This document shows, one piece after another, positions 1 to 64,000 of a stretch of DNA of 64,000 nt. The notes below the pieces were generated by a model. It saw nothing but the letters and a program-made list of their open reading frames with translations, ran no database searches and was not told the origin of the DNA. This DNA comes from Mobula hypostoma (lineage: Eukaryota), in the NCBI RefSeq assembly GCF_963921235.1, contig NC_086108.1, positions 51,648,001-51,712,000 on the forward strand, in the 5' to 3' direction. Both the position numbers and the translations under genes were made by a program. The first letter of the stretch is position 1; every line of letters begins with the position of its first letter.

Positions 1-689
1 TTAATGACTGAGCCTTCACTGTGGTTCAGAATACACAATCTTCATCAAACTGAATGAAAAAAATTAATTTCAACCCTAAATCACCTATCCCTTATTTTAA
101 GATCAAGGTTCCTTCACCAGAAAAAACATTTGCACCGATGAGCCCACTTGGCCTTCTAAACACTAAAGCAGAGTCTGGCCTAATCAATCTCTGCTCAACA
201 AAGATCATCTAGCCCAGAAACCAGTCTGGTGAATCTTTACAGCACTACCTCAATAGGAAATATATCCTTCCTTTGACAAAGAAATCAAAATAATGCAGAT
301 GTGGTCTCCGGAGTACATCCACTTGCAATAAATTCAAACATATCATTTGCTTTCCTAATGGCCTGATGCACTTATATACAGTATTAACTTTTATTGACAT
401 GTACAAGGTCATTCAGGTCCTACTGAACATCAGCTTTTCTCAATTTCTGCTTTTTTTTCTACTGAGGTGGATGACACATGTGTCTACATTGTACCTTATC
501 ATCTCTGTTATGGTTCAATCATTCAGTCATTGCCTATCCTATTGAAGTCTTTTCATATTTTCATTTGCTCGTCACAGTGTACTTCAAAAGCTAGAAAACC
601 TTCCTTCATCAGCCTAACACTCCAGAGTGAGAAGAGAATGCAGCCCTGGTATACTCTTCAAAAATTTGTAGCCACTAAAACAAAAACAT

Positions 690-853
690 TAATGCTGATC
701 AGGACCTGCAGGGGGTTTCAGCAGTTAGGTGGGACTCCAGATTTTTTCTGGTCAGATTTATTTAATTAACTAAATTTAAATTCCCATGCTGCGGTGGTGG
801 GATTTGAACTCTCATCTCTGGATCACTAGTTAGTAAAAACCACTGTGTTACCA
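690..853 (-). mobile_element. Old tRNA-headed SINE fragment (SacSINE1/DeuSINE-like)
   Basis: Minus strand ...gagttcaaatcccaccaccgcagc...aatttaaattt resembles the elasmobranch SINE head. Confidence 0.45.
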
Positions 854-1194
854 TACTCCTAATTATCCACATCTGTAATATAATGCAAAAAAACTTTTCT
901 CATGACTCATGGCAGAGAGCCAGGTTCCTGAAGACATCTCTGAAACTCCCACCCACAATGGCACACATGAGGAAGCTTCAAACGTAGCTTGAAAATCCCT
1001 CCTCCTGCTGCGCCAGTCTGCCTGAAGATTATGATCTCTGCTAACCAGGGATGAGTGTTCTGTCAAGTCAATTTCATATCATTCTGTATGTTTTGTAAGA
1101 AAGAATAAATTGAGAATTAATCGGGTTACATGGCATGGAAGGATGATGTAGTGAAATTGTGAACATAGGAATATGGTTTTTTTAGTGACAAAGA

Positions 1195-1850
1195 GACTGC
1201 AGAAGCTGGAATCCCTTATCCCTCATCCTCTCCTCTCTCCTTCAAGTCCTCCTCTTCCCACTACCTCACCTCCCCTGAGCCCTCCAACACCCTTCTCTAA
1301 CCACATGTTTGACTTCGGCTCCAACCCATGCCATATCTTCACCATCGCCTCTGACGTCCCCCTCTACGTCCTCTCTACCAACCCACCAGTCCACAAAGCC
1401 AATACATCATTTTTCCATTCCCATCTACAATGGGATCCCACCACTAGGTACATTACTCCGCCTCCCTCTCTCTGTGTCTCCCTTAGCTGTTCATCCCTTC
1501 CCAACCAAGCACTCTCCATTTAACCACAAAAAAATGTTATATCTGCCTCACCACTATCCAAGGCCTTAGAAGTCCTTTCAGGTGAGACAAACCTTCATAT
1601 GCGAATCCCAAGGTGTTATTTATTGCATCTGGCGTTCCCACTGCAGCCTCTCAACCAGAAGCAGATTGGGGAGGGGGGGGGAGGGGACGATCGCCTCATC
1701 GAGCACATTTGATCTACCTGTCATGGTAAGCAGGATCTTCCGGTGGCTCGCCATTTTAATTCCACTCCCCAGTTCCACTTTGGCATGTCTGTGCTTGGCC
1801 TCCTCCCCTATAAAGTCAAGATTAAACGTGATTCAGGGGAACAGCACTTC
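1195..1850 (+). mobile_element. Penelope/Poseidon-like fragment (RT end plus GIY-YIG)
   Basis: HLQWDPTTRYI and QVRQTFICESQGVIYCIW, typical of vertebrate Penelope. Confidence 0.7.
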
Positions 1851-2007
1851 ATTTTCAGAATGTCTTTGACAAGGTGCCACTTGTGAGGCTATAAACATGA
1901 TATGGTTTACAGGCAGAAGAGATTTGCTTTCAGTTGGTGTCATTTTCTGAGCCGATGTCATGGGCCAAAGGACCTGTTCCTGTTCTGTACAGCTCCATAT
2001 TCTAAAT

Positions 2008-2240
2008 GTTGTGGGCACGTGGCCAAGTGGTTAAGGCATTGGGCTAGCGACCTGAAGGTTGTGAGTTCAAGCCCCAGCCGAGGCAACGTGTTGAGCAAGG
2101 CACTTAATCACACCTTGCTCTGCAACGACACTAGTGCCAAGCCATATGGGTCCTAATGCCCTTCCCTTGGACAACATTGGTGTCGTAGAGAGTGAAGACT
2201 TCCCAGGCACAGATCCATGGTCACGCAAGACTAATGGATG
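2008..2240 (+). mobile_element. tRNA-derived SINE, family A copy 1 (internally deleted)
   Basis: A-box tggccaagtgg, B-box-like gagttcaagcc; TSD ccatattctaaat / ccatgttctaaat (1995-2007, 2241-2253). Confidence 0.85.
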
Positions 2241-3473
2241 CCATGTTCTAAATCAGTAATGCTAAATGAAGCCACGAAATTAACTTGATGAGTAGGATTA
2301 AAGTGAGTCCTAAGGTATTTATACCTAACATTAAAATAATGACAGCGAGGGAGAGGGTGGGACAACTCAAGAACTAAATAAGGAATTTACATGGAGTCAG
2401 ATAACTAGGTAAGGTACTGATGACTACTTTGCATTCATAATTACCAAGAACAAGGACATGGAAGATAGTGAGATCATTGTGGGGGTGACTAATATTCTTG
2501 TGTATGGTACTATAAAGGAGGAGATGGTGTTGGGTCTAGTTAAGAAGATTAAGGATGGTGAGTCCCCGTGACTCCAGAGGATCTACCACAGTTTATTGAG
2601 AGAAGCAAGAAAGGAGATTGCTGAGATCTTTGTATTCTCTTTGAACATAGGTGAGCTCCCAGAGCGCAGGTGCGTAGCTAAAGTTGTTCCTCTGGTTAAG
2701 TAAAAGAGGGAGGTATACACTGCACATAAGCACTTAAGAAAGAAATTAGGAGGGCAAAAGAAGATATGAGAAGGATCTGGCATGCAAGGTGAGGCAAAAT
2801 CCCAAGAGATTCTATCAGTATATAAAGAATAAAATGGTGGCTAGGGAGAGAATAAGTCTTCTTAAAGAACATCCTGTCCACGTATGTGTGGCACCAAAGG
2901 ATATGGGTGAGATTTTTAATGAATATCTCTCTTCAATTTTTACTGTGGAGAAAATGATGGAAGCTAAGGAAATGTGGGAAATGAATGGTTTTGTCTTGGA
3001 CCACATGTGAATTAACAAGAAAAGGGTACTGGACACTTTAAAGTGCTTGCAGATGGATAAATTCTCAGGGCTAGACCTGGTATATTTTCTGACCTTGTGG
3101 GAGACTAGAGAAAAATTACAGAAATTTTTGCTCTATCTCTGGTCAGGGGTGAGATTGTGGTCGATTGGAGAATGGCTATTTTGCTACCATTGTTTAAAGG
3201 GTAGCTAAAACAAGCCAGGAAACTATTAAAAAAGTGAGTCTGACGTCAGTGGTAGGTAATTTGCTGAAGAGGTTTCTGAGGGGCAGGATCTACCAGCATT
3301 TGGAGATAGAGTCAGCGTGGCTTTGTATGTGGAAAGTTATATCTTACAAATCTCTGTGTGCTTCAGGAAGGTACTTGAGGTTGGGGCAAAAGTTATTATC
3401 TATATGGATGTTGGCAAGGCCTTTGAAAAGGTCTCTCATGACAGGCTAGTCTGGAAGATTAAATCGTATAGGA

Positions 3474-4025
3474 CAGTGGTCCCCAACCACCGGGCCGTGG
3501 ACCGGTATCGGGCCACAGAGCATGTGCTACCGGGCCGCAAGGAAACGACATGATTTGGTGATATGAGTCAGCTGCACCTTTCCTCATTCCCTGTCACGCC
3601 CTGTTGAACTTGAACGCACGCGAGGTCATTACCCACGCATCATCCATGTCAGCGCGGGAAGGAGATCAACTCCTCCAGCTTCCAAATGACGGCGGGCTGA
3701 AAAGTATGTTTGACATAACATCTCTGCCGGCATTCTGGATCAAAGTCAAGGCTGAATATCCTGAGATAGCCACGAAAGCACTGAAAACGTTTCTTCCATT
3801 TCCAACATATCTCTGCAATGAATGCAACGAAAATTAAATTGCGGAATAGAGTGGACATAAGGAACCCCCTTCGAGTATCGCTGTCTCCCATCACCCCTCG
3901 CTAGGACCATGTTGTTGCAGAGAAACAAGCCCAGGGCTTCCACTGATTCAGCGATATTGGTGTGTTGCAATGAATATTGTCAATATTAAACCGGTCTGCA
4001 ATGCAAAAAAGGTTGGGGACCCCTG
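3474..4025 (+). mobile_element. Non-autonomous hAT (Charlie/Buster-type) DNA transposon
   Basis: TIRs cagtggtccccaacc / ggttggggacccctg; perfect 8-bp TSD gtatagga (3466-3473, 4026-4033). Interior encodes a hAT C-terminal dimerisation remnant (FWIKVKAEYPEIATKALKTFLPFPTYLC...KLRNR...LRVSLS). Confidence 0.92.
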
Positions 4026-4538
4026 GTATAGGATCCAGCGGAGGGTATTCATAATTTATGATATATGATTCATTATTAGCTCAGTGGTAGGAAGAAGAGG
4101 GTGACGGTTGAGGGATGTTTCGCAGTATAGAAACTGGGTATGCCATTGGTCTGGTACTGAGATATGTGTTTATATAAACTACAAACAACAATTTGGATGT
4201 ACGTAGAAGGCATGGTTAGTTTGTTTGCAGATGACACTAAAATAGGAAGTGTAGAAAGTTATGAAAAATTACAGGGGGATCTTGGTCAGCTTGGTATGCA
4301 GGGTGAGGGTTGACAAATTGCTTCCATCCAGATAAATATGATATATTACATTTTGGGATATCAAACCAGGATAAGACATTCAGGAAATGATTAGGTCCTG
4401 GTGGATGTTATGGAACCCAGAGACTATGAGTGCAAGTACTGAAAGTTTGCTGAAAGCAGTGTCAGAGAAAGATAGGATGGTGAAGAAAGCATGCGGCATA
4501 CTGGTCTTTATCTGCCAGGGCATTGAATATTGGAGTTG

Positions 4539-4611
4539 GCTGTGTACATACATCTATTGATGCTTCTGGACACATCTTCAGTGATGTTCCTGGAATCATC
4601 AGGTGTTTTGG
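4539..4611. repeat. 73-bp terminal direct repeat of the HERO-like element, copy 1
   Basis: gctgtgtacatac...ggtgttttgg; 69/73 identical to 8144-8216 by manual alignment. Confidence 0.9.
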
Positions 4612-7600
4612 GTCTTTCAACATCATACAACCTCCTCCAGGTGACCCAGCCGGGGCTGATCAGACCCCAGCTTGTGTCCAGATGGCTAGCTACTTATGAC
4701 TCCATGGCTCCCCTCTTTTGAGCCACAGCCATCTTGAGGCCCTCTCTGTCACATCGGTGGTACTGCGGATGGCTCTCCTCTTCCTCTCTCCCTCGATGCC
4801 CAAAATGCTGAAGGCTCTAACTAAAGAACGGGCTATGAATCCCCTACAACCAACCTCCACTGGGAGACACCTCGCTCTCCATCCAGCCTGCTGACCAGTC
4901 CTGCGTACTTGGAGAGCTTCCTTTCAAAGGCCTCCTCCAAGCTATCTTCCCATGGGACTGTCAGCTCCAGCAGCACCACTTGCTTAGTAGACTCAGACAT
5001 TAGGACAATGTCTGGTCGCAGGGTGGTGGCTGCGATATGGTTGGGGAACTTCAGCTGCCCTTGGAGGTCCACCAACAGCTGCCAGTCCCTTGCAGAGGTC
5101 AGAATGCCTGCAGATGTTCTTTTGGCAGGTATTGGCTGCTCCCCAGCTCTGACAAAGGCAATGGTCTGCTTGGAGGGTCGGGACTGCTTCGCCCACTCAA
5201 CTCCTGCGCTGACAGCTTCAGCGATGGTCTTCAGGACCTGATTATGCCTCCACCTGTACCGTCCCTCACCAAGTGCCCTTGCGCAGCTGCTGAGGATGTG
5301 CTCCAGGGTTCCTCGCTTGGAGCACAGTGGGCACGCAGATGACTCTGCCTTGCCCCATGTGTGCAGGTTTGATGGGCTTGGAAGCACATCGTACACTGCC
5401 TGAACGAGAAATTGGATGCGGTGTGGTTCGGCTTTCCAAAGATCAGCCCAGGTCACTTTCCTCTCAACCACATTCTCCCATCTTGTCCAAGCTCCCTGTT
5501 GCTTCATTCCCACTGCCTTGCACGCTCTCATCTCCTCCACTACTGCTCTCACCTCCTCCTGAACTAGACGACGCCTTTCCTTCCCTCTGGTGTCCATTTG
5601 GGGGAGTTGGAAAGGATCCTAGCCCAGCTCGGCCTCGTGTGACCACTCCCACCAGCCTCCTGTGACGCAGCCTCGCCTCTGCCTCCTGACAGCTTCCTCT
5701 GCCCTCCACTTCCTGCCAGTACTTACTTGGATCCCTGCTCTAGCCACCTTCGGGTCACTTGAGTCCCTATACTGTAGCACTTCTCTGGCTCTTGTTACCT
5801 TGAATTCTTCCTCCAAGGATTTGAAGGGCAGTTGCAGTTTGTTGTGGTGTCCATAGAGTGCGATGCTGCTCAGGCTCTTTGGCAGCCCCAGCCATCTCCT
5901 GAGATGGTTGCTAACCCTCCTCTCTAAGGTTTCGACTGTCGGGATCAGAACTGCATAGACAAGGAGGGGCCACGGGATTCTGGGAAGAATGCTATCCCGG
6001 TACACCCAGGCTTTAAACTTCCCAGGTAGGCCAGACTTGTCCACAGATTTCAGCCAGCCATCCAACTCGGTGCAGGTTGCCTGAATGGATGTTGAGTTCC
6101 TTAAAGAGCTGTCAAAAGCTTTGCCTAAGCTCTTGACTGGCTTTTCTGTGATGGTTGGGATGGCTGTGCCTGCGATGCTGAACCAGAACTTGTTCTCCAC
6201 CTTCCCTTTCCTCAGCACCATCGATCTTGATTTGGCAGGTTTGAAATGCATCCGGGTCCACTCCACCAGCTTTACGAGCCCTTGCAGAATCCTCCGGCAG
6301 CCTGGGACTGATTCTGTGGTAACTGTGAGGTCATCCATGAATGCCCTGATAGGTGGTTGCCGTTGAGCGGAATTCATTCTGGGCCCTCTGGACTCTGGTT
6401 CAGCAGACTTAGTGAGCATGTTCATGGCTAGGGAGAACAGTGTCACTGAGATAGTGCACCCTGTGATGATGCCGATCTCCACCTTGTGCCAGGTTGATGT
6501 AATTGCTCCTGAAGAGACCCTCATCCTGAAGTTGCTGTAATAATCAACGATAAGGTCTCTGATTCTGCTGGGGCTGTGGTATTTGGTCAGTGTGAGCTGC
6601 ACCAGCTTGTGCGGAATGGAGCCATATGCATTTGCCAGGTCGAGCCACAACACTGACAGGTTGCCCTTGTTCTCTCAGGCCTCCCTGATGAGCTGTGTCA
6701 CCACACCGATGTGCTCCAGACAGCCCGGCATCCCTGAAATGCCACTCTTCTGGACTGATGTATCAATATAGGTGTTCTTTGCTAGGTAGGTGCACAACCG
6801 GTTGGAAACTGCACTGAAGAAGATCTTCACCTCGACACACAGCAGGGAGATGATGTGAAACTGATCTATCTGGGTGGCATTTTCCTCCTTCGGGATCCAC
6901 ACCCCTTCAGTCACTCTCCACTGTTCTGGGATCTTCCCCCTTCTCCAGAAGATTCTCAGGATCTTCCACGGACGCAACAGGAGTTTGGGGCAGTTCTTGT
7001 ACACTTTGTACAAGGTGTTGCTCGGTCCTGGAGCCGAGCTTGCCCTTGCTTTGCGGACGACCTCTCTGAATTCCTTTAGTTGCAGCTCTGACATGTCGAA
7101 CTGCACATCCGGTTCAGGTGGGTCTATTAGGATGTCGCACTCTCCCAACTCCTGCTCTCTTTCAGGATCATTATATATCTTCTTCAGATTTGGTCTATGT
7201 CTTCCTGCGAACAGGCCAGTTTCCCACTGCGCTTCTCCCCCAGCAACTCCTTGGTGAACTTGAAGGTGTTGGCGATAAAGGCAGCATGTTTTCGGGCCCT
7301 TTCACGATGCAGCCTCCGATGCCACTCTGCCCGGCGGAGGACCCTGATCTTCTTTCGTAGTATGCACATCAGCTGGGCCAAGCCAATGCGCTCCTCTTCT
7401 CCTGCCTCCTTGTATTGGGACTTAAGCGCTTTCATCTCCTGCCTGATGTTGTGGATCCTCAATGTTCTTTGGTTCTTCGAGTAAGATGTTTTGGAGCCTT
7501 CCTTCTCCTCTTCTCCGAACCGTTCAGCTGCGATACTAACAATAATTGTTGTCATGGCTTGCAGCTTCCTATCAGCCCCTCCCTTAGCCATTGCCTCCAG

Positions 7601-8143
7601 AATTTGGTTAACATCGTCATCAAACTGCTTCCACAGTGAAGTCATGTTAGCTGCAGGCCATTTGATCTGCCTCCTGTTAGACTTCATGTTCGAGGGATTA
7701 GTTTGCAATACTTGGAGGTTCCGGGCACCATGGGGTGACTCTGGGCCTGGCACCTCCTTCGTCTCGCCAGGTTGGACACCTGCGCGTTGTGCTGCTCCTG
7801 CTCCCGCCAAACACTTCATCCTTGCTTGGTGGATCTTCAAGCCGTGATCGTTCTTGCAGATTTTGCCACATGCACACTGCTTCCTCATCGTCGTTTGTTC
7901 ATTGCCTGGGTCTGATGTCGTTGTGTCCATCCGACTGGGGTGCTCATCCTCCCCACCTCTCGGGCACCCCTGGGGGTATCTTTTTCTTAGATTCTTTGTG
8001 GCTTTTGTGGGGGTCCTCCTCTAAGAGGACACAGATTGGGTTGCCAGCCCGTTCTGCCCTGGTTGCTGTCTCTCCGGGCTGTCACTGACTCTCCAGACGT
8101 CACCACTCTTTTCCTGGTTGTCACTGATGAACTCAGGGTGTAA

Positions 8144-8216
8144 GCTGTGTACATACACCTATTGATGCTTCTGGACACATCTTCAGTGATGTTCCTGGAA
8201 TCATTGGGTGTTTCGG
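8144..8216. repeat. 73-bp terminal direct repeat of the HERO-like element, copy 2
   Basis: Direct repeat of 4539-4611. Confidence 0.9.
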
Positions 8217-8779
8217 AAGTTTTGTTGCAGATGTTAGTAAGGCTGCACTTGAAATATTGTGTATTGCTTTGGTCACCCTGTTGTAAGAAATAAGTAATTA
8301 AACTAGAAATAGTGCATAAAATAGTTACCAGGGTGTTTTCTAGATTTGGAGTCTTGAGTTACAAGTTGAAGTTGCAGAGACTACGACTCCATCCCTGGAA
8401 GGTAGCAGATTGAGAGATGACTTGGTAGGGATAGATAAGACCATGAGGGGTGTAGATAGGGTGAAAGTGCATAGTCTTTTTCCATGGAGGGGGTGCTAAA
8501 ACCAAGGAGGCATAGGTTTAAGACTGGAGGTGAAAAAGTTAAAAGGGATATCAGGGGCAGCCTCTTCATGCAAAGTGTCACACACATTTCAAATGAACTG
8601 CCAGAAATAGGGGTTGAAGTGGGCACATTGGCAACATTTCAAATCCATCTAAATAAGTACATGGATGGGAGGGGTTTAAAGGGCTATGGGTCAAACATGG
8701 ACAGAGGGGACTCGCTTGCTAGGCAACAGAGTCAGCATGGACAAGTTGGGTCATTTCGATACTGTGTAGCATTATGACT

Positions 8780-9745
8780 CTTTGTTTAAGAAGTGTATGG
8801 GGAATAATCGGATAAGTTGTTGGCCAGAGAGCTGAGCAGTAGGGAAGATATTGGAGGATGTTCCCAGGAATAAGATATACTCACATTTGCTTGTTGAGAG
8901 TAGTCACATGGCTTTGTCACATCTTACAAGTTTTTTGAGGATCTGTCAAAGTTGACTGATGAAGGTAGGGCCGTGGAGGATGTCTACATGGACCTTGGTA
9001 AATATAGGTCTCTCATGGTGGGCTAATGTTGAAGATGATAATACACGTGAAGGCTACCATCCACAGTGATGGTAGACTGGATTCAAATTTGTTTGGTCAT
9101 AGAAGAAAGAAGGTAGTGGCGGAGGGGTGTTCCTCTGACTGGAAGCTGTGAGCAGGGATCAGCCTTGGGACCTCTGTGTTTGTACATATAAATGTAGATG
9201 GGCTGATTAGTAACTTTGCAGATGACATGAACATTGAAGAGTGAAGAAGGCTGACAAAGGTTATGGATCAGAAAGAGATACAGGCAGAGAAATAGCAGAT
9301 GGAACTTAATCCAAACAAGTATAAGGAGCTTTGCTTTAAGAGGTCAAATGTAAGGTGAGTAAGTACAATACATGATAGAACTCTTGGGAACATTTAGGTG
9401 CAAGCCCAGAGCTCCATAAAGTGTCAACACAAGTCGAAAGGGGAGTAAAGGTGGTGTATGACATGCTTGTTTTAATCAGTTGGGACAGTAAATATAACAG
9501 TCATGATACAGATATATAAAATTCTGGTTAGGCCACATTTAGAGTGTTGTATGCATTTATGGTCAAAGCATTACAGGAAAGATGTGAAAGCTTTAGAGTG
9601 TGCCAAAGAGGTTCAGCAGGATGTTGCCTGGATTAAAGAGCAGTAACTATAAGAAAAAGTTGGACATACTTGGGTCATGTTCTCTGAAGCACCAGGAGTT
9701 GGGGGAAGACCTGACAGAAATTTATAAAATTAGGAGAAGCACAGA
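8780..9745 (+). mobile_element. CR1 LINE fragment
   Basis: Decayed RT (VYMD, FADD, LVRPHLECCMHLW, KRFSRMLPGL). Confidence 0.75.
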
Positions 9746-10779
9746 AAACTATGAAGTTCTTTCATTGATTCCTACTTTTCCCAACTCCACCCCACCGCTG
9801 CACTAACTTACTTCCCACAATGTATATCTAAAGTACGTTATCTGGGTGGATACTATTCAATTATATTCCTTGAAACTAAGTACCAGGATTGAGATTAATC
9901 AATAACATGAAGCATTTTTCTGAAGGCCAGGTTCCTGGCTACTTGCACTTTCAGCAGATGGTACTGAACCATGAAGAAACTTGGAAAACTTGACTTTCCT
10001 TTTCCCTGCTCATTGTTTGGAAATCCCAACAATTTAGCATCTGGCCTACTGAGACCCATACATTGCTCAAATACTGTGCCTCATTCCCACATTTCATGTA
10101 AACTCACCAGCAGTCTTGTTCCAATGCTCCCTTTAATACAACAGGGCCCCATTTCTCACACTCTCTTTAAACTCACTAATTCCCTTGCTCCCTTTAAATT
10201 CACTAGAGCTTCATTCCCATGGTCTTCTTAAATATACTGGGACCATACTACCAAACTCCTGTTAAATTTAACAACACCATGTTTCCTACCCTCCCTTTAA
10301 ACTCTCCTAGTCCAGTGGAAAATTTAATATATATTAGAAAACTTAAGTAAAATTTAAAATAAAGGTAAATTAAAATTAGATTAATTTCAAATTGTCCAGA
10401 ACGTGCCAGTCAACATAACCAAAATCCCAAGTGTTGTAGATTATTGGACTTCTACAGATCATATATTTAAAATGGTATTTAATTGCTCTCTATTTTATCC
10501 AGAAATGAATGATGGATTGAACGAAAAATAATTTCCAGGTAACAATAATTTTCAGAATAACTTCCTTTTAATGACATTAAAATAAAAGAAATATATAACT
10601 TGGCTTAGAGAGGAATAATGTTCTCCAAAGTATATTTGCATTTTGAAATATATTGGCTGGTTAGGATAATTATGTTAATATATTGAAAGGCAGAGGTCTT
10701 TAAAACAGTCTCTGGAAAATAAAATTAAAGACCTCAGAGCAAGATTACAGCACCAGAGGGACATAGGGTTTTGCTGTCT

Positions 10780-13430
10780 ACTCTGCTTCATAGAAACATG
10801 GCTCTATATGCTATTTCAGACACAGTGCTACAGCCCAATGACTTTATCGTTCTCTGTAATGCAGGTATAGGAAGTGGAGTGTGTTTTAAAATAGAAGAAG
10901 TGGAGTTTGCTTTATGATTAACTCATCATGATGCTGTCTCAGACCTGCTCACTCAACCTGGAACATCTAGCAGTCACATTTCGTCATTTTTATTTGTCAA
11001 GGAAGTTTTCTGCCATCGTTCTGGTACATTCCACCTCAGGCCAACATCAGGCAGCCATTGGAGGAGTTGAACACTGTGATCAGCCTTCACAAAAACAGTA
11101 CCTCCTGATGCCTTCCCTATCATTGCAAGGGATTTCAACCAGGCCAACTTGAAGTCTCTCAACAACTACCAGCAACATATCACCTGTGGAACCAAAGGAG
11201 CCAACACACTTTACCACTGCTATACCACGATCAAAAATGCTTACTGTGCCATCCCATGCCCAAACTTTGGAAAGTTGAATCACCTGGCTGTACCACTATT
11301 CCTGACGTGTAGGCAGAGACTAAAGACGGTAGCAGCAGTGGTGACGACCAAGAAGGTATGGTCAAGGGAAGTGAAGGAGCACCTACAGGATTGTTTTGAG
11401 TTGATGGACAATATTCGGGGACTCAGCCTTGAATCTGAATGAATATTCCACAGTTGTTACAGATTTCATCAGTACCTGTGTAGATGAATGTGTGCCTTTG
11501 AGAACATACCCGACATACCCAAAACAAAAACCTGGATGAACCAGGAGCTTCAGAGTCTGCTGAGGGCTAGATCTATGGCATTCAAGACCAGTAATCCAGA
11601 ACTATACAAGAATTCCAGGTACAACCTACAGAAAGGCATTTCAAGAGCAAAAAAACAATTCTGATTGAAGTCAGAGATGGAATCGGATGCAAGTCAGCTC
11701 TGACAGTTTCTTCAGGCCATTACTTCCTACAGTGTGAAACCCAACATCATGAATGGCTGTGATGATCACACCCTGATGAGCTCAATGCCTTTTATGCCCT
11801 CTTGTAAAGGGAGAATAAAACTACACCTGCACAAATCCCTGCAGCATCTGGTACCCTTGCAATCTCTGTCTTGAAGGCCAACATTAGAACATCTTTTAAG
11901 AGGGTGAACCCTCACAAGGTGTCAGGCCCTGCTGGTGTACCTGGTAAAGCATTGAAAACCTGTACCAACCAACTGGCAGGTGTGTTCAAGGACATCTTCA
12001 ATCTCTCATAGCTGTAGCCGGAGGTTCCCACCCGTTTTTAAAGGGTGACAATATACCAGTGCCCAGGAAGAGCAGGGTGAGCAGCCTCAATGACTATCAC
12101 CCAGTGGCACTTTCACCTGTTGTGAAGAAGTGCTTTGAGAGGTTGGTCATGGCCGGAATCAACTCCTGCCTAAGTAAGGACTTGGATCTGCTGCAATTTG
12201 CCCATCACCACAATAGGTTTACAGCAAATGCAATCTCACTGGTTCTCCACTCAACCTTGGATTACCTGGACATTCACAGTACCTATATCAGGCTGCTGCT
12301 TGTTGATTACAGTTCAGCGTTCAACATAATCATACCCTCTGTTCCTGATCAGCAAGCTCCAAAACCTGGGCCTCTGTACCTCCCTCTGCAATTGGATCAT
12401 TGACTTCCTCACTGGGAGACCACAGTCAGTGTGGATCGGGAATAACATCCCCTCACTGACAATCAAACTTGGCGCACCTCAAGGATGCGTGGCTTAGCCC
12501 AGTATTCTGCTCTTTCAACACCCACGTCCATGTGGCTAGGCACAGCTCAATAAATTTGCCAATGACACAACTATTGTTGGCAAAATTTCAGAGGGTGACA
12601 AGGAGGTATACAGGAGTGAGATAGATCAGTTGGCTGAGTGGTATCGTAAACAACAACCTTCCACTCAACATCAGTAAGACCAAGGAACGATTGTGGACTT
12701 CAGGAAGGGGACATCAAGGAAATACACAGCAGTCCTCATCGAGGGATCTGCAGTGAAAAGGGTCAGCAGCTTCAAGATCCTGGTTGTCAACATCTCAGAA
12801 GATCTAGCCTGGATCCAACATATTTATGTAATTCCAAATAAGGCATGACAGTGGCTATGTTTCATTAGGAGATTTAGTATGCCACCAAAGACGCTCACAA
12901 ATTTCTTCCGATGTACCGTGTAGAACATCCTAACTGGTTGCATCACCATCTGGTATGGAGGGACCATTGTACAGGGTCAGAAAAAGCTGCAAAAATTAAA
13001 CTCAGCCAGCTCCATCGTAGGCACAAGCCTCCTCGGCATTGAGGACACCTTCAAAAGGTGATGCCTCAGGAGGGCAGCATCCATCATTAAGGACCCCATC
13101 ACCCTGGAGGAGAAGAATTTCAGAGTTATATACTTGGATAATAGGTGAACCTTTGACCCAGGACATGCTTGCTACTCATCAAGGAGGAGGTACTGTAGCC
13201 TGAAGACACAAACTCAATTTTAAGGAACAAGTTCTTCCCCTCTGCCATCAGGTTTCTGAGTGGACAATGATGAACCTATGGATGCCATGAGATGATTTTT
13301 GCACTATATATTTAATTTTTAATATATATTCTGATTGTAATTTATAGTTTTTTATTATTATCTATTGCATTGAACTGCTGCTGCAAAACAACAAATTTCA
13401 TGGCATATGCCAGTGATATTAAACCTGAAA
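10780..13430 (+). mobile_element. Rex1/Babar-like LINE, decayed APE plus RT
   Basis: DFNQANL; SSLNDYHPVAL...KCFERLV; LLLVDYSSAFN; 3' end ...gccagtgatattaaacctga. Confidence 0.85.
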
Positions 13431-13899
13431 AAAAATGAGATGATAATCTTTGACAGATGATCATACTCTTTAATCAGCTAAATATATAACATCAAACTGA
13501 ACTGAACTTGCAAATGGGTAATCACTCCCATGATATTCCTCTTATTGATACATTTATGCTTTGTTTTGTCTTGACTTCCTTTGATTTTCTCTCTTTCTCC
13601 CGAATTCTCATAAATTTATTCTTTGTTTATAAAGCAGCCAGTATGCCAAATGTTTCAATGGAAACAGCATTTTACTGGCAGTATGCTATTTTTGTTGGAA
13701 ATAATGTTGTTCCATGGTGCCTATGTATATATTCGTAATAAAGCTTACTTCCTGCTTCCAACTCCAAGTGTAGTGGGAAATGTTCAGAAACAGTTATAGG
13801 TATGGAGGCTAATAAAGTCTATCAAATCCAATTTACGTGCCTCTTCTGCTAATTGACCTTTAGTTTTACCACACATGCTTTGGATTATAATGTAATAAG

Positions 13900-14870
13900 G
13901 ACAGAAAATGCTTGAAACACTCATCATATTAGGCAGCATCTGTGTAAAGTGAAAAAGAAAACAATTCAGGTCAAAGACCCTGCCTCAGAACCCTTCTCTC
14001 TGGTACAGTGGCAAGGCTAGTAGTGTTGCAGCCTCACAGTTCCAATGACCTTGGTTAAATCTTGATCCGCAGTACTATTTTAGTAAGATTTCCATGTTCT
14101 CCCTGTGATCTCATGCAGACATCACAAAATCTTGTGGGTCAGTAGCTTAACTGGCCACTGTAAATTGTCCTTAGTATGTGGACAAGTGGCAAAGTTTGCA
14201 AACACAAATACAAAAAAATGGTGTTAGGACAGTATTAAATGGGTGTTTAATAATTGACGCAGTAGGAAAAATGGCATGCCTCTATGTTGCATCTCACTAT
14301 AAGGGGAAGGGAGAGAAGGCAAGTTAGCTTCAAGTTGCAGAGAAGGTGGAAGAGGGATGAAGAGGACAAAGGAATATCTTGATAAGGTGAGGTCAGGGTT
14401 GTCATTATGTGAAAGTTTTGTAAGTTATCTGGTCATGGGGCAGTTAGAGAGAGGAAAAAGCTTGAACCAAAAGCTGGAGAAGAGGGAAGCTGATAGGTTG
14501 GAAAAAAACCAGAAAAATGAAAAGATGGAAAATTCAAGTCTATCAGATGTTCTCAGCATGCCAGGGTGTGTTATAGAGAGGGAGAGAATCTCAGCCAATA
14601 TCACATTTGGATAACTTATAACAGAAATGACCCATTCAGATAAATAGATAAATTATGAAATTTTACATTTTGAGTTTATCCAGAAGACTGCAATGTGCCC
14701 ACGTGGAATGTGAGGTGCTATTGCGTAGGGGGCCATATAGTTATGCCAGTGGAGAAGGTATTAAACTAATTAGCAACAGGGAGCTCCAAATCCTGTGGGC
14801 TGTGGACAAGAGAGAGAGAGGCAGTGGGTGGAGGGAGGGAAGAAAGGAATGGGGGTGAGGTAGAAGAGAT
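13900..14870 (-). mobile_element. Old Penelope terminal fragment interrupted by the SINE
   Basis: aatgcttgaaacactca...ggcagcatctg terminus followed by purine-rich Penelope 3' region. Confidence 0.45.
14003..14295 (+). mobile_element. HE1/V-SINE-like SINE
   Basis: tRNA-like head, catgttctccctgtg core, CR1-like tail. Confidence 0.6.
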
Positions 14871-14939
14871 AAATGGAAAGAGAGGAAAGGAAAAAACATT
14901 GCAGCTTAGTTCTAAATTTACAACAGGGGAAAATAGTTT

Positions 14940-15618
14940 TAAGATGAGACCATGAAATAGTTAGTCCTGGGGTCGATCCCAAAGATTGAAGACCAAAGTC
15001 GGTAAGTTTTGAAGTTGAGGCCCGATGGTTGAAGCCCCTGGGTTGGCATGTCCAGGCTTTGGAGTCTCAATGTCTGTGAGTCCAGGCCAGGGATGACCCT
15101 CCCAAGATGTCGAGTACCAGTGTCCAAGATCCATGTCTGGAGTGGGGTCAGAGTCTGGAGTTCAAAGTCCCAGGTGAGTCCTGGGGTCGTTGCCAAAACA
15201 TCGAAGCCCAAAGGCTTCAAATCAGTGAGTCCATAAGTGGAATTCCAATGATTGAAGCCCCTGGGTTGGCAAATCCAGAAGTCAGAAGATCAACGTTTGT
15301 AAGACCAAGCCAGGAACCGGAGACTGGAGACCTGGAGGCAATATGTCCTGTGGATAGAGGCCAGTCTTATGTGTGTGAGAAGGACAAAAGTGGTTTGCCT
15401 TGCTGTTGTTGTTTTGTCTTGTTGCAAATGTGTGTTATCGTTGCTGCTTGAGCAACTCTGCTGACCGATGTGAGCGTGCTATGTTGGGGATGGTGATAGT
15501 TGTGAGCTGCAGTCAGCACATCCTTTGGAGGTGTTGGTTGTTAACACAAAAAGACACATTTCACTGTATGTTTCAATGTACATGTGATAAATAAATGAAT
15601 CTGAATCTGAATCTGAAT
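14940..15618 (+). mobile_element. Non-autonomous retroelement with (tctgaa)n tail
   Basis: 3' end catttcactgtatgtttcaatgtacatgtgataaataaa followed by (tctgaa)3; this tail is shared with 52860-52930 (minus). Confidence 0.5.
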
Positions 15619-15989
15619 TATTCTTCCCAACAACATCATGTTGTGAATTATTTGTTGTTCTTTAACAACATTAACTGTAATAATGTTCTGAATATTTATA
15701 CTAAACAAAATGTCTACACTAATAATTATCACTTTTAAACACTAATTAAAGCAGCAACAGTGAGTTGAATATTGTTTATTTTATTTTTCAATAAAAATCA
15801 TTCCTCAAACGTTTTAGAAAGGCAAAATTCTAATCAAGTCAAGTTATGATCTTTAGCTCAGCTGGCTTCAATATTCTCAATAGTAAAGGACACAATTGTC
15901 CTTCAAGGTTTTACTTGAAAGGAAATGTGTAAGGCAGTAGTTGTAGGTTGGAGAACTTAAAAACAGGAATAAGAAAAGGCCAGCAAAAC

Positions 15990-18300
15990 CTCATTTAATC
16001 TATTATTCTTTGAAATCATAGCCATTCTAACTTTGGCATCCACATTACTCTACTATTCATTCTTCAGACTCCTTGGCTTTCCTGTAATTCAAACTTCTGT
16101 CAATTTCCACCTTGAATATAATGGAAAGCCTTCACAACTCTGGAGTGCAGAGTTTCAAATTGTTATGTCTCTGATTGAAGAAATTCTTCTTGTGTCCTTC
16201 TGAAATTAGTGTACAGTATCTTTATTCTGAAACCACCCCCACCAGGGGAAACATCTTCTCTGCATCCACCCTGTAAACCCTCTCAGAAACTTATTTCTAT
16301 CAATAAGATTCTTTTATTCTTCTATATCCCTCTAAGTATTCACTCAACTTTTCTTTATTTTAGAATTAAACTTGTGAACCTTTTCTGCACTACCTCCAAA
16401 GCAAGCAAATGACTCCTCAAATTCGGGAAACAAAATTGTATGATCTCAATATCAACATGCAAAATTGTATGTGAAAAATGTTATAAATAAAGTTCTCTAG
16501 TTTTGACAAAAAGTTGCAGACATGAACTGTTGATTGTTATTCTTTCCACAGATGCTGCCTGATTTGCTGAGTTTTTTCCAGTATTATTTCAAACATCTGA
16601 AGTTTTGTTCATTTTTATTCCTTGATGTTACATTTGAAAGTGTTTTCAATAAATGCAATATTCCATTATTAACTCTAATTAGTTCATGTACCTGCAAAGT
16701 AACTTTGTGTTTCACATACAAGAATTGCCAGGTTTCCTTTTACTGACATTCTGTAGCTTTACTTAACTTAAATACAATTTGTTGTTTCATTCTTCCTCCA
16801 AAAAGTGGATAACCTCACATTTTGTTCCATCGCCCAGTCCCTAATCTATTTTAAGTACCCTTGCTGGTTCCTTGTGCCGTCCTCGTAATTTATTAACCTA
16901 TCTATTCCATATCATTAGTAAATTTGCCTAGAGTACACTTGGTACCTTCATTCAAGTCATGAATTGTAAATAGCCAAGATTCCATCACTGATCCCTGTGG
17001 CATCTCTAGCAAGTCGTTGTCAATATATAAATGACCCATTTATTCCAATGTTCTGTTTTCTGTCAGTTAGGCAATCCTCAATCCCTGAATTACATCCAAC
17101 CCTTATTTTGTGTGATACCCTTTTAAATAGCATCTTATTGAATATCTACTGTAAATTCAGCTGGTTCCCCTTAATCCATTATGCTCATTACATCTTAATA
17201 AAAACTTTAGCAAATTTGCCAGACACAGTTTACCTTTCATAAACCTTGTTGACTATGATTGATTCTCTTCTGATTTTCTAAATCCTATGCTGTTACTTCC
17301 TTAATAATGGATTCAACATTTTCTCAATATCAGCTGTTAGGCTAATTGGTCTATAACTTCTTGCTTTCTGACTCCCTCCTTTCTTGAATAAGGGTGGTAC
17401 ATTTTGAATTTTCCAGCCTGCTGGGAACTTTGCTGAACCCAGGAAAATAGCTTATTACAGTTTCCACTTTTCCTGTAGCAACAGCCTAGGATGTAGGTCA
17501 TCAGGTCAGGGGCACTAGTCAGCCTTCATTCCCCAGAATTTGCCTGGAAATTTATTCTGGCAATAGTTTTAAATTCCTCTCTATTGCCTCTTAATGATCT
17601 ATTATTATTGGGACGTTATCACTGTCTACTGCTGTAAAGATTGATCCAAAATAATTATTCAGAATCTCTGCCATTTCTTCATTTTTCCATTATTGAATTC
17701 CCACTCTCATCCTCTGGGCAGCCAATATTTATTCTGTCAATTTTTATTAAATATAGCTGTAGAAGCTCTTAATGTTTTACTTGGTAGCTTACTATCCTCT
17801 CTGTGAATTTAATTAATAATTTTATGGTGAATTCCAAAAGTTTCCCAATCCTGTGACCTCTAAGTGTTCTTCATCACCCTTTCTTCAAGTTGATACAATC
17901 TTTAATTTCCTTAGTTAATTGTGGATGATTTATTCTTCTTGTTGAGTCTTTTTCCTCAATGAAATATACCTTTGCTGAAATTTATGAAATATTTACTTGG
18001 GTATCTGCCACTCCCGATCTACTGCTTTACAATTTAACCTGTTTTCCCCCTGTTTTCCCAGTGCACTTTTGTCTTCATACCATTGTAATTGTCTTTATTT
18101 AAATTTAGTGCTCTAATTTCAGATACAAGATTCGTGTCATTAAACAGAATTTGAAAATCTATATTTTAATCACTGTATCTTCAGGGATTTTTCACTATGA
18201 AATTAATAGTTTATTCTACCAAAAGGGCTTGTGCTCTCATTTACACAATGTTTTACGAATTTGTCATCAGGGCTACCTTGTCAATTTGTCAATCTACATG
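15990..18300 (-). mobile_element. Ancient CR1 LINE fragments
   Basis: Antisense CR1 ORF2 remnants, heavily decayed; short Penelope terminal piece at ~16500-16600. Confidence 0.55.
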
Positions 18301-19720
18301 ATTATAATTTATTTATCTCTAAGTAAATAAAATAATTTGCCTTGAGAATTATTGTGTGCTTTCACATTAAAGAAATGCAAACAATAGCTGACTCACAGTG
18401 CTCTTTCTTAAGAATAGGTATAAGCTTTGGGACTTGGAAGTATCCTTCTAGCCATTACAATCCGTGGGTTGATATTGGTTTACATTTGCAGTTATAACAA
18501 ATGATAGTGAGGATCTGGTTTTACAATCACTGCACCTCTAACTGTCTGGTTTCTGCATTTTAGACCAGAGCCTAAACCATCATTGAAATTTTTTAAAAGA
18601 AAACTGGGACATAAAATCACTCTCCAGGAACAGGAATATTTTTTTAATGGACAAGAAATGTGCTTTTCATATCCTAACCTAAAACCTGGCAGCTTCATTT
18701 TTTCGATAAACAAAACTGAACGAATAAAGGTCATCTAACAAATTGCTAGTGGTTAAATCACAGCATTAGCCGCTCAGTCCTAACAAGTCAGCCTCAGGCA
18801 TAACGCTCTTTTAAACAATAGTTAATTTTTTAAGAGATTACCTCATTTCATTGGATCTTAGACCAGTAGTTTGGGCGAAACATAAACACTCTTATGTCAG
18901 CCTGTCAAGACAGATCATTTTATAATTTAGTGGAGAACAACAGCTCAAGGTTTCACATCAGTTGACTTATGATTACTGTGTTATTATATTTATTCAATGG
19001 TTCTGTATTGACATATATAGCATGATGCATAGATAATTATGAATATGAATTAATTTAGATCAGCTGTTCATGAAAGCATTTCATTTGGCAGTAATTGCAA
19101 TGTAGTAAATATTTGGCATTCCAGTTTAAAGTGAACTTTGAGTCTGATTAAGCTGTTATATTTCTGCTAGTTTTAACAACAAACATTAGTAATAGGAAAA
19201 CTTTAAAGTGGTGGCCAATTATAAAAAGCACAAACTTAGTTCAAACAGTAAAACAGCATTTTTATGTGGGAAATATTAATGAACTGCTAATAAACTGTTG
19301 GACTACATAAAAGAAGAAAGTTCTGAGTTCACACTATACTCACTCAGTGTGTTAAGTAATGTAATTGCTGTCAATGCCATGCCAAAACTGACCTCAAGTG
19401 CCATGGACCTGCCAGCCTTATCAACAGGGCTCAATAGGAAGTGCATAGTCAACAGGAAAGTCAAGCTCAGCAGTGGCAACTTCCCAACATGAACAATTAA
19501 AACTTATTGAAAAAATGGCACTTAAACATGATACTGTGTATAATCACATAAGTATTACTCACAAGGAGTGGAACTTCAGAACGTGAAGCACTGTACTCTT
19601 AAATTGTGGTTTTTATTGTTATTTATTTTTACTTAATGACTTCAGTGCAGTTGGAAGTTCCTGTGTGTTTGAGGAAGTGAAAATTTCTGGGAATAAATGT
19701 AAGATTTATTATTGCTTTGG

Positions 19721-19905
19721 TCATATGGTGAAACTGTCACAGAAGACAAATTTCGGCTCATCTGGGCATATTTCCACAATAGTTTCCAACCGATTATCAA
19801 GGTAATGAGAGAAATCACTCCTACTGCTTACTTCTCCAGAAACATACAGCTCTCGATCACCAGAACAGACTGACAGAGAGGTGGCATTTGACTGTTCTAC
19901 CAAAT
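19721..19905 (-). CDS. Candidate terminal coding exon of an unidentified gene
   Basis: Acceptor ttcctttcatctcag| at 19906; open frame LVEQSN...LETIVEICPDEPKFVFCDSFTI*; AATAAA 11-16 nt after the stop (19705-19710). No homolog recognised. Confidence 0.4.
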
Positions 19906-22676
19906 CTGAGATGAAAGGAAATGCCCTAAATATTCAATCATAATGGGAAAATGAAATGCTTATTTGAGACCATACATTATATCCAAATACAGCATCCCAA
20001 GCCCTACCTTTTCCAATAGACTTTTCTTTAATAAGGGAAGACTTCCGGGTTTCACAGACACAACTACCATTGTGGGCCGAAGGGCCTGTACTGTGCTGTA
20101 CTGTTCTATTCTATCATCTTAAGAGTTAAATTTTAATTAGGAACTGTGGTCTCATCTGTGGATTTTCAGAATCTATGTTCTTTATGATGTGGTACATTTC
20201 ATGGCTCCTCAAAGTCTCTCCTCTGCATATAATCTTCATTGGATCCATGGTAGAGTATTCATTTTTCACGTGATTGGAACCAGCTAGGAGATCCAGAATC
20301 ACAGAACTACAACATGGAAGGATGCACTTTGAGCTCTAAAGTGCATACTAGATCTATATCAGACAAACTGACAAGTCCCACCTCCCTATAGCTCTACAAA
20401 TTCTTTACTTTCAGGTGCTCATCCATGCTCTTTTGAGTGCTACAGTTGAATCTGCCCCTAATGTATTCCAGACCCAACCATTCATTCAGCAAAAATGCTT
20501 CTCATCATGTAACTATAACCATGGCTTTTATGATAAAAACCACAAGAGCCATTATATCATGGAAACATAATTATCGGCAAGTAACATACCTATCCAATTG
20601 GACATACTTTACCACTTTTTCATTATCAGTAAGTAAAAAAGAAGGAAATTCCAATGAAACACATGATGAGAACATCTCCACTGTAAAAACTGCTATGTGC
20701 AGGGGAGTCTATTGCTCCAGCTAATATGATTTGCATCCTTAGGACAGTGTATAACTTTTTTTGAAAAAACAACATACATTTAAGGAATTTTTCCACTGAT
20801 CACAGTGTTTTTACCTTTGGGCAGCTGAAACTATTTAGGACATGTGAATGAGGAGATATCTATCAATTAATTCAACAGTTATGTAAGTAAACGTGCTTCA
20901 AAATAAAATTCTAAAGTGATCCCTGTTAGAACAATTTTTGAGTTTAGCGCATTTACATATAGCAAATGTCTTTGGCAACCAGTCTTCACATCTGAATATG
21001 GATTGTGGATTTAATTTGGAGTGCATCTCTGAACAACGGGTTCCTAAAAGCAGTGAATCCTAGACCAGACAATGCTGATTAAAATTCATTTGGATGTCTC
21101 TGGTGGTGTGAACCGGGAGATGTAAAATTTGTGTGTCATTTCAAAGAAAGCAATGTCAATACTTCGTAAATATGGAATTGTCCTTCGACAGTTAGCTCGT
21201 AAAGTATCAAGCCCCACGTTGGGCCAGTCAGACCTTTCAGCCAAAAGCATCTCCATATGATGCTTGCTTTACATTGTTTTGCAAATTAAAAAGCTGCTTC
21301 ATATCTACCAGTACTTTTCTCTAGCGACCTCACTCATGCAACTACCCCCCCACTTAATTTATGAAATCATCCATGAACCCTAGTGTAGCAGTTTTTTTCC
21401 AACTACATTGCATTGTTTGTATGAAAAATAGTATTTTTTTAAACCATTCCTAAGTTTATGTTACTTGTCAAAGCATCCATTTCCTTGGTCTGTTGCCATG
21501 TTTTAAGTGAAAGTAGTCCTCAAGTGCTAAAACTGGTGATTCAGAGCTAATATTGGAATGTGATGCAGGGAAAGTGAAGTGAAATGACAGTGGGCCTGCA
21601 TTGTGCATAATATGTTATGATTCACTGAGCTTCTAATCAGAAGAAATTTATTTTGAAGTGGCGGTTTGTGCAAGGTGGTGTTTTGTCTAAAGAAAACATA
21701 ATATCCTTTTTAGTCTACCATACGAGTAATGCACACTAATGTACATCAGCAATGATATCTGTAATCATTTGCTGCAACTGACAGAACTTGAGCTCAGAGT
21801 CATTAAGACAGCTTAATTAATCCAGGAGGAAATCATATCTTTCAAAATCAAGAAGTGATCTGCATTTGGACAGTGCCTAGAATCACAAGTATATCATTCG
21901 AAGACAGTACAGTATAGCATGTACAGAAACTCAGCCAGTGGTGGAGAAACCTCAACCTTTGACCTCGCCCAACAGACTCAAGTTTTGACTGCTTGTGTAG
22001 AAGTGAATAAAGACTGTAGAAGACAGTCATCAGAATGCTAGAAATGCTGTAAGATATATTTCAATCCATTCTTGGAAGATCAAACAGCAATCCAATAACT
22101 AAAGAGGAATTCCTTTTGGTCACATTAAGAATTAATATTGAGATATTATCTTATTTCAGCCAAGGGACACTGAATATGCCATTCATTTCATGTGTATACC
22201 CAGACATTAATCCTCTGATTCTTTTTCTGAAGGAGAGCACCATTATTTTTCTTCAAGATTAAAGTGAATACTAAACTCAGTTTTCTGATGTTAGGATCAT
22301 CGTTATGGTTTTTCTCTCCAGTTTCTAAGGCTTTGAAGTGTCCACCCTACACCAACCCTACCTTTGTAGTAAAATTTTAACACAACCACAATATGCAGGC
22401 TGAAAAGAATATAAAATCCCAGCATGTTAAAATGAGGCTTGAATTCTACTAACTTAGTAATGTGGCTCAGAGTTAATTAAAAATGAAAGAGAAGCTGATA
22501 ATGCCATAAGATGGATTGGTCTGTTTCCTTTCTCGTTGCTCAAGTCTGTCCATCTCCCCGTTTTGGCAGAAAGAAACCCGAATAAAAAAGAATATTGCCC
22601 AAATAGACAAATGTAAACTCCAATATGAAAGTCAATATACACACAATCAGAATCTGGTTCCATATCTCACACAAGT

Positions 22677-24360
22677 CATAAGACCATAAGATATGGGAGC
22701 AGAATCAGGCCATTTGGCCCATTTTTCATCATGGCTGATCCAATTTTCCTCTCAGCCCCAATCTCTTTCCTTCTCCCCATATCCTGACCTTGCCTGACCA
22801 ATCAAGAATCTATCAACCAATGCCTTAAATATACATTAAGACTTGGTCACCACAGCTGCATGGGGAAATGAATTCCACAGATTCACCATTCTCTGGCTAA
22901 AGAAATTCCTCCTCATCTCCATTCTAAAAGGGCGCCCCTCTATTCTGAGGCTGTGTCCTCTGGTCTTAGACTCACCTATCATAGGAAACATCCTCTCCAC
23001 ATCCACTCTATCAAGGTCTTTCACCATGGAATAGGTTTCAATGATATCATCCCCCATCCTTCTGAATTCTAGTGAATACAGGCCCAAAGCCATCACTCTT
23101 CATATGGCAAGCCATTCAATCCTAGAATCATTTTTGTGAACCTCCTTTGAAGCTTCTCCAGTTTCAGCACATCCTTTCTAAGATAAGGGGCCCACAACTG
23201 CTCACAATACTCCAAGTGAGGCCTCACCAGTGCTTATTAAAGTCTCAACATTACATCCTTGCCTTTATATCCAAGTCCTCTTGAAATGAATGTTTACATC
23301 ACATTTGCCTTCCTCACCACAGAGTCAACCTGCAAATTAACCTGTAGGGAATCCTGCATAAGCATTCCCAAGTCCCTTTGTGCCTCTGTTTTTTGTATTT
23401 TCTTACCATTTAGAAAATAGTCAACCCTTTCATTTCTTCTGCCTCTGCTTTATTCATGCTAGCATCTTTCCTGTAATATCATGGGCTTGTAGCTTGTTAA
23501 GTAGCCTCCTATGTGGCACTTTGTCAAAGACCTTCTGAAAATCCAAGTACACATCAACCAATTCTCCTTTGTCTATCCTACTTGTTATTTCTTCAAAGAA
23601 TTCCAACAGTTTTGTCATGCAGAATTTTTACCTCGAAGAAACAATGCTGACTAAGGCCTACTTTATCATGTACCTCCAAGTACCCTGAGACCTCATCCTT
23701 AATAATCAACTGCAACATCTTCCCAACCACTGAGGTCAGAATAACTGGCCTACAGTTTCCTTTCTTCTGCCTCTCTCCCTTCTTGAAGCGTGCAGTGACA
23801 TTTGCAATTTTCCAGACATCCAGAACCATTCCATTATCTCGTGTTTCTTGAAAGATCATTACTAGTGCCTGCACAATCTCTTCAGCTATCTCTTTCAGAA
23901 CGCTAGGGTGTACATCATCTGCCTGAGGTGACTTATCTACTTCCAGATCTTTCAGTTTCTCAAGAACCTTCTCTCTAGTAATGGTAACTTCATACACGTC
24001 ATGATCCCTGACACCTGGAACTTCCAGCATACTGCTAGTGTCTTCCACATTGAAGACTGATGCAAAATTCTTATTCAGTTTGTCTGCCATTTCTTCGCCC
24101 CCCTTTACTACCTCTCCAGAATCATTTTCCAGCAGTCCGATATCCACCCTTACCTCTCTTTTACACTTTATGGGTCTGAAGAAACTTTTGGTTTCCTCTT
24201 TAATGATACTGGCTAGCTTCCTTTTGTATACCATTTTTATCCTCTTAATGACTTTTTAGTTGCCTTCCGTTGGGTTTTAAAAGCTTCCTATTTAAAAACT
24301 TTCCATTAATTTTTGCTCTATTATATGCCCTCTCTTGGCTTTTATGTAGGCTTTCATGTA
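22677..24360 (-). mobile_element. CR1 LINE, internally deleted
   Basis: ORF 23593-24234 (GNCRPVILTSVVGKML) and ORF 22836-23096 (LGLYSLEFRRM...NLWNS); 3' end near 22677. Confidence 0.88.
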
Positions 24361-25137
24361 ACCTAGAAACTCTTCAGAAAGAAAGAGACTTATGATGCAA
24401 AGTTATGAATTTTTTCTACATTATTAACACAAATTTTATTTGCTCTGGTGCAAGATATAATTCAGATCCAAAGGCTGTCCCCTCAGATGAACCCTTGGAA
24501 ATTTTGCCTCTCAATACCATGACAGATTAGATGGTGATATTAATGGAAAGAAAATACAATTGACTAATTCTTTAGTTGACTAAAATAAAGCAAGGGGATT
24601 TTATAGAGGAACAGATAATCCATCAGTTTCTTTCCCTTTCATCCAAAAATGTGTTGACTTCAACTCAGGAATTCAAAGATTCTGAACAGGATCTTGATTG
24701 CATGATAACGAACACAAACCATCAGTCATCTGTCACCCAGGCCACACTACAGGCCGCACTACAGCATCTCACACAAGAAAAACACCAACAGTAGCAGTGT
24801 CTGAGAAATGTCAGAATGCTAAGTATATTGTTGGCTTTTGTAGCATTTCTGGTTTATAATAATTGCCTTACTATCAGTGACAATTTGTAAACAATACAGT
24901 CTTTCATGTAGCAAACCAAGTGAGGACGAACTTTTCATATTTGTGAACTTTATCAAAAAATCTATTAAAATGTCAATAAAAATAACATTTTAAACTGACG
25001 TTAATACATTCTTATCAAATCATAAGCTTCCCTAGGCCATTAATTATGCAGGAGGTGAAAAGGAACTGTGAATGCTATACTAATCGGAGATTCCAACAAT
25101 GTAAGCACTTTGTACATAAAAATATGTCACTGCACAA

Positions 25138-25226
25138 TGAGGTCTCGGCCTGAAACGTCGACTGTACCTCTTCCTAGAGATGCTGCCTGGCCTGCTGCGT
25201 TCACCAGCAACTTTGATGTGTGTTGA
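25138..25226 (+). mobile_element. Penelope pseudo-LTR terminal fragment (3' half of a hammerhead)
   Basis: ggtctcggcctgaaacgtcgactgtacc...gatgctgcctggcctgctgcgttcaccagca, same family as 43993-44207 and 53801-54014. Confidence 0.75.
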
Positions 25227-26379
25227 GGAAAAAAAGGTTTCTTTCCACTAAGATATTGTCAGTTCCAGCTCTAAACTAACCTTTTCTGCAGTACAATTCT
25301 CAACTCTACCCATGTTTTTTCAAAGCTCAGCTTCTTATGACCAACTTCTGTGTTCCTAAGTCCTATTTCACTGAATATTTGACAACAATACCTCTTTTGC
25401 TGAAGATATGTTAACTGATAGCTCTTTCTCTCTTTCTACAGTCATACCCTACCGAAAAACCAGTTGTGATCATCTCTGTTCCTTGCAAACTGCCACATCA
25501 TTCCAACTCCTCTTTCTGCTTTCAAGTCTTGTAAGCCTATCTTTCCTGGAGCTCTTGGCACAAAACCCTCCAATCAGGTTATTAGCTTTTCCTCTTTTTC
25601 AAAACAACTACCACCAAAGTCATGAATGACATCTAAATTGATTGCAGTGAAGGTTTTCCATCCCAGTTTGTCATCCCCAGTTTGCATACTTAGCTATAAC
25701 TGACTACTTGATCCTTCTCCAATAACTCTTCACATCATCTGGCCATGTACAACTATAATCATCTGTTATATTTTATTATTTCTACCCATGTCTATAATAA
25801 TAACTCTCGTCACTTCCCAAGGATTTATTCATGTACCCATTTCTCATCTGTGTGCTGCTTCTCGAAGCATCATTCAAACAACACAAAACCAGTCCATGCC
25901 TGCATGCAGCTTGACCCTGAAGACTTCAGAACATCTGGAGCAGTTCAAGAAGACAGTTCACAAACACTTTCCGAGGGCAAATAAGTGTTGACCTTCCTGA
26001 CCATGCACAGATCCTGAAAATGAACTTTAAACAAAGCTATATGACATACAATAATGACACCTAGTTCTGTTTTAACTCTCCTGACCTGTGTCCTTAAATT
26101 GCCAACCTGCTTGTTGAGTAAATGTGTTGGATGAGCAGAAATTTCCTTCTACCAAAGATAAGAGACATTGTCATTAACCCCATCGGAAACTTAATTTTTC
26201 AGACACCTAATCCATTCCTTCTCTGTGCATTGGTCCAAACCAGACCAATTGCAGCCTTGGTTTCATATACAATCCAAAGACAATCTTCAAGTCAGACTCA
26301 TGTCTGCTCTAAGATCACATACTTGCACCAAGCACAGCGTTCGCTCCTTCCTTGTCCATGTTGTTGCCAAAACACAGGT

Positions 26380-26620
26380 GCTTTTCTAGATCAAATCTTT
26401 ATAATCCTACTCATATTCTTAGTTAATCTTCTTTGCTCTATCTCACAAAAATGTATCCTTCAAAGCATTGCTGCCTACATCCAAAGTTCCATCGAGATCT
26501 ACTCACTCATCACCCTTTTGTTTATTGACCTATATCAGTCCCCAGATAACATTGTATGAACTTTAAATTTCTCACCCTTGTTTTTAAACATCCTCATGGT
26601 CTCTTTTTTTTCTCATCTTC
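26380..26620 (+). mobile_element. Ancient L2 LINE 3' fragment
   Basis: Remnant of L2-type motifs (QSIAAYI...LIT...DL...FKFLTLVFK.HG). Confidence 0.4.
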
Positions 26621-27129
26621 ATCCACAAGATTATTCTTGCTAAATTGTTTACTGAAATAACAGGTTTGGCTTCTTTTTCTTATCTGGAATTTGTTCAGAA
26701 TATATATCATGCATATTTCCACACTTTCAAATTAACTTTTACTAATTTTCAACTTAGATTTTCACTTCTTTGAATAAACATTATTTGGGTTTTACATCTT
26801 TAAATAATATTCTGCGTTCACCTTATCCACGTAAATGTATACATAAATATAACTTTGTAAAATTTCCTGCATCTTACATCTCTTATGAATTCACATTAAT
26901 TTCCTACATTTTAAAAAAATTACCTATCACCTTTATAATTGTGATCACATCTGCACCTCCATATTTTAATCTATACATTTGACATTTGGCTGTCTGCATT
27001 AATATAAAGCATATTAAAATTTGAACAGAACACTTTCAAGCCACATAAAAGTTATATTCTATTGGTATGGTTGCGTTAGATATACATTCCACCGTTTGGT
27101 TTATGCTTTCAACTAATTCTCTGAGAAAA

Positions 27130-29198
27130 AGGACCATAAACCAGCAGGGGATAGGTGCAACCAAGTACGCAGTAAAGTTGGTGGGTGAGAGGGAATGAAG
27201 TAAGAAGCTGAGAGGTGATAGTTGGGAGAGGTATAGAGCAGAAGAGGGAGGAATCTCATCAAGGAGGACCGGGAACCATGGGAGAAAAGAGAAGGAGGAT
27301 GGGCATCGGAGGGAGGTGATCGACAGGTGAGGAGAAGAGAAGAACCAGAATAGGGAATAGAAAAAGAGAGAAAGGGAAGGGAGAAATAATTACTGAAAGT
27401 TTGAGAAAATGATGTTGGAATCTAACCAGATGCAATATGAGATACTGCTCCTCCTACCTGAGTTTGGCCTCGTTGCAGCAGTAGAAGATGCCATGGCCGG
27501 ACCTGTCAGAATGGGAATGGGAAGTTGAACTGACATGGGTAGCCATTGGGAGATTCTTCCTTCTATGGTGGACAAAGCGAAGGTGCTTGATGAAGCAGTC
27601 CCTCAATCTGTGTCGGGTCTCACCAATGTAAAAGAGGCCTCACCAGGAGCACCAGATACAATAAACGACCCCAACAGACTGACAGGTGATGTGTTGCCTC
27701 TCCTGGAAGGATAGCTTGTGGTCCTGAACGGTGGTGAGGGAGGGGGTGTAAGGGCGGGTGTACACTTGTCATGTTCGCAGGGATGAGTAGACAAAGAAAT
27801 CCCATGGAGAGTGATCCTTATGGAAATCAGAGAGTTGGGGGGAGGGTTAAGGGATAGATGTGCTTAGTGATAGGAGCCCGCAAACGTTACAGAGAATTCT
27901 GTACTTGATACAGAGGTTCATGATGTGGACAAGGGGAATCCAATCCCCGTTATGATGGCAGGAGTTTGGGGTGAGGGCAGGTGCGTAGGAAATGGAGGAG
28001 ATGCGGGTGAAAGCGACATTAGTGGTGGTAGAAGGGAAACCAGCTTACTTGAATAAAAAGACATCTAAGATGTTCTAGAATGGAAAGCCTAATGCTAAGA
28101 ACAGATGCAACAGAAACAAAAGAATTGAGAGAAGGGAATAGCAGTTTTACAAGTGACAGGGAGAGAAGAAGTATAGTCAAAGTAACTGTGAGAGTCAGCA
28201 TGAAGACGGAGAGATTGAGAAAGGGGAGAGAAGAGTAAGTAGGTTTGAAGGGAGGGTGGAAGTTGGAGGCAAGGTTGATTAAACTGATGAGTTCAGCTTT
28301 GGTGCAGGAAGCATCACCAACGCAGTTGTCAATGTAGCAGAGAAATATTTGGGAAGCTTTACAAGTGCAGGCTCGGAACATGGACTGTTCCACATAGCTG
28401 ACAAGAAGGCAGGTACAGCTGGGTTCATGTGAGCTTGCATGGCTACAGCTTTGTTTTGGAAAAGGTGGTATGAGCAAAAGAGAAATTTTTGAGAGTGAGG
28501 ACCAGTTCTGCTAGACGGAGGAGTGTGATGGTGGAGATCTGCTGTCCAGAAAGACACAGAGAAATTTAAGCCCTTTCTGATGGGGGATGAAAATGTCTAG
28601 GGACTGAGCATCCATAGTGAAAATAAGGTGATCAGGACCACGGAACTGAAAGGGATTGAGGTGACAATAGGCATGTAAAGTATCACAGATGTAGGTAGGA
28701 AGGGATTAAGGCAATGAAGACAAAACGGAGTCAAGGTATGCCTACATGAGTTCGGTAAGACAAGAGCAGGCAGAAACAATGGGCCAACCAGGATAAATAA
28801 GTTTGTGGGTCTTGGTTAGGAGGTAGGAAGGAGCAGCGCAGGGTATGGAAACTATGAGGTTAGTGACTGTGGAAGGGAGGTCTCCAGAGTCGATGATGTT
28901 GATGATAGTGCTGGAGACAATTGCTTCTTAGTCATGTCCTGTTCAAGGAGTTAGTAAGAGGAGGTGTCTGAGAGCTGCCATCTAGGCCCAGCAAAGTAGA
29001 GGTTGGACAACCAGATTATATCAGCTGCCTTCTCCTTACCTGGTCTCACATATCACTTGCCAGCTTGTATTCCTTCCCTCCCACCACCTTATGCTTCCTT
29101 TCTTTCCTGTTCTGACGAAGAGCCTCAGCCCAAAACGTTCACTATTTATTTCTTTTCATAAATGATTTTCTGATTTTCCCCAGCATTTCATGTGTGTT
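27130..29198 (-). mobile_element. Penelope/Poseidon element remnant with inverted pseudo-LTR (29030-29198, + strand)
   Basis: Minus-strand RT (CLLVSYVEQSMF, FLCYIDNCVG) and GIY-YIG (RGNTSPVSLLGSFIVSGAP region). The inverted terminal copy carries ctgacgaag...caaaacgtt. Confidence 0.8.
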
Positions 29199-29324
29199 AA
29201 TAGCACATGTTAATATTGTGTTAATGGCACACATGTTAATGGCTCAGTCAGATATGGAAGATAAGGCAGTAAAATCTGCTCATGTAAATTGATATTTAGG
29301 AGTCACTTAATCACCAACCATATC

Positions 29325-29885
29325 GATGGAATCGGATGCATGTCAGCTCTGACAGGGTTTGCAGGTCATTACGGCTTACATCATAAATGGCTGTTAAGTT
29401 TCACTCCCACATGAGCTCAACACCTTTTATGCTCACTTTGAAACGGAGAGTAAAACTACATCTATGCATCTTGTGACCAAGATCTCTGTCTTGGTCGCTG
29501 ACATCAGAACGTCTTTCAAGAGCCTCACCGGCATTCAGGAAACCTTCAAAAGGCAATATTTCAAAAAGATGGTATCCATCACTAAGGACCCCCATCACCA
29601 AGGGTATGCCCTCTTCTCATTGTTACCGTCAAGGAGGAGGTACAGGAGCATGAAGACACACTCAATGTTTCTTCCCATCCACCATCAGACTTCTGAATGG
29701 ACAATGAACCCATGAACACTTCCTTAGTATTTATTCCCTCTTTTTGCACTACTTAGTTAGGTTTTTTTTAATATAAACTTCTTACTGTAATTTATAGTTT
29801 TATATTATTATATATTGCAATATACTGCTGCCACAAAACAACAAATTTCACAATATATGCCTGTGATATTGACCTGATTCTGATG
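29325..29885 (+). mobile_element. Rex1-like internally deleted LINE
   Basis: SITKDPHHQGYALFSLLPSRRRYRS; 3' end gatattgacctgattctga. Confidence 0.8.
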
Positions 29886-30337
29886 TTTTTGGCACTTAAG
29901 GATCCATCTAGGAAATGATTTAGTAGATTAATGTAGGTTACTATATGGTATAGTGGCTACTCATTTCTGGTAAAAGATTTGAAGGCAGGGTTTGGGGAGT
30001 TGAGAAAACAATAACAATGCTTGCTTAATAGCTACTTAATAGCACAGAAAAACAATGACACACTATCTGAAAACCTTTTCATGGAGAATGACTTCACATT
30101 ATCTTTCGAGAGAGAAACAAAAGTTCAAATCGTCAGCAAGTATAAACAATTTAATAAAAAGGTCCATAGACTGTGTATCAGGTGGTTTCTTTCACTAGCA
30201 AAACAACTTCATAATCACCAGTGAAATACTTTTTACAGGAATATGATGTACGAAACTTCTAGTCCAATTTTGCATCACTGACATTGCAAACAGCTCCAAA
30301 GGAGCTATTGTCCCTGCTTCCTTTGCAAAATGTTAAA

Positions 30338-30630
30338 GGCATCCATTAGTCTTGCTAGACCATGGATCTGCGCCTGGAAAGTCTTCACTCTCCAGGGCGC
30401 AGGCCTGGGCAAGGTTGTACGGAAGACCGGCCATTGCCCATGCTGCAAGTATCCCCTCTCCAGGACACCAATGTTGTCCAAGGGAAGGGCAAGGGCCGAT
30501 ACAGCTTGGCACCAGTGTCATTGCAGAGCACCATGTGGTTAAGTGCCTTGCTCAACACGTTGCCTCGGCTGGGGCTCGAACTCACGATCTTCAGATCACT
30601 AGTCGAATGCCTTAACCATTTGACCACTTG
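30338..30630 (-). mobile_element. tRNA-derived SINE, family A copy 2
   Basis: Reverse complement of the same family as 50977-51281. Confidence 0.85.
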
Positions 30631-30988
30631 GATACATTTTATTATTTAAGAACTCTGTCATATTAGGAATAGATATTATTTATTCCATCTGAATAAGCAT
30701 TCTGAATAATCCAAATCTGCAATCGTCATCAAATCTCATTTTAATCTTCTTTGTTACAAGGAGAACAATCCAATATCAACCTCAAATTATCTCCAGAACT
30801 CTTTGCAATATCGATCTATTCCTACTCTTCTTCAATGTTCAATATGTAAAGAAATGCATCCTGTCATCAGTCCTCAACTATACATTAACTAAACAGAAAA
30901 TGAAAGTCAATGAGACAATGGGATTTAAATGGGTTGAAAATGAAATATTTTGAATACATATTTTGTCAGAGGCACTATCTGTAATACA

Positions 30989-31176
30989 GGTTCATCACAC
31001 ATATGTACAGATGCAGCCATTCAGCATGTTAGATTTTCATCAGCAATGATCATGGCAAACTCATCGATGAATTTCTCTGCAGCTTTGTGTTCAGCAGAAA
31101 CTTTATCACCACAAACCTTTAAAAATTTAATGCCATGCCTTTCCTTTAATTTCTGCAACCAACCTGTTGAATATTC
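30989..31176 (-). mobile_element. Inverted partial copy of the same Tigger-like element
   Basis: Reverse complement aligns with 31543-31728. Confidence 0.75.
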
Positions 31177-31189
31177 TCAATATTCACAA

Positions 31190-31884
31190 TGGATATCCCT
31201 TTATCCGAAATTCCAAAATCCGAAAAACTCCAAATCTGATATTTTTTTGAGTGCTGAAATGACATCATAAATAGTTAATTCCACAAGGTACTGGGAAGAT
31301 TCTCAGGTGATGTGCGGGTCTCTACACACCACAGACGCTCCTGAGAAGTGACCTCATGTAGGTAATAAACAGAAGTTAATGAAAATTTTTTAAAACACTG
31401 CATGAAGTGAAAATGAAGAACTTGATCGTGTATTGAAAGTTTAGATTTGTCAGCGTCAGAGTGAGCATTTGATGCTTAACGGTGTGATGATCATGAAGCA
31501 AGCAAAAATCCACCACAATGAACTGAAATTGAAGGTAATTTTGAATGTTCAGCAGGCTGTTGCAGAAATTTAAGAAAAGGCACGGCATTAAATTTTTAAA
31601 GATTTACAGTATAAAGTGTCTGCTAATCATGAAGCAGTAGAGAAATTCACTGATGGGTTTGTCAAGATCATTGCTGATGAAAAACTAACACATTGAATGA
31701 CAGCATCAGTATATATGTGTGTGATGAACAAGTATAAGACAAAGACTGCTTATCTGTTGCATATAAATTCAGTCAGGAATGATGACGATCCCAAGCTATC
31801 TCATTATATTTTCCAACATCCTAAAGGATCTGAAATCCAAACATTTCCAGCCCCAAACATTTCGAATAGGGTATACTCAACCTA
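31190..31884 (+). mobile_element. Tigger/pogo-like non-autonomous DNA transposon
   Basis: Termini tatcccttt(t)atccgaaa / tttcgaatagggtatactcaacct (Tigger4/MER46-like); CENP-B-like HTH remnant LQKFKKRHGIKFLK. Confidence 0.75.
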
Positions 31885-32239
31885 TATTTGCATCCCACAT
31901 ATTTCAGGAAAGATTAAATGGGCATAAAGTAGATGGAACTGGTTTTAGAGAGATCAAAGAGTGCATAACAAATCCCCAAATGTCAGATGTCAGAGCTCTG
32001 GGAATAGCGAGGGCAGCAAAAACTGTAAAACCAGTATGACATTTTGTGGTTAACAGGCTAACGTAACATTGTTAAAAGAACTGTGATAACAGAATGCATA
32101 ACAGACCTATCTTATTTTGGAAAAAACATAAAAGCAACAGCAAGGTGTATTCCTCAGACTTCCTTAAACACTGACAGAAGGAACAATGTGACTTGGCTGT
32201 AGTTCTAATCTGGCTACAGTAACACCGTTACATTTAAGG

Positions 32240-33050
32240 TTAGATTAGATTCAACTTTATTGTCTTTGTGCCAAGTACAGATACAAAGCCAATGAAATGC
32301 AGTTAGCATCTGACCAGAAATGCAAAGAATAGTGTTATTTACAAAATAACTGCGAATAAAAAGTGCTATAGCACACAAATATATAAGTACTGAGACAGTA
32401 CAATATGGGTGCAATACTGCTTAGCGCTGTGATGTGAGGTTCAGCAGTGTCACAGCCTCAGTGAAGAAGCTCTTCCTGTGCCTGCTGGTGTGGGAGCGGA
32501 GGCTCCTGTAGCGCCTACCAGATGGGAGGAGAGTAAAAAGTCCATGTTTAGGGTGAGATGCATCCTTGATAATGCTTTTCGCCCTGCCCAGGCAGCGCTT
32601 ATGGTAGATGTTCTCAATGGTGGGCAATTGGGTGCCAATAATCCATTGGGCAGTTTTCACCACACCGTGGAGTGCTTTGCAGTGCAATACGGGACAATTG
32701 CCATACCACACTGAGATGCAGCTGGTGAGTATGCTCTCAATGGTACAGCGGTAAAAGTCCATCAGAGATGAGCTTTCTTGATGCTCCGCAGGAAATAAAG
32801 GCACTGTTGCGCCTTTTTGACCAGGATGGAGGAGCTCAGGGACCAGGTGAGATCCTCGGAAACATGGACACCAGGGAATTTGAAGCTTGATACACACTCT
32901 ACTACAGTTCCGTTGATGTAGATGGGGATGTGAGTGTGGCTCCTAGCATGCCTGAAGTCCACAATGATCTCCTTGGTCTTCTGGGTGTTAAGGGCCAGGT
33001 TGTTGTCGGCACATCACGCAGCCAGGTGCTGGACCTCATCCCTGTAGGCT
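32240..33050 (-). mobile_element. Rex1-like LINE 3' fragment
   Basis: FYRCTIESILTSCISVWYG...IIKDASHP...LLPSGRRYRS; (tctaa)n tail near 32240. Confidence 0.88.
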
Positions 33051-36000
33051 GTAGGTTATAAAGCAGGTAAGTTATCACACAAAAATCTTCAGCTTAAGCA
33101 TGTCTATAAATTCTAAATATTTACCCAATTCACAGCATTTTGGGAGGCACTTTTTTCCCTGCCCTGTTCATTGGCATTGACACAAATACACAATCTGAAT
33201 AAATTTTTCGAGGCGAAGCAGTTTCAATTTCCCTTTCTGATAAAATCCATTCAAAGTTGAGGCTGGCAGCACATTCCTCTCTGCTTACGTGTCTGTTGTC
33301 AATGCAGGTGTCAAACACAATGTGCCTTGTCATGTTAACATTTGGAGCGTGCAGGCGTAGTCAAACTAGGGAGGGTTGTGGTTGGAGCAAACGACTGAGC
33401 CTGCTGTTGGGAGTTGCTCTCAGGCCGGAAGAGTGGCTGAGATGGCAAGAAGCAGCAAAGAAGATGGAGATAACGAATAGGAGGTGGTATTGAGTGCTGG
33501 TTGTATGGAGGAAGAAGAATGGCTGGCTTCTGGGAAAGAGAACAATAAGTAGCTGATTAGGGTTTTGTTGAGATTTGAATTTGGACCTGTTTCTGATATC
33601 AATGCAATTATACTAACAAAGGATTCAAGGAAATCATTAGGAGCTATTGTGGATGCAAAACCTTTAAGAGATTGGGCACTCTTAGTATTTTATAAAGATC
33701 GTAAGCAAAGTGAGAAAGATTTGGGGTTAAAATCTGTGAGAGGAATAAAGGAATTATATTGAATGACAGCTGCTTAGCCTTGAAAAGTTTATTCAGATTG
33801 TGTATTTGTATCAATGCCAATGAACAGTGCGGAATAAAAAGTGCCTCCCAAGATGCTGTGAATTGGATAAATTGGGGAGTAATCTCTGGAGTGTCTCTAG
33901 AGGTATCCATGGACCAAGTTATAAATAATTTAGCCAGCGTTGATTAAATCTGATGGAAAAAAAATTTGCCAGAGAAGGTTAGTTTAGGTTATATGAGTTA
34001 TATGGTTTAAATATATGTTTTACTCCCTCTGAGATGTTTTCAATGCCAAAAGTTTGGCCTTGTAGCAGTTGTGTGTAAGCATAGAAAGAGGTGTGGTAGA
34101 TGTGGGGAAGAATATGATTTTGACAATTGTGGAGAAGTCATTAGGTTAAAATATAACAAGTGTGGAGGAAACATAGCTCTGCTTATGCAGGGTGTCCTGT
34201 ATGTAAGAAAGCTGTGGAAGTGCAGCGTGGGGGGAAATGGGCATATCATACGCAGAAGCTCAGCAGAAAGTGAAGGCAGTGTCAATGGGACCTATTAATA
34301 TCCAGAATAAGAAATATATTAAAGACACTGTATAAGGTGCATGATTGTATTAAAAAAGGTTTTGTTGATTGTTGATAAATGCAAGTTTGTCAATTTCATG
34401 GCAGATGTGGCAAATTGAACAGCAGAAATTAAAAGTAGGACAGAAAAAATAAAATTATATTAAAACTGCAGAAAAACATCTAGAGATAAGAGATTTAACT
34501 CTAGAAGCTACTAACAATGCCTTACAAGGAGGAGAAAATAATGCTCAGACTCTAAGGTGGGGGGGGTTGTTAATTTTTTTCGAATCCTACAATGGAATGC
34601 TGGAAGCCTGTTAGCTAATGATGAAGAATTTAAGAAACTTATTGAAGATTTACCAAATAAACCAGATGTTATATGTGTGCAGGATACCTGATTGAAATAG
34701 TATCTAAGCTTTAAGATACAAGGTTATGTTGATATAAGACGCAATTGGAAAATGGGTAATGTAGGGGGAGTGGCTACCTTTGTCAAAAATAGAATAGTAC
34801 ATGGAGTTATGGAAATTGCACTTTTTTATGAGTTAATTGTGGTTGAAATTTGGGGAAAGGATAGTAAAGTACAGACAATAATTTTTTTAACCCTTGTGAA
34901 AGGCTAACTTCTGAGATATTGGAAAAAGTGGGTGGAAATGAGAAAGATAAGGTTATATGGTGTGGGGATTTTAATGCTCATAGTATTACATGGGGTTGTA
35001 GTGATGCAAATGTCAGTGGGGTGGCAGTGAAGACTTCCTGGTAGAAAAGAGTTTGATGTGTTTGAATGACGCTAGAAGTACAAAGATAAATCTATTTAAC
35101 AACACTGTTTCTGCTGCAGGCCTTACATTGCTATCCAAAGATATAGCAAGGGTGTCTAACTGGGAAGTGTATAATGATACAACAGTGGGAAATGATCATT
35201 TCCTCATTATCTGCACAATGGGAATAGATGTGTATCAGAGGCAAGGTTCTCATATCCCTAGATGGAATATTAAAATGAAAAATTGGGATGTATCTGATGA
35301 TTTACGTGAAAGTAGGCTTCTGATCACTTGGTTTTGGAGGATATCGAGTTGAGTAGTAATACCTTGTGCTCTGTACTCAACTCAATAGCTAAGGAATCAA
35401 TTCCCAGATCATTGGGAGATAATGAAAGAAAAGCTGGTCCCTGGTGGACAGATGAAGTAAATGAACCGTGAAGGAGTGGAATAAATCTTTTAGGAAAGCT
35501 AGGCAGTGTCATACTTCTTCATCTTTCATACAATATGAAAGAGCTCAAGCTATAGTTAGAAAAGTAGTGAGAAGGGCAAAGACACTATTGGAGAACATAT
35601 TGTCATAGCTTTGGGAAAGAGATCCAGGTAGGGGAAGTTTGAGGTATGATACAAAAAATGAGGGCAATTATTAAACTTAATACAATACTGGTTTTGTATA
35701 GTGGGAAGAAGGTTGCAGTACTGACTGAAGAAACTACTAGCAAAATATATGTCAGTGTACATCGTTTGGTCAATTTAAGTAGAGAGGTCTTATGGCGTAG
35801 CAGTTTTGGCCAGCAATCCTCAGATTGCTGAGGAAAAAGAATGTTCCAGTTCCTGCTTGGATGCTGAATTTACATTGTCTGAACTTAAAAGTGTGATTAA
35901 TAGTGGTGGTCAAACATCACATGGGAAAGTTGATACTTGCTATAATATGTTTATACAGTTACTGGTTTCGAAATTCTTGAATACAATATGGGTTGAAGGG

Positions 36001-37156
36001 CGATTTCCTGCTTCCTGGAAATTAGTGGTTGTTATCCCTATATTGAAATATGGTAAGGATCAATCAGATCCTTATAGTTATAGACCTATTTCGCTAACTA
36101 CACATGCCTGTAAGATAGTGGAATGAACGATTATAGCAAGGTTTTTTTTTATTTTGTGCAAGTAGTGGAAAATTAGCTGTATACCAATCTGGATCTCATA
36201 AAGGGAAAATGAACATGGACTCAGTGTTAAGTTTGCAATCTGATATTGGTAAGGCCCAAGTTAAAGCAGTTTTCTTTGATGCAGAGAAAGCTTATGATAT
36301 GTTATGGACACAAGGGTTGTTGCTTAAACTGAAAAACAATGGGAATAGGCTGTAGAATGTTCAATTAGATTCAATATTTTTAATGTGATAGGAAGATACA
36401 AGTTAGCATAGGAAGAATATTTTTAAAGACGTGAGATAGAGAAGGGGACTCCACAGGGAGGGCCTGAATTTCAGCATTACTGGTAGAAACGGGTGAAGTA
36501 CTTTTACATTTACACAAGTTGCAGTTAGCAGGGTTTATTGGGTTAGCATAAGAGGACATAAAGCTGGTCATCCAATATTGGCAACATTAGTAGAGTGCTG
36601 AGAGCAGTGTATCTGGAAGGTCTTCATTTTAGGGTGGATGGGAAATGAATGTGTACCCCTTTGTGTTGTTTCATAGTTTTTCCCTTTGCCTACGGTAGAT
36701 TTGGGCATTCAGGTAAAGATCAAGATGAGGAGCGATTGTATATCAGTGGCACAGCAAGTTCAGTAATCTATGCAAGGCAGATGAGGCTTTTTATATATCT
36801 ACACAGATGGTTCATAAGATCCAGTGACAGGTCATTCAGGAGTTTCTTTTTATGTTCCAAAGTTTCGGGTGACTATTAAGAAAAAATTATTGAATGAAGT
36901 CTCAGTATCCACATCTGAGATGGTTGCTATCACTTTAGCCTTGGATTGGGTCGAAGAAGTACGCCCTGATTACATACTTCTGTGCTCTGATTCGCTCTCG
37001 GTTTTAACATCTATTAAAATAGGTCAGCCATTCTTCTTGAAATTGTACAACATTTGTTGAGGCTGCAGGGTCTAGGCCTGTGAATACAATTCCTATGGGT
37101 CTCTGTCCATGTTGGTGTTGAAGGAAATGAGGTGGCAGACATTCTAGCCAATACTT

Positions 37157-38406
37157 TATTATGTAACTTCAAAACATTAAATTAATTCAAAGGAATTCAC
37201 AGGAGTCCAAAAAGAGCGAGTGTAACTTCATCTTTACTTTAAGCAAGGTGCGCATGTATCACTTAGTTGCAAGATGATGTATGCAATTAATGTATTTTAT
37301 ACATAATCCATAAATAATTATTTAAATGAAGAATGCTTAAACTATATATATAAGATTACTCAAATATTATTCAAGTATTAAATACACAATACTCCTTCCT
37401 GCTTAGCTATAAACAACTTAATATAGCATGCATCTCAACTATATACACAGTATACTATATAATACAACATAATATAATACAGACATCCACAGCACAATCA
37501 ATTTTAAATTGTCCCATTTAGGCCAAAAGGTTTAATCGCTGTGGAGGCTTTCTTACTCTGGTGGGATAACATCCTTCCTGACAAGGAGGTCACTCTGCTT
37601 GGCAGGTGAGACTTGTGGCTGTGGAACAACTTTAGGTTCTTAGGGTCTCCTCCGTGGTGATTGTAGGAATTGACTCTGAGACCGCAGGTAGTGGTTCTGA
37701 CAGCTCTGGATGCCTTTCTTCTCTTTTTCCTTCTAGTTTGCGCATCTTAATCTTGGGATGATCCATATAGTTCACTGAAATATTCTCTTATTAATCCTTC
37801 TATTGCTCCCTTTACCACCTGATCTCTCCTTGTAGTGTCCTCGACCACAACATCATCTGACGAACCCTCTGTTTTCAAATCTCCATTGACTCCTTTCTTT
37901 TAGCCCTTCCATTCATCCAGATGGGCTTTGTTTTTTGCATCTACTTTTACAAGCAGCATTTTGTCTCCCACTTGAAGTTCAAGTAATAACCTCAATACAC
38001 ACAAAGTAGATTTTGATTCTTTATACTCACAAAAGCGGAATGCTTGCAAATTTTCTGAAGTTCCTTGAACTCCCTTCCAGCTTAAAACTAAGCCGCATTT
38101 TGTAAGTAACTGTCTGATTATCATATCAGAGGCTTTCTCAGAAATGCTGTCTACAAAAACTGTTGTAGTTGGACCACTGCTTTCGTCAATTTCATGCTTC
38201 TTATAAGCAGCATGATCCTTTTTTTGGTCCAATATCCATTACCCCACAGAGGACAAATAGGTGCTGGTACCAAGCTCTGTGCCTCTGGGTTGGAAAGCTT
38301 ATTGGACAAATAACCTATAATTAATTATTTAAATGAACAAGAAGGCTTAGTCAAGATATATATATATATATATATAAAATATTATTGAAATATTAAATAG
38401 ACAACA
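37157..38406 (-). mobile_element. Gypsy-type LTR retrotransposon remnant nested in the Nimb LINE
   Basis: LTR at 37157-37391 with adjacent PPT (aggaaggag on minus, 37392-37400). Pol/integrase C-terminal tail YPTRVRKPPQRLN at ~37525-37570. Partial second LTR at 38310-38406 is similar to ~37304-37391. Confidence 0.75.
37716..38275 (-). pseudogene. RBM25: Intronless RBM25 mRNA fragment (RRM region)
   Basis: GPTTTVFVDSISEKASDMIIRQLLTKCGLVLSWK...QAFRFCEYKE...LLVKVDAK...LDEWK, continuing past a stop as RRDQVVKGAIEGLIREYFSEL; colinear with RBM25. In-frame stops, no introns, no poly-A. Confidence 0.92.
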
Positions 38407-39023
38407 TGACAACATACATAATTACATAATTGATCATTAAGGATATACATGTAGTGGTGAATTTGCATAAAGGGGAGGTGAAAACCATAATTAAAATGTC
38501 TGTTCCATCACTGTGACGACAAAGTTAGGATAAGGAAGCGAATAGATATCATTGACATAAAATGCAGAGAATAATGGGAACTCAACTGGGAGATGGGTAT
38601 AAAAGGGAAGAAGTTACACTCAAACATTTACATATTTGGTACACCAGGTTGAATAATTCCTTGTTCAGAATTATTATGCATGATGCGGGCATTTGTTGAG
38701 AGTGCACTTGACAATGTCGCATATATTGTTTGAATGCAGTTCCTATGAGGTGCAAAGGAAACATCTAATTGCTGAATTAATATCTTTGGGAGAGATCCAG
38801 TTTAACATGGAAAGTTCGTTAATATATCATTGCCATTGTAATATATTTAAGTATTTGACTTTCTGAAAAGCAGTAGAGTTTCTGAAATGTTCTGAGATTT
38901 TTTGGTAGGTGTGAATTTAGAGGGTATACTTCTCGTCTCTTTGCTCCGAACTCCAACTCAGTAGGTGGCGATAATGCACCTTACGTTGTTCTCCCAAAAG
39001 CTATGAAACTTTACAAGAAGAAA

Positions 39024-39156
39024 TAGTCGAGCTAGTGCCACGCACTCGTCCCTCTGTACGCATGTGTATTGCTTCGACTCTGAGCGATTAGGCCTTGGTA
39101 GTATACTGTGTGTCTGCGGCGGCAGTTTTCCTCTTTGGGTTTATTGTGTAGAAGAT
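39024..39156 (+). promoter_or_regulatory. GORAB proximal promoter / 5' UTR, CpG-enriched
   Basis: CpG cluster just upstream of the ATG in otherwise CpG-depleted DNA; degenerate NRF1-like tgtacgcatgtgta near 39055-39068. Confidence 0.6.
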
Positions 39157-39214
39157 ATGGCTGGTTGGGCAGGATTTTCTGACGAAGAGGTGACGCGAAT
39201 AAAGCAGTTGAAAG
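39157..39214 (+). CDS. GORAB: GORAB (RAB6-interacting golgin / SCYL1BP1) coding exon 1
   Basis: ATG at 39157 gives MAGWAGFSDEEVTRIKQLK, matching the vertebrate GORAB N-terminus (WAGFSEEELRRLKQ). Ends at G|gtaaaa donor (phase 1) in a CpG-rich segment. Confidence 0.93.
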
Positions 39215-39939
39215 GTAAAAATGTGCACTTTAACGTGTGAGTTTGCTGATTTGTTAAAGAACACTCCTGAAGTCGCTATCAGTTCTGAATGTTTTACCCA
39301 TGGACTTTTCCTATTACTGCATCTTTTTGGGCCTGTGTAGCTACACTGCTTGGAGGGCAAATCCTAAAGAGGCAATACGTTTTGAGCCATCTTGTCTTTT
39401 ATTTAGCAAAAATAAATTATACGTATATATAATCATCGGTGCTGAAGTTCTGATGGTCCGGCTCAGCGATTTGTGCCAAGAGTGGAGGGCCTAATTGTCT
39501 GATATTAGAAAGGATAATTACACTTGTGCTGTTTTTTCAGTGTAGCCCATACCACAACAGTGAGCTGGTATAATGGAGGAGAAGGTCTCAGAATAATGTA
39601 AGCACATCTTACAACACATTTAAAGGCCGTCAAATATTTGCAAATGTATAGCTTGATTATTAAACTCGATCATACTTAAAAGTTGTTTCCAATGGTACCC
39701 TTTTCTATGTACTCTAGAATTCTGATTCTTTTGTCTGGTCAAATTCGCACGTTTTGTTTAAAGCGCAATTGGAAACGCTTACGGTACAGTATGACAGTTG
39801 GTTACCAAGCTTGTTTGCAAATAAGCGTGTGGGGTTTCGTCCCCTGTGCTCTTCGTATTCCTACTGTAGCGTCTGGAAACTGGGTTAGGAGTTAGGAAAT
39901 GTGGGTATTTTTACACGGTCTTTAAAATGAAGAACAGTC

Positions 39940-42120
39940 CAACTCAAGAACAGAGCCTTCAGACCATGATGATGTGCTGAACTAATTAAACACCGAATAC
40001 TTTCTGCCTTTATAATCTCCATTTTCTGCATATCCACGTGCATGTTTAATGATCGTTAAACCCCTCTTTCATATTGCCCTCCACGACAGCCACCACTTTA
40101 GGGGAAAAAGCTTGCTCCGCACTGTTGCCCTTCTCACTTTAAATATGTGCCCTCCAGTATTAGATGTTAACCCTCGGAGAAAGATGCAGGCTGTTTATTC
40201 TATGTATCATAAACTTGAACTCCTGTCTGGTCATCCCTAAGTCCCAACAGTTCCACAACCTCTCCTCATAATCCAGGCAGCATTCAGGTAAACCTCTTCT
40301 GCACCCTTTCCTAAGCCACAACGTGTCTTTTATAATCAGGCAAGCAGAAATTAATGTTGTACTCTAGATGCAGCCTAAACAAAGTTTTATGAAGCTGCAA
40401 CATGACATCCTGACCTCCTGACTAATGAAGACAAGCATGACATGCATCATTTTTATCATCCTATCAACTTGTGCAGCCTCTTTCAGGGGGCCTTGGGGGT
40501 GAATCCCGAGATCTGTCTTTACATTTAACAGTATTCAAAGTTCTGCCTTTAACTGTTATTTTATATTTGATCTCTCAAAGTGCATTACCTCAACAAACTC
40601 GATCTGTCAGTTATTTGCCGATCTATATCCCACTGCATCCTTTGGCAACCTTCTATCAGACCACCGATCCTTGTATCATCTGTGAATTTACTAAACCATC
40701 TATCCACATTTTTGTCTGTTAATTATATGCATCACAAATAGAGGTCCCTGTAAGAATCCCTGTGGAGCACCGCAAATCACAGACTTCCAGCCAGAACAAG
40801 TCTCCTCGACCACCACCCTTTATTTTCTATGGCAAGCCAGTTCTATGGCAAAGTCACCATGGATCCTCTGCATCTTAATGTTCTAGATGAGCCTACTGTG
40901 AGGGACCTTAACAAACACACAACTAAAATCCACAGACAACTTCTACAGTTCAACCTTCCTCAGTCACCTTTTTTTTAAAAAAATCTCTCAGGAAGGCAAG
41001 ATTTGTCCCACACAAAGCCATGCTGACTGTTCCTAATTATGCCATGATTTTCCAAATGCTCATAAATCCTATCCTTCAAACTCCTCTCCACTAGCTTCCA
41101 CTGACGTGAAACGCGCCAGTCTATGGTTTTCACTATTTTCCCAAATTTCCCCTCTGAGCAACATTAATTACTTGTCGGTCCTCTGGGATCTTTACTGTGA
41201 GTAGGGAGAATGAAAAGATCTTTGTGAAGGTCCTAACAGTCTTGTCTCTTGCCTCGTTAAATATCATGGCATATTATCAGGCCCTGGGGACCTATCCACT
41301 TCACCGTTCTTCAAGAGACCCAAGACTTCCACTTTCTTTATCTAAAAATGTCCTAGAGTATCAGTACACTCCACACTGATCTCATTACCCTCTACATCCT
41401 TGTCTTGGTAAATACCTATGAAAAGCACTACCCATCAAGAACATATTCCCTTATCCTTGTGGTACAACACTCTCCCTACTTATCCTCTTGCTCTTGATGT
41501 ATATATAGAATGCCTTGGGATTCTCTTTAATCCTGCTTGCTAAAGGACTTTACATGGCCCACTTTGGCTTTCTTAGTTCCCTTCTTTGCAATCCTCAAGG
41601 GTTCTGCTCGATTTTACCTTCCTGAACCTTGTATTTGCTTTTTTCTTCTTGACTAAATTCTACAGTGCTCTCATAATCCAACGTTCTATTACCTCCCAAC
41701 TTTATCCAAACATACTTATTGAAACATACCTGACCTGTACTCCTTGCAACTCATCTTTATATTTAAGAGGGAGTTAGATATGGCCCTTATGGCGAAAGGG
41801 ATCGGGGGTATGGAGGGAAGGCTGGTACAGGATTCTGAGTTGGATGATCAGCCATGATCATACTGAGTGGTGGTGTAGGCTCGAAGGGCCGAATGGCCTA
41901 CTCCTGCACCTATTTTCTATGTTTCTATGTTTAAACACTCTCCACTGTGTGATGTGGACTTGCCCAAGATCATTTGTTCCCAATTAATTCACCTTGTTCC
42001 TGCCTAATGCACTCATCAGTTGCTGCCCCAAGTTAATACTCTCCTGCAAGATCCAAACTTATCCTTATTTGAAGCTTTCTTAAAACTTAAGGAGCTGTAT
42101 TCACTGTTTCTTAAACGTGC
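39940..42120 (-). mobile_element. CR1 LINE fragments in GORAB intron 1, with a short + strand CR1 3' end at 41760-41930
   Basis: Antisense CR1 ORF2 remnants; the inner piece ends ggccgaatggcctactcctgcacc...(tttctatg)n. Confidence 0.7.
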
Positions 42121-42549
42121 AGGCTGATCAAGTGAATTCGGCTGCAGTTTGGCAAGGTTGGCACTTGTAATATTTAGATGCATTAGTTTTCATATTGATA
42201 TGGCAAAGGGGTCATTTAGCAAATTTTCCTTCTCTTGCCCTCTCCAATTTAATCTTTTTCACAGAATCAGATGTCTTTACACGTAATCCTTGAACCATCA
42301 ACTTCTCTCTCTACCCTCGCTACCAAGGTGAAGAACCCGGCTTCTCCAGTCTAACCTTGTGACTGCATCTCTTGTAATTAGCACCATACCAGTTAATTCC
42401 AGTGAAATTTTGAAAATCAAAAAGTGTATCCTTCCTAAAACTGCATCTCATGGTAAAACAAACTTGGTAATTCAAGGTATGTAGTCATGAACTGACATAT
42501 CTTGAATATCTCCTCTTATAACCAATACAAACAATAGGTTTATTTTAGT

Positions 42550-43480
42550 AATGCTGGAGAAACTCAGCAGTCCAGGCAGCACCTAGTGAAAAGAGTAAAC
42601 AGTTAACTTTCAGCTGAGACCCTTCATCAGGACTGGAAAAAAGAGATGGAAGTCATGAGTAAGAAGGTGGGGGGAGGGGAGGAAGAAGTACAAGGTAGTA
42701 GGTGATGGGTGAATTTCTAAATGACAATAAAAGAGGACTGAGTGTTCCCATAATTAAAAAAAATGGGAGAGGGGGAGGGGTAAAGTAAAGAGCTGGGAAG
42801 TCAATTCGTGAAAGAGATGAAGGGCTGGAGATGGGGGAATCTGATACAAGAGAACAAAAAACCATGGAAGAAAAGGAAGGGGGAGGAGCACCAGAAGGAG
42901 ATGATGGGCAGGGAAGGAGATAAAGTGAGAGATGCGAATGGTGAAGAGGAAGGGGGCATTACCAGAAGTTTGAGAAATCAATGTTCATGCCATCAGGTTG
43001 GAGGCTACCCGGATGAATGCAAGGTGTTGCTGCTCTGACGTGTGTGTTGTCTCATCATGACAGTGGAGGAGGTCATGGACTGCCAAATCAGAATGGGAAA
43101 TAAAACAAATGGGTAGCCACCGGGAGATTCTGCTTTTCCTGGCGGATGGGAGTGTAGGTGCTTGACCAAGCGGCCTCCCATCTATATCGTGTCTCATTGC
43201 TATACAGGATGCCACACTGGGAACACCGGATACAGTGGATGTCTCCAAAAGACTCTCAGGTGACGTGTCGCCTCACTTGGAAGGACTGTTTGGGGCTCTG
43301 ATTGATAGTGAGGGAGGAGGTGTAGGGGCAGGTGTAGCACTTGTTCTGCTTGCAAGGATAAGTAACAGGAGGGAGATCAGTAGGAGGGATGGATGGATAA
43401 GGGAGTCACGCGGAGAGCGATCCCTGTGGAAAGCAGAAAGTGGGGGGAAGGGAAAGATGTGCTTCATGGTGGGATCCCAT
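42550..43480 (-). mobile_element. Penelope/Poseidon 3' fragment (GIY-YIG plus pseudo-LTR)
   Basis: WDPTMKHIFPFPPLSAFHRDRSPRDSL; EQQHLAF; terminus tgctggagaaactcagc with a degenerate hammerhead at ~42600-42635. Confidence 0.85.
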
Positions 43481-43992
43481 CCTCGCATTTATTTTCCTTG
43501 AAACAAAGCCTAGGAAACTATATTGTGATGGTTGAGGGAGGAGTATGTTGAGAATAACACTCCTTGCTCCTGAAGTGTTGTGAATTTGTTAATTTAGCAG
43601 GAATATATATTATTTGATGTCTTATTAAACTTGCAGATTTTGAAGCTTGTCTTTGAGACAGCGGGTAGATAAGTTTAATGCAACTGAAAGATTACAAAGT
43701 ACTTTCATGTTCCACTTATGCAGTCCAAACGGAATAATTTTGTTTGTATAACTGCTTTGTCCGTTGTATAGCCCAGCTTGCCACTGGTTTCCTGAAGGGG
43801 AAATCTTACCTGGCAAATCTGTTGGAATCCTTTCAGAAAATAACAGGCAGGATAGACAAAGGAAAATCAGTGGATGTTGCTTACTTCGATTTTCAGAAGG
43901 CCTTTAATGGAGTGCTTCGCATGAGGCTGTTGAACAAGATAAGAGCCTATGGTACTAGCCCATTTACAGGAAAGGTACTAGCATGGATAGAA

Positions 43993-44207
43993 CGCAAACA
44001 CGAGGAAATCTGCAAGGAATTTCAAGCAACACACATAAAAAATGCAGGTGAATGCAGCAGGCCGGGCAGCATCTGTAGGAAGAGGTACAGTCAACGTTTC
44101 GGGCCGAGACCCTTCGTCAGGACAGGGTCTTGGCCCGAATCGTTGACTGTACCTCTTCCTACAGATGCTGCCTGGCCTGCTGCGTTCACCAGCATTTTTT
44201 ATGTGTG
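43993..44207. mobile_element. Foldback Penelope-derived mini-element, copy 1
   Basis: Inverted arms around ~44123; perfect 14-bp TSD tagcatggatagaa (43979-43992, 44208-44221); inserted in a CR1. Confidence 0.88.
44090..44123 (-). ncRNA. Minimal hammerhead ribozyme motif (Penelope type)
   Basis: GUC-CUGACGA-A-GGGU(CUCG)GCCC-GAAAC-GUU-GAC: core, stems I and II, and palindromic AC-GU stem III. Confidence 0.65.
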
Positions 44208-45640
44208 TAGCATGGATAGAAGATTGTCTGACTGGCAGGAGGCAAAGAATGGGGATAAGCAGAGCTTTTTCTGATTGGCTGCTGGTGACTTCTGGTATTC
44301 TGCAGGGATCAGTGTTGAGGCTACTTCTTTTCACATTGTGTCAGTGATGTTGGGTGATAGAATTGATGGCTTTGTGGCCAAGTTTACAGACTACATGAAG
44401 ATACATGGAGGGGTAGGTAGTGTTGAGGAAGCAGAGAGTCTGCAGAAGGACTTAGACAGAATAGGAGAATGGCCAAAGAAGTGGCAGGCAGAATATAGTG
44501 TAGGGAAGAGTGTGGTCATGCACTTTGATAGAAAGAATAAAGGCATAGATTATGGGGGAAAAATTCAAATATCAGAGGTACAAAGGTATTTGGCATCCTT
44601 GTGCAGAGTTTTCTAAAGATTAACTTAGAGGTTGGTAAGGAAAGCAACTGTCATGTTGGCATTCATTTCAGGAGGGCTAGAGGTTCAAAGGAGTTGCAGG
44701 GGACTGATTCCAAAATGAAAGGGTATGAGGTGAGTTTGATTGCACTGGATCTGTTCTTGCTGGAATGAAGTGGTGGGGGGAGAAGGGCAGATCTTATTGA
44801 AATCTATTGAATATTGAAAGGCTGTGACAGAGTGGGTATGGAAAGGATGTTTCTATAGTTGGTGACTCGAGGACCAGAGGGCACAGCCTCAGAATAGAGG
44901 GATGTCTGTTTAGAAGAGATGAGGAGGAATTTCTAGATAAAGGGTAGTGAATCGGTGGAGTTCATTGCCCCAGACAGCTGTGGAGGCCAAGTTACTGAGC
45001 GTATTTAAAGCAGAGGTTGATAGGTTCTTATTTAGTCAGGGTATTAAAGGTTACCGGAGGAGGCAGATGGATGGGGTTGAGAGGGATAATAAGTCAGCCA
45101 CGGTGGTAGAATCGTGATGGGACCATTGCTGAGTATTGCTGCTGTGACTTATGGTCGAATCAGTTTTGAGTACCATTGGCTGAGGAAGAATAGTGAACCA
45201 GAACAATAGCCCTGTTATGGAGTTTCCTTTAACTTAAATGGGCAATTATAATTTCATTTTAATGACAATATGGCCATTTTTTTGAGAACAGCACTGAAAT
45301 GTCAGTATTGAATATACTGCTGGAAAGATACATTCATTCATAATCTTGTAGTTCTGAAGTGAGAATAATCATTCTTCTAATTATAGGATTTTAATGAAGT
45401 GAAAGATGTTGCCTGGTATAACTGTCTTTCATGTGTGGGGCTGTGTGTACTGAAGAAGAGTGGCTGTTTCAGGAAAAATAAACCACCTTATTTGTTGATT
45501 TATTTTAGAGCTGTTAATTTGTATCTCATTTTCCTGGAGTATATGCAGTGCTTTAGGGAGTCAGTGTGATTCAGAATTGCAGGGAATTACTTCAATACTC
45601 AATACATTATACGTAGCACTGATTGTACTAGTAGCATATA

Positions 45641-45942
45641 GGCATCCGTTAGTCTCATGAGATCATGGATTTGCACCTTGGAAGGTTTCCAGGGCACTGG
45701 CCTGGGCAAGGTCGTATGGAAGACCAGCAGTTGCCCATGCTGCAAGACTCCTCTCTCCACGCCACCAATGTTGCCCAAGGGAAGGGCATTAGGACCCATA
45801 CAGCTTGGCACCAGTGTCATCGCAGAGCAATGTGTGGTAAGGTGCCTTGCTCAAGGACACACACACTGCCTCAGCCAAGGCTCGAACTAGCGACCTTTGA
45901 ATCACTAGACGAACGCCTTAACCACTTGGCCATGCGCCAACA
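45641..45942 (-). mobile_element. tRNA-derived SINE, family A copy 3
   Basis: Same family; flanked by tagtagcata / tagcagcata. Confidence 0.85.
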
Positions 45943-46079
45943 CAGTAGCAGCATACTGGAGGAAAAATAGTAACAACCAGAAACTTAGTTAGCTTCAACT
46001 GAAGAAAATCTCTGCAAATTTTATGTTCTTTCATGCCCATGTGAGAGAAATTCATTGGTTTCTAAAATGTTGCCTTGTT

Positions 46080-46381
46080 CCATCCGTTAGTCTTGCGAGA
46101 CCATGGATCTGCGCCTGGAAAGTCTTCACTCTCCAGGGTGCAGGCCTGGGCAAGGTTGTATGGAAGACTGGCAATTGCCCATGCTGCAAGTCTCCCCTCT
46201 CCACAACACCAGTGTTGTCCAAGGGAAGGGCATTAGGGCCCATACAGCTTGGCACCAGTGTCATCGCAGAGCACTGTGTGATTAAGTGCCTTGCTCAAGG
46301 ACACAACACGCTGCCTCAGCTGGGGCTCGAACTCACGGCCTTCAGATCGCTAGTCGAACGCCTTAACCACTTGGCCACGTG
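46080..46381 (-). mobile_element. tRNA-derived SINE, family A copy 4
   Basis: Same family; lies ~140 bp from copy 3. Confidence 0.85.
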
Positions 46382-47319
46382 TTCCAGAGTGGTAACACAT
46401 TTATGCTTTTGTGAGGATTAATGGTGGTGGCATTGGGGGTGTGGGGTTGCTGGTAAGGAAATAGGTACCAGTCTGTCTGTCTCCCAGTTTGCTAGCAGAG
46501 TCACAATTTAAGGTCTTAGTGATATTAAGGCTCCACTGTATAATGTATAGTGGAAAGCTGGTGAAGCAAGATCAAGGACGTTAAATATCAGCCACTGCTT
46601 GTCTCAATACAAGCAGATTTTCAATGATGACAGATTAAACATTAACATCATTCATTTAAGTTTAAAGTTCAGAGTAAATTTTATTATCAAAGTACATGTA
46701 TGTCACCATATACAACCTTGAGGCCCATTTTCCTGTGGTCGTACTCAGCAAATCTATAGAAAAGTAACTGACAGGATCAATGGAAGATCAAACAGAGTGC
46801 TGAAGACAACAAACTGTGCTTATCCAGATATAAATAAATAGCAATAAATAATGGGAACATGAGATAAAAAGTCCCTAAAGTGGATCATTATACAAGTATA
46901 TTTTCAAAGGGGCCACTGGGTTTGTGTATATTTCAAAAGTGCTTCAATTATAAAATAGGAAGGAAGCATCCATTCATTTTAGAAGATACTAAGTTGTGCA
47001 TGCACTTCATTGAAAGTGACTGGGAAACAAAAGGTTACTGCTCCTGAATCAGGTTTATTATCACTGATATATGTGGTGAGAAGTGTTATTTTATGGTAGC
47101 TGTGCATTGCAAGACATGAAATCACTATTAGTTACAATAACTAATGTAAGAATAAACTTTTAGTAAGAAATTATGAATATTTAATACAACTATAATTAGT
47201 CTTTATTGAATAACTGAACTGAATAATGTAAACAAAAAAATCTGAAATGGCACAGTAAATTATTTCATTTTGCAGCTTTTCAGAACAAAAATCAGCTTTG
47301 TTTTTTTTCTTTTTGTAAA

Positions 47320-47410
47320 GCTTTGGGTCCCTGGCAAGTGGAAAGAGAAGAAATAATGGGACAGGTATAACACCTTTGGTTGTATGGGAAAGTACCACTT
47401 GGCAGGCTGG
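47320..47410 (-). mobile_element. Short Penelope fragment
   Basis: GTFPYNQRCYTCPIISSLSTCQGPK, the CxxC region preceding GIY-YIG. Confidence 0.6.
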
Positions 47411-48769
47411 TGACAGAAGAGCAAACTAAGGAATCACAAAAGGAGCAATTCTTTTGAAATGCTGTTCCTATTGGTAGAATCTTGTTAGAGCTGGCATAAT
47501 TTGCAAAGAGTGCCAGTGTTGTAACTAAACTGGAACAGTTGATGTGTTGATAACCTTGCATTTTTCTTTAATTCTGATTTTCAACATCTGTATTTCTGTA
47601 TCTAAAATTCATATTGCCATTGTAAAGTAATTATAAGATGCCTTTTCTTACTAATGGCAGACTATATATGAGGTCATGCTCACATCATTGGGTCAAATTT
47701 ATTTTTAAGTTCTTGGTTTAGTCTGGTTGCAATTTGAAACTGATTACTTAATTCCAAGTGGCTCTCAGGATCTGGAAATTGTGAAAAGAGGTGTTAAATT
47801 TTACCTAAATTACTTTTTGGGGAATATTTCCCTTTGTTGAATTTGATACGAGTCAGTGCTCCTTAGCCCACTTTTCTCCTGGCATCTGTTCATATGATGT
47901 AAAGATTAATTTCAACTCCTATTCTGACTGCTTTGTTGACAGAACTCTTTCCAATTCCTTTCTTCTGTTTTTCTTCCACAAATTTGTGGCTTTCAGAATA
48001 CAATAGTGAGGTTGCCTGTTCGCTTTAATGTTTTTTTTATCTTTGGTATTTTAGATTAACTTCTTGACTTGGAAGGTAATTCCCTGGGCAAATTACTTAG
48101 AGTAAAAGTAAATGCATTTGATAGTGCACTTTTGCTAAATTTTGGCCAGTCTGGAGTTCTCATATATTAAGAATACTTCGCTGGTTTTTTTTCTTGTTGA
48201 ATTTTGATAACTTGCCAATAAGAAATGAAAATTCTAATTTCTAATCCCGTGGGAAAGCCTGAGGAAGGAAAGAACTTCCAGTGTAGCTCAAGAGATGAAG
48301 TTCAGGGAAATGAATAAATATGCAAGGTTTTGGCAAATAATTACCAACAGGAGTAAAGGCATAGAGGTGAGATTAAGGATGTGCAATTATACATTTAAGT
48401 ACAAAAACAATCCCTTAGGGCAATCCCATTCATCAGGTGACCTATAGGCAGATGACCATTTTTTTGCATATCATCCTTGGTGGATTTGCATACAATACAT
48501 TTCTTCCATTCACTGCCCCACTTGCAATCATTTCAATGGTGCTTTTCAAACCCACAGTATTTTACAAGTATTGCTGCTGATATACTGATGGTAAGCAAAG
48601 CTGAATAAATTGACGTTTATCTGACATTGGGAGAGATCAATCAGTGGTCTACTCTGAGTATGTTTCCTGTGAATATACACAAAATTGAAACTACTAATCC
48701 ATTGAACGGGGAAGTGAGATGATTAGTAATGGAAACACAACTGTATAATGGAATTACTGAAATAAGGGT

Positions 48770-51700
48770 TAGACCATAAGACATAGAGCAGAATCAGACC
48801 ATTCAGCTCATCACGTCTGGTCCACCATTCGACCATATCTGATTTATTTTTCATCTTAACCCCATTTTCCTGCCTCTATCAACCTCCACTTTAAGTATAC
48901 CCAATGGCAAGGCTTCAACAGGAATCTGACAGTGAATTGCACAAATTGACCAACCCCTGGCTGAGAGAATTCCTCATAATCTCTGTTCTAGAGGAACATC
49001 TTTCTATTCTGATATTATGCCTTCTGGTCCTAGACTCTCTCCTACTGGAAACGTCCTCTCCACATCCACTCTATCAAGGCCTTTCAATATTCGATAGGTT
49101 TCAATGAGATTTCTTCCCCCCGCCCCCCACCAATTCTTCTAAATTCCAGTGTGTAAAGCTTCAGAGCCATCAAGCCCTCTTCATATGTTAACCCTTTCAT
49201 TCCTGGGATCATTCTTGTAAACCACCTCTGGACCTCTCCAATGCCAGCTCTTAGATATGCGACCTAAAATTGCTCACAATACTCCAAATGTGGTCTGATT
49301 GATGCTTTATAAAGCCTCAGCATTATATCCTTGCTTTTATATTCTACTTCTTTCAAGATGAATGTTAACATTGCATTTTTACTACCTATGCAACCCGGGG
49401 AATCCTGCACTTGGACTCCCATTGCCACTCCTTTGCCCATTCTCCTAATGTGTTCCAAGTCCTGCTGCAGACTCCCTGCTTCTCAATATTATACGGCCCT
49501 TCACCTACCTTTGTATCATCCGCAAGCCTGGCCACAAAGCCATCAGCTGCATCATCCAGATCATTAACATATAACGTGACAAGTAGCAGACCCAACACAA
49601 ACTCCTCCAGAACACCTCTAGCCACTGGCAGCCAACCAGAAAGGACTCCTTTTTTTCCCACTCTGTGCCTCCTGACAGTCGGCCAATATTCAGTTCATGC
49701 TAGTATCTCTTCTGTAGTACCATGGGCTCTGACCTTATTTAGCAGCCTCATGTGCAGCATCTTGTGAAAGGCCTTCTGAAAATCAAAGTAAACATCATCC
49801 ACTGACTCCTTTTGTATCCAGCCCGTTACTTCCTCAGAGTTCCAACAGATTTGTCAGGCAAGATTGCCCCTCAAGGAAACCATGCTGATTTTTATCCTAT
49901 TTAACCGTGTGCTTCCAGGTAGCCCTAAACCTTATCCTTAATAATGGATTCCATCTTCCCAGCCACTGAGTCAGCCTAACTGGCCTATTAATTTCCTTTC
50001 TTCTGTCTCCTTCCCTTATTAAAGAGTGGAGTGACATTTCAATTTTCCAGTCCTCCGGAACCATTCCAGATTCTAGTGATTCTTGAAAGATCACTACTAA
50101 TGCCTTCATAATTTCTTCAGCTGTCTCTTTCAGAAACCTGGGGTGTAGCCTATCCTGTCCAAGTGACTTATTTACCTTCAGACTTTTCAGCTGCCCAAGC
50201 AGCTTCTCCTTAGTGATGGCAACTACACTCACTTTTCTCCCCTGACACTCTTTTGAATTTCTGGCATACTTACGAAGACTGACACAAAATACTTACTAAG
50301 TTTATCCGCCATTTCTTTGTCCCCAATTAACACCTCTCCAGTGTCATTTTCCAGTAGGCTTCTGTTCATACTTGTCTCTGTTTTACTTTGGAAACATCTG
50401 AAAAATTTTTTAGTCTTCTGCAACAGACGAGAGGGGGGGACAAACAGCTCACTGGTTTCAGTGTTACAATCTGCAGCATCGCTTATTTGAATTCTCCTGA
50501 CCTGAGGACCCTCAGACTCGCTCACCATAGATAGGTAGATAGAGAGAGAGAGAGATCAAGTGCAGAGACCTTCTTTTCACAGCAGCACGTACCACCTGCC
50601 TGCTCACTCGATGTTTCAATCTCCCATGATGCTTCAGTCAGCAACATTGGCGAGGAATCTTCGCCTACAGGACCCCGGCACACGACCTCCAGGCTGCACC
50701 TGGAGATATTGAATCGCCAGTCTGCTTGGCAAGTTCAGAGAGCGAGAACTCACAGCTTGGGAAGAATGTAGTTTGACCGCAACTGTGAATCACGGACCCC
50801 GACAGGATTCCAGCCATCTTGAAAAGGAAAAGAGACATGAGAAGAGAAGAAATTAAACTGTTTCACGGACAAACTGGAAAAAATTCCCCTGGTCCACAAA
50901 AACCTCTGGCACCGTCTTTAGCTCCTCCCACTTTAGCACCTGCTCTTGATTTTTAAAAGATTCCCACTAATTGTTGTGGGCACATGGCGAAGTGGTTGAG
51001 GCATTGGACTAGCTACCTGAAGGTCGTGAGTTCGAGCCCCAGCCGAGGGAACGTATTGTGTCCTTGAGTAAGGCACTTAATCACACAGTGCTCTGCGACG
51101 ACACTGGTGCCAAGCTGTATGGGTCCTAATGCCCTTTCTTTGGACAACATTGGTGTCGTGGAGAGGGGAGACTTGCAGCGTGGGCAACCGTTGGTCTTCC
51201 ATACCACCTTGCTCAGGCCTGCGCCCTGGAGAGTGAAGACTTTCCAGGCACAGATCCATGGTCTCGCAAGACTAACGGATGCCCGCTAATTGTTGCTTTA
51301 TTGTATGCCCTCTCTTTTGCTTTTATGCTATCTTTGACTTCCTTTGTCAGCCATGGTTGCCCCATCCTCCCTTTAGAATGCTGCTTCTTTGGGATAAATT
51401 GATCTTCTCTTCCAACTTACTTACAGAAACTCTGGCCATTGCTGTTCTACCATCATCCCTGCTAGTGTCCTCTTACAGTCATCTGTGGCCAGTTCTTCTC
51501 TTGTGTCTCTGTTGTTCCCTTTTGACTGTAATACTGATACATTATTTTTGCCCCTCTCCCCAGTGATTTCTATCATATTATGATCACTGACTCTTAAGGG
51601 TTCCTTTACCTTAGGCTCCCTAATCAAATCTGGTCCATTACACAGCACCCAGTCTACAATTGCCATTTCCCTAGTGTTCCTAAAAAGCCATTTCATATGC

Positions 51701-52560
51701 ATTCTACAAATTTCTTCTCTTGTAATGCAGCACCAACCTGATTTGCGCAATCAACCTGCATATTGAAATCCTCCATGACTATTGTAACATTGTCCTTTTT
51801 ACATGCCTTTTCTATCTCATGTTATATTTCATACCCTACAACCTGGCTATGGTTCAGAGGTCTGTATGTAATTCCCAACAGGGTCTTTTTACCCCTGCTG
51901 TTTCTTGATTCTATCCACAAGGAATCTACATTTTCTGGTTCCATGTCACTTCTTTATAAGGATTTGATTTCATTTATTTTACTAACAAAGTCACTCCATC
52001 CCCCCTGCCCACCTGCCTGTCCTTTTGATATCATGTGTATTCTTGGACGTTAAGGTCCCAGCTGTGATCTTCTTTCAATCAATCATGACTCTGATGCCCA
52101 TAATATCATAGCTGCACTACAAGATCATCTACCTTGTCTCGTATACTGCATGCATTCAAATATAACACCTTCAGTCCTGTATTCACCACCTTTTTTTTCA
52201 ATTTTGTTTCCATGTTGCCTGAAGTTAAATTCTTATCCCTTCCTAAATTTTTAGGTTTTTTTATTCTGGTGACTTTAGTAACCTCCCCTACACTCTCCTT
52301 CCCTTTCGCTTTATCCATACTTTCCCGAGCCGTTGAACCCATGCTACTATTTAAAGCCCTATCCACAGCCCTAGTTGTGATTCACCTGGTTCCAGCATGG
52401 TTTAGGAGGACACGTCCCCTTGTAACAGCTCCTTCCTTCCCCAATACTGAGACAAAGGTCCCACAAATTTAAAACCAGTTCTTCCACACCAGTCTTTCAG
52501 CCACACATTTATCTCTCCGAAACTATTAACCCTGTGCCAATTTGCACATGGCCCAAATAT
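48770..52560 (-). mobile_element. Long CR1 LINE (end of ORF1 through decayed ORF2), with insertions at ~50420-50930 and 50977-51281
   Basis: LKVLYLNACSIRDKVDDL (APE start); [34 protein letters not shown]; 3' end near 48770. Confidence 0.88.
50977..51281 (+). mobile_element. tRNA-derived SINE, family A copy 5 (inside a CR1)
   Basis: TSD cccactaattgttg / cccgctaattgttg (50963-50976, 51282-51295). Confidence 0.88.
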
Positions 52561-52849
52561 ATGACTTGAAAAGTAGGTTCTTAATTCTTTCTGGGATCTT
52601 AGACAGTTATCCCTTATTTTCTAATCCATTACACCCAAAGAATATATCTGTCTACAAATGTTCCCACTTAGTAACAACACGTTACTACTTTACTCTTATT
52701 TTTATTTTTGTAAATTTGTAAAGTTCTATGACAAATTATTGTGTAAACATTAATTCTACCTATTTCCTCTGGCAGTGATAGTCCTTTAATGGACTTTTGC
52801 ATCTCAGCTGTGGAGCTAGAGAAAGTTTTGTGTTAGTGAATTTTACCTT

Positions 52850-53140
52850 TCAGAGATTTAAGAGATGATGATTAATTTTATTTGTTGCATGTACATCGAA
52901 ACATACAGTGAAATGTGTTGTTTGCATCAATTGAAGTTGGTGGGGATTGTGTGTGGCAGCCGGCAAGTGTCGCCTGTTTCTGGTGCCAACATACCTTGTC
53001 CTCAACTCACCAACCTTGACTGTGCGTCTTTGGAATGTGGGAGGAAACCGGAGCACCCGTATGAAACCCAGGTGGCCCCAGGGAGAACGTACAATCTCTT
53101 ACAGACCACAGTGGGAATCGAACCCCTATCTCATAGCTCG
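52850..53140 (-). mobile_element. SINE with V-like core and Rex-like tail
   Basis: ggaatgtgggaggaaaccggagcaccc core and ggaatcgaaccc B-box (antisense). Confidence 0.7.
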
Positions 53141-53800
53141 CACTTCTCTTTCCCAAATAGCTGTAAAATAAGGGTAAAACTGCATATCTTTAGGTAACAA
53201 ATGAGGCATAAGGTAAAATGGGTGGTCCTTGAGCTCCTTTGCAAACTCTACCTGAATTTCTGTATCATGAAGTACAAGTGTTCATCTAATCCTGGCCCTG
53301 ATGTTGAGAATTGCCCATCAAGCCTTAATATGTATTTTTCAAGAAGTCTACGTTTTCTGCTTTTGCTTGCCCCAGGAATGTGAACAGATATATTAACAAA
53401 CGAAATCGAACTTTATTAAATTTGTTTTGACTTTCCGTGTTCCCTTTTTTTTTAAAAAAAAGGTAACCACGGAATCTGTAAGACTGGTGATGTTTGCTGT
53501 AATTATTCTCTGAGGACCTCAGGTCAAACTTGTAGATTTGAAAAGCACGTGCACAGAAGTCTCCCCACAGCAATAACCAAATAACCATAAGTAACTTAAA
53601 ATGGAACGGATGCCTGTTAGGTTCCCATCTGAACAAATCGTACGTATGCATGTACTTGAATAAGTAGCTTAATTCCTCCCTCAAGCAGGCTTCCGGAAGA
53701 CCAAACTATTTAATTGTAAAAAGATTGTGCTGGGATGTAACCTCTAAGCAAGGCTGACTTTGATTTATAAGTAATCATAGCAAAGGAGCCAATATCAAGC

Positions 53801-54014
53801 AACACACATCAAAGTTGCTGGTGAACGCAGCAGGCCAGGCAGCATCTGTAGGAAGAGGTGCAGTCGACGTTTCAGGCTGAGACCCTTCGTCAGGACTTCG
53901 GCCTGAAACGTCAACTGCACCTCTTCCTTAAGATGCTGCCTGGCCTGCTGCATTCACCAGCAACTTTGATGTGTGTTGCTTGAATTTCCAGCATCCGCAG
54001 AATTCCTGTTGTTT
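53801..54014. mobile_element. Foldback Penelope-derived mini-element, copy 2
   Basis: Inverted arms around ~53897; 15-bp TSD gagccaatatcaagc / gagccaatgtcaagc (53786-53800, 54015-54029). Confidence 0.88.
53862..53897 (-). ncRNA. Minimal hammerhead ribozyme motif (Penelope type)
   Basis: AGUC-CUGACGA-AGG(GUCUCAG)CCU-GAAAC-GUC-GACU, with a GUC cleavage triplet. Confidence 0.65.
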
Positions 54015-54864
54015 GAGCCAATGTCAAGCTAGGCCTTAAATGAAAATACTTCTAGTCACAAATATCTTAGCCTGTTTTACTGAAGTCAGATGTGTCCATG
54101 AACGAATATGGAATGTTAAAACACCGTCAACAAACTTTATACTTGGATATGTTTTTAGAGAGATTCTTAATAAAAAGGATCAGTATGGGCAAATTTTACA
54201 CCATATCAATGAGTAATTTGAACAATTTGCTCAATATTGTTATTGAATAGGCATCTTCATTAATTTTAATTAGTCCTATTTTTAGCAAGTACTTTATATT
54301 TTCAGCGTTTCAAATAATGGAACAATTATTTATCCAGCAAGAGTTTGCTTTGCTTCCTCTATAATCATTCCTGTTTGGAAGTAATCACTTCTGTAGAGAT
54401 CTTGTGCATAGATAAAATAAAATAGCCTTATTCTCTTTGCGTAGTACTACATTTGAGTTGGATTCTGATTTGAAGGATTTAAGATTAGCTTAGATTTTGA
54501 AAACTTATGCTCGCCTGTGTGAAGATTTATGCTTAGAACTTAAATGGTCTGTATTGAAGAACGATATCCTATCCATTTTCTCGAATCAAATTACATTTGT
54601 AATAGAATTACTATTATTCACATTAAATAAAAAAAGGAAATTGAATATCTTACAAACTTCATTGAGTAAGATAATTTTGTATTTCCCTACATTTTAGTTG
54701 GGCAGTTCTCTAAGCTACATTTGCTGTGTGTCCATCTGCAATGACATCTTTGTCCTATTATTGATGGGCAGTTTTGTTTCAACCACCAGATGTCAGCAGT
54801 TGGCTTAGTTGAGACGATATAAATAATATCCTGGAGAATGGAGAAGTTAGATGCACTCTCAGTA

Positions 54865-55127
54865 AGGAAAGGTACGTCACATCCGGAGTTTCTCCGGTTA
54901 GCAGACGAGTTCCCTCCACACCTCTCTGACGTAGTGGGGATTCGCGTACGAGGCAGGTTACAGCAGTGGTTTGCCATTGCCTTCTGCCAGGTAAGTTTTC
55001 AAAGAGATCACCAGCTCGTAACCCAGCACGGATGGAAAGCATGCAGAGGAGCCAGCTGGCTGGATTCAAACCCGGGACCTTTCGTCCCAAAGTCTGACGC
55101 TGATGCCACTATGCCCCCAGCCGGGTC
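54865..55127 (-). mobile_element. tRNA-derived SINE, family B, with an RTE-like internal segment
   Basis: Minus-strand tRNA head (ggcatagtgg...gggtttgaatcc); internal ggcagaaggcaatggcaaaccactgc resembles the Bov-A/RTE motif; TSD gcactctcagta / gcactcttagta (54853-54864, 55128-55139). Confidence 0.78.
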
Positions 55128-56049
55128 GCACTCTTAGTATTCGATTGAATATACATATTTATGGGAATTGATAGCTAAAGTAAAGTAATTGCCTTATCTA
55201 CATTCAGAAAACTAGGTTAGTGTTTGTTTGGTTCAAAAGATGTCTGATCTTCAGTCCTTTCCTGCATTTTGTAAGGAAAAGTGCAAGTACCAAATTTCAG
55301 ATCATTCTTATCCACCATTTGGTAAGCGACTCAGCACAATTATTCCGGGGTAGCCTCGTAACTATTATTTGCCAACTGCATCTGACATCTATGTCAAACA
55401 GGAAAAAATGCCTCTGGAAAGGCAAACTTTGTGTAGATGCTATATTATCTTGCTTCTCTACACCCTTGCATGCAGAATTGACTGGTAGCAATATGTCAGT
55501 GACTAACTTGGTCTTCTTCCTATCCAAGTCCCACTATGTCGGTGGAAGTATGGACTTGCATATTAAGCATGTGCTGTTTGATGTGGTAGACTAGCATTCA
55601 TTTCAGAAATGGCAACTTCATTTTTGTTACTGTCTTCATGATAAAAATATATACTAGCCATAACCAGTCAGGCAAATGAAAACAATTAGAGTTCCAAACA
55701 CACAATTATAAGATAATTGAAATTGATGAGGAATTCTCAACTTTCAATTACACTGTGAAAGCAAAGCACCTTACTTAGGGTAGACATGTACTGAGTTCAT
55801 CTTTTCAGATAGATGTTCAACCCAATTGTGCAATGTAAATCTAATCCTGTAGATCCCTTTAGTAGCTGTTGATAGATTTTTATATTTTTCATTATTTATA
55901 TTTCCTGATCAAAAGTTTCCTAATTAACCTTAACAAGTTTATATTGACTGCAGTCTCTTTACTATCAGTTCACCATATACTGTATTTCCATAAATCCTGT
56001 TCTCTCTTGTGCCCATTATAATAAATTCCTGCATTCCCCTCCCCCGCCA

Positions 56050-56260
56050 AACTATCCCCTACCATCCCAGGGGCAACTTGTAGAAGCCAGTTTGCCGAAC
56101 AACTAGTGCATTTTTGGAATGTGGGTAGAAACCAAGTACCCAGAGGAAACTCACTTAGTCACAGGGAGAACAGAGAAACTCTTCACAGCAGCAGTGGTTA
56201 GAAACCAGGAAACCTGAGCTATGAGACATTTGCACGACCTGTAGCATCACTATGCCATCC
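56050..56260 (-). mobile_element. HE1/V-SINE-like fragment
   Basis: tttggaatgtgggtagaaacc...cacagggagaac core. Confidence 0.6.
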
Positions 56261-56384
56261 GATCAATGCATAATGCAACTAGCTATACTTGAAACAAAAA
56301 AAAAAGTTGTTGTACATGATGCACCTGAAAAGTAAAGTAACAATAGGTAATACAGATATTAGAAAAAAGAGTTACAGGGAATTA

Positions 56385-57110
56385 TAACAGTTTATTATCA
56401 CCGGCATGTGTCGTGATTGTTAACTTAGCAGCAGCAGTTCAATGAAATATGAAAGAAAAAATATATATAGATCAATTATAATAAGGATATAAATGTATAT
56501 TGAATACATTAAAATGTGCAAAAGCAGAAATAATATATATTAAAAAAGTGAAGACATGTTCATAAGATCAATGTCCGTTTAGGAATCGTTTGGCAGAGGG
56601 GAAGAAGCTGTTCCTGAATCGCTGAGTGTGTGCCTTCAGGCTTTGATACCTCCTATCTGGCAGTAACAATGAGAAGAGGGCATGCCCTGGAAAGTGGGGA
56701 TCCTTAATAATGGACGCTGCCTTTCTGAGGCACCACTCCTTGAAGATGTCTTGGGTACTACAGAGGCTAGTACACAAGATGGAGCCGACTATTTTTACTA
56801 CTTTCTGCAGCTGCTTTGGGTCCTGTGCAGTAGAACCCCCACCCCCGTACCAGACAGTGATACGGCTTGTCAGAATGCTGTCCATGGTACATAAGTAGAA
56901 GTTTTGGAGTGTTTCAGTTGACAAACCAAATCTCTTCAAACTCATAATGATCTATAGCTGCTGTCTTTCCTCCTTTATAGCTGCATTGATATGTTGGGCC
57001 TGTGGTAGATCCTCAGAGATATTGACACCCATGAACTTGAAATTGCTCACTCTGTCCACTTCAACGAGGATTGGTTTGTGTTCCCTTGTCTTGCCGTTCC
57101 TGAAGTCACA
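56385..57110 (-). mobile_element. Rex1-like LINE 3' fragment
   Basis: ORF 56568-56945: NFYLCTMDSILT...IIKDPHFPGHALFSLL...RFRNSFFPSA. Confidence 0.88.
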
Positions 57111-57775
57111 ATCAGTTTTTCATCTTAAGAATATTAGAGTGGCTCATATGAGAATATGCAAAAAGTCTTTATAAAGACATAGTATTTTGCCTCCCACGTG
57201 CCAGAATTTGACTATTGCAATAGATTCTGGAAGGTGAACAGACAAAGCTCAAGATCTGCATTGGTAATAATCTCTTGTTCATATGAAGGAATCTTAGGAA
57301 GTTAGGAAAGTGATTGAGCAAGAGCTACAATGGTGATAATTCCATATTGCTCTGTGTATAAGCCTCTGGAAGGGTAGAAATAGGGTACTTCAGCCTTGTA
57401 CAGTATTGTGCAAAAATCATACATATATAGCTAGTTTGTAAATCTGGGGGAAGGAACGGATGCCGGGAATGGCGAAGGTGGAGCGCCATGGGAAAGGTGG
57501 CAGAAAAGGAGTGCTGGGGTGGGAGGTGGTGCAGATGCAGTCACACCCAGCCCTGAGATACCAGGCAAAGTAATTTGAATCCAAACAAATGGTTTATTGG
57601 TCATTACAGAATGCCTCTCTGGTGCTTCCCACTTCCCTCCTCCCCCCCCATAATTCCACTTGCCCGCCCCCTTCCCACTCCGAACACAATAGAGACTAAT
57701 ATCAGAATCATCTCTCACGTTTGTCGTAATATTTTTTGCAACAGCAGCTGTGCAGTGTAATATATAAAATTACTA

Positions 57776-57843
57776 TAGTACTGTGCAAAAAGTCTTGGGC
57801 ACCCCAGCTATATGTATGTGCCTCAGACTTGTGCACAGTACGG
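57776..57843. mobile_element. Tiny Tc1-like MITE hairpin
   Basis: agtactgtgcaaaaagtcttgggcac ... gtgcctcagacttgtgcacagtac inverted termini; related half-terminus near 57400. Confidence 0.55.
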
Positions 57844-58679
57844 TGTGCAGCTGAAAATATGGTACAGACAGTGGGGCTTTAGAGCCGAAGGTTATTGGAA
57901 CCAGTTCTGGGTAGGGCAGATCATGTACAGACCAGACATATTTCACTCAGTACAGTGTCTCTGCCTGGAGGTTTGCAGGTGCTGTGGGATCAAATATGGC
58001 AGAGTATAGGTGCAATAATTACATGAGTTGCATCAAAGGGGGAAAAGGTCCAACTGGAATTGGCAAAAAGGAATAGCACCAAAGTAGACAGAACTAGAAT
58101 TGGAGTATAAGGAAAGCAAAGACTTGAGTTTTAAAAAAAATAGGGAGACTGAAAATTAGTATGAGAGACGGGGACCACATGATAAAATATAAGTTGTCTC
58201 AAAAGTGTTTTTATGGGCAGATACAAGTAGTGAAAGTGTAGAGGAGCGTACACTGTTCAATAAGGTGGAGTATGAATAACTCCAGCAATTACACACCAGC
58301 TGGTCAAACCTTGGTATCAACAAATGTTTAGAAATATCAGTCTGGCACAGAAACAACAGTCACCTGGAAGAAAATCAACTAAGACAAGCCAGTATGCATT
58401 TGTTGAAGATAAATAAAATAGTATTTTTGAAATGGTAATGAATAGAATTGATGAGGGGAATACAGTCAAAGTGGTTTACATGGACATCATGAAGAGTTTT
58501 GATAAGATGCTTCATAACAGTCTTTAACAACAAAATAAAATAATCTTCCATAAAGGGGCATGGATACAGAGTTGGCTAAGTAATAGACTGGAAAGTGATG
58601 GTTGTTTTACAGATTGGAGAAAGGTAAATATGGCTATTTAAGAACTCAGACTGGAGGTCTCGGGCGTTTTCTTTGTGTG

Positions 58680-59325
58680 TCACTCCTCACTGCACATACA
58701 CGGCTTCTCTGTGGAGAGAGTGAGGAGCACTGAGTTTCTGGGAGTGCACGTACAGACTATCTCACCTGGTCCCTCAATGTCACTCCTTTAGTCAAGAAAA
58801 CACAGCAGCTTCTCCATTTCCAGAGGAGATTAAGGTGAGTGAGGCTCCTCCCCTCCCCATTTTAACCAGGTTTTATAGGAGCACCATTAGGAGTATCCCA
58901 ATCAGCTGTTTCGCCGCCTGGTATGGGAAGTGTAAGACATCTGACTGTAAGCCCCTATATAGGCTGGTGAGGACTGCTGAGAAGATCATTGGAGTCTCTC
59001 TTCCACCCATCAGAGATATTTATCAGATAGGAGGCACTACAGCATTAGGACAAGAACAGTTGGGATGGGAAATAGCTTCTTTTCCCAGGCCACAAGACTA
59101 CTGAAGTCCCTGTAACCACTCAGGTGTCATCGTGCATTAAGCACCAGTAGTGTTATACTGTTTACTTTTTAACTTGTGAAATAAATGCACCTTATTATTT
59201 GTTAATATACTTTGTTATGTGTGTGAGTTATATGTATTGTGTTGTGCACCTTGATCCGGAAGATATTGTTTTGTTTGGTGGTATACATGTGTATAGTTAA
59301 ATGGCAATAAACTGCACTTGAATTT
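58680..59325 (+). mobile_element. Rex1-like LINE 3' fragment
   Basis: ILTRFYRSTIRSI...WYGKC...RLVRTAEKIIG. Confidence 0.8.
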
Positions 59326-59559
59326 GATTTGCCTCCAGATTGTCACTGATCTAGTTAAGATCTCGGGAGATCTTCCCAACACAGCATCTATGATCCTCAA
59401 CTCTCCATACTATGCATCTGCTTCCCCTTCAAAATGTGCTTGCAGGACTACCTGGACAACATTGCTGTTGTCTCACCAAATAGATTCAATAGGATTCAAT
59501 CAGTACATTTAATATCAGAGAAATGTATACAATCCACATTCTGAAATTCTTTTTCTTCA

Positions 59560-60145
59560 TTCCTACCTTGTTTAGTTCCCACCTTGACTCTGCCCTTTTT
59601 TCCACTGGTTTGATTCTTTCCCTCTTAGTACTTTGACAGTTTCTTCTTCTGAACCATCTTCACCATAGACCTTCAGTCCCTCTATATCTCTCCCATTCTA
59701 GAATGATATAAAGGCCCTGTATTTCACTGAATACAAATCCAGCCAGTACTCTTCCACTAGCAATCTCATTTACCAGGCTGAACGCGTTCTTTAACTCCAT
59801 TCGCTCTCTCCAGATCAAAGGTGTAGCCATGTAAACTGGTATTGGCCCAGGCTATGTCTGTCCCTTTGTGGGATATGAGGACCAATCTTGGTTTTACTTT
59901 TGTTCCTCAACTCCTTTTCTAGTAAAGAGTTTCAAAAATGCATTACATTGCTGCCAATTTCCACTCTCCTCTCACTTTCAGCAATGATCCTTCCCTTTTC
60001 GGATTTCTCTCTCAGCGGAGTTCGTGGCAAGATCTACTACAAACCTCACAACATATCTTGGTTATACTTCCTTCAATCCTACTTCCTGTAAGAACTCTAT
60101 TGCATTCTCAGCATACTTCCATCTGTTGTATATGCCTTTGTGATT
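59560..60145 (+). mobile_element. Decayed Penelope RT fragment
   Basis: QIKGVAM.TG.GPGYVCPFVG; ANFHSPLTF; IYYKP. Confidence 0.6.
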
Positions 60146-60199
60146 AGAGTTCCCACACAGTGAATGGATTTAAATATTCATGAACTCTAGGTGTGCAGA

Positions 60200-61380
60200 A
60201 GAGGGGTGGAAAGCAGTAAAATAGCTAGGGTGTTGGCAGTGAATATGCTGGAATGGTCAAGGACCATCTTTTTATCTTGCTAACTGCACTTAGTTGAGAT
60301 GAAGTCCCTTCTTTTTATTTGAAGGAAGTGAGGGAATAAGTTTTGGCAGCTCTGGCCATAATCTTTGAATCATTTTCAGAATCGGGTATCTGAGGACTGA
60401 AAAATTACTAAAACTAAGTGACAGAGGGATAATAAGAAAAATGAGGTTAGAGATGTGACCAAGTGCCAGGTGATTGAAGACATGGAAAAGAAGTGGGTGC
60501 CGCAGCATGGATAGAAAATTAGCTAAGTAGAGTAGGTATGATTTTAGCTTGGTTTGGAGAGATATATACTGTGGAATTTCCTGAGGTTGATACCCAGAAC
60601 TGCTGCTTTTCTTGAATTTTGGAATGGACCATATAATTTCCAAATTTGCAGATGAAACAAAACCAAGGCCTAGTGAAATGTGAGGACCAAAGTACTACAT
60701 TTGAATGTATTGACAGACTGATAAAGTGGGTGACTAGATGATATGAATCTCTTGCTGAGATGTGTTAATGATAAATTTTAATATGGGGACTGAGAAGTGG
60801 AAATACATACTGGAGAGCAGAACATTAAAAGCTTCAGAAGAACTGATGTGTTGATATGTACATGGGTCATTTAAAGTGGTAGAGCGGATGCGGGGGGGGG
60901 GGGAGGCAGGAAGCATAGTGAGTCCTAAGCTTTGTAACTAAAGGCATGGATAATGATTAAAAAGTCATACGTGATAACATTCCATTAACATTTTATAAAC
61001 TAAACTGATTTGGCCACAACTGAAATATTGAAGCCTTTCTAGGTAGCACACTTTGTAGCTTTTGCATCTTTCCTGAGAATGTGGAAAAACATTTGAAATG
61101 ATAGCACAAAATGCTGGAGGAACTCAGCAGGCCAGGCAGCATCTATGGAAAAGAATAGTCAATGTCTTGGGCCAAGACCCTTCCAGGGATGTGTAATAAT
61201 GATTTTTTTTTAGACAGGTAACGTAACTCTAGAGTGTACAACTAGAAGTAGTAATGGAGACAGATTCCGTTGTATCATTCCAAGAAAGCTGGATAAATAG
61301 CAAAAGGGAAGGAATTTCCTGGGCTGAACAGAGGGGTAAGGAAGTGGGACCAGCTGATTTGCTCTTGCAAAAGCCAGTGC
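60200..61380 (+). mobile_element. Ancient CR1 fragments (related pieces at ~57870-58640)
   Basis: ISKFADETK; PQLKY; short Penelope terminus at ~61105-61185. Confidence 0.5.
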
Positions 61381-62971
61381 AGGTACATAAACAGATCTTG
61401 AATACCCATCTTTAGAAGTGGTGGAATTAATTTGAAATACGATTTATGGAAAAACTACAAGATCTGTGGTTATAAAATATTAGAGGCAAGGAATTTATCC
61501 TTTTAAAGCACTAATCTGTGTGCTGGTGTGTTTCTTGGGCTAGAGGAGAATTGATGGGACAGTAGAGTTGTGAAGACTTTCAATCAAGTAGCTAAGGAGG
61601 AGAATCATTAACGTGGCATATGCTCTGAAACCAGATGGAACAGACTTGAGTTGTTTGGCAAAATTGGTAGGAAATATTCTTTGAGTGCAGAATATTGTAA
61701 TCTGGAATGCAAAGCTCAAGACTGCCGGAGAGCAAGCTAAGTAATTGTTTATAAAAAGAAATTGGATATGTAAATGAAGGCAAAATAGTTGCGAGCCAGT
61801 TTTAAAAATTAGTAAGTGTATCAGGTTGGGTGTTCGTATCATAGAGCTTGGCACATACATGATGGGCTTATCATGTGATCTGTGAAGCCCATAAAAATTG
61901 TATTGCAAGGCCTGTGGTGTTTAGACTATATGTTCTTTATAAGGCTGGCAACTACTACTGCCCGATTGTGTTCCAGTCCACAATGTAGAGCAAACACAAG
62001 CACGTATTTTCTGAGTCTTTGTCCTCCATTCAGAAGTCCCATGTGGGAGGCTATTCCAGACACCTCATGGTGCAGAAAGTTCTTCATTGCTGTTTGTCTG
62101 TTTGCCATCTTGTTCACGTTTAATCAAAAATTAAGAAATGTGGGTTTCTCTGGTTTCTTGTTTTTAATTGTTTATATTGACATAAAATTAAAATGTAGAA
62201 TTTGTGGGAATGGCTTGTAAGTATCCTCATCTCTCTACCTGGCTACAAAGCTCTCCCCCTAGCCCAGAGAAATCCTGGCAGTAACAAACTCAATGCTGAT
62301 AACTGGCTATTGAGCTTGATACCACAGGGAAACACCCAAGCATCAGCATCTCCACAGCAATCTGTAGAGCAAATCTTTGCTTTGAGAGAGCAGTGGGAGG
62401 CAGGAATTGACTGTGGTGAGGGCAAGACTCTGTGCCAGGGTCTCAACATGGCAGCATTCAGCCCCCCCTCCCCCTCTTTTGGTGCTGATTTCTTTGCTGC
62501 TTTCATTCCAGAGGACCTAGAAGTCAGCAAAGTACCAATGTTGGGTGAATTCAGAATGGAACTAAGATGCAGTTAAACAAAATAATATAGTACATTGTGG
62601 TAACTACAGATATTAATCTGCTAATAAACATTCACCATACATAAAGTTAGGGTGTGCCTTGTAAACTATATAAATGGCCAAGAGTCTGAACAAGAATGTG
62701 TTTTTCTTTTACCACATCAGTGCTGTGTTCTCCAAGATATTTCCTGTATTTCTTAATATTATGACCAAATTGTGTAATAAAGGCTTAATGTGCAATGTCT
62801 GGGAAGCATAAAACTACACAACACATTAATTTGTTCTGTTAAATTAAGGGTAACTATTAATAGAAATGAGTTGTATTTGGTTGATTATGTCAATAGGCAT
62901 GTGAGTACATCTATTTTTGATTGTACTTTTGGCATGGAGTTAAATTTTTTTTTAAATATTTAATTTTTCAG

Positions 62972-63342
62972 ATCCTTTGATTGTTGAAAAGCCAGAAAAA
63001 TTTGGAGGAGCACCATCAAAAAACAAAAGTCGTCAGCAACTCCAGAGGGAAAGAGCATTGAACCAGCATTGTCGCAAAGCAAATGGGCACAAGGAAGTTT
63101 CTCTTATCCTTCCAGAACAACAACTGGCCAAAGCAAAGATGAACCCTCCACAAGCCATGGAGTCCCCTGCACCTGAGCTGGGACCGAAGCCAATTGTAAA
63201 AGCAGCTGATAGACAATTGACTGCACCTGAAGAAAGCTGTCAAAAAGAAATGAAAGAATCTAGTGCCAAAGCATCATGTACATTGCAGGAACCCTCTGTT
63301 AAAGAGCTATCAGCAGAACAGATCAAAGGGGTGGAATTGTTA
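62972..63342 (+). CDS. GORAB: GORAB coding exon 2
   Basis: Acceptor tttttcag|AT completes the GAT codon in phase with exon 1. Translation DPLIVEK...KSRQQLQRERAL...GVEL matches GORAB KSRQQLQREKAL. The donor is either gtaagt at 63343 or gttagt at 63339, so the exon end is ambiguous by 4 nt. Later exons lie outside the window. Confidence 0.9.
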
Positions 63343-64000
63343 GTAAGTCTAGAAATAATTATTAGAAATGGTGCTTAAATACTCTTGTTGTATCTTGGTA
63401 ATGTCAAGGTTCAATCCAGCTCTCCACCACCCGCCCCCCCCACCTCAGAAAAGTCAGAAGAAACATTCGACAATGAGGTTTATATTATGTCTCATTCTAA
63501 TGTAGATACAGGAGAAAACATTCCATGCCTTTGTTACTGTCCACTTGGATCATAGCTGATCACTGTCTTGGTTTTGTTTAAAATGCCTTTGTTTCATAAA
63601 CCTTGCACAAATCCGTACAATCTCAGTTTTGGAATTGTGAATTAATCTAGCCTGAAATAAGCCCATTCTACGCCTCTTGCTGTAAAGAACAGTTTCTCAT
63701 TTTGTCTTCAGCAACCTACATCTAAAATGAAGGTTATCCCTCTTGTTCTGGGCTTCCAGCAGAGGATCTGTCTGGCCAAACATGTATTTACTCATAGCTG
63801 CCTCATTTGGATTGCCCATAAGCTGTAGTTTGCTGGCAAATGCATAGCAGATGTATCTATACTTGATGTATGCAATCTGTTTGATTCTCATTTTAATATT
63901 TTTACTGGATAGTGGTGTAATCTGCTAAAGCAGTGGTTAACCAGTTTTCAGTGAAATTAAAAGTGTTCCTAATTATAGATAACATCTGTGAAGGAAAAAG

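What the first reader, a model, noticed from the sequence alone, without database searches (positions are those of the whole stretch)
4539..8216. HERO-like RLE retrotransposon bounded by 73-bp direct repeats, with no TSD or poly-A
Seen: the last 73 nt of the 3' UTR are duplicated at the 5' end (69/73 identical), and the host CR1 reads through cleanly (ggagttg|ggaagtt) without a duplication. Known: non-LTR elements normally lack terminal repeats. Inference: the template RNA began inside the 3' UTR of an upstream copy (tandem array, or a circular or multimeric RNA processed at a fixed site), giving a pseudo-LTR-like layout.
Basis: partly seen in the sequence, partly recalled or inferred. Interest (0 to 1): 0.7.

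Follow-up and report, generated by a model that had tools for sequence, protein, structure and literature searches.

The report
HERO retrotransposon with rearranged hammerhead ribozyme
A jumping gene carries a copy of its own tail at its front end, as many of its relatives do, and that tail appears to fold into a self-cutting RNA of an unusual shape, which suggests that these elements are copied from a ring-like RNA.

Summary
The repeat is real (69/73 identical) and the element is a decayed HERO-clade LINE inside a CR1, with a target duplication of 0-1 nt. It is not a one-off: of 26 HERO 5'-UTR starts found in 86 fetched loci plus the window, 24 are preceded by HERO 3'-end sequence. It has the rare S-G-C block order, but the catalytic strand is split between A9 and G10.1 by a four-way junction. 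A descriptor finds the core in 34 of 52 HERO 3' regions, against 0/52 reverse strands and 2/1040 shuffles; 36 of 39 pairs show compensatory change. The predicted cut lies 14 nt before the repeat's start. Likeliest working: ribozyme-cut unit RNA with paired or ligated ends, and reverse transcription starting internally and running past its start. Cleavage and circles are untested. Ten literature searches found no HERO-hammerhead link.

The parts
4539..8216 (-). HERO-clade RLE non-LTR retrotransposon, decayed copy (8215-8216 shared with host)
8144..8216 (-). 5' copy of the 3' end (partial R): blocks G and C of the ribozyme with GAAA (8214-8211) and CUGAAGA (8186-8180) intact, no cleavage block
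8124..8136 (-). 4-bp hairpin that opens the 5' UTR; conserved with compensatory changes; 7 nt past the point where insertions end
8021..8143 (-). 5' UTR with short repeated units; other copies leave the window's sequence at 8124, probably one more unit
   Evidence: (table 7)
4690..8020 (-). single ORF (N-terminal region, RT, CCHC knuckle, PD..E-type nuclease motif), broken near 7189, 6675, 5600-5690 and 4890; stop at 4692-4690
   Evidence: (table 4)
4567..4680 (-). predicted hammerhead: P1-5' 4680-4673, P2 hairpin 4672-4648, stem II-5' 4647-4643, P4-5' 4641-4636, stem III-5' 4632-4628, UA 4627-4626, stem I-5' 4625-4619, stem II-3' 4614-4610, GAAA position 4609-4606 (G12 changed to A here), stem III-3' 4605-4601, P4-3' 4594-4589, stem I-3' 4588-4582, CUGAAGA 4581-4575, P1-3' 4574-4567
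4625..4626 (-). predicted self-cleavage site (after GUA); 87 nt from the element's 3' end
   Evidence: structural analogy with hammerheads; not tested
4539..4611 (-). 3' copy of the repeat; includes the TGTAT motif (4552-4548) and the fixed 3' end at 4539/4540
   Evidence: (table 7)
4203..4538 (+). host CR1-like LINE fragment, left of the insertion (left limit approximate; CR1 label from recalled motif)
8217..8790 (+). host CR1-like LINE fragment, continues in frame right of the insertion (right limit approximate)

Best explanation
HERO LINEs are built as a continuous unit, 5'UTR-ORF-3'UTR-ribozyme-R, joined back to 5'UTR. Shown by sequence: the R|5'UTR junction is clade-wide, insertions end at it, and the 3' UTR conserves a hammerhead core in S-G-C order with a four-way junction between A9 and G10.1. 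Inferred: (1) a transcript from a longer-than-unit copy is cut by two successive ribozymes into a unit-length RNA that begins with R; (2) its two ends are the two halves of the ribozyme and re-pair through P1, stem II, P4 and stem III, giving a nicked or ligated circle; (3) target-primed reverse transcription starts internally at R|5'UTR, between the TGTAT motif and the 5'-UTR hairpin, crosses the cut site, goes round the unit and then re-enters R; (4) it usually stalls at or inside R (5' repeats of 0-87 nt, as here) and sometimes runs on (kilobase repeats, tandems).
For: Descriptor: core in 34/52, full fold in 28/52 loci with at least 450 nt after the nuclease match; 0/52 on reverse strands, 2/1040 (core) and 0/1040 (full) in shuffles, 0/59 in upstream coding DNA. 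All 40 listed hits read GUH and 37 of 39 with a stem II have G10.1-C11.1, neither demanded by the search. On a sequence-only alignment of 29 rows 88.5% of cells pair (shuffles 60.5%, slid partners 38-43%) and 36/39 pairs change on both sides. Zero-linker four-way junction in 26 of 34 fitted loci (5 more not fitted). Covariance model: 62 hits, all on the element's sense strand; 46 of the 52 eligible rows, 20 of the 26 not in training. Junction: 24/26 5'-UTR starts follow HERO 3'-end sequence, 21/26 with exact CUGANGA within 130 nt. TGTAT-like motif 28-31 nt before the 5'-UTR motif in 13/21 junctions, window 31; hairpin in 18/21. Fixed 3' end with mixed flanks: 83+64 contigs (X1), 54+62 (X5). 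L030(+) is an independent flanked copy with a partial R of about 54 nt; L079 has a 1,680-bp 5' repeat with unique flanks. Precedent for internal initiation: Penelope-like PAc (PMC11167929, passages).
Against: No cleavage, ligation, circular RNA or RNA end was observed; all runs laid were contigs. The split between A9 and G10.1 breaks an assumption that PMC10085705 makes from all known hammerheads, so the fold may be slow or inactive. Alignment rows were chosen with a descriptor that demanded stems I and III and the core, and the structure was read from one row, which inflates. Core intact in only 15/26 model hits outside the training set, and broken in the window's own 3' copy. L043, L044, L061, L084 have no descriptor or model hit after the ORF; L044 has the junction without one. 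L020 and L030(-) start within about 8 and 20 nt of the 5'-UTR hairpin, as a linear RNA starting there would. L018 joins two families 68% alike head to tail, which one circle cannot give. Most loci are short-read contigs that may stitch several copies through R. Single-strand folding recovers P1 and P2 in the three loci folded but not the pseudoknotted core. In PAc, hammerhead cleavage was not needed for insertion in vitro.
Confidence: 0.55

Rival explanations
1. Template jumping: the RNA is linear, starts at the 5' UTR and ends at R; after copying one RNA the RT jumps to the 3' end of the same or another HERO RNA and stops at a random point. The hammerhead then has another job (decay, translation control, or holding the 3' end).
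For: L020 and L030(-) begin at about the 5'-UTR start. L018 is a head-to-tail pair of two families. Template jumping by R2 RT is recalled, not from a call. Precise RNA ends would also give a constant junction spacing.
Against: Nothing seen defines those two RNA ends: no poly-A, and the predicted cut is 87 nt inside the 3' end. Five of the six doubly checked or flanked starts (L020, L030 twice, L084, window) lie between the cut and the junction, a window of 87 nt in a 3.6-kb unit. The window's two repeats look identical at insertion. L018 may be an assembly chimera (a 27-nt exact shared run).
Confidence: 0.25
2. Penelope-style partial tandems without circles: read-through RNA from tandem master copies is cut at the upstream ribozyme only, and RT starts at the downstream R of an uncut 3' end.
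For: Explains 5' repeats bounded by the cut (L010's contig starts 1 nt after the predicted cut) and needs no crossing of a nick. Tandem or longer-than-unit copies exist (L079, L033, L003, L014). PLEs are described so (PMC11167929, passages).
Against: Needs one ribozyme to cut and the next to stay silent; copies with repeats longer than R need a further source; the layout would decay unless tandems are remade.
Confidence: 0.15
3. One-off event: a 73-bp truncated copy landed by chance at the 5' end of another copy, or the repeat is a long target duplication (R9-like).
For: Short truncated copies are very common (depth about 20-fold higher at the 3' end in X1).
Against: The repeat is element sequence (89% in L001; shared by many contigs with different flanks), the host CR1 reads through without it, and the same junction with the same spacing recurs in distant families.
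Confidence: 0.03

Closest known systems
HERO clade of RLE non-LTR retrotransposons (HEROTn Q7T1J8, HEROFr Q76IN2; the names HEROTn and HEROFr for these accessions are recalled)
   Same: One ORF with RT, zinc knuckle and RLE-type motif; RT piece 69% and 64% identical; grouped with both at SH-aLRT 99 in a quick tree; not site-specific here, in line with PMC4640811 (passages).
   Different: No terminal repeat, tandem junction or ribozyme is mentioned for HERO in any passage or search listing seen. The original description (Kojima and Fujiwara 2004), Repbase entries and Fell et al. 2025 were not seen.
Type-SGC hammerhead ribozymes (Eckert et al. 2023, PMC10085705; sections 13, 14, 15, first part of 18, and searches of one supplement file read)
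   Same: Block order S-G-C, short linker from stem I to stem II, an extra helix tying stems I and II (P4 here), all core nucleotides.
   Different: Stem II's partner does not follow CUGANGA (44.8% paired, same as shuffles) but lies upstream of block S; two helices (P1, P2) sit between A9 and G10.1. Found in genomic retrotransposons; the paper's text and held supplement name no fish, HERO or retrotransposon host.
Penelope-like elements with pseudo-LTRs and type I hammerheads (PMC11167929 passages; PMC4209133 search listing)
   Same: Partial-tandem layout, hammerhead in the repeat, fixed insertion end inside the RNA, structure downstream of the start point.
   Different: PLEs have a GIY-YIG nuclease and a separate RT lineage; their hammerhead is type I and cuts near the ORF start; here the nuclease is RLE-type and the ribozyme follows the ORF.
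Non-LTR retrozymes (PMC7229834; bioRxiv 10.64898/2026.07.22.740005; passages)
   Same: Tandem units with a hammerhead, proposed to move through circular RNA.
   Different: 170-400 nt, non-coding, type I hammerhead, tied to PLEs; HERO units are 3.6-4.4 kb and autonomous.
R2 with its 5' HDV-like ribozyme (PMC7650587, PMC13580325; passages)
   Same: RLE LINE whose RNA is processed by self-cleavage.
   Different: R2's ribozyme is at the 5' end and frees it from an rRNA co-transcript; no terminal repeat.

Membership tests
HERO clade | RT/RLE phylogeny groups with named HERO elements | tested here: met
   (quick tree of the knuckle-nuclease region, 73 rows, no outgroup from other RLE clades; SH-aLRT 99 with Q7T1J8 and Q76IN2)
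HERO clade | single ORF with RT, CCHC knuckle and C-terminal restriction-like nuclease | tested here: met
   nuclease by PD..E motif in the alignment only, no Pfam hit; ORF broken in this copy
Canonical non-LTR retrotransposon | fixed 3' end, variable 5' truncation | tested here: met
   tables 2 and 7
Canonical non-LTR retrotransposon | no terminal repeat; full-length copy begins at the 5' UTR | tested here: not met
   24 of 26 5'-UTR starts follow HERO 3'-end sequence; L020 and L030(-) are the exceptions
Hammerhead ribozyme | CUGANGA, GAAA, NUH next to stems I-III, with G10.1-C11.1 and A15.1-U16.1 | tested here: met
   clade level; not met in the window's own 3' copy (G12 changed, one stem III mismatch)
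Hammerhead ribozyme | site-specific self-cleavage after NUH | not testable with these tools
   needs an in vitro assay
Hammerhead types I, II, III (Rfam) | nested three-way junction, circularly permuted order | tested here: not met
   no hammerhead family hit at E up to 5 in 4300-8500 (a decayed copy); stems cross
Type-SGC hammerhead | order S-G-C with stem I-II helix | tested here: met
   (P4 90.5% paired, 6/6 pairs compensatory)
Type-SGC hammerhead | uninterrupted block C: stem II strand directly after CUGANGA | tested here: not met
   44.8% paired, 287/500 shuffles as high; classic stem II of 0-2 bp in 36 of 40 hits
Penelope-like element | GIY-YIG nuclease, PLE-type RT | tested here: not met
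   no GIY-YIG Pfam hit; nearest proteins are HERO
Retrozyme-like circular RNA cycle | unit-length circular RNA in cells | not testable with these tools
   only contigs were laid; X11 is a guessed RNA run
LTR retrotransposon | full LTRs of fixed length, integrase, 4-6 bp TSD | tested here: not met

The most novel reading that the evidence does not exclude
HERO elements are autonomous R2-group LINEs that replicate through a ribozyme-closed circular RNA of about 3.6-4.4 kb with internal priming, and their ribozyme is an active hammerhead of a seventh topology in which the catalytic CUGANGA strand and stem II are joined only through a four-way junction.
Probability: 0.4. Interest if true: 0.93.

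Novelty: new variant of a known kind. Interest (0 to 1): 0.85.

Why it matters
It would add a hammerhead architecture that the six-permutation scheme of Eckert et al. excludes, with dozens of natural, covarying examples ready to assay. It would also show that one clade of R2-like LINEs does not follow the R2/L1 rule of a linear RNA primed at its 3' end, but works like Penelope elements and retrozymes, by convergence. That bears on how terminal repeats arise, on how HERO consensus ends should be annotated, and on template design for RLE retrotransposons used as gene-insertion tools.

Tried and rejected
Own genome not held, so copies could not be counted directly. Rfam scan of 4300-8500: three weak unrelated hits, no ribozyme. 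Viral contigs: no HERO relatives by protein or by motif pattern. Classic SGC stem II rejected. Long target duplication rejected. Fixed 5' start rejected. Laying four runs gave no listed joint or loose end at 8143/8144 or 8216 from other copies; 87 joints and 2,460 loose ends were not shown, so this is no evidence either way. The careful tree did not finish; the quick tree is used. Dropped before alignment A2: four near-duplicates (L019, L022, L035, L065), two cut by contig ends (L002, L045), and L023, L036, L039, L055, L073, L078 (12 of 40 descriptor hits left out). L084's partial R could not be checked against its own 3' end, which is missing. L073 and L078 are descriptor hits without a model hit. 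Earlier findings of this scan: nothing by sequence or place, nothing by one word search, seven loose matches by another. Literature: searches; the two that paired HERO with hammerhead returned 0 papers; the library lacks most subscription papers, Repbase and patents. Supplementary alignment files of PMC10085705 beyond the one file held were not seen and could list further hosts for SGC variants.

Full report
Observation. The stretch 4539-8216 holds a minus-strand retroelement bounded by a direct repeat, 4539-4611 and 8144-8216, 69 of 73 identical, E 6e-27, with no second copy in the window. The host frame reads through only when three of the four G letters at the two borders go to the host, so the repeat is 71-73 nt, the 5' border has a 2-nt microhomology and a target duplication is at most 1 nt. 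Contigs of run X1 hold both host junctions with no difference and those of X5, under another organism label, with four substitutions each, so the insertion is real and probably older than that split.

Identity. The ORF is broken in several places. Its RT piece is 87% identical to a Limanda limanda protein, 69% to Q7T1J8 and 64% to Q76IN2 (that these are HEROTn and HEROFr is recalled). The C-terminal piece is 93% identical to a Mobula hypostoma protein, so the host is probably a ray (inference). A quick tree puts it with both named elements at SH-aLRT 99. The family is abundant, strongly 5'-truncated, and ends at 4539/4540 with mixed flanks in 147 contigs of X1 and 116 of X5.

The repeat is a clade trait. 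I fetched the best 80 of 186 related stretches from metagenome contigs (79 loci) and 7 from genome contigs. A profile of the 5'-UTR start found 26 distinct starts (17 were in its training set); 21 have an exact CUGANGA within 130 nt upstream, three more (L034, L040, L044) follow their own 3' end, and two (L020, L030 minus) begin within about 8 and 20 nt of it. Where a family shows both a junction and a free end, they fall at the same place (window, L003, L010, L034/L035, L053/L059, L079; read by eye). A TGTAT-like motif lies 28-31 nt before the first 5'-UTR motif in 13 of 21 junctions, 31 in the window, and a 4-5 bp hairpin with compensatory variants opens the 5' UTR in 18 of 21. The N-terminus of database protein P0065 matches the translated ribozyme region, one more record with the 3' end upstream of the ORF. 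Caveat: most loci are short-read contigs and may be stitched through R, so these counts show that the junction exists in many families, not how often.

The outer start varies. Starts with a unique flank: about 0-8 nt of R (L020), up to about 20 (L030 minus), about 50 (L084, unconfirmed), about 54 (L030 plus), 71-73 (window) and 1,680 nt (L079, 99.9% identical, unique DNA on both sides; unit 4,365 bp). L033 has about 1.8 kb with a left flank only. Contigs L003 and L014 start 22 and 26 nt upstream of the predicted cut, L010 1 nt after it.

The ribozyme. The end of the 3' UTR reads, 5' to 3': P1, hairpin P2, stem II, P4, stem III plus UH, stem I, a short linker, stem II partner, GAAA, stem III partner, P4 partner, stem I partner, CUGANGA, P1 partner. 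A descriptor found the core in 34 and the full fold in 28 of 52 regions with at least 450 nt after the nuclease match, against 0 of 52 reverse strands, 2 and 0 of 1,040 shuffles and 0 of 59 upstream coding stretches; all 40 hits listed read GUH and 37 of 39 pair G10.1 with C11.1, which the search did not ask for. On a sequence-only alignment of the window and 28 of the 40 hits, 88.5% of cells pair against 60.5% in shuffles and 38-43% with slid partners; 36 of 39 pairs change on both sides; every helix is 80-98% paired. Rows were selected for the core and stems I and III, so the less biased evidence is stem II (93%), P4 (91%), P1 and P2 (81-82%). A covariance model without the pseudoknotted stems gave 62 hits in 388 kb, all sense, in 46 of the 52 regions and 20 of the 26 outside training; among 26 full hits outside training the core is intact in 15, and four show the same CpG-type loss of G12 as the window's 3' copy. 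A second subfamily in the laid runs keeps CUGANGA with a different N7. L043, L044, L061 and L084 have no hit after the ORF.

Relation to known hammerheads. The order matches type SGC of Eckert et al. 2023, including the short stem I to stem II linker and the helix that ties stems I and II (PMC10085705). That paper assumes that CUGANGA and its stem II strand are never separated by more than 1-2 nt. Here the bases after CUGANGA do not pair with block G; they form P1, and P1, P2 and stem II meet with no linker in 26 of 34 fitted loci. The fold therefore works like an SGC hammerhead on paper but fails that membership test. Rfam gave no ribozyme hit on this decayed copy.

Mechanism. Shown: conserved fold, fixed inner junction, variable outer start. 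Inferred: the predicted cut at 4626/4625 lies 87 nt inside the 3' end and 14 nt before the repeat's start. Two cuts in a longer-than-unit transcript give a unit RNA whose ends are the two halves of the ribozyme, held by four helices and possibly ligated. RT starting at the inner junction, as the Penelope-like PAc starts internally (PMC11167929), copies R, crosses the cut, rounds the unit and re-enters R; stalling there gives repeats of 0-87 nt, five of the six flanked cases, and running on gives L079. I give this 0.55, template jumping between linear RNAs 0.25 (L020, L030 minus and the two-family tandem L018 favour it), partial tandems cut at one end 0.15, a one-off 0.03. That the motif is an active hammerhead I put near 0.85; no RNA evidence was obtained.

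Novelty. Ten searches showed no link of HERO to a hammerhead or to terminal repeats; passages read in PMC9004415, PMC4640811, PMC7650587, PMC13580325, PMC7229834, PMC13725137 and bioRxiv 10.64898/2026.07.22.740005 mention none. Kojima and Fujiwara 2004, Repbase and Fell et al. 2025 were not seen, so prior mention of the repeat cannot be excluded. Verdict: known element clade and known ribozyme class, joined in an apparently unreported layout with an apparently new topology, cheap to test.

Noticed in passing
window:3474-4025: 15-bp terminal inverted repeats (93%) around a decayed ORF (3562-3837) that looks like a hAT transposase C-terminus (recalled), inserted in the same CR1 region.
   Followed up: no
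window:4539-8216: 86% nucleotide identity over 3.5 kb to L001 and 83-91% protein identity to a flatfish element, high for a probable ray against a bony fish; possible horizontal transfer, not tested.
   Followed up: partly
L026:1850-1950, L041, L046, L052, L063, L068, L074 (after the ORF): A tRNA-like stretch sits between the stop codon and the ribozyme in one subclade (seen by eye); no tRNA scan run.
   Followed up: no
L018:85-7330: Head-to-tail pair of two HERO families 68% alike; real template jump or assembly chimera.
   Followed up: partly
L030:2990-3460: Two HERO copies of different families lie head to head about 400 bp apart.
   Followed up: partly
L008:1282-1340: Copy that ends 7 nt after the predicted cut, inside stem I.
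   Followed up: no
L080-L084: HERO fragments inside contigs of bacterial assemblies, probably eukaryotic contamination.
   Followed up: no
window:8021-8136 and matching 5' UTRs in the loci: Conserved array of short hairpin-like units with GAAAGA/GAGAGA motifs at the start of the 5' UTR across the clade; possible protein-binding or translation signal; the window's own stretch does not fold better than shuffles.
   Followed up: partly
window:4863-4895 to 7457-7550: Contig joints that skip most of the ORF in X1, X5 and X11 may mark internally deleted, non-autonomous HERO derivatives (tables 5 and 5c).
   Followed up: no

Follow-up and report, generated by a model that had tools for sequence, protein, structure and literature searches.

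The interval from 37157 to 38406 on the minus strand of the window (the whole 64-kb stretch of DNA analyzed here) is, at a probability of roughly 0.85, a decayed copy of a multi-copy LTR retrotransposon family that carries a spliced fragment of the host gene RBM25, with a likely origin by template switching followed by likely integrase-mediated insertion and 5' deletion. The preliminary description had placed the capture event at this very locus. Instead, the element is one copy of an amplified multi-copy family, in which a host gene fragment has likely been multiplied as cargo.

Read along the minus strand, the element consists of approximately 107 nt of LTR, a linker, the RBM25 segment, a 3' tail, a polypurine tract (PPT), and a full LTR, all situated within the ORF2 of a LINE. 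The downstream (3') LTR (37157-37391, minus strand) spans approximately 235 nt and has decayed terminal dinucleotides. It is directly abutted by the PPT (37392-37404, minus strand; AAGCAGGAAGGAG), which was read from the sequence. The LTR boundaries are independently marked by loose contig ends, which begin at 37162 (162 in DNA run X1 and 226 in DNA run X2) and at 37389 (279 and 390, respectively), with low mutual agreement beyond the ends at both boundaries. Fixed LTR ends next to a PPT are expected of a Ty3/Gypsy LTR retrotransposon, the putative class of the element, and bear out the PPT and full LTR first recognized at 37391-37157. On both sides of 37195-37273, numerous contigs match the LTR without matching across the interval, with joints and loose ends at 37195; the family therefore has LTR variants or subfamilies that differ in this region.

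Upstream of the PPT lies the 3' internal tail (37405-37713, minus strand), a high-copy sequence with a broken reading that ends in ...YPTRVRKPPQRLNL. It is preceded by the RBM25 coding segment (37714-38275, minus strand), comprising the RNA recognition motif (RRM) and the following helix, with two stops and frameshifts at its 5' end. The 3'-terminal 14 positions of this segment form a purine-rich junction tract (37714-37727, minus strand), located a few codons short of an inferred RBM25 exon end. The linker (38276-38309, minus strand) had been put at about 35 bp; its presence holds, and its length is corrected to 24 to 34 nt, as 38309-38300 may still be LTR. Beyond it, only the first ~107 nt of the upstream (5') LTR are present (38300-38406, minus strand), including an expanded TA run, while the remainder of the LTR is absent. 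The outer tips of both LTRs are thus retained and the 5' LTR is cut after ~107 nt. The primer-binding site (PBS) is absent from the window copy, the region after the 5' LTR being missing, which agrees with the truncation reported earlier. The window copy contains neither a pol core nor env, and no second copy of the RBM25 element was found elsewhere in the 64-kb window.

The upstream sequence had originally been called an LTR at 38406-38310. Its LTR identity is upheld, and the similarity runs approximately 10 nt further, to 38300. An alignment of 38406-38300 with the initial 99 nt of the downstream LTR (37391-37293) has 80 matches, 19 mismatches, and 8 gap columns; the local score is 102, whereas 500 shuffled sequences give a mean of 35 and reach at most 67. 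The RBM25 piece is hence flanked on both sides by LTRs of one family, as first described, in a discontinuous element (80 of the 99 aligned letters identical). The LTR-LTR divergence of 19% (K2P of 0.22) is as large as that between copies and cannot by itself prove one shared insertion; the continuity of the LINE and the target site duplication (TSD) discussed below favor both LTRs belonging to a single insertion. Derivation of the linker from deleted LTR sequence was considered and rejected, since 339 of 1,000 shuffles score as high against the rest of the LTR. The local structure at 37157-38406 is not an assembly error, because one X1 contig (record 4; 417 nt, 4 differences) runs through the LTR-linker-RBM25 join and another (record 8) through the LTR-LINE join, with the reservation that X1 is possibly the source sample.

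The identity of the captured segment is clear at the protein level. The reading frame at 38238-37900 finds 122 proteins among 268 candidates, and among the 120 matches listed, the gene is RBM25 wherever the source names one. The best match is a shark RBM25 (P0001), of which residues 35 to 204 align without gaps to 38223-37714 over 170 codons (73.5% identity; E value, 6e-76). Each of five full alignments to bony-vertebrate proteins needs a two-residue gap, a pattern that points to a cartilaginous fish. Upstream of the aligned part, 38275-38224 reads by eye as LVPAP...SVG with frameshifts, corresponding to VLVP...VG. A near-length search for RBM25 proteins gave six proteins, none of which bears a ray name or was recognized as a chimera. 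The RRM of the window no longer scores on the Pfam RRM_1 model; that of P0001 does.

Exon borders were inferred from natural isoforms of other vertebrates among 126 proteins and lie near 38100, 38043, and 37882, with a further one just beyond 37714. After GKLQ (38043), 10 of 123 proteins carry an insert and one reads through; after QLLA (38100), one of 120 proteins shows a skip; after NG (37882), two of 96 read through, P0086 ends shortly past the border, and P0012 breaks there. The fourth border, after K[ED]KK[ED], is marked by 81 proteins that continue in many different ways. We take the exons so delimited to be equivalent to human exons 4 to 7. The window segment crosses all three internal borders without an insert, in agreement with the intronless RRM segment initially reported at 38275-37716. 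It is also internal coding sequence, ending at residue 204 of a protein of ~800 residues. No poly(A) is present at the RBM25 piece (the longest A run in 37690-37760 is 5), and no direct repeat brackets it, either among the 20 largest repeat families listed or in the sequence as read, as had been stated at the outset. These observations show that the RBM25 piece in the window is spliced and internal.

To assess how widely the chimera is distributed, contigs of four out of 24 sequencing runs were aligned on 36900-38700 at 80% likeness; X1 and X2 are DNA runs from two organism labels. Mean summed depth in X1 equals 4,124 over the RBM25 core, 7,074 over the tail, and 5,938 in the junction bin, compared to approximately 300 over the LINE flanks. 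The corresponding values in X2 are 18,679, 33,388, 25,846, and approximately 1,500. In both DNA runs, the RBM25 segment consequently reaches ~13 times the depth of the LINE flanks and 0.6 times that of the tail. Depth is continuous across the junction, with 5,240 (X1) and 23,143 (X2) at 37721, within the junction tract. The RNA-labelled runs X21 (probably DNA) and X22 display a profile like that of the DNA runs. In organisms C to I, the share of sequence words present is only 0.07 to 0.16. Contigs of the locus itself have a depth of 7 to 8 in X1, giving a naive estimate of 230 to 1,050 copies, which is an order of magnitude only, as summed contig depth is no copy number and is inflated by overlapping short contigs. 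Counts of distinct contigs are firmer: at 37902, at least 116 contigs in X1 and at least 123 in X2 carry another letter, with counting capped at 128. We estimate that the family likely comprises hundreds to low thousands of copies.

Individual contigs lead to the same picture. Thirteen of the 16 DNA-run pieces listed (27,868 more exist) lie over RBM25 and are 15 to 20% diverged, a range biased by the 80% likeness cut. All 13 long DNA pieces listed over RBM25 that stem from other copies cross an inferred exon border without an intron. In X21, two joints (37623-37774, side 39; 37729-37768, side 87) each connect tail and RBM25 within a single contig that belongs to another copy. No listed piece extends across the RBM25/tail junction by 31 or more letters beyond the tract on each side. 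Over 38181-38302, depth drops to the LINE level (405 and 224 in X1), and for this reason the 5' junction is not documented for the family. The depth and the distinct, diverged contigs indicate re-amplification as a non-autonomous element. The occurrence of the same chimera at several loci, proposed earlier as a test, is accordingly seen in the many diverged contigs and in the depth across the junction.

The host LINE provides the record of the insertion. Its 5' part (33900-37151, plus strand; 5' limit approximate) holds a zinc-knuckle-like ORF1 remnant, an endonuclease, reverse transcriptase (RT) motifs, and RNase H. It is heavily decayed, its RT motifs are visible by eye only, and its Pfam matches fall below the curated cut-off (Exo_endo_phos_2, E value of 3.6e-4; RNase_H, E value of 4.2e-4). 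The 3' part (38437-39023, plus strand) contains the ORF2 C terminus and an AAG-type tail, both recognized by eye, and gives no Pfam match. We assume this LINE to be of the I/Nimb type. At approximately 36450-36790 (plus strand), it seems by eye to lack the second half of the RT, a GTPQG motif being followed by RNase H within ~350 nt. ORF2 halts at ...GNEVADILA and resumes as ...IIKDIHVVVNLHKGEVK, the interruption lying between 37151 and 38437. In two X2 contigs derived from other LINE copies, 37151 is connected to the right flank and 14 letters precede 38437, which confirms the nesting in a LINE.

Although the preliminary description had found no TSD for the LTRs, a degenerate 5-bp TSD probably flanks the element, hidden by two 8-bp tandem duplications. 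Ty3/Gypsy elements generate TSDs of 4 to 6 bp; the literature search found no published source for the TSD length of the RBM25-carrying family. The left copy (TACTT; 37152-37156, plus strand) matches TACAT at 38415-38419 in four of five letters. The right copy lies within a pair of adjacent 8-bp tandem duplications where LTR and LINE meet (38400-38431, plus strand), which account for two of only eight exact 8-bp tandem duplications in the 64 kb. Excluding the element, the LINE anchors are separated by 35 nt in the window and by 14 in the two empty-site contigs, and the excess of 21 equals 8 + 8 + 5. These contigs are paralogous LINEs that agree by eye at only 6 to 7 of the 14 letters. The TSD model has one mismatch and requires removal of the two duplications. 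A four-of-five match arises by chance at 19 of 1,110 sites (1.7%) in that register and at 96 of 1,109 (8.7%) over three registers and three lengths; the agreement in length would have to be coincidental as well.

These data bear directly on whether the structure arose only once, at this locus, from a chimeric or RBM25 cDNA used to repair a break in either an LTR element or the LINE. The truncated 5' LTR, the missing PBS, the filler-like duplications at the right junction, and the unexplained linker would all suit such a patch. However, two DNA runs from two organisms show both the RBM25 segment and its tail junction in high copy number and in diverged form, and the LINE loses no net length at the insertion site. 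A one-off event is largely refuted by contig depth and divergence and is, in our view, highly improbable. The cDNA-patched deletion suggested before is likewise weakened by the probable TSD and the exact length match to empty LINE sites, and insertion by integrase with internal deletion is therefore favored over it. Even less credit is due to a processed pseudogene of RBM25 made by a LINE and inserted in a pre-existing LTR element. Such a copy would be intronless, as this one is, and LINEs are abundant in the window, but the segment is internal coding sequence cut at its 3' end, has no poly(A) (longest A run of 5) and no bracketing repeat, and is amplified jointly with the tail. The amplified chimera thus supports the original preference for LTR-mediated capture over a LINE-made retrocopy.

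Two further alternatives concern single steps of the history. The RBM25 block could have entered the element RNA by cis- or trans-splicing or through a circular RNA, a route kept alive by the fact that both RBM25 ends lie near exon borders: the segment starts at VLVP, where the shark isoform P0001 switches to another N terminus, CAG/AG precedes this start, and the 3' end lies within a few codons of the exon end at which 81 proteins continue variously. Nonetheless, that 3' end is ~5 nt short of the inferred exon end and falls in a high-copy tract common to the family, and at the 5' end the first two letters of the V codon are unmatched; we regard capture by splicing as unlikely, and template switching as the likely route. 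As for the missing 5' region, the element may have been born short, the plus-strand DNA having jumped during reverse transcription from the LTR start to internal sequence upstream of RBM25, so that integrase inserted a cDNA with both LTR tips and without PBS or gag. The presence of both outer LTR tips and a probable TSD, together with the break inside the 5' LTR, would follow from this, yet fits a later deletion equally well. Nothing speaks specifically against a short birth, but the copy is old (19% LTR divergence) and the surrounding LINE looks internally deleted, which makes later deletion plausible. We thus hold a short birth to be possible at somewhat long odds, and deletion after insertion to be the preferred reading.

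On the preferred reading, the history would have comprised five steps. Spliced RBM25 coding sequence would have been captured by template switching in a retrotransposon particle, the RT likely switching onto the RBM25 mRNA and back, presumably at microhomologies. The chimera, retaining its cis signals, would then have been copied in trans, with the number of sites likely in the hundreds to low thousands; the many diverged copies across the RBM25/tail junction are the basis for this step, in which trans-mobilization is the presumed mode. One copy would have inserted in the LINE ORF2 just past RNase H, where the nesting is observed and the 5-bp TSD probable. Subsequently, the element would have lost the remaining part of its 5' LTR together with the PBS and the 5' internal region, all absent today, and two 8-bp slips would have blurred the right junction. 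Neutral decay followed.

The extent of this decay is apparent from the RBM25 segment. Of the 81 positions with at least 95% conservation among 125 relatives, 16 differ between the window and P0001; the relatives themselves show a median of 0 and a maximum of 9 differences at these positions. At all 19 places in 37741-38147 among the 40 variant positions listed (427 more are recorded), 65 to 98% of the X1 depth reads another letter. Both stop codons are among these places, and by eye 16 of the 19 lie in codons at which window and P0001 disagree. All changes checked, the two stops and the S of VFVDS among them, are private to the window copy. This substantiates the decay by stops and RNP substitutions noted previously, except for the AFRF change in RNP1, which falls outside the positions listed. 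The window copy has decayed neutrally and is dead.

The tail (37405-37713) presumably resembles the C-terminal tail of a Gypsy integrase. No protein match was obtained (0 of 22 candidates, one unrelated repeat protein, no Pfam match), and a 19-nt tail motif occurred at 0 loci in viral contigs. Twelve loci in metagenome contigs that carry this motif were dismissed as chance, as all matched at the motif only.

The mechanism itself is known: Tan et al. (2016; PMC5131818) described LTR-mediated retrocopies, or pseudo-LTR retrotransposons, of animals, with switches near exon junctions in one Gypsy family. Like those retrocopies, the RBM25 segment is a spliced partial mRNA cut at both ends, without poly(A) or TSD of its own, that replaces internal element sequence, lies on the element-sense strand, and was re-amplified non-autonomously. 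In contrast, that study recorded more than one insertion site for two fly retrocopies and a total of 18 sites for nine retrocopies, whereas the RBM25 family has more than 100 distinct contigs per site and a copy number likely in the hundreds to thousands. The species survey of that study did not include cartilaginous fishes. Maize Bs1 (cited in PMC5131818) is similarly an LTR element with host exon fragments whose switch points are common to all its copies; it differs in having 1 to 5 copies and three donor genes and in being a plant element. HERV-K with FAM8A1 and the mouse IAP and MaLR retrocopies (cited in PMC5131818) also hold a spliced host fragment between LTR-element sequences, but are mammalian endogenous retroviruses (ERVs) described as single loci. 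The crocodilian CrocERV29-KIT-ligand and CrocERV31-nectin3 captures (Chong et al. 2014; PMC4299795), for which a deletion derivative was described, are further vertebrate LTR retroelements replicated with a captured mRNA. Unlike the RBM25 element, they are ERVs with nine and six ORF-bearing copies under purifying selection; the RBM25 copy is decayed, lacks env and a pol core, and belongs to a far larger family. In scale, then, the RBM25 family is unusual, far above the 1 to 9 copies in the published cases compared, as those sources present them. No RBM25-carrying element was found in a literature search that covered few subscription papers and left out Repbase, and no mention of an RRM was found in the part of PMC3597677 available.

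A host coding fragment has hence turned into a standing part of a vertebrate repeat family. The window copy, itself dead, adds anatomy only; the many dated copies of one capture would make it possible to test directly whether selection maintains cargo during transposition. It is doubtful that the RBM25 cargo was anything but passive, i.e., that a fused RRM or RNA signal aided RNA export, packaging, or escape from silencing. If it did, this would account for the rise of the chimera to hundreds to thousands of copies. In addition, a few amplified LTR chimeras may inflate the retrocopy counts of cartilaginous fishes. A preprint on 244 genomes (10.64898/2026.06.26.734816) ties retrocopy abundance to non-LTR content and, in its available text, names MIPOL1, SUDS3, SDF2L1, SLU7, and ZNF276 as the top cartilaginous-fish donors; RBM25 is absent from the main text and may be listed in the supplementary tables. 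Each of these five genes is a candidate for an origin by LTR capture and amplification. Were the cargo active and captures by LTR backbones repeated, this process, and not LINEs, would yield the top "retrocopy" genes of cartilaginous fishes.

Several other features surround the element. A short first coding exon, MAGWAGFSDEEVTRIKQLK, followed by a GT donor, lies at 39157-39214 (plus strand) in a CpG-rich region (observed/expected ratio of 1.0, compared to 0.27 for the window), and a later exon-like frame with SRQQLQRE lies at 62956-63375 (plus strand). We presume the gene to be GORAB; Pfam and the protein atlas gave no name for it, DUF8422 being a lead only. The ATG lies ~130 nt downstream of the end of the composite element. 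The RBM25 piece is oriented away from this gene, so that upstream antisense transcription would read RBM25 in sense. A comparatively intact non-LTR element with long frames occupies 4836-8358 (minus strand; RVT_1, E value of 1.4e-12; zf-RVT, E value of 9.6e-6). Inverted-repeat pairs are present at 30975-31744 (132 nt, 77%), 33119-33872 (103 nt, 89%), and 44023-44214 (91 nt, 92%); the first two look MITE-type, and in the third, two copies of a short repeat stand head to head.
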